From positions 360,933-424,932 of the forward strand of contig CBDIIA010000001.1 in assembly GCA_965279475.1 (NCBI GenBank): a stretch of DNA of 64,000 bases, in the 5' to 3' direction. The translations under genes and the position numbers were made by a program. The notes beneath the pieces were generated by a model that made no database searches, was not told where the DNA came from, and was given only the letters and a program-made list of their open reading frames with translations. Of this stretch, positions 1 through 64,000 are shown in pieces (position 1 is the stretch's first letter; every line of letters begins with the position of its first letter). This stretch comes from Pseudorhodoferax sp. GTDB taxonomy: Bacteria; Pseudomonadota; Gammaproteobacteria; Burkholderiales; Burkholderiaceae_C.

Positions 1-14
1 TCAGTCGACGCAAC

Positions 15-644
15 ATGGCGCGTATGGCGGGCAGCATGGCCCTGGTGTTGTCTTCGGCCTATCTGGGCATGGCAATGGCCGCGGATGAAGCGCCTGACAT
101 GCTGGTCAAGCGCCTGTCCACCGAAGTGCTGGACGCGATCAAGGCCGACAAGTCGATCCAGTCCGGTGACGTGAGCAAGGTGATCACGCTGGTGGACACC
201 AAGATCATGCCCAACGTCAACTTCCAGCGCATGACGGCCTCCGCCGTCGGCCCGGGCTGGCGCCAGGCTACGCCCGAGCAGCAGCAGAAGCTTCAGGACG
301 AGTTCAAGATCCTGCTGGTGCGCACGTATTCCGGCGCACTGGCCCAGGTCAGCGACCAGGAGATCAGCGTCAAGCCGCTGCGTGCCGCGCCGGAAGACAA
401 GGAAGTCCTGGTTCGCAGCGAAGTCAAGGGCCGGGGCGATCCGATCCAGCTCGACTACCGCCTCGAGAAAACGCCGGGCCAGGGCTCGGGCTGGAAGATC
501 TACAACCTCAACGTGCTGGGCGTGTGGCTGGTCGAGACCTACCGCAGCCAGTTCGCGCAGGAGATCAATGCGAAGGGCATCGACGGCTTGATCGCCACGC
601 TGGCTGGCCGTAACAAGACCAATAGCGCGCCGAAGAAGAGCTGA
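15..644 (+). CDS. mlaC: MlaC/Ttg2D-family phospholipid-binding periplasmic protein (N-terminus may start upstream of the window)
   Basis: Reading frame stays open back to nt 1. Signal-peptide-like N-terminus. Lies in a mla-bolA-murA context like E. coli mlaFEDCB-ibaG-murA. Confidence 0.75.
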   Translation: MARMAGSMALVLSSAYLGMAMAADEAPDMLVKRLSTEVLDAIKADKSIQSGDVSKVITLVDTKIMPNVNFQRMTASAVGPGWRQATPEQQQKLQDEFKILLVRTYSGALAQVSDQEISVKPLRAAPEDKEVLVRSEVKGRGDPIQLDYRLEKTPGQGSGWKIYNLNVLGVWLVETYRSQFAQEINAKGIDGLIATLAGRNKTNSAPKKS

Positions 645-919
645 TGCTCGTCTTGCCGGCCGAACTCACGCAGGCACAGGCCACGGCCTCGCTGCGCATG
701 CTGTTGCAGGGGTTGCGCGCGCAGAAGGGCCCTGTGGTCGTCGACGCAACCGGCCTCGCGCGTTTCGATTCGTCGGCGCTGGCGGTGCTGCTGCAGTGCC
801 GCCGCGAGGCCATCGCCGTCGGTCGCTCGTTCGCGGTACGGGCCTTGCCCGAACGGCTGCGCGCGCTGGCCGGCCTCTATGGCATCGACGCCCTGTTGCC
901 TGCCGCCGCCGTATCCTGA
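644..919 (+). CDS. mlaB: STAS-domain protein MlaB (anti-sigma-antagonist-like)
   Basis: 91 aa, STAS-like sequence. Start overlaps the mlaC stop (TGATG). Confidence 0.65.
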   Translation: MLVLPAELTQAQATASLRMLLQGLRAQKGPVVVDATGLARFDSSALAVLLQCRREAIAVGRSFAVRALPERLRALAGLYGIDALLPAAAVS

Positions 920-1031
920 ACGATGCCGGCCCAGCCCGGTACCCCCCATCCCTTTCCGTTGAGGCCGTGCCGGGACACTCGGCTGCCGGCCAACGCCACA
1001 TCCTGATCGCCCGTAGAATCCCGGGCTCCCC

Positions 1032-1988
1032 ATGTCAGCCATCTCCTTTCAGTCGGTCACGAAAACCTATGCGGGCGCACGTGGCGGCAACGGCGCTGTG
1101 CTGCGCGCGCTCGATGCGGTGTCCTTCGACATCGCCGAAGGCGAGTTCTTCGGCCTGCTCGGCCCCAACGGTGCCGGCAAGACCACGCTGATCAGCGTGC
1201 TCGCCGGCCTGACCCGCGCCACCGGAGGCCGAGTCACCGTGCAGGGCAAGGACGTGCAGGCCGACTACGCCGAGGCCCGGCGCCGGCTGGGTGTGGTGCC
1301 GCAGGAACTGGTGTTCGATCCGTTCTTCAACGTGCGCGAGGCCTTGCGCATCCAGTCCGGCTACTTCGGTGTGAAGAACAACGACGCCTGGATCGACGAA
1401 CTGCTCGAAAGCCTCGGCCTGGCCGACAAGGCCAACGCCAACATGCGGCAGCTGTCGGGCGGCATGAAGCGGCGGGTGCTGGTGGCCCAGGCACTGGTGC
1501 ACCGCCCGCCGGTCATCGTGCTCGACGAGCCCACGGCTGGCGTCGATGTCGAACTGCGGCAGACCTTGTGGCAGTTCATCGCCCGGCTCAACCGGGAAGG
1601 CCACACCGTGCTGCTGACCACGCACTATCTCGAAGAAGCCGAAGCCTTGTGCAGCCGCATCGCGATGCTCAAGCAGGGCCGCATCGTCGCGCTGGACGAC
1701 ACCAGCGCGCTGCTGAAGGCCGCTTCCAGCAACGTGCTGCGTTTCAAGGTCGACCGCGAGCTGCCTCCGGCGCTGGCCGCGGCCGCCCGCGTGACCGGCC
1801 GCATCGTGCAGCTGCCGGCGCACGGCGCGCTGGAGATCGAGCGTTACCTCGCCGAGGTGCGCCAGGCCGGTTTGACGGTCGAGGACGTCGAGATCCGCAA
1901 GGCCGATCTCGAGGACGTGTTCCTCGAAGTGATGGCGGCGGAGCACGTGCACGCAGCGCGGCCCGACCTCGGCGAGGCGCTCGCATGA
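1032..1988 (+). CDS. ABC transporter ATP-binding protein (ABC-2 type, YadG-like)
   Basis: Walker A GPNGAGKTT, signature LSGGMKRR, Walker B VLDEPT. Confidence 0.85.
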   Translation: MSAISFQSVTKTYAGARGGNGAVLRALDAVSFDIAEGEFFGLLGPNGAGKTTLISVLAGLTRATGGRVTVQGKDVQADYAEARRRLGVVPQELVFDPFFNVREALRIQSGYFGVKNNDAWIDELLESLGLADKANANMRQLSGGMKRRVLVAQALVHRPPVIVLDEPTAGVDVELRQTLWQFIARLNREGHTVLLTTHYLEEAEALCSRIAMLKQGRIVALDDTSALLKAASSNVLRFKVDRELPPALAAAARVTGRIVQLPAHGALEIERYLAEVRQAGLTVEDVEIRKADLEDVFLEVMAAEHVHAARPDLGEALA

Positions 1989-2740
1989 CCGGCTGGCAGA
2001 CCCTCTTCTACAAGGAAGTGCTGCGCTTCTGGAAGGTCGGCTTCCAGACGGTGGCCGCACCGGTGCTGACCGCGGTGCTGTACCTGCTGATCTTCGGCCA
2101 CGTGCTCGAAGGCAATGTGAAGATCTACGACACGATCCGCTACACCGCCTTCCTGGTGCCCGGTCTGGTGATGATGAGCGTGCTGCAGAACGCGTTCGCC
2201 AACAGTTCGTCGTCGCTGATCCAGAGCAAGATCATGGGCAGCATGGTGTTCGTGCTGCTGACGCCGCTGTCGCACTGGAGCTGGTTCTTCGCCTACGTCG
2301 GCTCGTCGGTCGTGCGCGGCCTGCTGGTCGGGCTCGGCGTGCTGGTGGCGACTGCCGGGTTCGGGGGCCTGAGTGTGGTGGCGCCGGTGTGGATCCTGGT
2401 CTTCGCCGTGCTCGGTGCCGCGCTGCTCGGGGCGCTGGGCGTGATCGCCGGCCTCTGGGCCGAGAAATTCGACCAGATGGCGGCGTTCCAGAATTTCGTC
2501 ATCATGCCGATGACCTTTTTGAGCGGCGTGTTCTATTCGATCCATTCGCTGCCGCCGTTCTGGCAGACCGTCAGCCACCTGAATCCGTTCTTCTACATGA
2601 TTGACGGGTTCCGCTATGGCTTCTTCGGTGTCAGCGACGTGTCGCCGTGGGTGAGTCTGGGCATCGTCGGCACCGCGTTGCTGGTGGTCGGGGCCATTGC
2701 CGTCCACCTGCTGCGGATCGGCTACAAAATCCGGAGTTAG
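1985..2740 (+). CDS. ABC-2 type transporter permease (YadH-like)
   Basis: ATG overlaps the upstream stop (ATGA). Multi-span hydrophobic 251-aa protein. In frame within track ORF 1568..2740. Confidence 0.8.
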   Translation: MTGWQTLFYKEVLRFWKVGFQTVAAPVLTAVLYLLIFGHVLEGNVKIYDTIRYTAFLVPGLVMMSVLQNAFANSSSSLIQSKIMGSMVFVLLTPLSHWSWFFAYVGSSVVRGLLVGLGVLVATAGFGGLSVVAPVWILVFAVLGAALLGALGVIAGLWAEKFDQMAAFQNFVIMPMTFLSGVFYSIHSLPPFWQTVSHLNPFFYMIDGFRYGFFGVSDVSPWVSLGIVGTALLVVGAIAVHLLRIGYKIRS

Positions 2741-2757
2741 CAGAGGAGCCCTCGACC

Positions 2758-3009
2758 ATGACTGCAGACGAACTCAAGGACATCATCGCAGCCGGCCTTC
2801 CGTGCGAGCACATTGCGCTGGAAGGCGATGGCCGGCACTGGTACGCCACCATCGTGTCGTCGGCGTTCGATGGCAAGCGGCCGATCCAGCGCCACCAGCG
2901 GGTCTACGCGACGCTCGGTGCGAAAATACAGACCGACGAGGTGCATGCGCTGTCGATGAAGACCTGGACCCCGTCCGAGTGGGCGGCACAGGGGCGGCCC
3001 GGCGCCTGA
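2758..3009 (+). CDS. ibaG: BolA-family protein (IbaG/YrbA)
   Basis: 83 aa BolA-like. Position between mla/ABC genes and murA matches E. coli ibaG-murA. Confidence 0.75.
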   Translation: MTADELKDIIAAGLPCEHIALEGDGRHWYATIVSSAFDGKRPIQRHQRVYATLGAKIQTDEVHALSMKTWTPSEWAAQGRPGA

Positions 3010-3096
3010 GCGGGATCGCCGGCAAGGCGCGGCGGCTCCCGGCGGTCATGCGGCACGCATCGACGCGAGGCCGCGTTTGATTTCCAAGATCGGTTT

Positions 3097-4377
3097 ATGG
3101 ACAGACTATTGATTCGCGGCGGACGCCGCCTGCAGGGCGAGGTGCACATCTCCGGGGCCAAGAACGCGGCCCTGCCCGAGATGTGCGCAGCGCTGCTGAC
3201 GGCCGACCCGGTGACGCTGGTCAACGTGCCGCGCCTGCAGGACGTGCGCACGATGGTGGCACTGCTGCGCAACATGGGCGCGGTGGTCGAGCGCGGCGCC
3301 GATGGCCGCCTCGACATCGACGCGCGCTCCCTGCCCACGCCTGAGGCGCCTTACGAACTGGTCAAGACGATGCGGGCATCGGTGCTGGCGCTCGGCCCGC
3401 TGCTGGCGCGTTTCGGCCGTGCCCGCGTGTCGCTGCCGGGCGGCTGCGCGATCGGGTCGCGGCCTGTGGACCAGCACATCCGCGGCCTGCAGGCGATGGG
3501 CGCCGACATCGCCGTCGAACACGGCTACATGGTGGCCGGCCTTGCGCAGGGCCGCAAACGTCTGCACGGTGCGCACATCACGACCGACATGGTGACCGTC
3601 ACAGGCACCGAGAATCTGATGATGGCCGCCACCCTCGCCGAAGGCGAGACGGTGCTCGAGAATGCCGCGCAGGAACCCGAGATTCCCGACCTGGCCGAGA
3701 TGCTGATCGCGATGGGCGCGAAGATCGAAGGCCACGGCACGCGCCGCATCCGCATCGAAGGCGTCGACCGGCTGCGCGGTTGCACCCACCAGGTGGTGGC
3801 GGACCGCATCGAGGCCGGCACCTTCCTGTGCGCCGTGGCTGCGGCCGGTGGCGACGTGCTGCTGCGCCACGGGCGGGCCGACCATCTGGATGCGGTGATC
3901 GACAAGCTGCGCGATGCCGGCGTGCGGGTCAGCGCGGTCGATGGCGGCATCCGCATCCAGGCCGAGGCTGCGCCTCGGTCGACCCTGAAGGCACAGAGCT
4001 TTCGCACTACCGAATACCCGGGGTTTCCGACCGACATGCAGGCGCAGTTCATGACGCTGAACTGCATCGCCCAGGGCGCGAGCAAGGTCACCGAGACTAT
4101 CTTCGAGAACCGTTTCATGCACGTCAACGAACTGGTCAGGCTGGGTGCACACATCCAGATCGACGGCAAGGTCGCCGTCATCGAAGGCGTGCCGCGGCTG
4201 TCGGGCGCCACGGTAATGGCCACCGACCTGCGGGCATCGGCCAGCCTCGTGATCGCCGGCCTCGTGGCCGACGGCGAGACCGTGGTCGACCGCATCTACC
4301 ACCTGGACCGGGGCTACGACCGCATGGAAGACAAGCTGCGCGGCATCGGTGCCGACATCGAGAGAGTGAAATCATGA
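3097..4377 (+). CDS. murA: UDP-N-acetylglucosamine 1-carboxyvinyltransferase
   Basis: 426 aa; MDRLLIRGG...[12 protein letters not shown]-terminus and full-length MurA-like sequence. Confidence 0.95.
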
Positions 4378-4453
4378 GGCTCCTGGCCCCCATTCGGTCG
4401 CTGTCCCCCGAGGGGACGCACCCCTTCCTTGCGGCGGCTCGGCAGGAGGCTGC

Positions 4454-5110
4454 ATGATCACGCTCGCACTGTCCAAGGGCCGCATCTTCGACGAGACCCT
4501 GCCGCTGCTGCGCGCCGCCGGCATCGAGGTGCTGGAAGACCCCGAAACCTCGCGCAAGCTGATCCTGGCGACCAACCGGGCCGACGTGCGTGTGGTGCTG
4601 GTGCGTGCATCCGACGTCCCGACCTACGTGGAATACGGTGGCGCCGATCTCGGCATCACCGGCCGCGACACGCTGATCGAGCACGGCGGCGAGGGCTTGT
4701 ACCAGCCGCTGGACCTGAACATCGCGCGCTGCCGCATCAGCGTGGCCGTGCGCGCCGACTTCGACTACGCGTCGGCGGTGCGCCAGGGCTCCCGTCTGCG
4801 CGTGGCCACCAAGTACGTGGGCATCGCGCGCGATTTCTTCGCCACGAAGGGCGTGCATGTCGACCTGATCAAGCTCTACGGCAGCATGGAGCTGGCCCCG
4901 CTCACGGGGCTGGCCGATGCCATCGTCGATCTGGTGTCCACCGGCAACACGCTGCGGGCCAACCAACTGGTCGAGGTCGAACGCATCATGGACATCAGCG
5001 CACGCCTGGTCGTGAACCAGGCCGCACTGAAACTCAAGCAGGCCGCGCTGCGACCGGTGATCGATGCCTTTTCTGCCGCGGTGGGCAAGGCCGCAGCCAA
5101 CGCCAACTGA
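4454..5110 (+). CDS. hisG: ATP phosphoribosyltransferase (short form)
   Basis: 218 aa HisG-like. First gene of a his cluster. Confidence 0.95.
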
Positions 5111-5112
5111 CC

Positions 5113-6516
5113 ATGGACATCTCTGCGCGGCCGCTGCGCCTTTCCACCACCGACCCAGGCTTCGAGGCCGACTTCCAGCGCCAGCTGCACTGGGCGGCCG
5201 ACACCGATGCGGCGATCGAGCAGCGCGTGGCCGAGATCCTGGCCGACGTGCGGCAGCGGGGCGATGCCGCACTGCTCGGCTACACGCAGCGCTTCGACGG
5301 GTTGCAGGCCGCAAGCGTCGCCGCACTGGAGATTCCCCGGTCCGAGCTGGAGGCCGCACTGGCGGTCATCACGCCGGCCCAGCGCGCGGCGCTCGAGGCG
5401 GCGGCCAGCCGCATCCGCGCCTACCACGAGCGCCAGCTCGAAGCCTGCGGCCGCTCCTGGTCGTACCGCGACGAAGACGGCAGCCTGCTCGGCCAGAAGG
5501 TGACCCCGCTCGACCGCGTGGGCATCTACGTGCCGGGCGGCAAGGCGGCCTACCCGTCGAGCCTGCTGATGAACGCGATCCCCGCGAAGGTGGCCGGTGT
5601 CGGCGAGATCGTCATGGTGGTGCCAACGCCGGCCAAGGGCAGTGTCGCGACCGGCGGCGTTGACGGCGCCGGTGGCGCTGCAGCCGATGCGGGCGCCATG
5701 CCGGAGCGCAACCCGCTGGTGCTGGCGGCGGCCGCCATCGCCGGTGTCGACCGTGCGTTCACGATCGGCGGCGCGCAGGCCGTGGCGGCGCTGGCGTACG
5801 GCACGGCGACCGTGCCGGCCGTCGACAAGATCACCGGGCCGGGCAATGCCTACGTGGCGGCGGCCAAGCGGCGCGTGTTCGGCACCGTGGGCATCGACAT
5901 GATCGCCGGCCCGAGCGAGATCCTGGTGCTGGCCGACGGCAGCACGCCGCCCGACTGGGTGGCGATGGACCTGTTCAGCCAGGCCGAGCACGACGAGCTG
6001 GCCCAGAGCATCCTGCTGTGCCCCGACGCCGCCTACATCGCGCGTGTGCAGCAGGCCATCGACCGGCTGCTGCCGACGATGCCGCGCGCGGCCATCATCG
6101 CCGCGTCGCTCAATGGCCGGGGCGCGCTGATCCACACGCGCAGCATGGAAGAGGCCTGCGCCATCAGCAACCGCATCGCCCCCGAACACCTCGAGGTCAG
6201 CAGCGACGACCCGCACCGCTGGGAGCCGCTGCTCCGGCACGCGGGCGCGATCTTCCTCGGCGCCTACACCAGCGAAAGCCTGGGCGACTACTGCGCCGGC
6301 CCCAACCACGTGCTGCCGACTTCCGGCACCGCGCGGTTCTCGAGCCCGCTCGGCGTCTACGACTTCCAGAAACGCAGCAGCCTCATCGAGGTCAGCGCCA
6401 CGGGCGCGCAGCGCCTGGGCGGCATCGCGGCCGAGCTGGCCTACGGCGAAGGCCTGCAGGCGCATGCCAGGGCTGCCGAGATGCGCCTCACGACCCAGAC
6501 AAAGGCAGGCGCATGA
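5113..6516 (+). CDS. hisD: Histidinol dehydrogenase (with a Gly/Ala-rich insertion of about 22 aa)
   Basis: Internal ATG in frame within track ORF 4429..6516. HisD-like throughout except an extra low-complexity segment ([23 protein letters not shown]). Confidence 0.9.
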
Positions 6517-7610
6517 CCGCACTCGACGCCAGGCTGGCACCCCTGATCCGGCAGGACGTGCAGTCGATGCACGCCTACGCCGTGCAGGACGCCACCGGCC
6601 TGCTGAAGCTCGACGCGATGGAAAGCCCGCACCGCTTGCCACCGGCGTTGCAGGCCGAACTCGGCCGCCGCCTCGGCGCACTCGAACTCAACCGTTATCC
6701 CGGCGCGCGCATCGACGACCTGCGCCGCGCGCTGGCCGCGCACGCGGGCCTGCCCGAGGGCTTCGGCCTGATGATCGGCAATGGCTCCGACGAGCTGATC
6801 TCGCTGGTCGCGATGGCCTGCGATGTGCCCGGCGCGTCCATCCTGGCACCGGTGCCGGGTTTCGTCATGTACGCGGTCAGTGCGCAGCTGCAAGGGCTGC
6901 GTTTCATCGGCGTGCCGCTGACGGCCGATTTCGAGCTCGACGGGCCGGCCATGCTGGCTGCGGTGCGCGCGCACCGACCGTCGATCGTCTACCTGGCCTA
7001 CCCAAACAATCCCACGGCCAATCTGTGGGACGACGCGGTGCTCGAAAGCATCATCGAGGCGGCGCCCGGGCTGGTGGTGGTCGACGAGGCCTACCAGCCG
7101 TTCGCCAGCCGCAGCTACATCGACCGTGTGCACCGCCACCCGCACGTGCTGCTGATGCGCACGCTCAGCAAGTTCGGCCTGGCCGGCGTGCGCATCGGCT
7201 ACATGATGGGCCCGAGCGCGCTGATCGCCGAGATCGACAAGGTGCGCCCGCCCTACAACATCAGCGTGCTCAACGCGGAGTGCGCGTTGTTCGCGCTGGA
7301 GCACGCCGACGTGTACGCCGCGCAGGCGCTGGATCTGCGCGCACAGCGCGAGGTGCTGCTGGCGGCGCTGCGTGCGCTGCCAGGGCTCCAGGTGTGGAAC
7401 AGCGACGCCAACATGGTGCTGGTGCGGGTACCGGCGGCGCCCGGCGAGACCGAACGTGCGCAGCAGGTGTTCGAAGGCATGCGCGCGCGTGGCGTCCTGG
7501 TGAAGAACGTTTCTAGAATGCACCCATTGCTTGCCAACTGCCTGCGCCTGACGGTCGGCACCGCCGACGAGAACGCGCAGATGCTGCAGGCACTGCAGAA
7601 GTCCCTATGA
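6513..7610 (+). CDS. hisC: Histidinol-phosphate aminotransferase
   Basis: ATG overlaps the hisD stop. Class-II aminotransferase sequence. Confidence 0.9.
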
Positions 7611-8230
7611 CCACCGATTTGTCCACCGCCCAGTCGCCCGCCGCCCGCATCGCCGAAGTGGCGCGGAACACGGCCGAAACCAGGATCACCGTGCGCGTCA
7701 ACCTCGACGGCAGCGGCCGCGCGGCGCTGGCCACCGGCATCGGGTTCTTCGACCACATGCTCGACCAGATCGCGCGGCACGGGCTGATCGACCTGGACAT
7801 CCACGCCGACGGCGACCTGCACATCGACGGCCACCACACGGTCGAAGACGTCGGCATCACCTTCGGGCAGGCGGTGCACAAGGCCATCGGCGACAAGAAG
7901 GGCATCCGCCGGTTCGGCCACGCCTACGTGCCGCTGGACGAGGCGCTGAGCCGCGTGGTGATCGACTTCTCGGGCCGCCCGGGCCTGGTGATGAACGTGC
8001 CGTTCAAGAGCGGCATGATCGGCGGCTTCGATACGCAGCTGGCGCACGAGTTCTTCCAGGGCTTCGTCAACCACGCCTTCGTGACGCTGCACATCGACAA
8101 CCTGCGCGGCGACAACGCGCACCACCAGGCCGAGACGGTGTTCAAGGCCTTCGCCCGGGCCCTGCGCGGCGCGCTCGAACTCGACCCGCGCACGGCCGGC
8201 ACCATTCCGTCGACCAAGGGTTCGCTCTGA
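7607..8230 (+). CDS. hisB: Imidazoleglycerol-phosphate dehydratase
   Basis: 207 aa, conserved HisB motifs. Confidence 0.95.
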
Positions 8231-8276
8231 CACCACGCCGCAAGCCCGCGGACCGGGCACGTACAGCAACAACACG

Positions 8277-8969
8277 ATGAACGCGATGGCAGCGAAAACG
8301 GTGGCGGTGGTCGACTACGGCATGGGCAACCTGCGTTCCGTGTCCCAGGCGGTGCAGACCGTCGCCGACGGTGAAGGCTACCGGGTGCTGGTCACCGCGC
8401 ACCCGGACGAGGTGCGCGCCGCCGAGCGCGTGGTGCTGCCCGGCCAGGGCGCGATGCCCGACTGCATGCGCGAACTGCGCGAGTCGGGTCTGCTCGAATC
8501 CGTGCTCGAAGCCGCCGCCAGCAAACCCCTGTTCGGCGTCTGCGTCGGCATGCAGATGTTGCTCGACCGCAGCGCGGAAGCCCGCGCCGGCGAAGAGGCG
8601 ACCGGTACGCCGGGCCTGGGCCTGGTGCACGGCGAGGTCGTGCGGTTTGCGCTGGACGGCCGCCTGCAGCCCGACGGCAGCCGCTTCAAGGTACCGCAGA
8701 TGGGTTGGAACCAGGTGCGCCAGCAAGCGCCCGACGGCGTGACGCATCCGATCTGGGCCGGTGTGCCGGACGACAGCTACTTCTATTTCGTGCACAGCTT
8801 TTACGCGCGACCGTCTGATGCGCGCCACAGCGCAGGCCTGGCGGACTACGGGGGAAGCTTTACGGCGGCGATTGCACGCGATAATATTTTTGCAACCCAG
8901 TTTCACCCCGAGAAGAGCGCCGCGCACGGTCTGGCGCTGTATCGCAATTTCCTCCATTGGAACCCCTGA
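8277..8969 (+). CDS. hisH: Imidazole glycerol phosphate synthase, glutamine amidotransferase subunit
   Basis: Class-I GATase; [12 protein letters not shown], catalytic-Cys region GVCVGMQ. Confidence 0.95.
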
Positions 8970-8993
8970 TCCAGACCGGCTGTCCTCAGCAAC

Positions 8994-9737
8994 ATGCTCC
9001 TTATCCCAGCGATCGATTTGAAAGACGGCCAGTGTGTGCGCTTGAAACAAGGCGACATGGACCAGTCCACCACATTTGGCGAAGATCCGGCCGCCATGGC
9101 CCGCAGCTGGGTCGACAAGGGGGCGAGGCGGCTGCATCTGGTCGACCTGAACGGCGCTTTCGCCGGCAAGCCGAAGAATGAGATGGCGATCCGCCGGATC
9201 CTGAAGGAAGTCGGCAGCGAGGTCGACGTGCAACTGGGCGGCGGCATCCGCGATCTGGACACCATTGAGCGTTATCTCGACGCCGGCCTGCGCTACGTGA
9301 TCATCGGCACCGCAGCCGTGAAGAACCCGGGTTTCCTGCAGGACGCCTGCACCGCGTTCGGCGGCCACATCATCGTCGGGCTCGACGCCAAGGACGGCAA
9401 GGTCGCGACCGACGGCTGGAGCAAGCTCACCGGCCACGAGGTCGTCGACCTGGCGAAGAAGTTCGAGGACTACGGTGTCGAAGCCTTCATCTACACCGAC
9501 ATCGGCCGCGACGGCATGCTCACCGGCATCAACATCGATGCCACGGTCAAGCTGGCGCAGGCGCTGACCACGCCGGTCATCGCCTCGGGCGGGCTCAGCA
9601 ACATCGGCGACATCGACAAGCTCTGCGAGGTCGAGTACGAGGGCATCGAGGGCGTGATCTGCGGCCGCGCCATCTACACCGGCGATCTCGATTTCACCAG
9701 CGCGCAGGAACGAGCCGACCAGCTTGGCAACGCCTGA
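8994..9737 (+). CDS. hisA: ProFAR isomerase
   Basis: [18 protein letters not shown]-terminus, (beta/alpha)8 HisA family. Confidence 0.95.
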
Positions 9738-10587
9738 TCCGGCGGCGCTCGCCACCCCAGAGACCTTCCGCGGCCAGCCCTGCCTGCGTCTGAGGCTCGG
9801 CGCGCACGACCACGTACTCGTCGCGCTGCACGGCGCCCATGTGCTGTCGTGGACGTCGCTCGGCGTCGAGCGGCTGTACCTGAGCCCGGCCGCGGTGTTC
9901 GATGGGCACAGCGCGATCCGCGGCGGCGTGCCGGTGTGTTTTCCGCAATTCAACGACCGTGGCAGCCTGCCCAAGCACGGCTTTGTGCGCAACCGCGCTT
10001 GGCGTGCAGGTGTGGCGCAGCACGATGCCGCCAGCGGCAGCGTGCGGCTGAGCCTGCAGCTGGCCAGCGACGCGGCGAGCCTGGCGATCTGGCCGCAGGC
10101 GTTCACGCTCGAACTGACGCTGTTGCTGTCGTCCGGCGCTCTGGAGATGACGCTGGCCGCCCGCAACACCGGCGCGGCCGCGTGGAGCTTCACCGGCGCG
10201 CTGCACACCTACCTGGCGGTCCGCGACCTGGGCTCGGTGCGGCTCGAGGGCCTGCACGGCCAGCCGGTGTGGGATGCACTGACCGGCAGCCGCGCCACCT
10301 ATCAGGGCGACGTGCGTTTCGACGGCGAGTTCGACCGTGTGTTCACGGCAGCGGCTGAACCCTTGACCCTGCACGATGCGGCCGGTGCGCTGCGTATCGC
10401 GCAGAGCGACAGCTTTGCCAACACCGTGGTGTGGAACCCCGGCGCCGCCAAGAGCGCGACGATGGCCGATCTGCCTGCCGACGGTTTTGCGCACATGGTC
10501 TGCGTCGAGGCGGCGCAGGTCGAGCATGCCGTGAGCCTTGCGCCGGGCCAGCACTGGACCGGCTGGCAGCGACTCACGGTCGCCTGA
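9724..10587 (+). CDS. Aldose 1-epimerase-family protein (D-hexose-6-phosphate mutarotase-like) inserted between hisA and hisF
   Basis: 287 aa with YeaD-like motifs (VPVCFPQF...). Overlaps the hisA stop. Confidence 0.7.
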
Positions 10588-10647
10588 GCCTGCTGCGCCT
10601 TCCTTCTACCGTTCTTTCGTCTTTCTTCACGACCCTCCGGGTACCCC

Positions 10648-11427
<780 letters not shown>

Positions 11428-11459
11428 GCCGCTTGGGTCGAATCGTCGAGAATGGCGGG

Positions 11460-11864
11460 ATGACATGGCTCGACGATGTGAAATGGGATGCGCAAGGCCT
11501 GGTGCCGGCGATCGCGCAGGAGGCCTCCACCGGCGACGTGCTGATGTTCGCCTGGATGGACCGTGAGGCGCTCCAAAAGACTTCCGAACTGGGCCGTGCC
11601 GTGTATTTCAGCCGCTCGCGCGGCAAACTCTGGTTCAAGGGTGAGGAGTCGGGCCACGTGCAGACGGTCCACGAGATCCGGCTCGACTGCGATGGTGACG
11701 TGGTGCTGCTCAAGGTCACGCAGCTGGGGCATGAACCCGGCATCGCCTGCCATACCGGTCGCCACAGCTGTTTTTTCAGCACCCTGCAACGTGGCGCCGA
11801 CGGGGATTTCAGCTGGCAGGTCACCGAACCGGTCTTGAAAGACCCGGAATCGATCTACAAGTAA
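11460..11864 (+). CDS. hisI: Phosphoribosyl-AMP cyclohydrolase
   Basis: Internal ATG ([10 protein letters not shown]...) in frame within track ORF 11016..11864. HisI motifs [12 protein letters not shown]. Confidence 0.9.
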
Positions 11865-11868
11865 AACC

Positions 11869-12261
11869 ATGTCCGCTGAGTTGAATTCACAGGATGCGCT
11901 GGCCCGGCTGGCGGCGGTCATCGAAAGCCGCAAGCCGGCACGTGGCGGCGATCCGTCGGCCAGCTATGTGGCCCGCCTGCTGCACAAGGGCCCTGACGCA
12001 TTCCTGAAGAAGATCGGCGAAGAAGCCACCGAGGTCGTGATGGCGGCGAAGGACCTGGAGCGCGGCGGCAACACCGATCTGCTGCGCGGCAAGCTGACCG
12101 GCGAGGTCGCCGACCTGTGGTTTCACACGATGGTCGCATTGGCACATTACGATCTGAGCCCGGCCGACGTGGTGGCCGAACTGATGCGCCGCGAAGGCAC
12201 CAGTGGCATCGAGGAAAAAGCCTTGCGCAAGGCGCTCGCGCGCGAAGGAGACACTGCATGA
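11869..12261 (+). CDS. hisE: Phosphoribosyl-ATP pyrophosphatase
   Basis: 130 aa, MazG-like HisE. Confidence 0.9.
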
Positions 12262-12650
12262 ATGATGTGATCGATGTCGAGGTCGTCGACAACGCGCAGG
12301 CCCAGCAGCTCAAGACGGTGGGCTGGATCAGCTATGTGCTGCACCTGATCGTCGCCGTCGCTGCGGTGGTGCCGACCGCCCAGGCCAGCATTGCGTTGTT
12401 GCTCGTGGCCCTGGTCATTGACCTGGTCAAGAAGGGCGACGCAGCCGGCACCTGGCAGGCCAGCCACTTTTCGTGGCGAATCCGCTCGGTTGTCTGGGCC
12501 GGCATCCTGTACGTGGTGACGTTCCCGCTGTTCCTGCTGCTGTATCTTCCCGGCGCGATCGCCTGGGCGATCATCTCGATCTGGTTCCTCTACCGCATCG
12601 TGCGCGGCATGGTCGACATGAACGCCAGCCGTCCGGTGGGCAATCCGTAA
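12258..12650 (+). CDS. Small integral membrane protein of unknown function
   Basis: ATG overlaps the hisE stop. 130 aa with about 3 hydrophobic helices. Confidence 0.55.
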
Positions 12651-12662
12651 AACACACGTTCC

Positions 12663-13019
12663 ATGCACGACCCCAATTGCCTTTTCTGCAAGATCATCGA
12701 CGGCAAGATTCCGTCGCGCAAGTTGCATGAAGACGACGAACTGATCGCCTTCCACGACATCCACCCGTCGGCGCCGGTCCATTTTCTGATGGTGCCCAAG
12801 CTGCACATCGCGTCGATGGCGCAGGTGGCGCCCGAGCACGCCGGCCTGCTGGGGCGCATGATGCTGCTGGCGCCGCAACTGGCACGGCAGGAAGGCTGCA
12901 ATCCCTATCCGGACGGCGGCTTCCGGCTGGTGGTGAACACCGGCACCGAGGGTGGCCAGGAAATCCACCACCTGCACATGCACGTGATGGGTGGACCGCG
13001 GCCCTGGCTCAAGGGCTGA
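12663..13019 (+). CDS. HIT-family (histidine triad) nucleotide hydrolase
   Basis: HHLHMHV histidine-triad motif. Confidence 0.9.
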   Translation: MHDPNCLFCKIIDGKIPSRKLHEDDELIAFHDIHPSAPVHFLMVPKLHIASMAQVAPEHAGLLGRMMLLAPQLARQEGCNPYPDGGFRLVVNTGTEGGQEIHHLHMHVMGGPRPWLKG

Positions 13020-13096
13020 CGAGCCGCGCGTGTGGCCTTTCGCGGCTGAACTTCGGCCCCCCGTCTAAAATCAAACCAATTCGTTAGGAGTACTCC

Positions 13097-13339
13097 ATGG
13101 GTTCATTTTCCATTTGGCACTGGCTGATCGTGCTGCTGATCGTCGTGATGGTGTTCGGAACCAAGAAGCTGAAGAACATCGGCGGCGATCTCGGCGGCGC
13201 CGTCAAGGGCTTCAAGGACGGCATGAAGGACGGCTCCGCGAGCGCCGACGACAAGCCGGCCGCGACCCCGGTCGCCGCCACGCCGTCGGTTGCGGCCGAC
13301 AAGTCCACGATCGACGTCGAAGCCAAGACCAAGTCCTGA
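13097..13339 (+). CDS. tatA: Twin-arginine translocase subunit TatA
   Basis: [25 protein letters not shown]. Confidence 0.9.
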
Positions 13340-13354
13340 TCCGGCGCAGCACCC

Positions 13355-13816
13355 GTGATCGACATTGGCCTTTCCAAGATGGCGCTGATCGGCGCGGTGG
13401 CGCTGATCGTCATCGGGCCCGAGAAGCTTCCGCGTGTGGCCCGCACGGTCGGCACGCTGCTGGGCAAGGCGCAGCGCTACGTCGCCGACGTCAAGTCCGA
13501 GGTCAGCCGGTCGATGGAACTCGATGAGCTGAAGAAGATGAAGGACACGGTCGAAGGCGCGGCGCGAGACGTCGAAAGCTCGATCCAGACCAGCGCCAGC
13601 GAATTCGAGAAGGACTGGTCGGCCACCACCGGCATGCCGTCGATCGCGCCGGCCGACGAGACGCCACGCTATCCCGAATACAAGCACCCCAAGAAGCACT
13701 GGCGGCTGAAGCAGGGCGCCGTGCCGCAGTGGTACAAGGCACGGTCGGGCATCCGCACCAAGGCCTTGTCCGGTGCCGCGCGCGTGGCGCGTTTCCGGCC
13801 GCAGAAGCAGCACTGA
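13355..13816 (+). CDS. tatB: Twin-arginine translocase subunit TatB
   Basis: [26 protein letters not shown]. Confidence 0.85.
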
Positions 13817-13872
13817 ACTCCGCGCACCCGGCCGCAGGCCATTTCGGAGCCTCCGCTCCACCAGATTGCACC

Positions 13873-14682
13873 ATGCCCGATCCCCAGAACAAAGAAGACG
13901 AACTCGCCGGTACCGAGCAGCCGTTCGTGCAGCACCTGATGGAGTTGCGCGATCGCCTGATCAAGGCGGTGATCGCCATCGCGGTGGCGGCCGCGGTGCT
14001 GGCGGTGTACCCGGGCCCGGCCGCGCTCTACGACATCCTGGCTGCGCCCCTGGTGTCGACCCTGCCCGAAGGCGCCAAGCTGATCGCCACCTCGGTGATC
14101 TCGCCGTTCCTCGTGCCGCTGAAGATCATGCTGATGGCGGCGTTCCTGATCGCGCTGCCGGTCGTGCTGTGGCAGGTCTGGGCCTTCGTCGCGCCGGGCC
14201 TGTACTCGCACGAGAAGAAGCTGGTGATGCCGCTGGTGGTATCGAGCACCTTCCTGTTCTTCATCGGCGTGGCGTTCTGCTACTTCTTCGTGTTCGGCCA
14301 GGTGTTCCGCTTCATTCAGGGCTTTGCGCCGAAGAGCATCACCGCCGCGCCTGACATCGAGGAGTACCTGAGTTTCGTGCTGACGATGTTCCTCGCGTTC
14401 GGCATGGCGTTCGAGGTGCCGATCGCGGTCGTCGTGCTGGCGCGCATGGGCATCGTCAGCGTCGACAAGCTGCGGCAGTTCCGCGGCTATTTCGTCGTGC
14501 TGGCCTTCATCATCGCGGCCATCGTCACGCCGCCCGACGTGGTGTCGCAGCTGGCGCTGGCCGTGCCGATGTGTCTGCTGTACGAGGTTGGCATCTGGGC
14601 GGCCACGGTGTTCATCAAGCACACCCAGGCACCGGTCGAGCCGGACGGCACCGAGCCCAAGGCCACGTCGACCGAGCCTTGA
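13873..14682 (+). CDS. tatC: Twin-arginine translocase subunit TatC
   Basis: Internal ATG (MPDPQNKEDE...) in frame within ORF 13729..14682. Polytopic TatC sequence. Confidence 0.9.
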   Translation: MPDPQNKEDELAGTEQPFVQHLMELRDRLIKAVIAIAVAAAVLAVYPGPAALYDILAAPLVSTLPEGAKLIATSVISPFLVPLKIMLMAAFLIALPVVLWQVWAFVAPGLYSHEKKLVMPLVVSSTFLFFIGVAFCYFFVFGQVFRFIQGFAPKSITAAPDIEEYLSFVLTMFLAFGMAFEVPIAVVVLARMGIVSVDKLRQFRGYFVVLAFIIAAIVTPPDVVSQLALAVPMCLLYEVGIWAATVFIKHTQAPVEPDGTEPKATSTEP

Positions 14683-14706
14683 CGGGCTGACCGCCGGCGG
14701 GTTCGG

Positions 14707-15852
14707 TTACTGGCGCTCGACGCGCCGCGGCCGAGGCCGCACACCCGGCGTCACGTCGAGCTGGAGCTTCTCGTCCTGACGCAGCACGTCGAACGGCGAG
14801 GCCGTGCCGGGTTTCAGCGCGGCCACGCTCGACAGCAGCTCCGACACATTGCCCACGGCCTTGCCGCCGACGTTGACGATCACGTCGCCGGGTCGCACGC
14901 CCGCCTGCGCCGCCGGGCCGTTCTGCAACACGCCGGTGATGATCACGCCCTTCTTGGTCTTGACGCCGAAGGTCTCGGCCAACTCGGGTGACAGGTCGCT
15001 GGGCTCGACGCCGATCCAGCCCCGCGTGACCTGGCCGTCCTTGACGATGCCTTCGAGCACCAGCTTGGCGGTCGACACCGGAATCGCGAAGCCGATGCCC
15101 ATGCTGCCGCCCGAGCGCGAGTAGATCGCGGTGTTGATGCCCATCAGGTTGCCGGTCACGTCGACCAGCGCGCCGCCTGAATTGCCGGGGTTGATCGCCG
15201 CATCGGTCTGGATGAAGTTCTCGAAGGTGTTGATGCCCAGCTGGTTGCGGCCGAGCGCGCTGACGATGCCACCGGTCACCGTCTGGCCCACGCCGAACGG
15301 GTTGCCGATCGCCAGCACCTGGTCGCCGACCTGCAGCGCGTCGGAGCTGCCCAGCACCATCACCGGCAGCTTGTCGAGCTCGATCTTCAGGATGGCGAGG
15401 TCGGTGTCCGGGTCGGTGCCGATCACCTTGGCCTGCGTGCGCCGGCTGTCGTTCAAGATGACCTCGATCGCGTCGGCACCCTCGACCACATGGTTGTTGG
15501 TCAGGATGTAGCCCTCGGGGCTGACGATCACGCCGCTGCCCAGGCCGGCCTGGGTCTCGCCGCCGCGGTCGCCGAAGAAGAAGCGGAACCACGGGTCGTT
15601 GCTGTTCGGGTTGCGCACCGCCGCCTTGCTGGTGTTGATGCTGACCACCGACGGCGAGGCGCGCTTGGCAGCGGCGCTGAAACTGCTGGTTGGCGTGTGG
15701 CCGGGGGCGGACGGCGCGGCCTCGATGACGGACACCGCGCCGCCCAGGCTGGTGCGTTTGTTGAGCCATTCGGGCTTCAGTGTTCCGACGACGAAGTAGG
15801 CTGCGAGCAGCACCGTGACGGACTGGGAAAAGAGCAGCCAGAATCGCTTCAT
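14707..15852 (-). CDS. Periplasmic trypsin-like serine protease with one PDZ domain (DegS/AlgW-like)
   Basis: N-terminal anchor, catalytic region GNSGGAL, C-terminal PDZ. Confidence 0.85.
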   Translation of the reverse strand: MKRFWLLFSQSVTVLLAAYFVVGTLKPEWLNKRTSLGGAVSVIEAAPSAPGHTPTSSFSAAAKRASPSVVSINTSKAAVRNPNSNDPWFRFFFGDRGGETQAGLGSGVIVSPEGYILTNNHVVEGADAIEVILNDSRRTQAKVIGTDPDTDLAILKIELDKLPVMVLGSSDALQVGDQVLAIGNPFGVGQTVTGGIVSALGRNQLGINTFENFIQTDAAINPGNSGGALVDVTGNLMGINTAIYSRSGGSMGIGFAIPVSTAKLVLEGIVKDGQVTRGWIGVEPSDLSPELAETFGVKTKKGVIITGVLQNGPAAQAGVRPGDVIVNVGGKAVGNVSELLSSVAALKPGTASPFDVLRQDEKLQLDVTPGVRPRPRRVERQ

Positions 15853-16136
15853 GTGAGGTGGGGAGGCAGAAAGAGCAGGGAGAACCCGGTGGATTCTCTC
15901 TCATGCCCGGCAGCCCTGGCGTTGGAACGGTACCCGCGTCGCAGCGGACGACAAGGGTAAACCCTTAAAATGCTGCGCAGACCTGTGCAGGTCGATTCCA
16001 TTCCTTGCAGCCGCGCCCAACCGGCGCACGGCAAGTCCAGGCCCCTACCCGAGGCAACGAATGGCGCACCGTGGCTGCAGCGATCCCGGGCTTTCCCGGT
16101 CGCGCACGCGCTCGTTTCATTGCCGAGAGATTCAAG

Positions 16137-17450
16137 ATGTCATCCAGCCCCCCGTTTTCCGCGGGCGCCGTCGCGCCCGCTGCGTCCCTGTCGCGCAAGG
16201 ACGTGCAAACCCTGGCTCTGTCCGCGCTCGGCGGCACGCTCGAGTTCTACGATTTCGTGATCTACGTGTTCTTCGCCGCGGTGCTGGGCAAGCTGTTCTT
16301 TCCGGTCGACATGCCGGACTGGCTGCGCCAGCTGCAGACCTTCGGCATCTTTGCCGCGGGTTACCTGTCGCGCCCGCTGGGCGGTATCGTGATCGCGCAC
16401 TTCGGCGATCTGCTGGGCCGCAAGCGCATGTTCACGCTGAGCATCTTCCTGATGGCCGTGCCCACGCTGGTGATCGGCCTGCTGCCGACCTACGCCAGCA
16501 TCGGCGTGGCGGCACCCCTGCTGTTGCTGGCGATGCGCGTGCTGCAGGGCGCGGCGATCGGCGGCGAGATGCCCGGCGCCTGGGTGTTCGTGGCCGAACA
16601 CGTGCCGGCTCACCGTTATGGTCTCGGCATCGGCACGCTCACGGCCGGCATCACCGGTGGCATCCTGCTGGGCTCGCTGGTGGCGGTCGGGGTCAACACG
16701 CACTACAGCCCGGCCGAGGTCAGCGAGTTCGCATGGCGCGGGCCGTTCATCCTGGGCGGTGCGTTCGGCCTGGTGTCCGTGTACCTGCGCCGTTTCCTGC
16801 AGGAAACCCCGGTGTTCCAGCAGTTGCACCAGCGCCGCGCGGTGGCGCGCGAGATGCCGATCCGGACCATCCTGCGCGAGCACCGCGCTGCCTGCCTGCT
16901 GGTCGGCGGCCTGACCTGGGTGCTGTCGGCGGCGATCGTCGTCGTCGTGCTGATCACACCCAGCTATCTGCAGAAGGTGCACGGCATCCCGGCCACGCTG
17001 GCGCTCGAAGCCAATGCGGTGGCCACGCTGACCCTCACACTGGGCTGCGTGCTGATGGGCTGGGCGACCGACCGCATCGGCACCCGGCCGGTGATGGTCA
17101 TCGGCTTTGGCGGGCTGTTGGTCACGTCGTACCTGTTCTACAGCGGCTTGCCCGGCACACCGACCTCGTTGGTGCTGACCTACGGGCTGGTGGGCCTGTT
17201 CGTCGGCTCGATCGCCACGGTGCCGATCGTCGGCGTGCGCGCGTTCCCGGCCGAAGTGCGTTTCTCGGGGCTGTCGTTCGCCTACAACCTGGCGTATGCG
17301 ATCTTCGGTGGCCTGACGCCGATCATCATCACGCTGTGGCTGCAGAAGGACACGCTGGCGCCGGCCCACTACGTGGCGGCGCTGGCCCTGCTGGGGCTGC
17401 TGCTCGGGTTGGTGCCGATGGCGAACAAGGGGTACGTGGCACGTCGCTGA
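16137..17450 (+). CDS. MFS transporter (metabolite:H+ symporter-like)
   Basis: About 12-TM profile. Internal ATG in frame within ORF 16005..17450. Confidence 0.8.
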   Translation: MSSSPPFSAGAVAPAASLSRKDVQTLALSALGGTLEFYDFVIYVFFAAVLGKLFFPVDMPDWLRQLQTFGIFAAGYLSRPLGGIVIAHFGDLLGRKRMFTLSIFLMAVPTLVIGLLPTYASIGVAAPLLLLAMRVLQGAAIGGEMPGAWVFVAEHVPAHRYGLGIGTLTAGITGGILLGSLVAVGVNTHYSPAEVSEFAWRGPFILGGAFGLVSVYLRRFLQETPVFQQLHQRRAVAREMPIRTILREHRAACLLVGGLTWVLSAAIVVVVLITPSYLQKVHGIPATLALEANAVATLTLTLGCVLMGWATDRIGTRPVMVIGFGGLLVTSYLFYSGLPGTPTSLVLTYGLVGLFVGSIATVPIVGVRAFPAEVRFSGLSFAYNLAYAIFGGLTPIIITLWLQKDTLAPAHYVAALALLGLLLGLVPMANKGYVARR

Positions 17451-17488
17451 CCGCAGGGCCGGGCAGCGCGGCTGAGACAATACGGCGC

Positions 17489-18259
17489 ATGAGCACCTCG
17501 CGAACCGATCTGCTGCAGTGTTGCGATGCATTGCTGCAGCCTGCCCGTTTCAAGGATTACGGGCCGAACGGCCTGCAGGTCGAGGGCCGTCGCGACATCC
17601 AGCGCCTGGTGACCGGCGTCACCGCGAGCCGGGCCCTGATCGAGGCGGCCGTCGCCGAGCGTGCCGACGCGATCTTCGTGCACCACGGCCTGTTCTGGCG
17701 CGGCCAGAGCGGCGTGGTCACTGGCTGGATGAAGCAGCGGCTGGCCTTGCTGCTGGCGCACGACATCAACCTGCTGGCCTACCATCTGCCGCTCGATGCG
17801 CACCCCGAGCTGGGCAACAACGCCCAGCTGGCACGCGTGCTCGGCTTGCGCCCTTACGCGGCGGACGGCCGTTTCGGCGAGCAGGATCTGGGCTTTCTCG
17901 GCGAGCGCATCGACAACCGGCCGTTCGCCGACGCGAACGCGCTGGCCCGCCATGTCGAGGCGGCGCTGGGGCGGCCTGTGACGCTGGTCGACGCCGCGCG
18001 GGGGCCGGTCCAGCGCATCGCCTGGTGCACCGGCGGCGCGCAAGGCTATTTCGAAGCGGCGATCGCGGCCGGCGCCGAGGCCTTCATCACGGGCGAGATC
18101 TCCGAGCCCCAGGCCCACTACGCACGCGAGTGCGGCGTGTCGTTCATCGCCTGCGGGCACCATGCGAGCGAGCGCTACGGGGCGCCGGCCGTCGGCGCGC
18201 ACGTGGCCGAGGTGCTGGGCATCGACCACCTGTTCATCGACATCGACAACCCGGCCTGA
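17489..18259 (+). CDS. Nif3-family dinuclear-metal-centre protein (YqfO/YbgI-like)
   Basis: 257 aa; conserved HH...D...H metal ligand pattern. Confidence 0.8.
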   Translation: MSTSRTDLLQCCDALLQPARFKDYGPNGLQVEGRRDIQRLVTGVTASRALIEAAVAERADAIFVHHGLFWRGQSGVVTGWMKQRLALLLAHDINLLAYHLPLDAHPELGNNAQLARVLGLRPYAADGRFGEQDLGFLGERIDNRPFADANALARHVEAALGRPVTLVDAARGPVQRIAWCTGGAQGYFEAAIAAGAEAFITGEISEPQAHYARECGVSFIACGHHASERYGAPAVGAHVAEVLGIDHLFIDIDNPA

Positions 18260-18300
18260 ACGCCGATTGCCCCACCGTGGTCACGCCCCGCACCTCCTGC

Positions 18301-19356
18301 ATGCCCAGCACATCTGCAAGACCCATCGCCATCACCCTCGGCGACCCCGCAGGCATCGGCCCCGAGATCATCGTCAAGGCGTTCCGCGACGCGCCGGAGC
18401 TCACGCGCGGCTGTTTCGTGGCGGGGGATGTGGGCGTGCTGCGGCGTGCCGCGCAATGGGTGGCCTCGGCCGGAGCCCCCGGTGCGCCGCCGCTGCCGGT
18501 GGCGACCATCGGCAGCGCGGCCGACGCGCTGCAGGTGCCGCCGCATTGCGTGCCGGTGCTGCAGATCGGCGCGCCCGCTGCACTGGTGCCGATGGGGGCC
18601 GTCAGCGCCCAGGCCGGTCGGTTGGCGGCCGATTGCGTGTTCTGGGCCGCGCGTGCCGCCCTGCGCGGCGACGTGGCGGCCGTGGTGACCGCGCCGCTGC
18701 ACAAGGAGGCGCTGGCCGCGGCCGGTGTCGGCTTTCCCGGCCACACCGAGCTGCTGCAGGCCGAGGCGGCTGCTGCGGGCGGCGTGCCGGTCGACGCCAT
18801 GCCGGTGCGCATGATGCTGGCCAACCATGAGTTGCGCACGGTGCTGGTCAGCATCCACGTGTCGCTGCGCGCCGCCATCGACGCGGTCACGTTCGACGGC
18901 GTGCTGCAGACGCTGCGCATCACGCACGCGTCGCTGGCGGCGATGCTGGGCCGCGCCCCGCGCATCGGCGTGGCGGGCCTCAATCCGCATGCGGGCGAGG
19001 GCGGCCTGTTCGGCCGCGAAGAGCTCGACACCATCATCCCGGCCATCGCGGCCGCACGTGCCGAAGGCATCGACGCCCTCGGCCCCTTTGCGCCCGACAC
19101 GGTGTTCATGCGTGCACGCAGCCGCGTCGAGATGCCAGGCGAGTTCGATGCGGTGGTCGCGATGTACCACGACCAGGGATTGATTCCGGTGAAGTATCTC
19201 GGTGTGGAGGAGGGCGTGAACGTGACCCTCGGTCTGCCGATGGTGCGCACCAGCCCCGACCACGGCACCGCCTTCGACATCGCCGGGTCCGGCCGCGCCG
19301 ACCCGCGCAGCCTGATCGAGGCCTTGCGGATGGCGCGGGTGCTGGCCGGCCTGTAG
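18301..19356 (+). CDS. pdxA: 4-hydroxythreonine-4-phosphate dehydrogenase family (PdxA)
   Basis: ITLGDPAGIGPEI N-terminus; C-terminal region HGTAFDIAG. Confidence 0.85.
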   Translation: MPSTSARPIAITLGDPAGIGPEIIVKAFRDAPELTRGCFVAGDVGVLRRAAQWVASAGAPGAPPLPVATIGSAADALQVPPHCVPVLQIGAPAALVPMGAVSAQAGRLAADCVFWAARAALRGDVAAVVTAPLHKEALAAAGVGFPGHTELLQAEAAAAGGVPVDAMPVRMMLANHELRTVLVSIHVSLRAAIDAVTFDGVLQTLRITHASLAAMLGRAPRIGVAGLNPHAGEGGLFGREELDTIIPAIAAARAEGIDALGPFAPDTVFMRARSRVEMPGEFDAVVAMYHDQGLIPVKYLGVEEGVNVTLGLPMVRTSPDHGTAFDIAGSGRADPRSLIEALRMARVLAGL

Positions 19357-19374
19357 CGCGGCGGCCCGTGCCGC

Positions 19375-19809
19375 CTACTTCTGCTGCAGGCTGTCGCGGA
19401 TCTGGCGCAGCAGCACGATGTCTTCCGGTGGTGCGGCGGGTGCTGCCGGGGGGGCGGCGGGCTCGTCGCGCTTGAGCCGGTTGATCTGCTTGACCATCAT
19501 GAAGATGATGAAGGCCAGGATCACAAAGTTGACCGCGACGGTGATGAAGTTGCCATAGGCCAGCACCGGCACGCCGGCCTTGCGCAGCGCGTCCACCGTC
19601 ATCGGCGTTCCGGCGGGCACGTTGCCTATCACCACGAACAGGCTCGAGAAATCCAGCTTGCCGAACACCGTGCCGACGATCGGCATGATCAGGTCCGCCA
19701 CCACCGAATCGACGATCTTGCCGAATGCGCCGCCGATGATCACGCCCACCGCGAGGTCGATCACGTTGCCTTTGACGGCAAACTCCTTGAATTCCTTCAT
19801 CATCCCCAT
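19375..19809 (-). CDS. mscL: Large-conductance mechanosensitive channel
   Basis: [33 protein letters not shown]. Confidence 0.9.
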
Positions 19810-19897
19810 GGCGCTGGCCCTTTCATTGTTGCAAATGCGGTGCCATTCTCGCCCTAAAAAGCCGGAACGAACGGCGCCCCGGCCGCCGCCGCTGCTC

Positions 19898-19927
19898 TTG
19901 AGATCGCCTGAAGCGCTCCGCTACAAT
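19898..19927 (+). promoter_or_regulatory. Candidate sigma70 promoter of petABC (TTGAGA - 18 nt - TACAAT)
   Basis: Hexamers read directly. Located about 40 nt upstream of the petA start. Confidence 0.35.
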
Positions 19928-19968
19928 CGTTGGTTGACCCCAATAAGTGAAGTTCTTCGAGGAACCCC

Positions 19969-20568
19969 ATGAGTGACATTCCAGTCGACGCCAGCAAACG
20001 GACGTGGTTGATCGCGTCCGGTTGTGCGGGAGCGGTGGGCGGCATTGCGACCGCCGTCCCTTTCGTCAGCACTTTCCAGCCTTCCGAAAAAGCCAAGGCG
20101 GCCGGCGCGGCGGTAGAAGTCGACATCTCGGCGCTCAAGCCCGGGGAGAAGATGACGGTCGAATGGCGTGGCAAGCCGGTCTGGATCATCCGGCGCACGC
20201 CCGAACAGCTGGCGGCGCTGCCCAAGCTCGACGGGCAACTGGCCGATCCGAAGTCGCAGCGCAAGCCGGACGAGCTGACGCCGGTGTATGCGCGCAACGA
20301 AGACCGGTCGATCAAGCCCGAAGTGCTGGTGGTGGTCGGCATCTGCACCCACCTCGGCTGCTCGCCGTCGGACAAGTTCACGCCCGGCGCCCAGCCGTCG
20401 CTGCCCGAAGACTGGGCCGGCGGGTTCCTCTGCCCTTGCCACGGCTCGACCTTCGACATGGCCGGCCGCGTCTACAAGAACAAGCCCGCACCCGACAACC
20501 TCGAAGTGCCGCCGCACATGTACATGACCGACAGCCGGCTGCTGATCGGCGAAGACAAGAAGGCCTGA
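19969..20568 (+). CDS. petA: Ubiquinol-cytochrome c reductase Rieske iron-sulfur subunit
   Basis: Rieske boxes CTHLGC and CPCHGS. Confidence 0.95.
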   Translation: MSDIPVDASKRTWLIASGCAGAVGGIATAVPFVSTFQPSEKAKAAGAAVEVDISALKPGEKMTVEWRGKPVWIIRRTPEQLAALPKLDGQLADPKSQRKPDELTPVYARNEDRSIKPEVLVVVGICTHLGCSPSDKFTPGAQPSLPEDWAGGFLCPCHGSTFDMAGRVYKNKPAPDNLEVPPHMYMTDSRLLIGEDKKA

Positions 20569-20575
20569 GGCAGAC

Positions 20576-21985
20576 ATGGCACAGTTCAAGGACATCTCCC
20601 CCAACGCCCCGATCGGCGACAAGCTGCTCAACTGGGTCGACAACCGCTTTCCGGCATCGAAGCTCTACAAGGAGCACATGTCGGAGTACTACGCGCCGAA
20701 GAACTTCAACTTCTGGTATGTCTTCGGGTCGCTGTCGCTGCTGGTGCTGGTGATCCAGATCGTCACCGGCATCTTCCTGGTGATGCACTACAAGCCCGAC
20801 TCGACGCTGGCGTTCACGTCGGTCGAGTACATCATGCGCGATGTGCCGTGGGGCTGGCTGATCCGCTACATGCACTCCACCGGGGCGTCGGCGTTCTTCA
20901 TCGTCGTCTACCTGCACATGTTCCGCGGCCTGCTGTACGGCTCGTACCGCAAGCCGCGCGAGCTGGTCTGGGTGTTCGGGTGCGCGATCTTCCTGTGCCT
21001 GATGGCCGAAGCCTTCATGGGCTACCTGCTGCCCTGGGGCCAGATGAGCTACTGGGGCGCCCAGGTGATCGTGAACCTGTTCGCCGCGATCCCCTTCATC
21101 GGCCCCGACCTCGCGCTGCTGATCCGCGGCGACTACGTGGTGGGCGACGCCACGCTCAACCGCTTCTTCAGCTTCCACGTGATCGCCGTGCCGCTGGTGC
21201 TGCTGGGCCTGGTGGCCGCGCACATCATCGCGCTGCACGAAGTCGGCTCCAACAACCCCGACGGCGTCGAGATCAAGGGACCGAAGGCGCCGAAGGATGC
21301 CGATGGCCATCCGCTCGACGGCATCCCGTTTCACCCGTTCTACTCGGTGCACGACATCTTCGCGGTGTCGGTGTTCCTGATGGCCTTCACCGCCATCATC
21401 TTCTTCGCGCCGGAGTTCGGTGGTTACTTCCTCGAATACAACAACTTCATCCCGGCCGATCCGCTGAAGACGCCGGCGCACATTGCACCGGTCTGGTACT
21501 TCACGCCCTTCTATTCGATGCTGCGCGCCATCACCAGCGAGATGATGTATGCACTGATCGCCTGCGTGGTGGTCGGTGCCGGCGTCCTGGTGACCAAGCT
21601 GCGCATGCCCGGCTTCCTCAAGGGCCTGATCGTCATCGTCGCGGTGGGTGTCGTGGCGATGATGCTGTCGATCGATGCCAAGTTCTGGGGCGTGGTCGTG
21701 ATGGGTGGTGCGGTCATCATCCTGTTCTTCCTGCCGTGGCTGGACTACAGCCCGGTCAAGTCGATCCGCTACCGTCCGAGCTGGCACAAGTATGTCTACG
21801 CGGTGTTCGTGGTCGACTTCGTGGTGCTGGCCTACCTGGGCGTGCAGCCGCCGTCGCCGATCGGCGAACGCGTGTCGCAGATCGGCACCCTGTTCTATTT
21901 CGGCTTTTTCCTGCTGATGCCGTGGTGGAGCCGACTGGGCGAACCCAAGCCCGTGCCGGACCGCATCACGTTTGCCGCGCACTGA
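20576..21985 (+). CDS. petB: Cytochrome b
   Basis: 469 aa polytopic protein with conserved heme-ligand histidines. Confidence 0.95.
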   Translation: MAQFKDISPNAPIGDKLLNWVDNRFPASKLYKEHMSEYYAPKNFNFWYVFGSLSLLVLVIQIVTGIFLVMHYKPDSTLAFTSVEYIMRDVPWGWLIRYMHSTGASAFFIVVYLHMFRGLLYGSYRKPRELVWVFGCAIFLCLMAEAFMGYLLPWGQMSYWGAQVIVNLFAAIPFIGPDLALLIRGDYVVGDATLNRFFSFHVIAVPLVLLGLVAAHIIALHEVGSNNPDGVEIKGPKAPKDADGHPLDGIPFHPFYSVHDIFAVSVFLMAFTAIIFFAPEFGGYFLEYNNFIPADPLKTPAHIAPVWYFTPFYSMLRAITSEMMYALIACVVVGAGVLVTKLRMPGFLKGLIVIVAVGVVAMMLSIDAKFWGVVVMGGAVIILFFLPWLDYSPVKSIRYRPSWHKYVYAVFVVDFVVLAYLGVQPPSPIGERVSQIGTLFYFGFFLLMPWWSRLGEPKPVPDRITFAAH

Positions 21986-22001
21986 GCAGGGGTTGTAGAC
22001 C

Positions 22002-22772
22002 ATGAAGAAAAATATCCACGGTATCCTCGCAGCGCTGTTCCTGTCTCTGAGCCTGATGTCCGGCGCGCACGCGTCCGGCGGCGACGAGATCGCCTGGGAC
22101 AAGGCCCCCAACAAGACCAACGACCTGGCGGCGTTGCAGAACGGCGCCAAGCTGTTCGTCAACTACTGCCTCAACTGCCACTCGGCAGCCTTCATGCGCT
22201 TCAACCGCCTGAAGGACATCGGCTTGACCGACCAGCAGATCAAGGACAACCTGCTGTTCACGACGGTCAAGGTCGGCGACACGATGAAGGCGGCGATCGA
22301 TCCGGCGCAGGCCAAGGAATGGTTCGGTGCGAATCCGCCCGACCTGACCCTGATCACGCGCTCGCGTTCCGGCCATGGCGGCACCGGTGCCGACTACCTG
22401 TACACGTACCTGCGCAGCTACTACCGCGACGACACCAAGGCGACGGGCTGGAACAACCTCGCGTTCCCGAGCGTCGGCATGCCGCACGTGCTGTGGGAGC
22501 TGCAGGGCGACCGCAAGCCGGTGTACGAAGAGATGGAGCAGCACGGTCACGCGACCAAGGTGTTCAAGGGCTGGGAGCAGGTGTCGCCCGGCGCGATGAC
22601 GCCGCTGCAATACGACCAGGCGGTCGGCGACCTGGTGAGCTACCTGCAGTGGATGGCCGAGCCGGCGCAGAACACGCGCGTGCGGGTCGGGGTCTGGGTG
22701 CTGCTGTTCCTGGGCATCTTCACCGTCATCACGTGGCGCTTGAATGCCTCGTACTGGAAAGACGTCAAATAG
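22002..22772 (+). CDS. petC: Cytochrome c1
   Basis: Signal peptide, CLNCH heme-binding motif, C-terminal anchor. Confidence 0.9.
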   Translation: MKKNIHGILAALFLSLSLMSGAHASGGDEIAWDKAPNKTNDLAALQNGAKLFVNYCLNCHSAAFMRFNRLKDIGLTDQQIKDNLLFTTVKVGDTMKAAIDPAQAKEWFGANPPDLTLITRSRSGHGGTGADYLYTYLRSYYRDDTKATGWNNLAFPSVGMPHVLWELQGDRKPVYEEMEQHGHATKVFKGWEQVSPGAMTPLQYDQAVGDLVSYLQWMAEPAQNTRVRVGVWVLLFLGIFTVITWRLNASYWKDVK

Positions 22773-22808
22773 GACGCAACTGCCCGGAGCGTCGCTCTGG
22801 GCCACGCA

Positions 22809-22850
22809 GAGTGGGGGCGCTGGGCGCCACCCACTCTTTTTGATTTTTAG
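22809..22850 (+). terminator. Rho-independent terminator after petC
   Basis: Hairpin GAGTGGG...CCCACTC followed by TTTTTGATTTTT. Confidence 0.6.
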
Positions 22851-22862
22851 GAGCCTCCCATC

Positions 22863-23474
22863 ATGATGGTCTTGTACTCTGGTACCACCTGCCCGTTCTC
22901 CCACCGCTGCCGTTTCGTGCTGTTCGAGAAGGGCATGGACTTCGAGATCCGCGACGTCGATCTGTACAACAAGCCCGAGGACATCAGCGTGATGAACCCG
23001 TACGGCCAGGTGCCGATCCTGGTCGAACGCGACCTGATCCTGTACGAGTCGAACATCATCAATGAGTACATCGACGAGCGTTTCCCGCACCCGCAGCTGA
23101 TGCCCGGCGACCCGGTCGACCGCGCGCGCGTGCGCCTGTTCCTGCTCAACTTCGAGAAGGAACTCTTCGTGCACGTGGGGCTGCTCGAATCGCGCGCCTC
23201 CAAGGGCAACGAGAAGGCACTGGAAAAGGCCCGCGCGCACATCCGCGACCGCCTGACCCAGCTGGCCCCGGTGTTCCTGAAGAACAAGTACATGCTGGGC
23301 GAGAACTTCTCGATGCTCGACGTCGCCATCGCGCCGCTGCTGTGGCGCCTGGACTTCTACGGCATCGACCTCAGCAAGAACGCTGCACCGCTGCTGAAGT
23401 ACGCCGAGCGCATCTTCTCGCGCCCGGCCTACATCGAAGCGCTGACGCCGTCCGAGAAGGTGATGCGCAAGTAA
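22863..23474 (+). CDS. sspA: Stringent starvation protein A (GST-like)
   Basis: MMVLYSGTTCPFSHRCRFVLFEKG. Confidence 0.9.
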   Translation: MMVLYSGTTCPFSHRCRFVLFEKGMDFEIRDVDLYNKPEDISVMNPYGQVPILVERDLILYESNIINEYIDERFPHPQLMPGDPVDRARVRLFLLNFEKELFVHVGLLESRASKGNEKALEKARAHIRDRLTQLAPVFLKNKYMLGENFSMLDVAIAPLLWRLDFYGIDLSKNAAPLLKYAERIFSRPAYIEALTPSEKVMRK

Positions 23475-23493
23475 GCGCATGCGGAGCGGTTCG

Positions 23494-32569: not shown

Positions 32570-32862
32570 GGTTTTCTCCTTGCATGCGTGGTGGGGAAAG
32601 GGTGCCGTTACAGCGTCGGCGGCGGACGATGAGTGCGATGGACCGGGCGTCACGCTGCGCGTCGGAAGCCACCTGTCGGTGGCCGCATCGGCTGGGCGTG
32701 GGCGCGGGCTGGGCGGGTCCAGCGTCGGACCGCCAGTGCTGACGGGCATCGGGCATCACGCACCCCAACACGGCAAGCCATGTTGGAGAGGCGATCCACC
32801 CGCTGCCCGCGTTCGGCATGGTCTTGCGACCGTTTCATTCGCTGGATTTGCAGTCCAGTGCT

Positions 32863-32930
32863 TGGAGCGGGAGTCGAACCCGCGACACACGACTGGTGAG
32901 GTCGTTGCTCTACCCGATTGAGCTATCCAA
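32863..32930 (-). tRNA. tRNA-Val(CAC)-like sequence, probably a pseudo-tRNA (5' acceptor strand mismatched at positions 1-2, C37, no encoded CCA)
   Basis: D arm GCTCAATCGGGTAGAGC, anticodon arm ACGAC-CTCACCA-GTCGT, T arm GCGGGTTCGACTCCCGC, 3' TCCAAGCA. Confidence 0.35.
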
Positions 32931-32985
32931 TGGTGGCGACCATCCGAGAATCGAACTCGGCGGCTTACGCCGCAATCCATTGATG
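32931..32985 (-). ncRNA. tRNA-like minihelix (7-bp acceptor CGACCAT/ATGGTCG, GNRA hairpin CGGCGTAAGCCG, T arm CCGAGTTCGATTCTCGG, 3' CCACCA) with no anticodon arm
   Basis: Read directly from the sequence. About 54 nt, abuts the tRNA-Val-like unit. Function unknown. Confidence 0.25.
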
Positions 32986-33133
32986 GTCGGTATCGGCCGA
33001 TTCCGGCGGCGCGGCATGTGCAGCATCGACGGACGGATCCGGATGCCGCACACCGGCGGGGCAGGCTTGCGCCAGAACCCCTGACCTGTGAGCGTTCGCC
33101 TTCCACAGCAGATGCGTGAGCGCCGGTGCAAGG

Positions 33134-33709
33134 TCAGCACAGGCGCGAGTTCTTCGGCAGTCGCGCGGCCAGCCACGTGTGCACGTCCGCGCGGATGTGC
33201 CGGCCTTCGAGCAGAAAGTCCTCGAAGCGGCTCGGCACATACGGCAGGTACAGCAGCGGCATGCGCGCTTCTTCCGGCGTGCGGTCGGCCTTGCGGGCGT
33301 TGCAGCCGCCGCAGGCGGTGACCAGGTTCATCCAGGTCCAGCGCCCGCCGCGCGATTCCGGCAGGATGTGCTCGCACTGCAGATCGCGCTCCGAAAAGCA
33401 ATGGCCGCAGTACGCGCAGGTCAGCCGGTCGCGGCGGAACAGCTTGCCCTTGCTGAACGCGGGTGCCACGTCGAATAGGTTGATGCGCGACGCGCCGTGC
33501 AGCGCGATGATCGGATGCACATCGATGACCGACTGGCGGCCGCGCGCGACATTGAAGCCGCCCCGCAGCGTGGCCAGTGGGCCGTCGCCGTCGACCCACG
33601 CCACGGCATCGACGGCCACGTGCGAGGCCGCATGCTCGAGCGAGATCCACGCCTGCGGCGTGCCCTGGATGTCGAGTTGCAGCACGTGGCTGTGGGTGTA
33701 CGGATGCAT
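33134..33709 (-). CDS. HNH endonuclease
   Basis: HNH core CAYCGHCFSERDLQCEHILPESRGGRWTWMNLVTACGGCNARK. ATG at 33709 with AGGAGG Shine-Dalgarno 6 nt upstream. Sits immediately downstream of tRNA-Leu. Confidence 0.8.
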   Translation of the reverse strand: MHPYTHSHVLQLDIQGTPQAWISLEHAASHVAVDAVAWVDGDGPLATLRGGFNVARGRQSVIDVHPIIALHGASRINLFDVAPAFSKGKLFRRDRLTCAYCGHCFSERDLQCEHILPESRGGRWTWMNLVTACGGCNARKADRTPEEARMPLLYLPYVPSRFEDFLLEGRHIRADVHTWLAARLPKNSRLC

Positions 33710-33745
33710 GGATGGCCTCCTTTCAGGCCGCTTCGTGGATGAGAC

Positions 33746-33830
33746 TGGTCCCCTCGGTCCGAGTCGAACGGACATGCCTTGCGGCCCCGGTTTCTGAGAC
33801 CGGTGCGTCTGCCTGTTTCGCCACGAGGGG
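33746..33830 (-). tRNA. tRNA-Leu (anticodon CAG), class II with long variable arm
   Basis: Acceptor CCCCTCG/CGAGGGG, anticodon arm CCGGT-CTCAGAA-ACCGG, T arm GTCCGTTCGACTCGGAC, ACCA end. Confidence 0.8.
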
Positions 33831-33854
33831 GCTTGCATGGATTGCGCATGCGCT

Positions 33855-33929
33855 TGGGGGTGACCGGCCGGAGTCGAACCGGCACCGGCGGGGTCACGAC
33901 CCGCAGCTCTGCCATTGAGCTACGGTCAC
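33855..33929 (-). tRNA. tRNA-His(GUG)-like gene with atypical features (C33 in anticodon loop TCGTGAC, one extra C before CCA, T rather than G at -1)
   Basis: Acceptor GTGACCG/CGGTCAC, D arm GCTCAATGGCAGAGC, T arm GCCGGTTCGACTCCGGC. Confidence 0.5.
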
Positions 33930-34029
33930 ACCCAAACGCACGCACATCTGAACTCTGCTCCCCGACGTTGCTCGGCCCCGCTGATGAACAGCCAGCTGTT
34001 CCGTGGTCGAATCGATCGGGGGGAAGATC

Positions 34030-34108
34030 TGGCGCCTCGTGCACGACTTGAACGTGCGACCCCCGGTGTCGTAGACCGGTGCTCTTGATTCCACTGAGCT
34101 AACGAGGC
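34030..34108 (-). tRNA. tRNA-Arg (anticodon ACG)
   Basis: Acceptor GCCTCGT/ACGAGGC, anticodon arm CCGGT-CTACGAC-ACCGG, T arm GCACGTTCAAGTCGTGC, GCCA end. Confidence 0.8.
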
Positions 34109-34550
34109 AAAAAAAAATTCCGGTGACGGGTTCCGGCGCCGCCCTATCTTTGCGGCCGGTTTCCACCCTCGATGCGCGAGCGCCACGAGGGCTTCCTGAT
34201 GTGTCCACTTCGGCTGTGCCCAAACGCGAGCATCCCGTCGGACGTGGTGTCTCGCTGCACGCAACCTGGCCAGGGATTGCGCACATCCCGCACCGCCAAC
34301 ACCATGTCGCGCGGCAACGGAGTGCAAGGACACACCCGAAGTGGAGCGGATGACGGCCCTCGTCCTGCCCCCTTGCGTGGAGCAGGACGTGACACCGTCA
34401 CCGCACAATTCTGCGAAGCCCGCCATCGGCCAGTACCGAGGCTTGCTTCGCGGCAGTTTGTTAAAGAGCGTCCACCGCTGCCCATCGGCATCGGTGCTGC
34501 GATCGATGGATCGATCGCGGGTCTGCGGCGATGCGCAGACCTGGGGTTGA

Positions 34551-34594
34551 AGTCAGAAAACAAAAAAGGCCCGGATCCTTGTCAGATCCGGGCC
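34551..34594 (-). terminator. Strong rho-independent terminator for minus-strand transcription
   Basis: Perfect 10-bp stem GGCCCGGATC/GATCCGGGCC with loop CTTGTCA, followed on the minus strand by TTTTTTGTTTTC. Confidence 0.55.
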
Positions 34595-34910
34595 TCTGCG
34601 TACAGAGATTCGAGGGCGCGCAGCTATGCGCTTCCCTCTCCCGGATGCACCTGGTCCTCGTTCCGGTCAAGCCAGGAATGGCTTGCCGGCAGGCACAGAT
34701 GCAGTGCGCGCGTCATGCGACCGCCAAACGACTTCATCGCCGCAGCACGCACGCACGCGACCCAACCCTTCATGGGGCGGTTGCCTGTGACGATGTGCGC
34801 GGATTTCACGATGAAGCCTTTGAAAAAATACTGCTCGATGAGCGAAGGAGGCGAACTGTAAATAGTCTTTACTATCTCGTCAAGCCCCGGCGACAATATT
34901 CTTTTCTCCG

Positions 34911-35297
34911 TTGCATCCAGAACACGTGGCCAACATCACACTCACCCGCAGACAGAATGCCCTGGCGCTGTTCCAGGCCCATGCGGAGAAGGCACTTGCC
35001 GGGGGCGCAGCGCCGAAGGGGCTGGAGCAGGCCTATGCGGCCACGCTGCAGATCTCGCCGAGCATGTGGAGCCAGATCAAGTCGTCGCGACCCATCGGCG
35101 ACAAGCTGGCCAGGCAGATCGAATCGGCCTGTGCCAAACCTGTCGGATGGCTCGACGCATTGCATCAGGACACCGCCCCCTCGCCCGCTGAAGCCGAGTT
35201 CCTTGAATTGGCGCTGAGCGCCTGGCGTTCGACCAACAACGCGGGACGCAAACAACTGCGGGCGCAGTTGAAAGAACTTGCTGCGAAGCCGGACTGA
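34911..35297 (+). CDS. Small Cro/CI (XRE)-like DNA-binding protein; start uncertain (TTG at 34911 or GTG at 34926)
   Basis: C-terminal half (LEQAYAATLQISPSMWSQIKSSRPIGDKLARQIESACAKPVGWLD) resembles YdaS/Cro-type HTH. AT-rich promoter-like DNA directly upstream. Confidence 0.45.
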   Translation: MHPEHVANITLTRRQNALALFQAHAEKALAGGAAPKGLEQAYAATLQISPSMWSQIKSSRPIGDKLARQIESACAKPVGWLDALHQDTAPSPAEAEFLELALSAWRSTNNAGRKQLRAQLKELAAKPD

Positions 35298-35415
35298 GAG
35301 CGCCCGCCTCCGCGCACAACAAGTTCAACATACGAAACTTCGGCGCCGTGCGCCGACCCTGCGATGCACGCAGAGCGCTAACGTAGGCGCCATAACAAAT
35401 CGCAGGAGACAAGCT

Positions 35416-36396
35416 GTGACATCCAGGATTCGCCGCCAGGTGCTGGCCCTTGCCGCCGCTGTGCCGATGCTGTTCGCCATCGGCGCGGCACAGGCGCAGG
35501 GCCATGCCGACTACCCCAACCGGCCGGTGAAGATCGTCGTGGCCTACCCCGCCGGGCAGAGCACCGACATCGCCACCCGCTACTTCGCCACCAAGCTGAC
35601 GCAGGCCATGGGCCAGAGCTTCTTCGTCGAGAACAAGCCAGGGGCCTCGGGCAACATCGGCACCGCCGTGGCGGCCCGCGCCACGCCCGACGGCTACACG
35701 CTGATCATGGGCGCGTCGGGCACGCACGCGATGAACCCCGCGTTGTTCGACAACCCGGGCTTCGACGCCGAGAAGGACTTCGATGCGATCGTGCTCACCG
35801 CACTGATCCCGTTCGCCATCTCCACCGGGCCCAACAGCAACATCGGCTCGCTGTCCGAACTGATCTCGATCGCGACCCGGCAGCCCGAGAAGATCAACGC
35901 CGCGATCCCCAGTGTCACGGGCCAGCTGGTGTTCGAGATGCTGAAGCAGCGCGACGTGCCGCTGTTCGCCGTCAAGTTCAAGGGCTCGGCCGACTCGATG
36001 ACCGCCGTGCTCGGCGGCCATGTGCAGGTGCTGATCGACACCGTGGCCGCCACGCGCACGCAGCTGGGCCGCATCAAGCCGCTGGCCGTCACCACCGCGG
36101 CGCCGATGGCTTCGATGCCCGGCGTGAAGACCGCGAGCGAACAGGGGCTGGCCAACTTCAATATCGCGGCCTGGAACGCGCTGATGGCGCCGCGCGGCGT
36201 GCCGGCCGACATCCAGGCCAGGCTGGCCAGCGAGATGCGCAAGATCCTGGACCTGCCCGAGACCCAGCAAGCCCTGGCGGACCTGGGGTTCGAGCGCGCG
36301 CCGGTGCGCACCCATGCCGAGCTCAATGCCTGGCTGCGCGAGGAGCGTAGCAGCTACCTGAAGACCATCCGCACTGCCCAGATGAAACCCGACTGA
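35416..36396 (+). CDS. Bug-family (TctC-like) tripartite tricarboxylate transporter substrate-binding protein
   Basis: GTG start after CAGGAGA. Signal peptide, then typical Bug sequence (PNRPVKIVVAYPAGQSTD...). Confidence 0.8.
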   Translation: MTSRIRRQVLALAAAVPMLFAIGAAQAQGHADYPNRPVKIVVAYPAGQSTDIATRYFATKLTQAMGQSFFVENKPGASGNIGTAVAARATPDGYTLIMGASGTHAMNPALFDNPGFDAEKDFDAIVLTALIPFAISTGPNSNIGSLSELISIATRQPEKINAAIPSVTGQLVFEMLKQRDVPLFAVKFKGSADSMTAVLGGHVQVLIDTVAATRTQLGRIKPLAVTTAAPMASMPGVKTASEQGLANFNIAAWNALMAPRGVPADIQARLASEMRKILDLPETQQALADLGFERAPVRTHAELNAWLREERSSYLKTIRTAQMKPD

Positions 36397-36413
36397 AGAC
36401 ACGAGAGGCCCAC

Positions 36414-37292
36414 ATGACCCAACTCCGCACCACCTTCCTGCATTCCGACTTCGCCGTGCAGGTGCTCAACCCCATCATGGACATGGTCGACGATCCGGAC
36501 GCGATCGAGGAACTGAAGCTCCTGTGGCAGACCTCGCCCGTGCTGGTGTTCCGCCGCCAGTCGCTGGAAGAGTCCGAACTGGTCCGCTTCACCGAACGTT
36601 TCGGCAAGTGCGAGACCTCGGGCCGCAAGGACATCCAGTCGCCCTACCACGAGCAGATCATCTACTTCAGCACGCTGAAGTACGCCGACGGCCGCTTCGT
36701 AGGCGGCTTTGCCGGCGGCGACGACGTCGACTGGCATTCCGACCAGACCTTCCAGGTGCGGCCCGCCACCGGCGCCATGCTCTACGGCACCGAGGTGCCG
36801 CGCGACGGCGGCGACATCTACTGGGCCAACCAGTACGGCGCCTGGGACCGCCTGCCGCCCGACGTGCAGCAGCTGATCGACGGGCGCACGGGTGTCTACC
36901 GTTACGCCAAGCGCTACGCGATGCTCAACACGCTGGAGCTGAAGGACAAGGAGAAGGCCAACGCGCTGCTGAGCCTGCCCGATGCGCGCCACCCGGTGGT
37001 GCTGACGCATCCGCGCACCCGCCGCAAATCGCTCTATGCCGACCCGACCACGCTGATCTCGATCGAAGGCCTGTCGGACGAACAGAATGCGCGCGTACTG
37101 CCCATCCTGTTCGAGGCCGGCGGCCATCCGTCGCTGACCTACCGCCACAAGGTGCACAACGGCGACCTGCTGATGTGGGACAACGGCTGCACCATGCACC
37201 GCCGCGACGAAATGCGCCTGGACCAGCCGCGCCTGATGAAACGCACGACCTTCCGCCTGGCGTCGGGCGAGTACAGCGTGCCGCAGGTCTGA
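36414..37292 (+). CDS. TauD/TfdA-family Fe(II)/alpha-ketoglutarate-dependent dioxygenase
   Basis: 292 aa with HxD...H facial-triad pattern (WHSDQTF..., CTMHRRD). Confidence 0.85.
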   Translation: MTQLRTTFLHSDFAVQVLNPIMDMVDDPDAIEELKLLWQTSPVLVFRRQSLEESELVRFTERFGKCETSGRKDIQSPYHEQIIYFSTLKYADGRFVGGFAGGDDVDWHSDQTFQVRPATGAMLYGTEVPRDGGDIYWANQYGAWDRLPPDVQQLIDGRTGVYRYAKRYAMLNTLELKDKEKANALLSLPDARHPVVLTHPRTRRKSLYADPTTLISIEGLSDEQNARVLPILFEAGGHPSLTYRHKVHNGDLLMWDNGCTMHRRDEMRLDQPRLMKRTTFRLASGEYSVPQV

Positions 37293-37308
37293 ACAAAGCC
37301 TGTTCGTG

Positions 37309-40300
37309 CTACCGGCTCGAACAGGCGGCCTGCAGCATCCGGGCAAAGACCGGCTCAGGAACCGGCCTGCTGATCAGATAACCCTGGAGCTGGTCGCAGT
37401 GCAGCTGCCGCAACGTGTCCGCCTGCTGCTCCGTCTCGACGCCCTCGGCCACGACCTGCATGCGCAACGCGTGGGCCAGCGAGATCATCGTGGACACCAG
37501 CGTCAGCGTGTTGGCGTCTTCGTTCATCGACATCGTGAACGCGCGATCGATCTTGAGTGTCTGCGCGGGCAGCTTGCTGAGGTAGGCCAGAGAAGAGTAG
37601 CCAGTGCCGAAGTCGTCGATTGCCAACGCGATGTCGTGCGAGCGCAGATGCTGGAGCTTGGCGATGGTGTCGTCGATGTCCTCCATCGCGGCGCTTTCGG
37701 TGATCTCGAGGTCGATGCCCGCGGCTGCGTCGCGCGTGCCCAGAGCCAGCAGGACGGTGTCCACGAAATCCCGCTTGCGCAGTTGCACCGCCGACACATT
37801 GACTGCCACGTGGGGTGCGGTCAGCCCCTGTCGCACCCAGCCTCTGCGATCTTCGGCGGCCTGCCGCAACGCCCAGGAGCCGACGTCGACGATCAGCCCG
37901 GTCTCTTCCATCAACGGGATGAACCTGCCCGGCGGCACCAGGCCGAGCTCGGGGTCCTGCCAGCGTATCAGCGCCTCGACGCCAACGATGCCGCGCGTGA
38001 CCGCATCCACCTTGGGCTGGTAGTACAGGACGAAGCGGGTGCGTTCCAGCGCGTCGCGAAGCTGCATCTCGAGCGCGATCTTCTCCGCAATCACCTTGCT
38101 CATGTGGGCGTCGTAGAGCAGCACGCGTTCGGTCGAGCGCTTGGCACGCTTGACCGCCGCCTCCGCATGGCTGAAGAGCGTTCCCGCATCGCCTCCGTCG
38201 TCCGGACACAGTGCAAATCCCGCACGCGCCGCCACGTGGATCGTCGACCCGTCGATATCGAATGCCGATCCGAAGCAGGCCCGGTAGAAGTCGTCGAGGC
38301 TCCTCGCCAGTTCGATCCCCTGGGGAGCGTTCTGCAGCACCACGGCGAACTGGTCCGGGCCCACGCGCGCCATCCTGCTGCGGTCGCCCAGCACCGATGA
38401 CACGCGCTCGGCCACCTGGCGGAGCAACGCGTCACCCGTGTGGCGGCCCCAGACATCGTTGATCGACTTGAAACGCTCGATGTCCAGCAACCCGATGGCC
38501 AGCCGGGAATGGCTGGCCATCGCGGCGTCGACGAACTGTGCGCTGCGCTCGCGGAACAACATGCTGTTGGCATGGCCCGTCAACGCGTCGTAATAGGCCA
38601 GACGGTTCAGTTGCTCTGCCTGGCGCAGATGGTCCATGGCGAAGGACAGGTCGCCCGCCAGCTCCCGCAACAGCTTCAGCTCCTCCGCATCGAAGAAATC
38701 GACCTCGTCCGCATGGAGCAGGATGAGACCCAACGTCTGGTTTCCCACCACCAGGGGAAGGGCAACGACCGAGCGCGAACCGGACTTGAGTGCCGCTTCC
38801 CGCAGCGTCATCCAGGTGCTCGCGGCAATGTCGTTGACCACCAGCGGTTGCTGGCGCACGACCAGCTGTTCGAACTGCGGGCTGCCGCTGTTCAGGTGCT
38901 GCTGCAATTCGGTCGCGACCTGCTCGAAATAACCGCTGTTACTGGCGCCATCACTGGCAGCCACCACCTCGATCCTCAACGGATCCTGGTGGAGCAGGCC
39001 GATCCAGGCCTTGTTGAACCGCCCCGTCCCGATGGCGATGCGGCAAGCCTCGCGGAACAGTTCGTCGCGGTGGGTCACGCGCACGATCAGCGCGTTGATC
39101 TCGCTGAGCACTGTCGACACGCGATGCAGTCGCCGGATGCGCTGCTCCGCGTGCTTGCGTTCGGTGATGTCCTCGTGTGCGACCACCACACGCACCGGGC
39201 CCGATCCGGCAAAGCGCGACGCCCGTGCGAGGAACCAGCGCGCCTCCGTCGCCGATCCGCAGGGGTACTCCATGGCGAAGATGTTCTGCCGCCCGTCGAT
39301 CACCTCGCGGATGCCTGTTGCCATGGCAACGGCGTCGGCAGCACCTTCGCCCTGGGCCTGATCGCAGGCCTGCAGGTAGTTCGCGCCTTCCAGCACGCGC
39401 AGCGGGTCTCCGTTCTCGGAGGCGGAGAATTCGCGCCAGGCGCGGTTCACGGTGAGGATGACGCCGTTGCTGTCGATCACGCAGACGTGCTCCAGCAGAG
39501 AGTCCAGCGTTGAACGGATGAAGTGCTCGGATGCCTTCAACGCTTCCTCGGTCTCCTTGCGGCGCACGAACTGCCCGAGCTGGTTGCCGATCACGCGCGC
39601 TGAGGCCTTCACCCGCTCGTCAGGCTGGCGGGTGTTGCGGCTCAGGAACGACAGGACGCCGATCGCACGGCCGTCGCTGACGAGGGGGAACAGGCTTGCG
39701 CTCAGCAGACCGTCCTGGCGCAGCACGGCCCTGTGCTTCAGCCGGGGTTCGGCGCGCAGGTCCGGCACCCACATGGCCTGGCCCGACAGCCAGACGTACC
39801 CGGCCAAGCCTTCGCCAGGCCTGAGCACGGTCACGTTCTGTGGCGGGTTGTCGGCGGTCGACCCCGTTGCTGTATCGAACTCCATCGCCAGGCGCAGCAA
39901 GCCGACAGACTCGTCGGCTTGCCAGTAGCGCCCGACTTCCCACTGTTGCGATGCGCAAATGGCCTGCAGCACGGTGGCCACGCCCCCCTGCAGTTCATCG
40001 GCGACCGCGAGTGCGCGCGCCACCGTGTGTTCGAGTCGCAGCAAGGCACCCTCACGTTCGCGCTCCAGAGCCTGCACCTGCAGAAGGCCGATCTGCTGCT
40101 GGACCTTGGCGTACAGACTTCCGTTCTCGTAGATGCGGCCCACCTGCGTTGCCTGTACCGCCAGCGTGCGCTCGTCTTCCTCGCTGAAGCTGTCGCCGCC
40201 CAGCCTGTCGACCAGCAGGATCCAGCCATACCAGTTGTGCAGCGACACCACGGGCGCCAGCACAGCGGTGCGCGCCCCCGGCACGTGCCGGGCCAGGGTG

Positions 40301-41076
40301 TCGCGCAACGCCGCGTTGCCGGTGCTTTCGTCGAAGCGGCAGGGCAGCAGCGCGGTGGTGCTGCCGGACTGCAGCACCGGCTCGGCCTGCATGCGCTGGA
40401 AGAGCACGGCTTCCTCGTGGCGCAGACCGTGCGCGAAAAAGTGCAGTGCCGTGGGTTCGGCCTTGTCCCTTACCGAGAGCAACGCCAGCCGCGAGCCGAA
40501 CAAGGCGCGCACGCTGCGGCAGAACTTCTCGAGCAGCGTCGCCGGTTCGCGTTCCGATGCCAGTTGTACGCTCAGGTCGATCAGCGCGGCCAGGCGTCGG
40601 TTGGCGTGTTCGAGCTGGTCTGCTTTCTCGGCCAGCTTGTCGGTGACCAGGCGGAGGTGGGCGCGGTCGAACTCGGGAGCCGCACTGACCAAGGGCGCTT
40701 CAGGCCGGTCGTGCGCCAGCGCGGCCTGCACGGCGGCGAGGATGTCTTCGGGCTCGCATGGTTTGGTGAGCACATGCCGCACCCCGCAGGCTGCTGCCAG
40801 GGTATGGGCTTCGCGCTCCAGGAAGGTGGCCGTGTAGAAGATGATCTCGGTTGAGGCAATCGCCGGGTCGCCACGCAATTGCCGCACGAACTGGTAGCCG
40901 TCCATCGTCGGCATCAGGATGTCGCAGACCACCAGGTCCGGGCGGAACTTGCGCACCTGCGCCAGGGCCTCTTCGCCGTCACCAGCTTCCGCCAACTGGT
41001 GTCCGGCGTATCCGAGCAAGGTCACCACCAACTCGCGGTTCGTCGCGAGATCATCGACGACCAGGACGCGCGCCAC
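37309..41076 (-). CDS. Multidomain signalling protein: REC - GAF/PAS - GAF - degenerate GGDEF (GPDQF) - EAL c-di-GMP phosphodiesterase
   Basis: 1255 aa. Receiver (VVDDLATN...D...K), EAL motifs EALIRW, DDFGTGYSS, KIDRAF and EGVET intact; GGDEF motif degenerate. GTG start 1 nt after the response-regulator stop with AAGGAAGG Shine-Dalgarno. Confidence 0.85.
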   Translation of the reverse strand: MARVLVVDDLATNRELVVTLLGYAGHQLAEAGDGEEALAQVRKFRPDLVVCDILMPTMDGYQFVRQLRGDPAIASTEIIFYTATFLEREAHTLAAACGVRHVLTKPCEPEDILAAVQAALAHDRPEAPLVSAAPEFDRAHLRLVTDKLAEKADQLEHANRRLAALIDLSVQLASEREPATLLEKFCRSVRALFGSRLALLSVRDKAEPTALHFFAHGLRHEEAVLFQRMQAEPVLQSGSTTALLPCRFDESTGNAALRDTLARHVPGARTAVLAPVVSLHNWYGWILLVDRLGGDSFSEEDERTLAVQATQVGRIYENGSLYAKVQQQIGLLQVQALEREREGALLRLEHTVARALAVADELQGGVATVLQAICASQQWEVGRYWQADESVGLLRLAMEFDTATGSTADNPPQNVTVLRPGEGLAGYVWLSGQAMWVPDLRAEPRLKHRAVLRQDGLLSASLFPLVSDGRAIGVLSFLSRNTRQPDERVKASARVIGNQLGQFVRRKETEEALKASEHFIRSTLDSLLEHVCVIDSNGVILTVNRAWREFSASENGDPLRVLEGANYLQACDQAQGEGAADAVAMATGIREVIDGRQNIFAMEYPCGSATEARWFLARASRFAGSGPVRVVVAHEDITERKHAEQRIRRLHRVSTVLSEINALIVRVTHRDELFREACRIAIGTGRFNKAWIGLLHQDPLRIEVVAASDGASNSGYFEQVATELQQHLNSGSPQFEQLVVRQQPLVVNDIAASTWMTLREAALKSGSRSVVALPLVVGNQTLGLILLHADEVDFFDAEELKLLRELAGDLSFAMDHLRQAEQLNRLAYYDALTGHANSMLFRERSAQFVDAAMASHSRLAIGLLDIERFKSINDVWGRHTGDALLRQVAERVSSVLGDRSRMARVGPDQFAVVLQNAPQGIELARSLDDFYRACFGSAFDIDGSTIHVAARAGFALCPDDGGDAGTLFSHAEAAVKRAKRSTERVLLYDAHMSKVIAEKIALEMQLRDALERTRFVLYYQPKVDAVTRGIVGVEALIRWQDPELGLVPPGRFIPLMEETGLIVDVGSWALRQAAEDRRGWVRQGLTAPHVAVNVSAVQLRKRDFVDTVLLALGTRDAAAGIDLEITESAAMEDIDDTIAKLQHLRSHDIALAIDDFGTGYSSLAYLSKLPAQTLKIDRAFTMSMNEDANTLTLVSTMISLAHALRMQVVAEGVETEQQADTLRQLHCDQLQGYLISRPVPEPVFARMLQAACSSR

Positions 41077-41077
41077 C

Positions 41078-41494
41078 TCAGCCTTCCTTTGGTGTGGCGG
41101 CCGGCACCGTGGTGCGATCCGGCACGGTAGCGCCCAGCAGGGCTGCGACCTGCTCGACGAAGCGCTCGGGCTCGATCGGCTTGGAAAGATAGCTATGGAA
41201 GCCGGCCCGCATGACCTGTTCGCGGTCGCCTGGCATGGAGAATGCGGTCAACGCCAGAACGGGAATGCCTGCGCTGCAGGGCGTGCGCTGCAGCGCCGCG
41301 AGCAGCGCGTAACCGTCCAGGACAGGCATCTGCAGGTCACTGATGATCAGGTCGGGCTGTTCCTGCAGCGCGAGGCGCAGTCCCTCGCCGCCATCGGTGG
41401 CCACCAGCACCTCGTAGCCTGCATGCGCCAGCAGGTAGCGGGCCAACTCCAGATTGGCGGCGTTGTCTTCGACGACGAGAATGCGGGCCGGCAT
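41078..41494 (-). CDS. Single-domain response regulator (CheY-like receiver)
   Basis: 138 aa; ILVVEDNAANLEL...DLQMPVLDG...K. Confidence 0.85.
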   Translation of the reverse strand: MPARILVVEDNAANLELARYLLAHAGYEVLVATDGGEGLRLALQEQPDLIISDLQMPVLDGYALLAALQRTPCSAGIPVLALTAFSMPGDREQVMRAGFHSYLSKPIEPERFVEQVAALLGATVPDRTTVPAATPKEG

Positions 41495-41496
41495 GC

Positions 41497-42984
41497 TCAG
41501 GCTCCCGGCAAGGTCAGCATGAATCGGCTGCCCCGGCCCGGCGCGCTGTCGACGACGATGTCGCCACCCAGCAGTTTGGCCAACTTGAGGCTGAGGTGGA
41601 GGCCCAGGCCGGTGCCTTCCGATTGCAGGCCGCTGCGCTGCCCGATGCGGCTGAACGCGCCGAACAGCTTGCCATGGTCAGCGGGCGCGATGCCTTCGCC
41701 GGTGTCTTCGACGGCGATGTCGGTCCGGACGTTGCCGGCCGCCGACGGCGTTTGCGTCAGGCAAATCCGTACCCGGCCTGCGGGCGTGAACTTGATGGCG
41801 TTGCTCGTCAGGTTGATGACGATCTGGCTCAATGCGCGGCGGTCCGTCAGCAGGCCGCATTCCACGGTGGGTGTTGCGAGTTCGAACACCAGCCCCTTCA
41901 GCTCTGCTTGCGGACGCAAGGTGGCCGCCACATCTTCCAGCACGGTGCGGCAGTCGATGCGCTCGAGTTGCAGCTCCACCTTGCCGGCCTCGATCTTGGC
42001 AACATCGAGCAGGTCGTTGATCAGGGCCAGCAGGTGACGTGCGCTGCCCTGCACGGTGCGCAGCTGCTTGTCCTGGTCCACCGTCAGCGGGCCGGGCAGC
42101 TTCATCAGCAGCGTGCCGGTGAAGCCGATGATGGCATTCAGCGGCGTGCGCAGTTCATGGCTCATGCCGGCGAGAAAACGGTCTTTCGCCTGGTTGGCCT
42201 TGGCCAGTTCGAGGTTCTTCTCCTGGAGTGTCTTCTCGAAGTTCTTGCGCTCGCTGATGTCGCGGATTGCGCTCATGACGAATGCGCTCTCCTCGGTGTG
42301 GAGAGGGCTGAGGCTGATCTCGATCGGGAACTCGGTGCCGTCCTTGCGCCTGCCCGCCAGATCGAGTCCCGAACCCATGGCGCGTTTGTGGGGTTGGAAG
42401 AGGTAGTTGGAGCGGTGGCCCACGTGCGCCTTGCGGTAGCGCTCCGGCAGCAACAGGTCGACCGATTTCCCGAGCAGTTCGCCTGCCGCGTAGCCAAACA
42501 GTTTTTCAGCCTGGCTGTTGGCAATGACGATGTGGCCGGTCGGATTGGCCATCACGATCCCGTCGGGGGTCGACTCCAGCAGGTCACGGAATCGCGCTTC
42601 CATCAGTCTCGCGTCGCGCATCACCTTGATGGGTGTCACGTCCTTCTCGACCAGCAGGATCAGCGGCGCGGCACCGCCCGGCGTCGACATGCGCCTGGCG
42701 GAGACATCGGCATACAGGAGCGATCCATCCTTTCTGCGGCGAACCGATTCGTAGGTCACGTTGCCGTTGCGCAGCGCTTCCTGCATGCGCAGGGCGTGTT
42801 CGTGCGCGTGTGTCGGCGGAACGATCAACTCGACCAGTTTGTGCTGCGCGACCTCGGTTTCTGCGTAGCCGTAGACGTTGAGCGCCCCGAGGCTCCAATA
42901 GACCACGACGCCATCGCCGGTCGTCACGATCGCTGCATCGGGGAACTCGGTCCTTAACAGGTCGATGACATCGAACGGCTGCAT
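41497..42984 (-). CDS. PAS-domain sensor histidine kinase (cytoplasmic)
   Basis: PAS repeats, H-box HELRTPLNAI, HATPase_c. ATG at 42984 with AGAGG Shine-Dalgarno. Confidence 0.85.
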   Translation of the reverse strand: MQPFDVIDLLRTEFPDAAIVTTGDGVVVYWSLGALNVYGYAETEVAQHKLVELIVPPTHAHEHALRMQEALRNGNVTYESVRRRKDGSLLYADVSARRMSTPGGAAPLILLVEKDVTPIKVMRDARLMEARFRDLLESTPDGIVMANPTGHIVIANSQAEKLFGYAAGELLGKSVDLLLPERYRKAHVGHRSNYLFQPHKRAMGSGLDLAGRRKDGTEFPIEISLSPLHTEESAFVMSAIRDISERKNFEKTLQEKNLELAKANQAKDRFLAGMSHELRTPLNAIIGFTGTLLMKLPGPLTVDQDKQLRTVQGSARHLLALINDLLDVAKIEAGKVELQLERIDCRTVLEDVAATLRPQAELKGLVFELATPTVECGLLTDRRALSQIVINLTSNAIKFTPAGRVRICLTQTPSAAGNVRTDIAVEDTGEGIAPADHGKLFGAFSRIGQRSGLQSEGTGLGLHLSLKLAKLLGGDIVVDSAPGRGSRFMLTLPGA

Positions 42985-43097
42985 GATGCGCCTCTGTTGC
43001 TTCCTGTAGCGACGCATTCTGCGCGCCGTGCCTCGAAGCATTGTGTACGGACTGTGACGGAACCTCAAGTGGGCCGACCGCCCGCATCATTCGGTAT

Positions 43098-44060
43098 CTA
43101 TCCGATCAGCCGGCGTATCCTGCTTGCCGCCATGTCGTCGACAGGGGCCAGATTGGCGAGCGTGCCGATCGCGCGTTCCTTCAGCCGCAGCGCATTGGGC
43201 AGCGGCGTGGAGCGGCGCAGCACGTCCTCGGCCAGCCACAGCGCGCTCTTGCGGCCGCGTGCCGCCACCACGGGCAGCGGCAACTGCTGGTAGTCGTCGT
43301 TGAAGACCTCGAAGCTGTAGTCGCCGCGGTAGCCCAGGCGGTCGAGCCGCAGCACCAGGTCGGCCAGCTGCGCGCTGTGCACGCCTTCGCCGGGGAACAC
43401 GCGGAAGCTGCGCGCCGTGCGCATGCGTTCCTCGAAGGTGCGGGTCTCCTGCCACATGAAGTCGGCCAGCTGCACCAGGAAGATCTTGGCCGGGTCGAGG
43501 TAGTCGATCTCCTCCAGCGAAGTCTTCGCCGCGAAGATGTGGAACGAGTCCAGGCCCAGGCCGAGGTTGGGGCAGTCGGCCCGGCAGACCACGTCCCACG
43601 CCGTGGTGAACTCGTTGACGGTGCGGCCCCAGGACAGGCCTTCGTAGGCGATGCGGATGCCCAGCGGCACGGCCAGCATCGCCAGCTTGCGCAGGTCGCG
43701 GGCGATCAGGTCGATATCCTGCGTGGCGTGGGTCGAGGTCGACGAGCAGGCCAGCAGCACCTTGCAGTCGAGTGCGGCGCACATCTGCAGCATGGCCTTG
43801 GCGATGTCGACCTTGTAGTCGTGCAGGTGGCCCGACAGGCCCTCGAAGTCGCGCAGCACCTGGAACCCCGTGCCGCGCAACCCGCTCGCCCGCACCTCCG
43901 CCACTGCGGCCTCGATGCCGCCGGGGTGGCCGACCACGTCATTGGCCTTCAGCATCACCTGCTCGAACCCGGCGTCGCGCATCGCCCGCAGCTTGGCCGC
44001 CAGCGGCCCGGCCAGCGTGATCGTGTCCATGCCGAAGCCCTGGATCGGATGCGCGTTCAT
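43098..44060 (-). CDS. Xylose-isomerase-like TIM-barrel protein (sugar phosphate isomerase/epimerase; 3-dehydroshikimate dehydratase QuiC N-domain-like)
   Basis: 320 aa TIM-barrel family. ATGA overlap with the upstream HPPD-like gene. Confidence 0.7.
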   Translation of the reverse strand: MNAHPIQGFGMDTITLAGPLAAKLRAMRDAGFEQVMLKANDVVGHPGGIEAAVAEVRASGLRGTGFQVLRDFEGLSGHLHDYKVDIAKAMLQMCAALDCKVLLACSSTSTHATQDIDLIARDLRKLAMLAVPLGIRIAYEGLSWGRTVNEFTTAWDVVCRADCPNLGLGLDSFHIFAAKTSLEEIDYLDPAKIFLVQLADFMWQETRTFEERMRTARSFRVFPGEGVHSAQLADLVLRLDRLGYRGDYSFEVFNDDYQQLPLPVVAARGRKSALWLAEDVLRRSTPLPNALRLKERAIGTLANLAPVDDMAASRIRRLIG

Positions 44061-44965
44061 GGCTTGTCGCTGTGGACGAGTTCGAAGACGACCGAGCCCA
44101 GGTAGGTCTTGGTGATGGCGCCGCGGCTCTCGGTGTGGGCCGCCTGCGTCTCGACGAACTCGACGCCGTTCTGTCGCAGTGCGGCCACCGCCGCCAGCAC
44201 GTCGGGCACGCCCAGGCCGATGCGCTGCAGCCGCTCGTCGGTGTCCTGCACATTGGGCTCAGGCTCGATCAGCTGCAGCATGAAGCTGTTGGCGTCGTCC
44301 AGCGCCGGGCTGCGCATCAGCGTGCCCTTGGGCATGATGCCGAAGCGCATCGCGTCGGGGATCAGTTCCATGCCGAACAGCTCGCGGTAGAACTCGATCC
44401 AGTCGTAGCTGCGGTCCAGGCCGATGTACTGCACCACGCCGAAGAAATGCAGGCCCGCCGTGGCCGCCGGGCGCGGGTCGACCGAAGGGATCGGCAGGAA
44501 GTCGACGTCGTAGATCGAGAACTCGCGCCAGCGGTCGACGAAGTAGATGCGGCTGCCACCGGCGCCGTGGATCGCCGGGATGTTGAGCTCCATCACCTCG
44601 GCATGGGTCGGCACCTCCCAGGCGCCGCGCTCGCGCACGTACTGGTAGGCCGCGCGCGCGTCGCGCACCCGCAGCGCCACGGCCGACAGCACCGGCGATT
44701 CGCTACCGTGGCCCGCGCCCTGCACCTCGGTGGGGTGCGCGTTGACCACGATGTTGAGGCCGCCCTGGCGGTACAGCTGCACCTCGCGCGAGCGGTGCCG
44801 CGCCACCGGCTTGAAGCCCATCATCTCCAGCACCTGACCGAGCGCCTGCGGCTTGGGCGTCGCGTATTCGATGAACTCGACGCCATCCAGCCCCAGCGGG
44901 TTGGCAGCATCGCTGAAGGACGCCTGCAAGGGCTCGCGGCGGGCATCCAGCAACAGGTCGCTCAT
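44057..44965 (-). CDS. 4-hydroxyphenylpyruvate-dioxygenase-like VOC-family protein (QuiC C-domain-like)
   Basis: Two VOC/glyoxalase-like repeats typical of HPPD-like domains. Confidence 0.7.
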   Translation of the reverse strand: MSDLLLDARREPLQASFSDAANPLGLDGVEFIEYATPKPQALGQVLEMMGFKPVARHRSREVQLYRQGGLNIVVNAHPTEVQGAGHGSESPVLSAVALRVRDARAAYQYVRERGAWEVPTHAEVMELNIPAIHGAGGSRIYFVDRWREFSIYDVDFLPIPSVDPRPAATAGLHFFGVVQYIGLDRSYDWIEFYRELFGMELIPDAMRFGIMPKGTLMRSPALDDANSFMLQLIEPEPNVQDTDERLQRIGLGVPDVLAAVAALRQNGVEFVETQAAHTESRGAITKTYLGSVVFELVHSDKP

Positions 44966-44999
44966 GGTTCGGACTCCTTGTGAGGTGCCTGGACGGTGC

Positions 45000-45782
45000 T
45001 CAGACGGTGGACGGCGCGGCTTCGTGTGGTGCCGGTGCGGCCGTCGCCGCGCCGCCGAGGAACAAGCGCTCGATGTGTGGGTCGGCCAGCAGCGCGGACG
45101 CCGGCTTCTGCAGAACCAGGCGGCCCGATTCGAGCGCGATCGCTTCGTCGGAGATCTTCAGCGCGCTCTTCACGTTCTGCTCGACCATCAGCACCGTCGT
45201 GCCCTGGTCGGCCAGGCGGCGCAGCAGCTTGAACACGTCGCCCACGACGATCGGCGACAGGCCGATGCTGGGCTCGTCGATCAGCAGCACCTTGGGCCGC
45301 AGCAGCAGCGCGCGGCCGATCTCCAGCTGCTTCTGCTCGCCGCCCGACAGCGCCGAGGCCTGCGAATGCAGCCGCTCCTTCACGCGCGGAAAGAACTCCA
45401 GCACTTCGGGGATGCGCGCGTGGGTCGTCTTCGTGCCGAGCGTGATGCCGCCCAGCTCCAGGTTCTGCCACACGGTCAGCTGCGGAAACAGGTTGCGGCC
45501 CTGCGGCACGAAGGCGATGCCCCGGGCCAGCAGCGCCTTCTGCGAGGCGCCGCCGATGTCCGCGCCATCGAGCAGCACGCGGCCCTGGCGCGGTTTGAGC
45601 AGGCCGAACAGCGTCTTCAGCACCGTCGACTTGCCCGCGCCGTTGGGGCCGAGCAGCAGCGTGATGGACCCCGTCTTCGCCTCGAAGCTCAGGTTGTTCA
45701 GGATCATGAAATCCTTGTAGCCGGCGACGACGTCGTCGAATGCGATGCAGGTGTTGCTCATGTCATGCACCCAGATAGGCAT
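45000..45782 (-). CDS. Branched-chain-amino-acid-type ABC transporter ATP-binding protein (LivF-like)
   Basis: Walker A GPNGAGKST, LSGGEQ signature. Alternative ATG at 45761. Confidence 0.85.
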   Translation of the reverse strand: MPIWVHDMSNTCIAFDDVVAGYKDFMILNNLSFEAKTGSITLLLGPNGAGKSTVLKTLFGLLKPRQGRVLLDGADIGGASQKALLARGIAFVPQGRNLFPQLTVWQNLELGGITLGTKTTHARIPEVLEFFPRVKERLHSQASALSGGEQKQLEIGRALLLRPKVLLIDEPSIGLSPIVVGDVFKLLRRLADQGTTVLMVEQNVKSALKISDEAIALESGRLVLQKPASALLADPHIERLFLGGAATAAPAPHEAAPSTV

Positions 45783-46521
45783 CGAGGACCTGCTTGTTCG
45801 CGCGTATTTCCGCCGGCGTGCCGATGGCCATCACGCGGCCCTCGACCATCACCATGATGCGGTGGCACAGGTCCATCACGAAGTCCATGTTGTGCTCGAT
45901 CACGACGAAGCTGCTCCTGCGGGTGGCGGCGGCGTCGCGGTTCAGGTCCTTCAGCAGCGTGCCGATGCCGCCGACCAGGCTGGGGTTGACGCCGGCGCAG
46001 GGCTCGTCGAGCAGCACCAGCGCGGGTTCGCTCATGAAGGCCATCGCGATGTCGACCAGCTTCTGCTGGCCGTAGCTGAGTTCGCCAGCCTTCTTGTCGG
46101 CGACGTGGCGGATGCGGAAGCGGTCGATCAGCGCATCGGCCCTGGCGCCCAGGCCCGAGTCGCCGGGCGCGAACATGCGGCCGAACATCGTGCCGCGGTG
46201 CTCCTGCGCGGCGACGATCAGGTTGTCGCGCACTGTCATCTTGCCGAACACCTGCAGCGTCTGGAAGGTGCGGCCCACACCCTTGCGGTTGAGCTGCAGC
46301 GGGCCGAGCCGCGTCACGTCCTCGCCGTTGAGCTCGATGCGCCCGCCGTCGGGCGTGATCTGGCCCAGCATGCTGTTGAACAGCGTGGTCTTGCCCGAGC
46401 CGTTGGGGCCGATCACGCCGAAGATCTCGCCCGGCTCCACATGGAAGCTGACGCCGCCCACGGCCTGGATCGCGCCGTAGGACTTCTTCAGGTCGGTGAC
46501 CTTCAGCAGCGCCGTGCTCAT
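45763..46521 (-). CDS. ABC transporter ATP-binding protein (LivG-like)
   Basis: GPNGSGKTT, LSYGQQK. Internal ATG in frame within ORF 45763..47541. Confidence 0.85.
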   Translation of the reverse strand: MSTALLKVTDLKKSYGAIQAVGGVSFHVEPGEIFGVIGPNGSGKTTLFNSMLGQITPDGGRIELNGEDVTRLGPLQLNRKGVGRTFQTLQVFGKMTVRDNLIVAAQEHRGTMFGRMFAPGDSGLGARADALIDRFRIRHVADKKAGELSYGQQKLVDIAMAFMSEPALVLLDEPCAGVNPSLVGGIGTLLKDLNRDAAATRRSSFVVIEHNMDFVMDLCHRIMVMVEGRVMAIGTPAEIRANKQVLDAYLGA

Positions 46522-47522
46522 CGCGTTGCGCCTGTGGTCTGCGCCAGCGGCACGGCGGCCGCGCGGGCGGCGCTGGCCTCCTTGGACTGGCGCCGCGCCT
46601 TCAGGCGGTCGGGCAGGCTCAGCAGGCCGTCGGGCAGCCAGACCATCAGCACGATGACGGCGGCGCCGAACAGCGGCAGATACCAGTTGGCCACGCCGGG
46701 CACATCGCGGATCCACTCGGGCACGACCACGCCCATCGCCGCGCCCAGCACCGGCCCGAAGAAGTAGCCCGGCCCGCCCAGTACCACCATCAGGTACATC
46801 ATGATCGACGCGCTGACGGCGAACGGCGCCGGCTCGATGAACTGCACGAGCGACGCGAACAATGCACCGGCCACGCCCGCATAGGCCGCGCCGATCGCGA
46901 ACGACAGCAGCGTGTAGCGGCGGATGTCGATACCCAGGCTCTCGGCGCGGATCGGGTTGTCGCGCAGCGCGGTGAAGGCCTTGCCCCAGGGCGAGCGCAG
47001 CAGGCCCAGCAGCAGCAGCGACAGCAGCACCGTCGTGCCGAGCACGAAGTAGTAGTAGGGCAGGTTGCCGTCGAGCGCGATGCCGAGGAAGCCCGGCCGC
47101 GCGACGTTGTTGATGCCGAAGGTGCCGCCGGTCAGCCACTCTTCGTTGCGCATCACCAGCCACACGGCGGTGTTGAAACCGAGCGTCGCGAACGCGAGGT
47201 AGATGGTCTGCACCCGCAGCGCCGGAAACCCGAGCACCAGGCCGGCCACGAAGCACAGCAGCGCGGCGGCCGGCATGCCGATCCACCAGCTGATGCCGGC
47301 CTTCAGCAGGATCGCGACGGTGTAGGCGCCGATGCCGAAGAACGCCGCGTGGCCGAGCGACTTCTGCCCCGCGTAGCCGATCGTCAGGTTGAGCCCCATC
47401 GTCGCCAGCACGAACACCAGCCAGTAGGTCAGCAGGTAGATGCCGTAGTTCTTCAGGAACAGCGGCGTGGCCAGCAGCAGCACGGCCGAGACGGCGGCGA
47501 TGGCAACGGAGGTTTTTCTCAT
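46518..47522 (-). CDS. ABC transporter permease (LivM-like)
   Basis: Polytopic LivM-like sequence. ATG (MRKTSV) 9 nt after GGAAGG. Confidence 0.8.
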   Translation of the reverse strand: MRKTSVAIAAVSAVLLLATPLFLKNYGIYLLTYWLVFVLATMGLNLTIGYAGQKSLGHAAFFGIGAYTVAILLKAGISWWIGMPAAALLCFVAGLVLGFPALRVQTIYLAFATLGFNTAVWLVMRNEEWLTGGTFGINNVARPGFLGIALDGNLPYYYFVLGTTVLLSLLLLGLLRSPWGKAFTALRDNPIRAESLGIDIRRYTLLSFAIGAAYAGVAGALFASLVQFIEPAPFAVSASIMMYLMVVLGGPGYFFGPVLGAAMGVVVPEWIRDVPGVANWYLPLFGAAVIVLMVWLPDGLLSLPDRLKARRQSKEASAARAAAVPLAQTTGATR

Positions 47523-47670
47523 CGCAGCCATCCTTCCGCAAGATCCGCGTCGCAGGTGTGTCGCATGGCCCGATGCCAGAAACACCGCGGAACCCGCTTC
47601 GCCGGGCCGCTGGTGTTGCCCCCTTGAGGGGGGATTCGGCTACACGCAGTGAGCAAGAAACGGGGGTGGG

Positions 47671-48546
47671 TCATACCTTGCGCTCCTCTTTCTTGCCCAG
47701 GAGGCCTTGCGGCTTGAAGAGGATCACGACCATGAAGATCACCAGCGCCACCGCGTCCTTGTAGGCCGGCGAGATGTAGGCCGCGGCCAGGTTCTCGCTG
47801 ACGCCGACGATCACGCCGCCCAGCAGTGCGCCGCGCGAATTGTTGAAGCCGCCGATGATGGCCGCGAAGAAGGCCTTGGTGCCCAGGCCCTCGCCCATGT
47901 CGAACTTGGCCAGGTAGGTCGGCGTCACCAGCAGCGCGGCGGCGCAGGCCAGCACCGCGTTGATGGCGAAGGTGTAGAAGATCATGCGCGGCACGTCGAT
48001 GCCCAGCACCGAGGCCGACTCGGTGTTCTGCGCCACCGCCTGCATCGCGCGGCCGGTGACGGTGCGCGCCAGGAAGGCCTGCGTGCCCGAGACGATCAGC
48101 AGCGCCAGCACCAGCGTGCCGACGTCGGCCACGCTGACCGTGACCCCGCCCACCTTCAGCAGCTGTTCGCCGAACATGCCCGGGAACGGGTGCGCCTCGG
48201 CGCTGTAGCCGGCACGCAGGCCGTTGCGCATCACGATGCCCAGGCCGATGGTGGCGACCACGATCGGCATCATGCCGAAGCGCAGCAGCGGGTCGACCAC
48301 GGCGCGCTTGAAGACCCAGCCCAGCACCAGCACCGACGCGATCGCGGCCAGCAGGAAACTCACCGGCAGCGGCGCGCCGAAGTGCAGGAAGGCCAGCATC
48401 ATGAAGGCCGGCAGCATCACGAACTCGCCCTGGGCGAAGTTGATCGTGCCGGCTGCCTGCCACAGCAGCGTGAAGCCGAGCGCGGCCAGCCCGTAGATGC
48501 TGCCGGTGGCCAGGCCGCTGAAGAACAGTTGCAGAAAGTCGGTCAT
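47671..48546 (-). CDS. ABC transporter permease (LivH-like)
   Basis: 291 aa polytopic permease. Confidence 0.85.
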   Translation of the reverse strand: MTDFLQLFFSGLATGSIYGLAALGFTLLWQAAGTINFAQGEFVMLPAFMMLAFLHFGAPLPVSFLLAAIASVLVLGWVFKRAVVDPLLRFGMMPIVVATIGLGIVMRNGLRAGYSAEAHPFPGMFGEQLLKVGGVTVSVADVGTLVLALLIVSGTQAFLARTVTGRAMQAVAQNTESASVLGIDVPRMIFYTFAINAVLACAAALLVTPTYLAKFDMGEGLGTKAFFAAIIGGFNNSRGALLGGVIVGVSENLAAAYISPAYKDAVALVIFMVVILFKPQGLLGKKEERKV

Positions 48547-48596
48547 TGGTCTTGCTCCCTATCCCCTTGCGGGAGAGGGTCGGGGAGAGGGGTTGC

Positions 48597-49769
48597 TTAC
48601 TTCTTCGCCGCGGCGCCGAGCGGCGGCAGCGTGGCGACGACCTCCTGCTTGCCGCCCTTGACCTCGACCATGAAGCTGTCGCGGTCGAGGTCGCCCTTGT
48701 CGTCGAACGCCACGTCGAGGATGACGCCCGGGTACTTGGCGGCGCTGATCTTCAGGCCCTTCATCGCCTGCGCCACGGCCTTGCGGTCGAGCTTGCCGGC
48801 CTTCTCGATCGCGGCCTTCAGCGTGTAGACGCCGGTGTAGCCCTTGATGCCGTTGTGGTCCGAGATGTACTTGTAGTCCTGGTAGAAGGTGGCCTTGAAC
48901 TTCAGCATCGCCGGGATCGGCGCGTCCACCGTCAGGCCCACGTGGGCCACGGCGCCGTTGGCGGCGTCGCCGGCGAGTTCGATGACCTTCTGGCCGGTGA
49001 GCGTGGTCTCGCCGATGACGGGCTTGTCCCAGCCCTGCTTCTTCAGCTCGCGCAGCGCACGGGCCGATTCTTCCTCGTTGGTGTAGACGAAGGCGGCGTC
49101 GGCGCCGCTGTTCTTCGCACGCAGCACGGCGGCCGACCAGTCGACCTGGCCGGGTTCGGTCGAGATCTCGGCGGCGATCTTCGTCGGTGAACCGGCCAGC
49201 GCCTTCTTGATCATGTCGAGCCCGCCCTTGCCGAAGTCGTTGTTGACGTAGAGCACGGCGAGGCTCTTCGACTTGGTGGTGATGTACTTCGCCACCTTGG
49301 GCATCGCGCTGGCCTGCGTGAAGCTGGTGCGGAACACGTAGGGGTTGCCCTGCTCGGTGATGCTGGCGGCCTCGCCACCGGTCCAGTTGGGCACCTCGGC
49401 ACGGCGGCTCTCGGCCATGCTGACCATGATCGAGCCCGAGAACACCGGGCCGAAGATCGCGAACACGTCGTTGTCGATGGCCTTCTGCGTCAGGCCCTTG
49501 GCGATGCCGGGGTTGCTCTGCGTGTCGGCTGTGGTGGTCTCGATCTTCTTGCCGAGGATGCCGCCGGCGGCGTTGATCTCCTTCACGGCCAACTCGACGC
49601 CGTTCTTGAAGTTGGTGCCGGCCGTCGCGCCGCCGCCGGACAGCTCGACGATGTTGGCTATTCTGATCGTGGATTGCGCGAACGCGGCACCGCTCAGGGC
49701 GACGGTGGCCACAGCGCAAAGCGCCAGCGCATGGAACGCGAAGCGGCGGGTGGTGGTCGGTTGGGGCAT
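48597..49769 (-). CDS. Periplasmic substrate-binding protein (LivK/cluster-4 family)
   Basis: Signal peptide plus type-I periplasmic binding fold. First gene of the transporter operon. Confidence 0.85.
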   Translation of the reverse strand: MPQPTTTRRFAFHALALCAVATVALSGAAFAQSTIRIANIVELSGGGATAGTNFKNGVELAVKEINAAGGILGKKIETTTADTQSNPGIAKGLTQKAIDNDVFAIFGPVFSGSIMVSMAESRRAEVPNWTGGEAASITEQGNPYVFRTSFTQASAMPKVAKYITTKSKSLAVLYVNNDFGKGGLDMIKKALAGSPTKIAAEISTEPGQVDWSAAVLRAKNSGADAAFVYTNEEESARALRELKKQGWDKPVIGETTLTGQKVIELAGDAANGAVAHVGLTVDAPIPAMLKFKATFYQDYKYISDHNGIKGYTGVYTLKAAIEKAGKLDRKAVAQAMKGLKISAAKYPGVILDVAFDDKGDLDRDSFMVEVKGGKQEVVATLPPLGAAAKK

Positions 49770-49806
49770 GGCAGGTCTCCTCGAGGTTGGGTTGGGGTCA
49801 GGAAAA

Positions 49807-50736
49807 TCAGGCGGGTGTGCGGGTCTCGGCCAGCAGCTCCGGCGGCACCATCAGCGCCCGCAGGAAACCGGCGTCGCGCCGCACCCGTTCGGCGGCGTCG
49901 TGCCAGCCGAAGAAGTCGAGGTAGGGCGGGGTCTGCTGGATCAGCATCTCGAAGCCGGGCTGGGCCACCAGGCCGCGGGCCCGTGCGGCGCGCACCAGCG
50001 GCGTCGGCTGGTTCTTCATCAGGATGTCGACCAGCGCGGCATGCGGCGCGATGCGGGCCACGTCGCAGGGCAGTGGGTCGTGCGCCTGCAGGCCGAGCGG
50101 CGAGGCATTGACCACCAGGTCATAGCCCGCGGGGTCGTTGCCGGCCACCGCATGCACCGGTACCGGGGCGGCCGCGGCGATGCGCGCCGCGACCGCCTGC
50201 GCTTTGCCGGGCACCGGGTCGACCAGCGCGATCTCGGCGCAGGCCTCTGGGCCGGCCAGCGCCAGCGAGGCCGCGATCGCCGATGCGCCCCCGCCGGCGC
50301 CGAGGATCAACGCCCGACGGCCCGCATACGGGATGCCGAAATGCGCCAGGCTGCCCCGAAAGCCCTCGCCGTCGAACAGCGCGCCTTCCAGGCTGCCGTC
50401 CGGCCGGCGGCGCACCGCGTTGACCGCGCCGGCCACGCGGCCGATGGTGCTGCAGTGGTCGAGCAGGTCGACCATCGGCGCCTTGTGCGGGATCGCCACC
50501 CACAGGCCCTTGATGTTGCCGGCCTGGAACACGGTGCGCACGAAGGTCGGCAGGTCGTTTGGCGCCACCTGCGCGGGCACCAGCACGGCGTTGATGCCGA
50601 GCAGCGCGAACACGCGGTTGAAGGTCTGCGGGGCGCGCACCTGCTCGACCGGGTCGCCGACGATCAGATAGACCTCGGTGGCGCCATCGATGGTCGGCAC
50701 CAGGGCATCGGAGGCGGAGGAAGCAACAGCGGGCAT
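49807..50736 (-). CDS. Shikimate/quinate 5-dehydrogenase-family protein (AroE/YdiB-like)
   Basis: Rossmann motif GAGGGASAIA. ATG at 50736; the track ORF begins at an upstream GTG (50784). Confidence 0.7.
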   Translation of the reverse strand: MPAVASSASDALVPTIDGATEVYLIVGDPVEQVRAPQTFNRVFALLGINAVLVPAQVAPNDLPTFVRTVFQAGNIKGLWVAIPHKAPMVDLLDHCSTIGRVAGAVNAVRRRPDGSLEGALFDGEGFRGSLAHFGIPYAGRRALILGAGGGASAIAASLALAGPEACAEIALVDPVPGKAQAVAARIAAAAPVPVHAVAGNDPAGYDLVVNASPLGLQAHDPLPCDVARIAPHAALVDILMKNQPTPLVRAARARGLVAQPGFEMLIQQTPPYLDFFGWHDAAERVRRDAGFLRALMVPPELLAETRTPA

Positions 50737-50876
50737 CGGCACGGGCGAATGGAGATTTCGGGCCTGAAATGTAGAGGCTGGCACCGCCCGTGCGCCGTTT
50801 TCGGCGATGATCCTGAACGAATACCGCGCAAATCAGTTCGATCATCGTACGGAACTAGGGTTTACACAGAGACGCC

Positions 50877-51665
50877 ATGGCCGATGCCGCCCCCCGCGCC
50901 GACAGTGCGCCGCTCGACCGCCGCGACTGGATCGCCGGCCTGGAAAAAGGCCTGGGCCTGCTCGAAGCCTTCGACGACGCCCATCCGCGGATGAGCGCCA
51001 CGCAGGCCGGCCAGCGCTGCGGGTTGACGCGCACCGCCGCCCGGCGCCACCTGCTGACGCTGGCCCACCTGGGGTATGTGGGCACCGACGGCAAGCTGTT
51101 CTGGCTCACGCCGCGCGTGCTGCGCCTGGGCCAGAGCTACCTGGATTCGGCGCGGCTGCCGCGCATCGTGCAGCCCTTCCTGCAGCGCATCACCGCCGGC
51201 ACGCACGAGATCGCCTACCTGGCGGTGCAGGATGGGGAAGACATCGTCTACGTCGCGCGCAACGGTTCGACGCGGGTGATGAACGTCGGCTACGTGCTGG
51301 GGGCGCGGGTGCTGGCGCCGCTGACCGCCGCCGGCCTGCTGCTGCTGGCGCTGCGCGACGACCGCGTGCTTGACCACTGGCTGGCGACGCGCGAGCTGAA
51401 GGCCTACACCTCGTTCACCGTCACCGACCGGGCCGAACTGCGTGCCGTGCTGATGCGCATTCGCACCCAGGGCTGGGCGCTGTCGGAACAACAGCTCGAA
51501 CTGAGCTACCGCGGCATCGCCGTGCCGCTGCGCAACCTGAAGGGCGAGGCCATCGCCGCGCTCAGCGTGACGATGCCGATGGGCCAGGAGAGCGGCCCGG
51601 ATGCGGTGGACCGCGTGCTGCCGGTGCTGCGCGACACGGCGCAGGCGATGCGCAACCTGGTGTAG
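50877..51665 (+). CDS. IclR-family regulator (PcaR/PcaU-like), divergent from the transporter/dehydrogenase operon
   Basis: HTH (MSATQAGQRCGLTRTAARRHLLTL) plus IclR effector domain. Confidence 0.85.
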   Translation: MADAAPRADSAPLDRRDWIAGLEKGLGLLEAFDDAHPRMSATQAGQRCGLTRTAARRHLLTLAHLGYVGTDGKLFWLTPRVLRLGQSYLDSARLPRIVQPFLQRITAGTHEIAYLAVQDGEDIVYVARNGSTRVMNVGYVLGARVLAPLTAAGLLLLALRDDRVLDHWLATRELKAYTSFTVTDRAELRAVLMRIRTQGWALSEQQLELSYRGIAVPLRNLKGEAIAALSVTMPMGQESGPDAVDRVLPVLRDTAQAMRNLV

Positions 51666-51682
51666 CGCGCGGCGGCCAGGCC

Positions 51683-52918
51683 CTAGAACAGCACGCGGCT
51701 GCGGATCGTGCCTGGCACCTTGGCGAGTTTTTCCAGCGCCAGTTCGGACGAGCCGGCGTCCAGGTCGATCACCACGTAGCCGATCTTCTCGTTGGTCTGC
51801 AGGAACTGCGACGCGATGTTGATGTGGTTGTCCGAGAAGATGCGGTTGATCTCCGACAGCACGCCCGGCACGTTGTGGTGGATGTGCAGCAGCCGGTGCT
51901 TGCCCGGGTGGGCCGGCAGCGCCACCGCGGGGAAGTTGACCGACGAGGTGGTGGTGCCGGTGTCGCTGTAGCGCACCAGCTTCTCGGCGACCTCGATGCC
52001 GATGTTGGCCTGCGCCTCGAGCGTGGAGCCGCCGATGTGCGGCGTGAGGATCACGTTGTCGAGCCCGCGCAGCGGCGACTGGAACTCGTCCTTGTTGCCG
52101 CGCGGCTCGGTCGGGAACACGTCGATCGCGGCGCCCAGCAGATGGCCGGCCTTCAGCGCGTCGGCCAATGGATCGATCTCGACCACGGTGCCGCGCGAGG
52201 CGTTGATCAGGATGCCGCCAGGCTTCATCGCGGCGATCTGTTCGGCGCCGATCATCCATTGCGTCGACGGCGTCTCGGGCACGTGCAGCGTGACGATGTC
52301 GCTCGCGCCCAGCAGTTCGTGCAGGCTGGCGACCTGGCGCGCATTGCCCAGCGGCAGCTTGGCGACCACGTCGTAGAACAGCACCTGCATGCCCAGGCCT
52401 TCGGCCAGCACCGACAGCTGCGTACCGATGGCGCCATAACCCACGACACCCAGCGTCTTGCCACGGATCTCGAACGCGTTGTCGGCCGACTTCAGCCAGC
52501 CGCCGCGGTGCGCGACCGCGTTCTTCTGCGGCACGCCGCGCAGCAGCAGGATCGCCTCGGCGATCACCAGCTCGGCCACCGAGCGGGTGTTGGAATACGG
52601 CGCGTTGAACACAGCGATGCCCAGTTCGCGCGCGGCTTCCAGGTCGACCTGGTTGGTGCCGATGCAGAAGCAGCCCACCGCTGCCAGCTTGTGCGCCTGC
52701 GCAAACACCTCGGCCGTGAGCTGGGTGCGCGAGCGGATGCCGAGGAAGTGCACGTCGGCGAGCTTCTCCTTCAGCTGCGCGTCGGGCAGCGCCGCCGGCA
52801 GCGACTCGATGTTGGTGTAGCCCGCCGCGTGCAGCACGTCCAGCGCGGAGGCATGGATGCCTTCGAGCAGCAGGATCTTGATCTTGGCTTTGTCCAGGGA
52901 GGTCGACGGAAGAGACAT
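51683..52918 (-). CDS. serA: D-3-phosphoglycerate dehydrogenase
   Basis: 411 aa from the ATG at 52918. 2-hydroxyacid dehydrogenase core plus C-terminal ACT domain. The upstream part of the track ORF is not coding-like. Confidence 0.9.
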   Translation of the reverse strand: MSLPSTSLDKAKIKILLLEGIHASALDVLHAAGYTNIESLPAALPDAQLKEKLADVHFLGIRSRTQLTAEVFAQAHKLAAVGCFCIGTNQVDLEAARELGIAVFNAPYSNTRSVAELVIAEAILLLRGVPQKNAVAHRGGWLKSADNAFEIRGKTLGVVGYGAIGTQLSVLAEGLGMQVLFYDVVAKLPLGNARQVASLHELLGASDIVTLHVPETPSTQWMIGAEQIAAMKPGGILINASRGTVVEIDPLADALKAGHLLGAAIDVFPTEPRGNKDEFQSPLRGLDNVILTPHIGGSTLEAQANIGIEVAEKLVRYSDTGTTTSSVNFPAVALPAHPGKHRLLHIHHNVPGVLSEINRIFSDNHINIASQFLQTNEKIGYVVIDLDAGSSELALEKLAKVPGTIRSRVLF

Positions 52919-53128
52919 GCTGTGCACACGAGCGAGGAGCGGCTGAACCGGGACGCGGATCCTACACTGCGCGCCGCCGTCTCCGGGGCGTGGGACGCGC
53001 TTGGCACCATCGGCCCCATGGGCAAGCACTGCTACGGTGGAATCGACCGCCACTGATGCTGTTTTTGGCGGCGTTTGGGGCGCATAGTCGGGACATGGCG
53101 GCGCTCGGCCGCGTTTTTGGGAGATGAC

Positions 53129-53320
53129 ATGGTCAACCTCTTGCAGTACATCCGGACCGTCCTCTGGAGTTTCATCGGCCTGGGCAACCGCGCCAATGCC
53201 GACGCGCTGGCGCGCACGGGCAACCCGTTGCCGCTGCTGCTGGTCGCCGTCGTGCTGGTCCTGGTGCTGATCGGGACGCTCGTCGCCGCGGCGCATTGGG
53301 CGGTGCGCATCGCGGTCTGA
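53129..53320 (+). CDS. Small membrane protein (DUF2970-like)
   Basis: 63 aa; VLWSFIGLG...PLPLLLVAVVLVLVLIGTLV. Confidence 0.45.
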   Translation: MVNLLQYIRTVLWSFIGLGNRANADALARTGNPLPLLLVAVVLVLVLIGTLVAAAHWAVRIAV

Positions 53321-53356
53321 ACGGGTCGAGGGGCAGCGCTTTTTTTTGACTTGATA

Positions 53357-53374
53357 TTTCAGTAATTACTGAAA
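53357..53374. promoter_or_regulatory. Perfect 18-bp palindrome TTTCAGTAATTACTGAAA in the AT-rich cydD upstream region (candidate operator)
   Basis: Read directly. Lies 20 nt upstream of the cydD ATG, preceded by a T8 run. Confidence 0.35.
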
Positions 53375-53393
53375 TAGTCGTATATTCGAAACC

Positions 53394-55112
53394 ATGGAAA
53401 CTCGGCTCCACCCCTTGCCGGCCAGTCGTCCGACCCCGGCATTCGCGGCGTCCACGGGGCGCGCCGGTCTCGTCACGGGGTCGGTGCTGCAGGTCGCCGC
53501 GGCGCTGGTGTGGCTGCCGCAGGCGGCCTTGCTGGCGCTGGCGTTGCAGCGCCTGGCGGACGGCGGCGGCCTGGCGTCGGTCCAGGCGCCGGCCATCGGC
53601 GTGTTGGGGCTCGGCATGGTGCGCGCGCTGTGCGAGGCCTGGGGCGTGCGCCGGGTGTTTCGTGGGGCGCGCGACGAGTTGTCTTCGCTGCGCGCGCGGC
53701 TGGCCGCGGCGCTGGCAAGCCGCTCGCCGCTGGACCTGGCCCGGCCGGCGTCGGGGCTCGCTGCCAGCGCGATGGCCGAGCAGGCCGAGGCCGTGCTGCC
53801 GTACCTCACGCGGTTCCGGCCGGCGCAGTGGCGGGTGCTGGCGCTGCCGCTGGCCATCGTCGCGGTGGTGGCGCCGCTGTCCTGGGTGGCGGCGTCGATC
53901 CTGCTCGTGGCCGCGCCGCTGATTCCGCTGTTCATGGCCCTGGTCGGCTGGCGGGCCCAGGCCGCGAGCGAAGCACAACTGGCCGGCCTGGGCGACATGC
54001 ACGGGTTTCTGCTCGACCGCCTGCGCGGCCTGGCCACGCTGCGTGCGCTGGGGGCGGTCGACGCCACGGCCCTGCGCCTGCGCGCCGCGGCCGAGTCTCT
54101 GCGGCAGCGGACGATGGTGGTGCTGCGCATCGCGTTTCTCTCGTCCGCCGTGCTGGAGCTGTTCTCAGCGCTGGGCGTGGCGATGGTGGCGGTCTACATC
54201 GGTTTTCACCTGCTCGGCCAACTGCCGTTCGGCGCCTGGGGTCAGCGCCTGAGCCTGGGGCAGGGCGTGTTCATCCTGCTGCTGGCACCGGCCTTCTTCG
54301 AGCCGCTGCGCGAGCTGTCGGCTGCCTGGCACGACCGTGCCGCCGGCGTGGCGGCGATCGATGCGATCGGGCGGCTGTGTGCCGACGGCCATGGCCTGGC
54401 GGGCGCCGACGACGGCGCGGCCATCGCGGGTGTCGCACAGGCCGGCGGTACCGCGCCGGTGGAGCTGCGGGTGGAAGGCCTGCGCTTCACCCATGCGACG
54501 GCCGCGACGCCGGTGTTCGACGGGTTCACGCTCGACGTGGCCGCCGGCGAACACGTTGCGCTGGTCGGCGGCAGCGGCAGCGGCAAGTCGACCTTGCTCG
54601 CGCTGGTGGCGGGCCTGGCCGTGCCACAGGCGGGCCGGGTGCTGGTCGACCAGGTGCCGATGGCACCGGAAACCGCTGCGGCATTGCGCGCCCGCATCGC
54701 ATGGATGGCGCAGAAGCCGCATGTCTTCGCCGGCAGCGTGGGGCACAACATCGCGCTCGGCCGTGCCGGTGCGGATGCGGTGGTGGTCGCCGCGGCACTG
54801 CACAGCGCAGCGCTGGGACTGGTGGCGCAGGCACGGCCCGACGCGGCCATGGGCGAGGGTGGGATCGGCCTGTCCGGTGGCGAACTGGTGCGGCTGGCGC
54901 TGGCCCGTGCGGCAGCGCATCCGCAGGCCGGGCTGCTGCTGGTGGACGAACCCACCGCGCATCTGGACACGCGAACGGCGGCCGAGGTGACCGAGGCCCT
55001 GCTGCAGATCGCCCGCGGCCGCACGCTGGTGGTCGCCACGCACGACCCGGTGTTGGCCGCCCGGATGCAACGCACGCTGCGGCTGGACCGGGTGCACGGA
55101 GAACTGGCATGA
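53394..55112 (+). CDS. cydD: Thiol reductant ABC exporter subunit CydD
   Basis: Six-TM domain plus ABC ATPase (GGSGSGKST, LSGGE). Confidence 0.9.
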   Translation: METRLHPLPASRPTPAFAASTGRAGLVTGSVLQVAAALVWLPQAALLALALQRLADGGGLASVQAPAIGVLGLGMVRALCEAWGVRRVFRGARDELSSLRARLAAALASRSPLDLARPASGLAASAMAEQAEAVLPYLTRFRPAQWRVLALPLAIVAVVAPLSWVAASILLVAAPLIPLFMALVGWRAQAASEAQLAGLGDMHGFLLDRLRGLATLRALGAVDATALRLRAAAESLRQRTMVVLRIAFLSSAVLELFSALGVAMVAVYIGFHLLGQLPFGAWGQRLSLGQGVFILLLAPAFFEPLRELSAAWHDRAAGVAAIDAIGRLCADGHGLAGADDGAAIAGVAQAGGTAPVELRVEGLRFTHATAATPVFDGFTLDVAAGEHVALVGGSGSGKSTLLALVAGLAVPQAGRVLVDQVPMAPETAAALRARIAWMAQKPHVFAGSVGHNIALGRAGADAVVVAAALHSAALGLVAQARPDAAMGEGGIGLSGGELVRLALARAAAHPQAGLLLVDEPTAHLDTRTAAEVTEALLQIARGRTLVVATHDPVLAARMQRTLRLDRVHGELA

Positions 55113-56815
55113 AACCGTCGCGCAGCTTGGACCGCGAGGCGCTGGTCCAGGTGCTGGCGGTGCTGCGCGCGCAGCGTGGTGCCGGCCTGGGCGCCGGCAT
55201 GGTGTTGGCGTGTGCCACGGCGCTGGCCGGCATGGCGCTGCTGGGGCTGTCCGGCTGGTTCATCTCGGCGACGGCGCTGGCCGGCCTCGGTGCGGGAACG
55301 GCCTGGGCGTTCGACGTGTTCGCGCCGTCGGCCGGCATCCGCCTGCTGGCGCTAGGGCGCACCGGCCTGCGCTACGGCGAGCGCCTGGTCACGCACGACG
55401 CCACGCTCGCGGTGCTGGCCGGCCTGCGCGAGCGTCTGTTCCGCGGCTGGTCCGAACCGCAGGCGGCACGCCGCCTGCTGGCACGGCCGGCGCAACTGCT
55501 GTTCCGGCTGACGTCGGACATCGACGCCCTCGAAGGCCTGTACCTGCGCCTGCTGGTCCCGGCGGCGACGCTGTGTGCGTCTGCTGTCGCCGCAGGCCTT
55601 GCGTTGTCGCTGGTCGACCCGGTACTGGGGCTGGCCCTGGCGGGCTGGCTGGTCGCCGGCAGCTTCGGCGTGGCGTGGTGGCTGGCGCGCCGGGCACGCC
55701 GGCCGGCCCGCCTGCGCGCCCATGCGACCGAGGCGCTGCGTGCACGCACCGTCGATCTGGTGGCGGGCCAGACCGAGCTGGCGATGGCCACGCGCCTCGC
55801 GGCGCAACGCGCGCACATCGCCGCGGCCGACCGCACGCTGGCCCGTGCCGACGACGCGCTGAACCGGCTCGATGCCGCCGCGGGCGCGGGCTACGGCATG
55901 CTCGGCGCGATGGCACTGGCCGGCACGCTGCTGGCCGTGGGCGCGCTGGTGGAGCACGGTGCGGTCGGCGTTCCGGTGGCGGCGCTCGCCCTGCTGCTGG
56001 TGCTGGCCACGGCCGAGCCCTTTGCCGCCTTGAAGCGGGGCGCGCTCGACATCGGCCGCACGTTGCTGGCGGCACGCCGCATTGCGCCGAGGCTGCAGTT
56101 GCCGCCGGCGGGCACGGACGCGGCCGCGCCGGTGCAGGCCGCGTTGTGCCTTGCCGGTATCAGCGCCGCCGCTGGCGGTGCCGGTGGCAGCGAGCCCGTC
56201 CTGCACCGCATCGATCTGCAACTGGCCGCAGGCGAACGTGTGGCGCTGATCGGGCCGAGCGGTGCCGGCAAGTCGACGCTGCTTGCGCTGGTGGCCGGCG
56301 AGCTGACGCCGCTGGCGGGCCGGGTGCAGGCCGTGGCGTCGTGCCTGCTGACCCAGCACAACGAACTGTTTCGCGACAGCCTGCGCGACAACCTGTGCCT
56401 GGCGTTGCCGGGCGCGGGCGATGCACGTCTGTGGGATGCGTTGTCAGCCGCCGGTCTCGCGCCGTTCGTGCACAGCCTGGCCGCAGGCCTCGACACGGTG
56501 CTGGGTGAAGGCGGCCTTGGGCTGTCGGGGGGACAGGCGCGGCGCCTCGCGCTGGCGCGGCTGCTGTTGCGGGGCGCGCCGCTGTGGCTGCTCGACGAGC
56601 CGACCGAGGGTGTGGACCCCGCCACGGCGCGCGACGTGCTGCACCGGCTGGCGCAGCACGCCGAGGGCCACACACTGCTGATCGCGACGCATCTGCGGCG
56701 CGAGGCGGCGCTGGCGAACCGCCTGGTCTGCCTGCGCCAGGGGCGTATCGTCGCGGACGTGCGGCGTGGGGAAATGGCGTTCGACGGTCTGCTGCAGACG
56801 CTGCGGCCGGACTGA
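55109..56815 (+). CDS. cydC: Thiol reductant ABC exporter subunit CydC
   Basis: ATG overlaps the cydD stop. TMD plus ABC ATPase (GPSGAGKST). Confidence 0.9.
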   Translation: MKPSRSLDREALVQVLAVLRAQRGAGLGAGMVLACATALAGMALLGLSGWFISATALAGLGAGTAWAFDVFAPSAGIRLLALGRTGLRYGERLVTHDATLAVLAGLRERLFRGWSEPQAARRLLARPAQLLFRLTSDIDALEGLYLRLLVPAATLCASAVAAGLALSLVDPVLGLALAGWLVAGSFGVAWWLARRARRPARLRAHATEALRARTVDLVAGQTELAMATRLAAQRAHIAAADRTLARADDALNRLDAAAGAGYGMLGAMALAGTLLAVGALVEHGAVGVPVAALALLLVLATAEPFAALKRGALDIGRTLLAARRIAPRLQLPPAGTDAAAPVQAALCLAGISAAAGGAGGSEPVLHRIDLQLAAGERVALIGPSGAGKSTLLALVAGELTPLAGRVQAVASCLLTQHNELFRDSLRDNLCLALPGAGDARLWDALSAAGLAPFVHSLAAGLDTVLGEGGLGLSGGQARRLALARLLLRGAPLWLLDEPTEGVDPATARDVLHRLAQHAEGHTLLIATHLRREAALANRLVCLRQGRIVADVRRGEMAFDGLLQTLRPD

Positions 56816-56848
56816 CGGTACGCCCGGAAAAACAGGAGGATTTCAACC

Positions 56849-58450
56849 ATGGATCTCGACATCGTCGCGCTGTCGCGGCTGCAGTTTGCGGCCACAGCGC
56901 TGTACCACTTTCTTTTCGTGCCGCTGACGCTGGGGCTGTCGGTCCTGCTCGCGATCATGGAAACCGTCTACGTGATGGCGGGCCGCGTGATCTGGCGCGA
57001 CATGACCAAGTTCTGGGGCATCCTGTTCGGCATCAACTTCGCGATGGGTGTCGCCACGGGCGTCGTGATGGAGTTCCAGTTCGGCATGAACTGGAGCTAC
57101 TACAGCCACTACGTCGGCGACATCTTCGGCGCGCCGCTGGCGATCGAAGGGCTGATGGCGTTCTTTCTCGAGGCGACCTTCGTCGGCCTGTTCTTCTTCG
57201 GCTGGGACAAGCTGTCCAAGCAAGGCCATCTGATCGTGACCTGGGCCGTCGCGATCGGCTCGAACTTCTCGGCGCTGTGGATCCTGATCGCCAACGGCTG
57301 GATGCAGAACCCGGTGGGCTCGGTCTTCAACCCGCAGACCATGCGCATGGAGGTGACCGACTTCGCCGCCGTGCTGTTCAACCCGGTGGCGCAGGCCAAG
57401 TTCGTGCACACGGTGTCGGCCGGTTATCTGTGCGCGTCGGTCTTCGTGCTCGGCGTGTCGGCCTGGTATCTGCTGAAGGGGCGGCATCTCGCGCTGGCGA
57501 AGCGCTCGATGACGGTGGCCGCGTCGTTCGGCCTGGCCGCGGCACTGTCCGTGGTGGTGCTGGGCGACGAGAGCGGCTACCTGTCGACCGAACACCAGAA
57601 GATGAAGCTGGCCGCGATCGAGGGCATGTGGGAGACGCAGCCGGCACCGGCGGCGTTCACGTTGGTCGGCTTTCCTGACCAGGCGGCGCGCGAGACGCAC
57701 TACGCGCTGCACGTGCCGATCGTCATGGGGCTGATCGGCACACGCTCGCTCGACACGGTGATCCCGGGTATCAACGATCTGGTGAAGCGGGCCGAGGAAC
57801 GCATCGCCCAGGGCATCCTGGCGTATGACGCGTTGCAGAAGATCCGCGGGCTGCAGCGGGGCGAGCCCATCCCGCCCGCGTTGCGCGATGCGTTCGAGGC
57901 CAACGGGCCATCGCTCGGCTATGCGCTGCTGCTCAAGCGCTACGTCGACGATCCGCGGCAGGCCACGCCGGAGCAGATCGCCAAGGCGGCGTGGGACACG
58001 GTGCCGCAGGTGCTGCCGCTGTTCTGGCTGTTCCGCATCATGGTGGGCATCGGTATCGGGCTGATCCTGCTGACCGCCACGTTCTTCGTGCTGTCGGCAC
58101 GCCGGCAACTGGACCGCCATCGGTGGTTGCTCAAGCTGGCGGTGTGGGCGATTCCGCTGCCCTGGATCGCGATCGAGGCCGGCTGGCTGGTGGCCGAGTT
58201 CGGCCGGCAGCCGTGGGTGATCGAAGGCGTGCTGCCCACGGCCGCCGCGGTGTCCAACCTGGGCGTCACCACCTTGCTGATCAGCCTGGCGGGTTTCGTG
58301 GCGGTCTACACCGTGCTGCTGGTGATCGAGATGCGGCTGATGCTGCACGCGATCCGCAAGGGGCCGCCGCAGGACCATCCGCCCGCCGTCGGCGCCGAAC
58401 CGCGGCTGGTGCCGCGCGCCGTCCCCCCATCTTTCGCTGCAGCGGAGTAA
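56849..58450 (+). CDS. cydA: Cytochrome bd ubiquinol oxidase subunit I
   Basis: MDLDIVALSRLQFAATALYHFLFVPLTLG..., Q-loop present. Confidence 0.95.
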   Translation: MDLDIVALSRLQFAATALYHFLFVPLTLGLSVLLAIMETVYVMAGRVIWRDMTKFWGILFGINFAMGVATGVVMEFQFGMNWSYYSHYVGDIFGAPLAIEGLMAFFLEATFVGLFFFGWDKLSKQGHLIVTWAVAIGSNFSALWILIANGWMQNPVGSVFNPQTMRMEVTDFAAVLFNPVAQAKFVHTVSAGYLCASVFVLGVSAWYLLKGRHLALAKRSMTVAASFGLAAALSVVVLGDESGYLSTEHQKMKLAAIEGMWETQPAPAAFTLVGFPDQAARETHYALHVPIVMGLIGTRSLDTVIPGINDLVKRAEERIAQGILAYDALQKIRGLQRGEPIPPALRDAFEANGPSLGYALLLKRYVDDPRQATPEQIAKAAWDTVPQVLPLFWLFRIMVGIGIGLILLTATFFVLSARRQLDRHRWLLKLAVWAIPLPWIAIEAGWLVAEFGRQPWVIEGVLPTAAAVSNLGVTTLLISLAGFVAVYTVLLVIEMRLMLHAIRKGPPQDHPPAVGAEPRLVPRAVPPSFAAAE

Positions 58451-58453
58451 ACC

Positions 58454-59608
58454 ATGGTCTTGCATGAATTCATTCAATACGACACCTTGCGCCTGATCTG
58501 GTGGGCGCTGATCGGCGTGCTGCTGGTCGGGTTCGCGGTGACCGACGGCTTCGATCTCGGCGTGGGCATGCTGCTGCCTTTCGTGGGTCGGACCGACCTG
58601 GAGCGGCGCGTCGTGATCAACAGCGTGGGGCCGGTGTGGGAGGGCAACCAGGTGTGGCTGATCCTGGGCGGCGGCGCGATCTTCGCGGCCTGGCCGCAGC
58701 TGTACGCGGTGTCGTTCTCGGGTATCTATCTGGCGATGTTCGCGATCCTCACCGCGCTGATCCTGCGGCCGGTCGCGTTCAAGTTCCGCAGCAAGCGTGA
58801 CGACCCGGCCTGGCGTGCGCGCTGGGACGGGGTGCTGTTCTTCAGCGGCTTCGTGCCGGCGCTGATCTTCGGTGTGGCGCTGGGCAACGTGCTGCAGGGC
58901 GTGCCGTTCCGCTTCTCGCCGGACATGCACATTTTCTACGAGGGCAGCTTCGTCGCGCTGCTGAATCCGTTCGCGCTGCTGTGCGGCCTGGTGTCGGTGG
59001 CCATGCTCGTGCTGCACGGCAGTGCCTGGCTGCAGTTGAAGGCCGAGGGACCGCTGGCCGAGCGGGCGCGGGCCTTCGGCAGCGGGGCCGCCATCGCCGT
59101 CGTGCTGCTGTACGCGCTGGCGGGGCTCGTGTTGTGGCGCTTCGTCGACGGCTACAGCATCACCAGCGCGATCGATCCGATCGGGCCGTCCAACCCGCTG
59201 CTGAAGACCGTGCAGAGCCAGCCCAGGGCCTGGTTGACCAACTACGCCGCCCACCGCTGGACGCTGGTCGCACCAGCGCTGGGTTTTGCCGGCACGCTGG
59301 GTGCCTGGGCCGGGCTGCGCATGCGCCGCGAGATCCTGACCCTGCTGTGCAGCACCGCGGGCGTGGCCGGCATCGTGCTGAGCGTGGGCGCGTCGATGTT
59401 TCCGTTCCTGCTGCCGTCATCGCTCGACCCGCGCGCCAGCCTGACGGTGTGGGACGCGTCGTCGAGCCACCTCACGCTGTTCATCATGCTGGTCGTGACG
59501 GCGATCTTCATCCCGCTGATCGTGGCCTACACCAGCTGGGTCTACCACGTGCTGTGGGGCAAGGTGGATGCGAACGCCATCCGCGACGAAGCCGGCCATG
59601 CGTACTGA
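58454..59608 (+). CDS. cydB: Cytochrome bd ubiquinol oxidase subunit II
   Basis: 384 aa polytopic CydB sequence. Confidence 0.95.
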   Translation: MVLHEFIQYDTLRLIWWALIGVLLVGFAVTDGFDLGVGMLLPFVGRTDLERRVVINSVGPVWEGNQVWLILGGGAIFAAWPQLYAVSFSGIYLAMFAILTALILRPVAFKFRSKRDDPAWRARWDGVLFFSGFVPALIFGVALGNVLQGVPFRFSPDMHIFYEGSFVALLNPFALLCGLVSVAMLVLHGSAWLQLKAEGPLAERARAFGSGAAIAVVLLYALAGLVLWRFVDGYSITSAIDPIGPSNPLLKTVQSQPRAWLTNYAAHRWTLVAPALGFAGTLGAWAGLRMRREILTLLCSTAGVAGIVLSVGASMFPFLLPSSLDPRASLTVWDASSSHLTLFIMLVVTAIFIPLIVAYTSWVYHVLWGKVDANAIRDEAGHAY

Positions 59609-59623
59609 CGCGAAGGACTGACC

Positions 59624-59785
59624 ATGTGGTATTTCTCCTGGATTCTGGGCCTGCCGCTGGCGGCGGCGTTCGCGGTGCTGAACGCGATGTGGTACGAACT
59701 GATGGACGACGACGCGGTGCGGCGCGAGAAGCTCGCCACGCCGTCACCCGACGAAGGCGCCGAGAGCTTTCAAGAAGCGCTGTAG
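59624..59785 (+). CDS. cydX: Cytochrome bd oxidase small subunit CydX/YbgT (53 aa; below the ORF-track length cut-off)
   Basis: MWYFSWILGLPLAAAFAVLNAMWYEL... matches the CydX signature MWYFxWILG. Lies 15 nt after cydB. Confidence 0.7.
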   Translation: MWYFSWILGLPLAAAFAVLNAMWYELMDDDAVRREKLATPSPDEGAESFQEAL

Positions 59786-59795
59786 CGGCCCTGCC

Positions 59796-60371
59796 TCAGG
59801 CTGCTGGCTTCTTGCTCTTCGCGCCGGTGATCCGATCCTTGAGTTCGAGCACGCGGGTCACCGTGGCACCCATGCCCATCAGCTGCATCGCGGTCTCGGG
59901 CGCGAGACGCTGCACGTCGTCGAACCACTTCATCAGGCGGTCGATCAGGTCGTGCATCTCGCGCATGCGCTGCTGCGCGTGGCGCTCCTGCTCGTTGGCC
60001 GGCTCCTCGAGCAAGGCCATGCGCAGCATCGACAGCGTGGGTTCGATCTCGCGGCGGCGGCGTTCTTCGGCCAGGATGCGGAAGATCTCCCAGACGTCCT
60101 GCGGCGCTTCGAAGTATTCGCGGCGGTCGCCCGGCTGATGCCGCAGGCGCACCAGGCGCCAGGACTGCAGTTCCTTCAAGCCCATGCTGACGTTCGAACG
60201 CGAGAACTCCAGCGTCTCGGCGATGTCGTCGGCATGCATCGGGTTCTGCGCGACGAACAGCAGGGCGTAGATCTGGCCGACGGTGCGGTTGATGCCCCAG
60301 CGGCTGCCCATCTCGCCGAAGTGCGCGATGAATTGGCGGTTGAGTTCGGGAAGGCGCGGCGCTTCGGTCAT
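59796..60371 (-). CDS. GbsR/MarR-type HTH transcriptional regulator
   Basis: 191 aa; GbsR-like segment GQIYALLFVAQNPMHADDIAETLEFSRSNVSMGLKELQSWRLV. Confidence 0.7.
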   Translation of the reverse strand: MTEAPRLPELNRQFIAHFGEMGSRWGINRTVGQIYALLFVAQNPMHADDIAETLEFSRSNVSMGLKELQSWRLVRLRHQPGDRREYFEAPQDVWEIFRILAEERRRREIEPTLSMLRMALLEEPANEQERHAQQRMREMHDLIDRLMKWFDDVQRLAPETAMQLMGMGATVTRVLELKDRITGAKSKKPAA

Positions 60372-60426
60372 CGCAAGATTGTAGGGATTCCAGATATTTC
60401 AGAACATCCGGGCAGGACCGAATTCT

Positions 60427-60693
60427 GTGCGATCGTCGTGGCACGCCCAGGTCGAGCATTGCGGCTTCACCGACGAGCAACTGCGGCCCTGCGCGTACTC
60501 GGCCGCGCCGTTCCTGACCAACCCCAAGGCCGTGCAGCAGGGCGATGTGACCGAAGACGCGGTGCTGCTCGCCAAGCTTTGCCCAAGCCGCCGGACGATG
60601 CGCCCGGCGGCCTGCAGGGCCGGTGGCACGACAGCCGACGCCTACGTCCGCGCCAAGCTGGCCGCGTCGATGGATCTCAAGACAGCGGCGTAA
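60427..60693 (+). CDS. Hypothetical small protein (GTG start; no recognisable domain)
   Basis: High GC3 coding-like composition. Divergent from the GbsR-like gene with an AT-richer promoter-like spacer. Confidence 0.3.
   Translation: MRSSWHAQVEHCGFTDEQLRPCAYSAAPFLTNPKAVQQGDVTEDAVLLAKLCPSRRTMRPAACRAGGTTADAYVRAKLAASMDLKTAA

Positions 60694-64000: not shown

Follow-up and report, generated by a model that had tools for sequence, protein, structure and literature searches.

The window, the whole 64,000-nt stretch of Pseudorhodoferax sp. DNA that was analysed, carries on its minus strand an SPFH-protease-RtcB operon, preceded by a long spacer, an HNH endonuclease gene, and three tRNA genes. In the 5' to 3' direction of that strand, the features are:

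33746–34108, minus strand: remnant of a long tRNA array, tRNA-Arg(ACG), tRNA-His(GTG), and tRNA-Leu(CAG) (ARAGORN and Rfam)
33134–33709, minus strand: HNH endonuclease gene, directly upstream of the RNA (Pfam HNH_5, E = 1.2e-15)
32601–33113, minus strand: predicted structured non-coding RNA, whole, about 513 nt (nhmmer, near-invariance, RNAalifold consensus)
31433–32569, minus strand: SPFH/Band-7 (slipin) gene, the first protein gene past the RNA (Pfam Band_7, E = 6.7e-29)
30345–31373, minus strand: ClpP-like SDH-type serine protease gene (Pfam SDH_protease, 31.7 bits against a cut-off of 31.3 bits)
29098–30315, minus strand: RtcB RNA ligase gene (Pfam RtcB, E = 5.7e-127)

The spacer between the HNH and SPFH genes is 564 nt long, and a scan detected no promoter-like or terminator-like site in it. 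The 5' end of the RNA lies about 20 nt past the HNH stop codon and its 3' end about 32 nt short of the SPFH start codon. An earlier, sequence-only reading had placed an element at 32800–33133; this captured the central part but was too small, as the real span runs from about 33113 to about 32601. That reading had also made its proposal depend on conservation in relatives. The spacer was found entire in about 78 of 80 Burkholderiales loci (nhmmer), a covariance-model hit was obtained, and alignment conservation showed near-invariant blocks spread over the full length of the RNA.

SPFH homologues across the Burkholderiales are 76–92% identical. RtcB lies downstream in 61 of the 80 loci, contig ends curtailing many of the remainder, and the SDH protease gene is present in just 13 of 80. 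Ro60 was nearby in just three of the 80 related loci (L033, L052, and L061), and tblastn gave no TROVE/Ro60 match in the window. The PADLOC models matched the HNH domain alone (PtuB-like and similar), with no match for SPFH, protease, or RtcB. In the PDB, sequence searches for the SPFH and HNH proteins gave nothing beyond generic stomatin and HNH/Cas9-type relatives.

Two contexts were observed upstream of the RNA. In the first, the RNA is immediately preceded by a sigma-54 promoter and a divergent RtcR gene, and tetraloops stand in place of the anticodon loops. Fifteen loci carry divergent RtcR upstream of the same RNA with no adjacent HNH gene, which speaks against the specific HNH link suggested earlier. 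In the five RtcR-type loci that the alignment displays, a sigma-54-type promoter with the sequence GGCACGCAUCUGGCAAU or one close to it stops about 10 nt short of helix P1, which places the transcript start where the structure begins. In the second context, to which the window belongs, the RNA follows a long tRNA array plus an HNH gene and carries true 7-nt loops of anticodon-like form. HNH is adjacent in 44 of the 69 loci with enough upstream sequence and travels with the array, since 41 of the 44 also have upstream tRNA genes. Relatives hold up to 20 tRNA genes in the array and keep the relative order Arg(ACG)...His...Leu(CAG); compared with them, the window array shows clear loss of members. 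No RtcR gene was found in the window or in the 4-kb flanks of the HNH-type loci.

Architecture of the RNA

From 5' to 3' the RNA contains a closed multi-helix 5' domain, tRNA-like element #1, tRNA-like element #2, an optional anticodon-arm hairpin, a GGUC-GNAA-GACC hairpin, and a closed 3' domain of about 215 nt. This arrangement is kept from Piscinibacter to Acidovorax, Delftia, and Burkholderia. Among the alignments cited below, A4 was fitted to the structure model and A2 was not fitted to structure. The modules are listed with the support for each:

32992–33113, minus strand: 5' domain, multi-helix junction (22 of 32 pairs still paired after two-sided changes, alignment A5)
33105–33113 with 32992–33000, minus strand: P1, closing helix of the 5' domain (per-pair compensatory counts)
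33055–33086, minus strand: hairpin P4, with the variable tip GGCGCAAGCC at 33064–33073
33013–33054, minus strand: long hairpin P5 (5' domain fold)
32931–32989, minus strand: element #1, miniature cloverleaf (A4 pairing)
32983–32989, minus strand: #1 acceptor 5' strand (acceptor 95.7% of cells paired in A4, strong covariation)
32973–32982, minus strand: #1 3-bp hairpin with a UGGA loop (GG loop; 80.8% paired)
32961–32972, minus strand: #1 4-bp GNRA hairpin CGGC-GUAA-GCCG (89.5% paired)
32944–32960, minus strand: #1 T arm, loop UUCGAUU (T stem 97.8% paired)
32937–32943, minus strand: #1 acceptor 3' strand, pairing with 32983–32989
32931–32936, minus strand: #1 tail CCACCA (N-CCA in most relatives, CCA nearly invariant)
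32862–32930, minus strand: element #2, tRNA body (D and T arms invariant, anticodon arm variable, acceptor 4–5 bp)
32842–32858, minus strand: free anticodon-arm-like hairpin CUGGA-CUGCAAA-UCCAG, optional, present or absent among relatives
32820–32831, minus strand: nearly invariant hairpin GGUC-GNAA-GACC, GCAA in the window (pairs 97–100% conserved, 74 sequences)
32604–32817, minus strand: 3' domain, closed by invariant GCCG (32814–32817) with CGGC (32604–32607)
32742–32810, minus strand: variable-length hairpin in the 3' domain (per-pair covariation)
32611–32741, minus strand: long bulged hairpin of about 130 nt in the 3' domain (per-pair covariation)

The three GNRA-type hairpins first listed for this segment were all located on the minus strand: GGCGCAAGCC at 33064–33073, CGGCGTAAGCCG at 32961–32972, and GGTCGCAAGACC at 32820–32831. 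The first of these forms the tip of P4, which is missing or substituted in many relatives. A long-range stem had also been proposed for the 5' domain. Its two strands, GCGGCAT (33043–33049) and ATGCCGC (33012–33018), are present, but the GCGGCAU/AUGCCGC pairing is superseded by a covarying alternative, in which GUGCGGCAU (33043–33051) pairs with AUGCUGCAC (33018–33026). The CGGATCCG palindrome assigned to the enclosed segment is instead a hairpin, CGGA-UCCG-UCCG. Covariation further showed that the invariant AUGCCGCG pairs with two other upstream junction segments.

The acceptor/T-arm/CCACCA unit described earlier occupies 32931–32989. Its acceptor, T arm, and CCACCA tail were as described, but it is not a simple minihelix, as the 3-bp hairpin and the 4-bp GNRA hairpin, which had been listed separately, make it a miniature cloverleaf. 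One pair of the 3-bp hairpin is AU in 15, UA in 15, CG in 14, and GC in 13 cases. The #1 N-CCA tail lies one nucleotide 5' of the #2 acceptor strand.

Element #2 corresponds to the tRNA-Val(CAC)-like body noted before. Its cloverleaf is recognised by tRNA models: ARAGORN called tRNA-Val(cac) at 32858–32932, and RF00005 (Rfam tRNA) gave 48.2 bits against a threshold of 29, with acceptor pairs 1–72 and 2–71 mismatched in the window. In A4, the D stem was 100% invariant, the T stem reached 100%, and the anticodon stem was 98.4% paired with heavy covariation. Four acceptor base pairs were paired in 93.5% of cells and the fifth in merely 30.7% (77 members, A4), and the alignment showed no discriminator or N-CCA after #2. 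The D arm reads UAGCUCA...GGUAGAGC, the same as the consensus D arm of YrlA in the Rfam alignment. More than 15 different anticodon calls were obtained for #2 among relatives; they vary from locus to locus, even between close relatives, and the loop varies even among members that share the identical stem ACGAC/GUCGU. A tetraloop replaces it in 13 of the 15 RtcR-type loci.

The free hairpin CTGGA-CTGCAAA-TCCAG was confirmed at 32842–32858. Its likeness to the E. coli selC anticodon arm is probably incidental, because other loops occupy the same position in relatives. Where RtcR is not adjacent, these are mostly 7-nt anticodon-like loops with varying middle bases (e.g., CUACGAA, CUGAUAA, CUAUCAC, and CUGUGAA), and in RtcR loci a tetraloop cap is usual. 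In array-fused lineages the middle three bases of the loops of both #2 and the extra hairpin change fast, with the stems and the C-U loop start kept.

Two segments resemble the Y RNA motif GNCGAAN0-1G. The majority form of the GNAA hairpin, GUCGAAAG, fits the motif, whereas the window form, GUCGCAAG, does not. The 5' strand of the 3'-domain closing stem, GCCGAACG (32810–32817), fits it in about 50 of 74 sequences, although a genome this rich in G+C holds the motif often (in 64 kb, 79 matches where 54 are expected). We kept the motif merely as a lead, because it is too common in the genome and not universal in the family.

Covariation and model searches

Compensatory changes support nearly every helix of the RNA of about 510 nt (RNAalifold consensus and per-pair counts). 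In the unfitted MAFFT alignment A2, 86.9% of the cells were paired, compared with 37–46% when the partners were slid. The A2 covariation score was 0.31 against about 0.08 for slid partners, and none of 500 shuffles attained the observed value; all aligned sequences are from the Burkholderiales, and shared ancestry accounts for some of the apparent covariation. The fitted alignment A4 gave 93.5% paired cells and changes on both sides in 28 of 35 pairs. Slide controls of three domains gave 92.1%, 96.5%, and 89.2% paired cells against 32–52% after sliding, where part of the structure had been predicted from the same alignment in which its pairs were counted. For the 63 pairs of the 3' domain the values were 89.2% against 34–47%, with 613 double-change cells against 117–150. 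Single-sequence folding energy was only mildly unusual (z = −1.75 and −1.77), and the case therefore rests on the comparative evidence.

A covariance model of the tandem core, consisting of the two tRNA-like elements, retrieved 77 family members, each from a different locus and invariably upstream of SPFH, with scores of at least 80.9 bits. Ordinary neighbouring tRNA pairs of the arrays scored 40–77 bits, below the family members. The tandem core was also detected in Burkholderia cenocepacia (77 bits), where RtcR, SPFH, RtcB, and RlaP accompany it. Piscinibacter caeni, Caenimonas soli, Aquabacterium fontiphilum, and Acidovorax soli are further cultured carriers. In its general form, the earlier proposal of a structured non-coding RNA or tRNA mimic tied to the RtcB neighbourhood held up, as the RNA is conserved, covarying, and always directly upstream of the SPFH-RtcB genes.

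An Rfam gathering scan of the whole window and E-value scans of 32400–34300 and 32570–33140 returned tRNA alone above threshold. Of the other families named as candidates for the segment, tmRNA, permuted tmRNA, group I intron, and Y RNA stayed below threshold, and the scans showed no T-box, riboswitch, GOLLD, or ROOL match. ARAGORN detected no tmRNA, either standard or permuted. The YrlA model reached 20.7 bits against a threshold of 69, covering just the #1 T arm and the #2 D arm, and the Deinococcus_Y_RNA model reached 19.2 bits against 80; these sub-threshold matches arise because a T arm precedes a D arm. Chen et al. (2014) caution against a dimeric-tRNA artefact of exactly this T arm-then-D arm kind (PMC4201824).

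A permuted YrlA topology was considered and rejected. The strand past the #1 T arm pairs upstream (95.7%), and the strand before the D arm pairs past the #2 T arm (93.5%). A YrlA-like acceptor hairpin, AUGGU-CGCC-ACCAU, can be drawn between the #1 T arm and the D arm in the window only; it is absent in relatives, and covariation favours the tandem model.

Relation to known tRNA-like RNAs

The closest known counterpart is the Band-7-adjacent tRNA-like RNA (b7a-tRNA). According to Wang et al. (2018; bioRxiv 10.1101/312249), Burroughs and Aravind (Nucleic Acids Res 2016) predicted this RNA beside RtcB, and the preprint presents it as proposed to be functionally redundant with YrlA. Going by this secondary description, element #2 is probably the b7a-tRNA. 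Like it, #2 is called a tRNA by gene finders and has Band_7 and RtcB directly downstream, as do the related loci, and Ro60 is also in the operon of some relatives (L033, L052, and L061). The secondary description speaks of one tRNA-like RNA, whereas the present locus holds an RNA of about 510 nt with element #1, an optional hairpin, and closed 5' and 3' domains. Rfam has no b7a-tRNA family. The literature searched, in which the 2016 original is represented by the secondary description alone, contained no description of the larger RNA or its other modules, and no laboratory validation of b7a-tRNA was found there.

YrlA and other bacterial Y RNAs are likewise non-coding tRNA mimics of RtcR/RtcB operons, and they share the D-arm sequence and the canonical T loop with the present RNA (PMC4201824, bioRxiv 10.1101/312249). 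The terminal stem of the 3' domain, whose 5' strand carries the GNCGAAN0-1G-like motif, may be a further likeness, although the motif is common in the genome. In contrast, the tRNA shape of YrlA is circularly permuted, its acceptor hairpin is closed, and it lacks a free CCA, whereas element #1 ends in a CCA tail. Nor is a Ro60 gene close by in most of our loci. [quoted passage not shown]

The HNH-type context resembles the cyanobacterial L-arrays, where a conserved HNH gene lies beside the array, rtcB is in the neighbourhood, and the genes are co-induced by translational stress (PMC8421152). In our set, 41 of the 44 HNH-type loci have a same-strand tRNA array of up to 20 genes and HNH before the RNA, with RtcB downstream. 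The gene order differs in that the cyanobacterial HNH gene is upstream of the array and the HNH gene here is downstream of it. Between array and rtcB, the cyanobacterial work mentions neither an SPFH gene nor a structured RNA (PMC8421152).

Processing, which is proposed below for this RNA, has parallels in MALAT1 mascRNA and in M. smegmatis YrlA, tRNA-like elements that act as RNase P signals, where a tRNA-shaped module sits in a longer transcript. Cleavage would form the 3' end of the upstream RNA, which here would be the #1 N-CCA; the downstream element here differs in having merely a 4-bp acceptor stem. The M. smegmatis Y RNAs are multi-RNA precursors (PMC4201824).

Proposed role and alternatives

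We consider it likely that the pieces flagged at the outset are the centre of one conserved structured non-coding RNA of about 510 nt, which forms the minus-strand leader of the SPFH-(protease)-RtcB operon and has two tandem tRNA mimics as its core. By analogy with Y RNA and Ro60, its most likely function would be to mimic tRNA in the service of the SPFH/RtcB repair machinery, as cofactor, scaffold, or decoy; the gene neighbourhood suggests the link to the SPFH or RtcB proteins. The RNA would present tRNA-shaped surfaces to the operon proteins and to tRNA-handling enzymes. As a cofactor or scaffold it could serve the SPFH protein and RtcB the way Y RNA serves Ro60; alternatively or additionally, it could be a decoy that draws tRNA-cutting toxins. 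Smaller RNAs may also arise from it through RNase P cleavage and 3' trimming at the tRNA-like junctions. In the lineage of the window, the RNA appears to have been fused behind a stress-type tRNA array and HNH, instead of an RtcR-controlled sigma-54 promoter.

The carrier may instead be a polycistronic precursor. RNase P would cut the transcript of about 510 nt 5' of each element, and trimming would halt at the #1 CCA, releasing a 5' domain, a mini-tRNA ending in CCA, the b7a-tRNA, and a 3' domain that act separately. This reading overlaps with the cofactor or decoy reading, the sole difference being which molecule is active. We find it credible but somewhat doubtful. In its favour, the #1 N-CCA is nearly invariant and one nucleotide from the #2 acceptor strand; the 5' and 3' domains are each shut by their own terminal helix, like independent modules; and in the window lineage the RNA lies downstream of tRNA genes that themselves need processing. 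However, the #2 acceptor has just 4 bp, and RNase P cleavage has been seen solely for YrlA with a 7-bp acceptor stem (PMC4201824).

A cis-acting leader is unlikely. Here the structure would sense tRNA status or damaged tRNA in a T-box-like manner and control transcription or translation of SPFH-RtcB. The RNA does belong to the operon's 5' untranslated region, no terminator separates it from SPFH, the #2 UGGA is complementary to an N-CCA end, and RtcR is missing from the window and from the 4-kb flanks of HNH-type loci, so another control would be needed there. Yet the same RNA is retained where RtcR/sigma-54 control already exists. The scans showed neither a terminator/antiterminator pair nor an Rfam match to a T-box or riboswitch. 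About 30 nt separate the closed 3' domain from the start codon, leaving the AAGGAG ribosome-binding site outside the conserved helices, and about 510 nt with two complete tRNA-shaped elbows far exceeds the needs of known leaders.

It is very improbable that the segment holds a working tRNA-Val(CAC) gene next to decayed tRNA fragments from the eroding upstream array. The ARAGORN and Rfam tRNA calls and the lost members of the window array point that way, and the match of the tandem model to ordinary tRNA pairs (40–77 bits) makes descent from two array tRNAs plausible. The acceptor, however, is mismatched at pairs 1 and 2, four pairs are conserved family-wide, and no discriminator or CCA follows #2. 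The 'anticodon' shifts between close relatives and gives way to a tetraloop in 13 of 15 RtcR-type loci. Decaying pseudogenes would neither covary nor stay conserved across genera, yet the supposed fragments do both. Repeated site-specific integration into the 3' end of a tRNA, with partial att duplications left as scars, was the second option of the sequence-only reading and is hardly credible: although the region is tRNA-rich and beside a mobile-looking HNH gene, and the #1 T arm, acceptor 3' strand, and CCA are the tRNA part usually duplicated on integration, a direct-repeat search found no att-like repeats but only 17–22-nt generic T-arm similarities (80–88% identity), #1 has a matching 5' acceptor strand with both strands covarying, and the identical arrangement recurs in about 78 loci of different genera and in two upstream contexts.

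Returning to the cofactor or decoy reading, RtcB repair operons are widespread, and their non-enzymatic partners are Ro60 with Y RNA and Band-7 with b7a-tRNA. This locus and about 80 relatives give the predicted RNA a covariation-supported architecture that is large and multi-domain, with two tRNA mimics, one of them with an encoded CCA. They also link the RNA to either of two control contexts, one with an RtcR/sigma-54 promoter and the other with HNH and a stress-type tRNA array. A more speculative version, to which we give a low probability, has the RNA baiting tRNA-cutting toxins in a modular, 'rechargeable' way: its fast-changing 7-nt loops would let it soak up or report the current anticodon nuclease, with RtcB resealing cut bait and the SPFH assembly holding the complex, and in lineages where RtcR would sense damage directly, the tetraloops would be nuclease-proof replacements. 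Were this so, it would amount to a new class of RNA-based counter-defence and would give Band-7/RtcB systems a mechanistic role. The natural contrast between anticodon loops and tetraloops is directly testable, with related loci in tractable hosts, and a reduced version of the locus may be present in about 30% of complete E. coli genomes.

Locus layout and extent of the RNA

All features of the locus were found on the minus strand, in the order tRNA genes, HNH, spacer, SPFH, protease and RtcB.

Features of the locus (window positions)
34030-34108, minus strand: tRNA-Arg(ACG) (ARAGORN, Rfam)
33857-33929, minus strand: tRNA-His (ARAGORN, Rfam)
33746-33830, minus strand: tRNA-Leu(CAG) (ARAGORN, Rfam)
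33709..33134, minus strand: HNH endonuclease gene (Pfam HNH_5)
33133..32570, minus strand: 564-nt spacer between the HNH and SPFH genes, holding the structured RNA
32569..31433, minus strand: SPFH/Band-7 gene (Pfam)
31373..30345, minus strand: ClpP-like SDH protease gene (Pfam)
30315..29098, minus strand: RtcB gene (Pfam)

The window holds no RtcR gene. The scan detected no promoter-like or terminator-like sites between HNH and SPFH, so the RNA is probably co-transcribed with the neighbouring genes. A nine-T run at 34109-34117, directly 5' of tRNA-Arg(ACG), was not flagged by the terminator scan. In tRNA-Leu(CAG), a GCAA tetraloop caps the variable arm and the CCA is encoded.

The SPFH protein showed 76–92% identity across many Burkholderiales. 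One genome per species was surveyed, giving 80 loci from Piscinibacter, Aquabacterium, Rubrivivax, Ideonella, Roseateles, Ramlibacter, Acidovorax, Delftia and other genera. With the window spacer as nhmmer query, about 78 of the 80 loci gave a match over essentially the whole spacer, and its homologues sat directly upstream of SPFH in every matching locus. The sequence-only reading had placed a cluster of tRNA-like fragments at 32800-33133. The strings it quoted were all found at their positions and its elements are real, but MAFFT alignment of 74 full-length spacers showed near-invariant blocks throughout the entire spacer. The finding is real and more extensive than first reported.

Fold and covariation

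RNAalifold on the 74-spacer alignment gave one multi-domain fold over about 33113..32601. The coordinate q is counted from the HNH stop codon (q1 = 33133; q = 33134 minus window position).

Modules of the RNA
q21-142, minus strand: 5' domain, closed by helix P1 and holding hairpin P4 and long hairpin P5
32931-32989, minus strand: element #1, the first of two tandem tRNA look-alikes (the tandem core), with 7-bp acceptor stem, 3-bp hairpin, 4-bp GNRA hairpin, T arm and tail
32862-32930, minus strand: element #2, the second, with D arm, anticodon arm, 5-nt variable loop, T arm and short acceptor stem
32842-32858, minus strand: optional hairpin with anticodon-like loop
32820-32831, minus strand: nearly invariant GGUC-GNAA-GACC hairpin
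32604-32817, minus strand: 3' domain, closed by an invariant GCCG/CGGC pairing and containing two hairpins, one variable and the other bulged and about 130 nt long

The variable tip of P4, one of the hairpins read earlier (GGCGCAAGCC), is missing from many relatives. Consensus folding of a separate alignment showed 22 of the 32 pairs of the 5' domain kept through changes on both sides. In the conserved fold of this domain GUGCGGCAU pairs with AUGCUGCAC; the invariant AUGCCGCG takes part in junction helices, its partners being two further segments. Covariation supported other pairings and not the long-range stem GCGGCAU/AUGCCGC proposed previously.

The tandem core was evaluated in A2, a MAFFT alignment fitted to no structure. 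There, 86.9% of cells were paired, against 37–46% with partners slid by 1–3 columns, and the covariation score was 0.31 against about 0.08; the observed values were reached by 0 of 500 shuffles. A covariance model built from A2 (R1) scored 77 family members at 80.9–142 bits and ordinary neighbouring tRNA pairs of the upstream arrays at no more than 77 bits. In A4, the alignment fitted to the model, element #1 showed pairing of 95.7% (acceptor), 80.8% (small hairpin), 89.5% (GNRA hairpin) and 97.8% (T stem). Element #2 showed 93.5% for the 4-bp acceptor, 98.4% for the anticodon stem and 100% for the T stem, with a completely invariant D stem; its fifth acceptor pair, formed in the window, was paired in only 30.7% of members. 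The 5' and 3' domains, whose structures were predicted from the same alignment, were 92.1% and 89.2% paired, against 32–52% and 34–47% when slid. For the window sequence alone the folding energy was unremarkable (z about −1.75).

The RNA shown by these results is conserved and structured, is part of the SPFH-RtcB operon and includes two tRNA mimics; in general form this agrees with one of the two earlier readings, a structured non-coding RNA. The other, scars of repeated integration into a tRNA 3' end, was rejected by helix covariation, family comparison and a direct-repeat search.

tRNA-like elements and genomic context

In element #1 the loop of the 3-bp hairpin contains GG, the GNRA hairpin is CGGC-GUAA-GCCG and the T loop is UUCGAUU. 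In most members the acceptor stem is followed by N-CCA; the discriminator varies and the CCA is almost invariant. One pyrimidine comes next, then UGGA-UA and the D arm of element #2. The CCACCA tail of the window arises because three extra bases are present there.

ARAGORN and Rfam both called 32858-32932 as tRNA-Val(CAC), and in the Rfam match (48.2 bits) acceptor pairs 1 and 2 were marked as mismatched, in agreement with the sequence-only reading. Element #2 keeps the canonical elbow (U8, A14, G18-G19, T loop U-U-C-R-A). Its 'anticodon' is not conserved: ARAGORN assigned more than 15 identities among the relatives, and the identical stem ACGAC/GUCGU carried CUGAUAA, CUCAUAA, CUCACCA, CUGAACC, CUUAAAA and other loops. 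A working tRNA-Val gene was rejected on this ground, on the helix comparison and on the context-dependent loop types.

Contexts were counted in the 69 loci with enough upstream sequence. HNH was directly upstream in 44; 41 of these had same-strand tRNA genes upstream of HNH, at least three in 30. Such arrays occur among L001-L067 (e.g., L003:453-2830); the longest has 20 genes, and the order is largely conserved and includes Arg(ACG)...His...Leu(CAG). The three tRNA genes of the window are thus a remnant of such an array. Some adjacent array tRNA pairs scored up to 76.6 bits with R1 (L026:2487-2631 and other array positions), which is compatible with descent of elements #1 and #2 from a pair of neighbouring tRNAs in an array.

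In 15 of the 69 loci (L033, L052, L063, L065, L068 and L071-L080, at about 3350-3460; Acidovorax, Delftia, Rhizobacter, Albitalea) the neighbour is instead RtcR, a divergent gene (Pfam RtcR and Sigma54_activat), and neither gene was adjacent in 10. Where RtcR loci were aligned, the promoter is of the sigma-54 type (GGCACGCAUCUGGCAAU or closely similar; GGCACGCATCTGGCAAT-like in the 15 loci) and ends about 10 nt before P1, which places the start of transcription where the structure begins. Loop type correlates with genomic context. Among the 62 loci without adjacent RtcR, 57 have a 7-nt anticodon loop in element #2; in 13 of the 15 RtcR loci this loop has 3–5 nt and is mostly GNRA. GNRA or UUCG tetraloops replace the anticodon loops in RtcR loci and in B. 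cenocepacia. The third hairpin, where present, usually has a tetraloop in RtcR loci; in the others it is absent from many and mostly has a 7-nt anticodon-like loop.

The SDH protease gene was present in only 13 loci. An RlaP nucleotidyltransferase gene (Pfam PF10127) was present in 15 and, in those checked, lay downstream of RtcB. In three Ideonella-type loci (L021:1673-2845, L037:1651-2823, L054:1653-2825) the tRNA array and HNH are separated by a second, divergent RtcB-like gene (54% identity), and SPFH is followed by an RlaP-like gene, not RtcB.

Known systems, possible role and wider range

[quoted passage not shown] Searches of other literature, the original Burroughs & Aravind 2016 text aside, turned up neither the larger RNA nor element #1. 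The RNA is a richer form of the known, experimentally unvalidated tRNA-mimicking RNAs of RtcB repair operons.

Beyond the tRNA call, the permissive Rfam scan gave only sub-threshold matches, YrlA (20.7 bits, threshold 69) and Deinococcus Y RNA (19.2 bits, threshold 80), both spanning the T arm of element #1 and the D arm of element #2. Element #2 and the Rfam consensus of YrlA share the same D-arm sequence. YrlA, however, has a permuted tRNA shape and lacks a free CCA, unlike element #1, and the covarying helices excluded the permuted topology. Chen et al. (PMC4201824) explicitly warned that dimeric tRNAs mimic a YrlA match. The association of tRNA array, HNH gene and rtcB resembles the one reported for the cyanobacterial 'L-arrays', which are horizontally spread and induced by translational stress (PMC8421152).

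Among short blocks, conservation is highest in GCCGAACG (32810-32817, minus strand) and GGUCGNAAGACC (32820-32831, minus strand). Both resemble the Ro60-contact motif of Y RNA, GNCGAAN0-1G, which is frequent in this genome. Its vertebrate counterpart is GGUCCGA. A Ro60/TROVE-vWA gene lay in the operon downstream of SPFH in only 3 of 80 loci (L033:5164-6759, between SPFH and RtcB; L052 and L061, partial).

We suggest that the RNA would act by tRNA mimicry. By analogy with Y RNA and Ro60, it may serve SPFH and RtcB as a cofactor or scaffold, and it could also, or instead, be a decoy for anticodon nucleases, an idea previously raised for YrlA (PMC7790460). The loop-type contrast is compatible with a decoy and is no proof of it. 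RNase P processing at the tRNA-like junctions, exposing the CCA end of element #1, is plausible from the example of M. smegmatis YrlA (PMC4201824).

In B. cenocepacia, whose SPFH protein is 65% identical to that of the window, the locus comprises RtcR, a sigma-54 promoter (CTGGCACGCTCCTCGCT, L082:5470-5500), a leader that contains the tandem core (77 bits with R1), SPFH, RtcB and an RlaP nucleotidyltransferase. In E. coli, a slipin-nucleotidyltransferase (RlaP-like) pair occurs in about 1629 of 5426 complete genomes, where it sits between the DUF3811 gene and lysC. A sigma-54 promoter (TGGCACGCTTCTCGCAAT) precedes it, together with a leader of about 300 nt that carries no annotation (e.g., L081:5683-5997, CP061233.1). 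This shorter leader keeps CACCA, a T arm (TGGGTTCGATTCCCA) and the closing elements GUCAGC...GCUGUUAAGC (DNA: GTCAGC...GCTGTTAAGC). It could represent a reduced homologue of the RNA, although R1 gave it only 11 bits. The complete genome of Rhizobacter sp. UKL202a (CP050901.1) holds two RNA-SPFH modules about 2.8 Mb apart (L050 and L052), with identical tandem cores of 106.9 bits each and RtcR adjoining one copy only.
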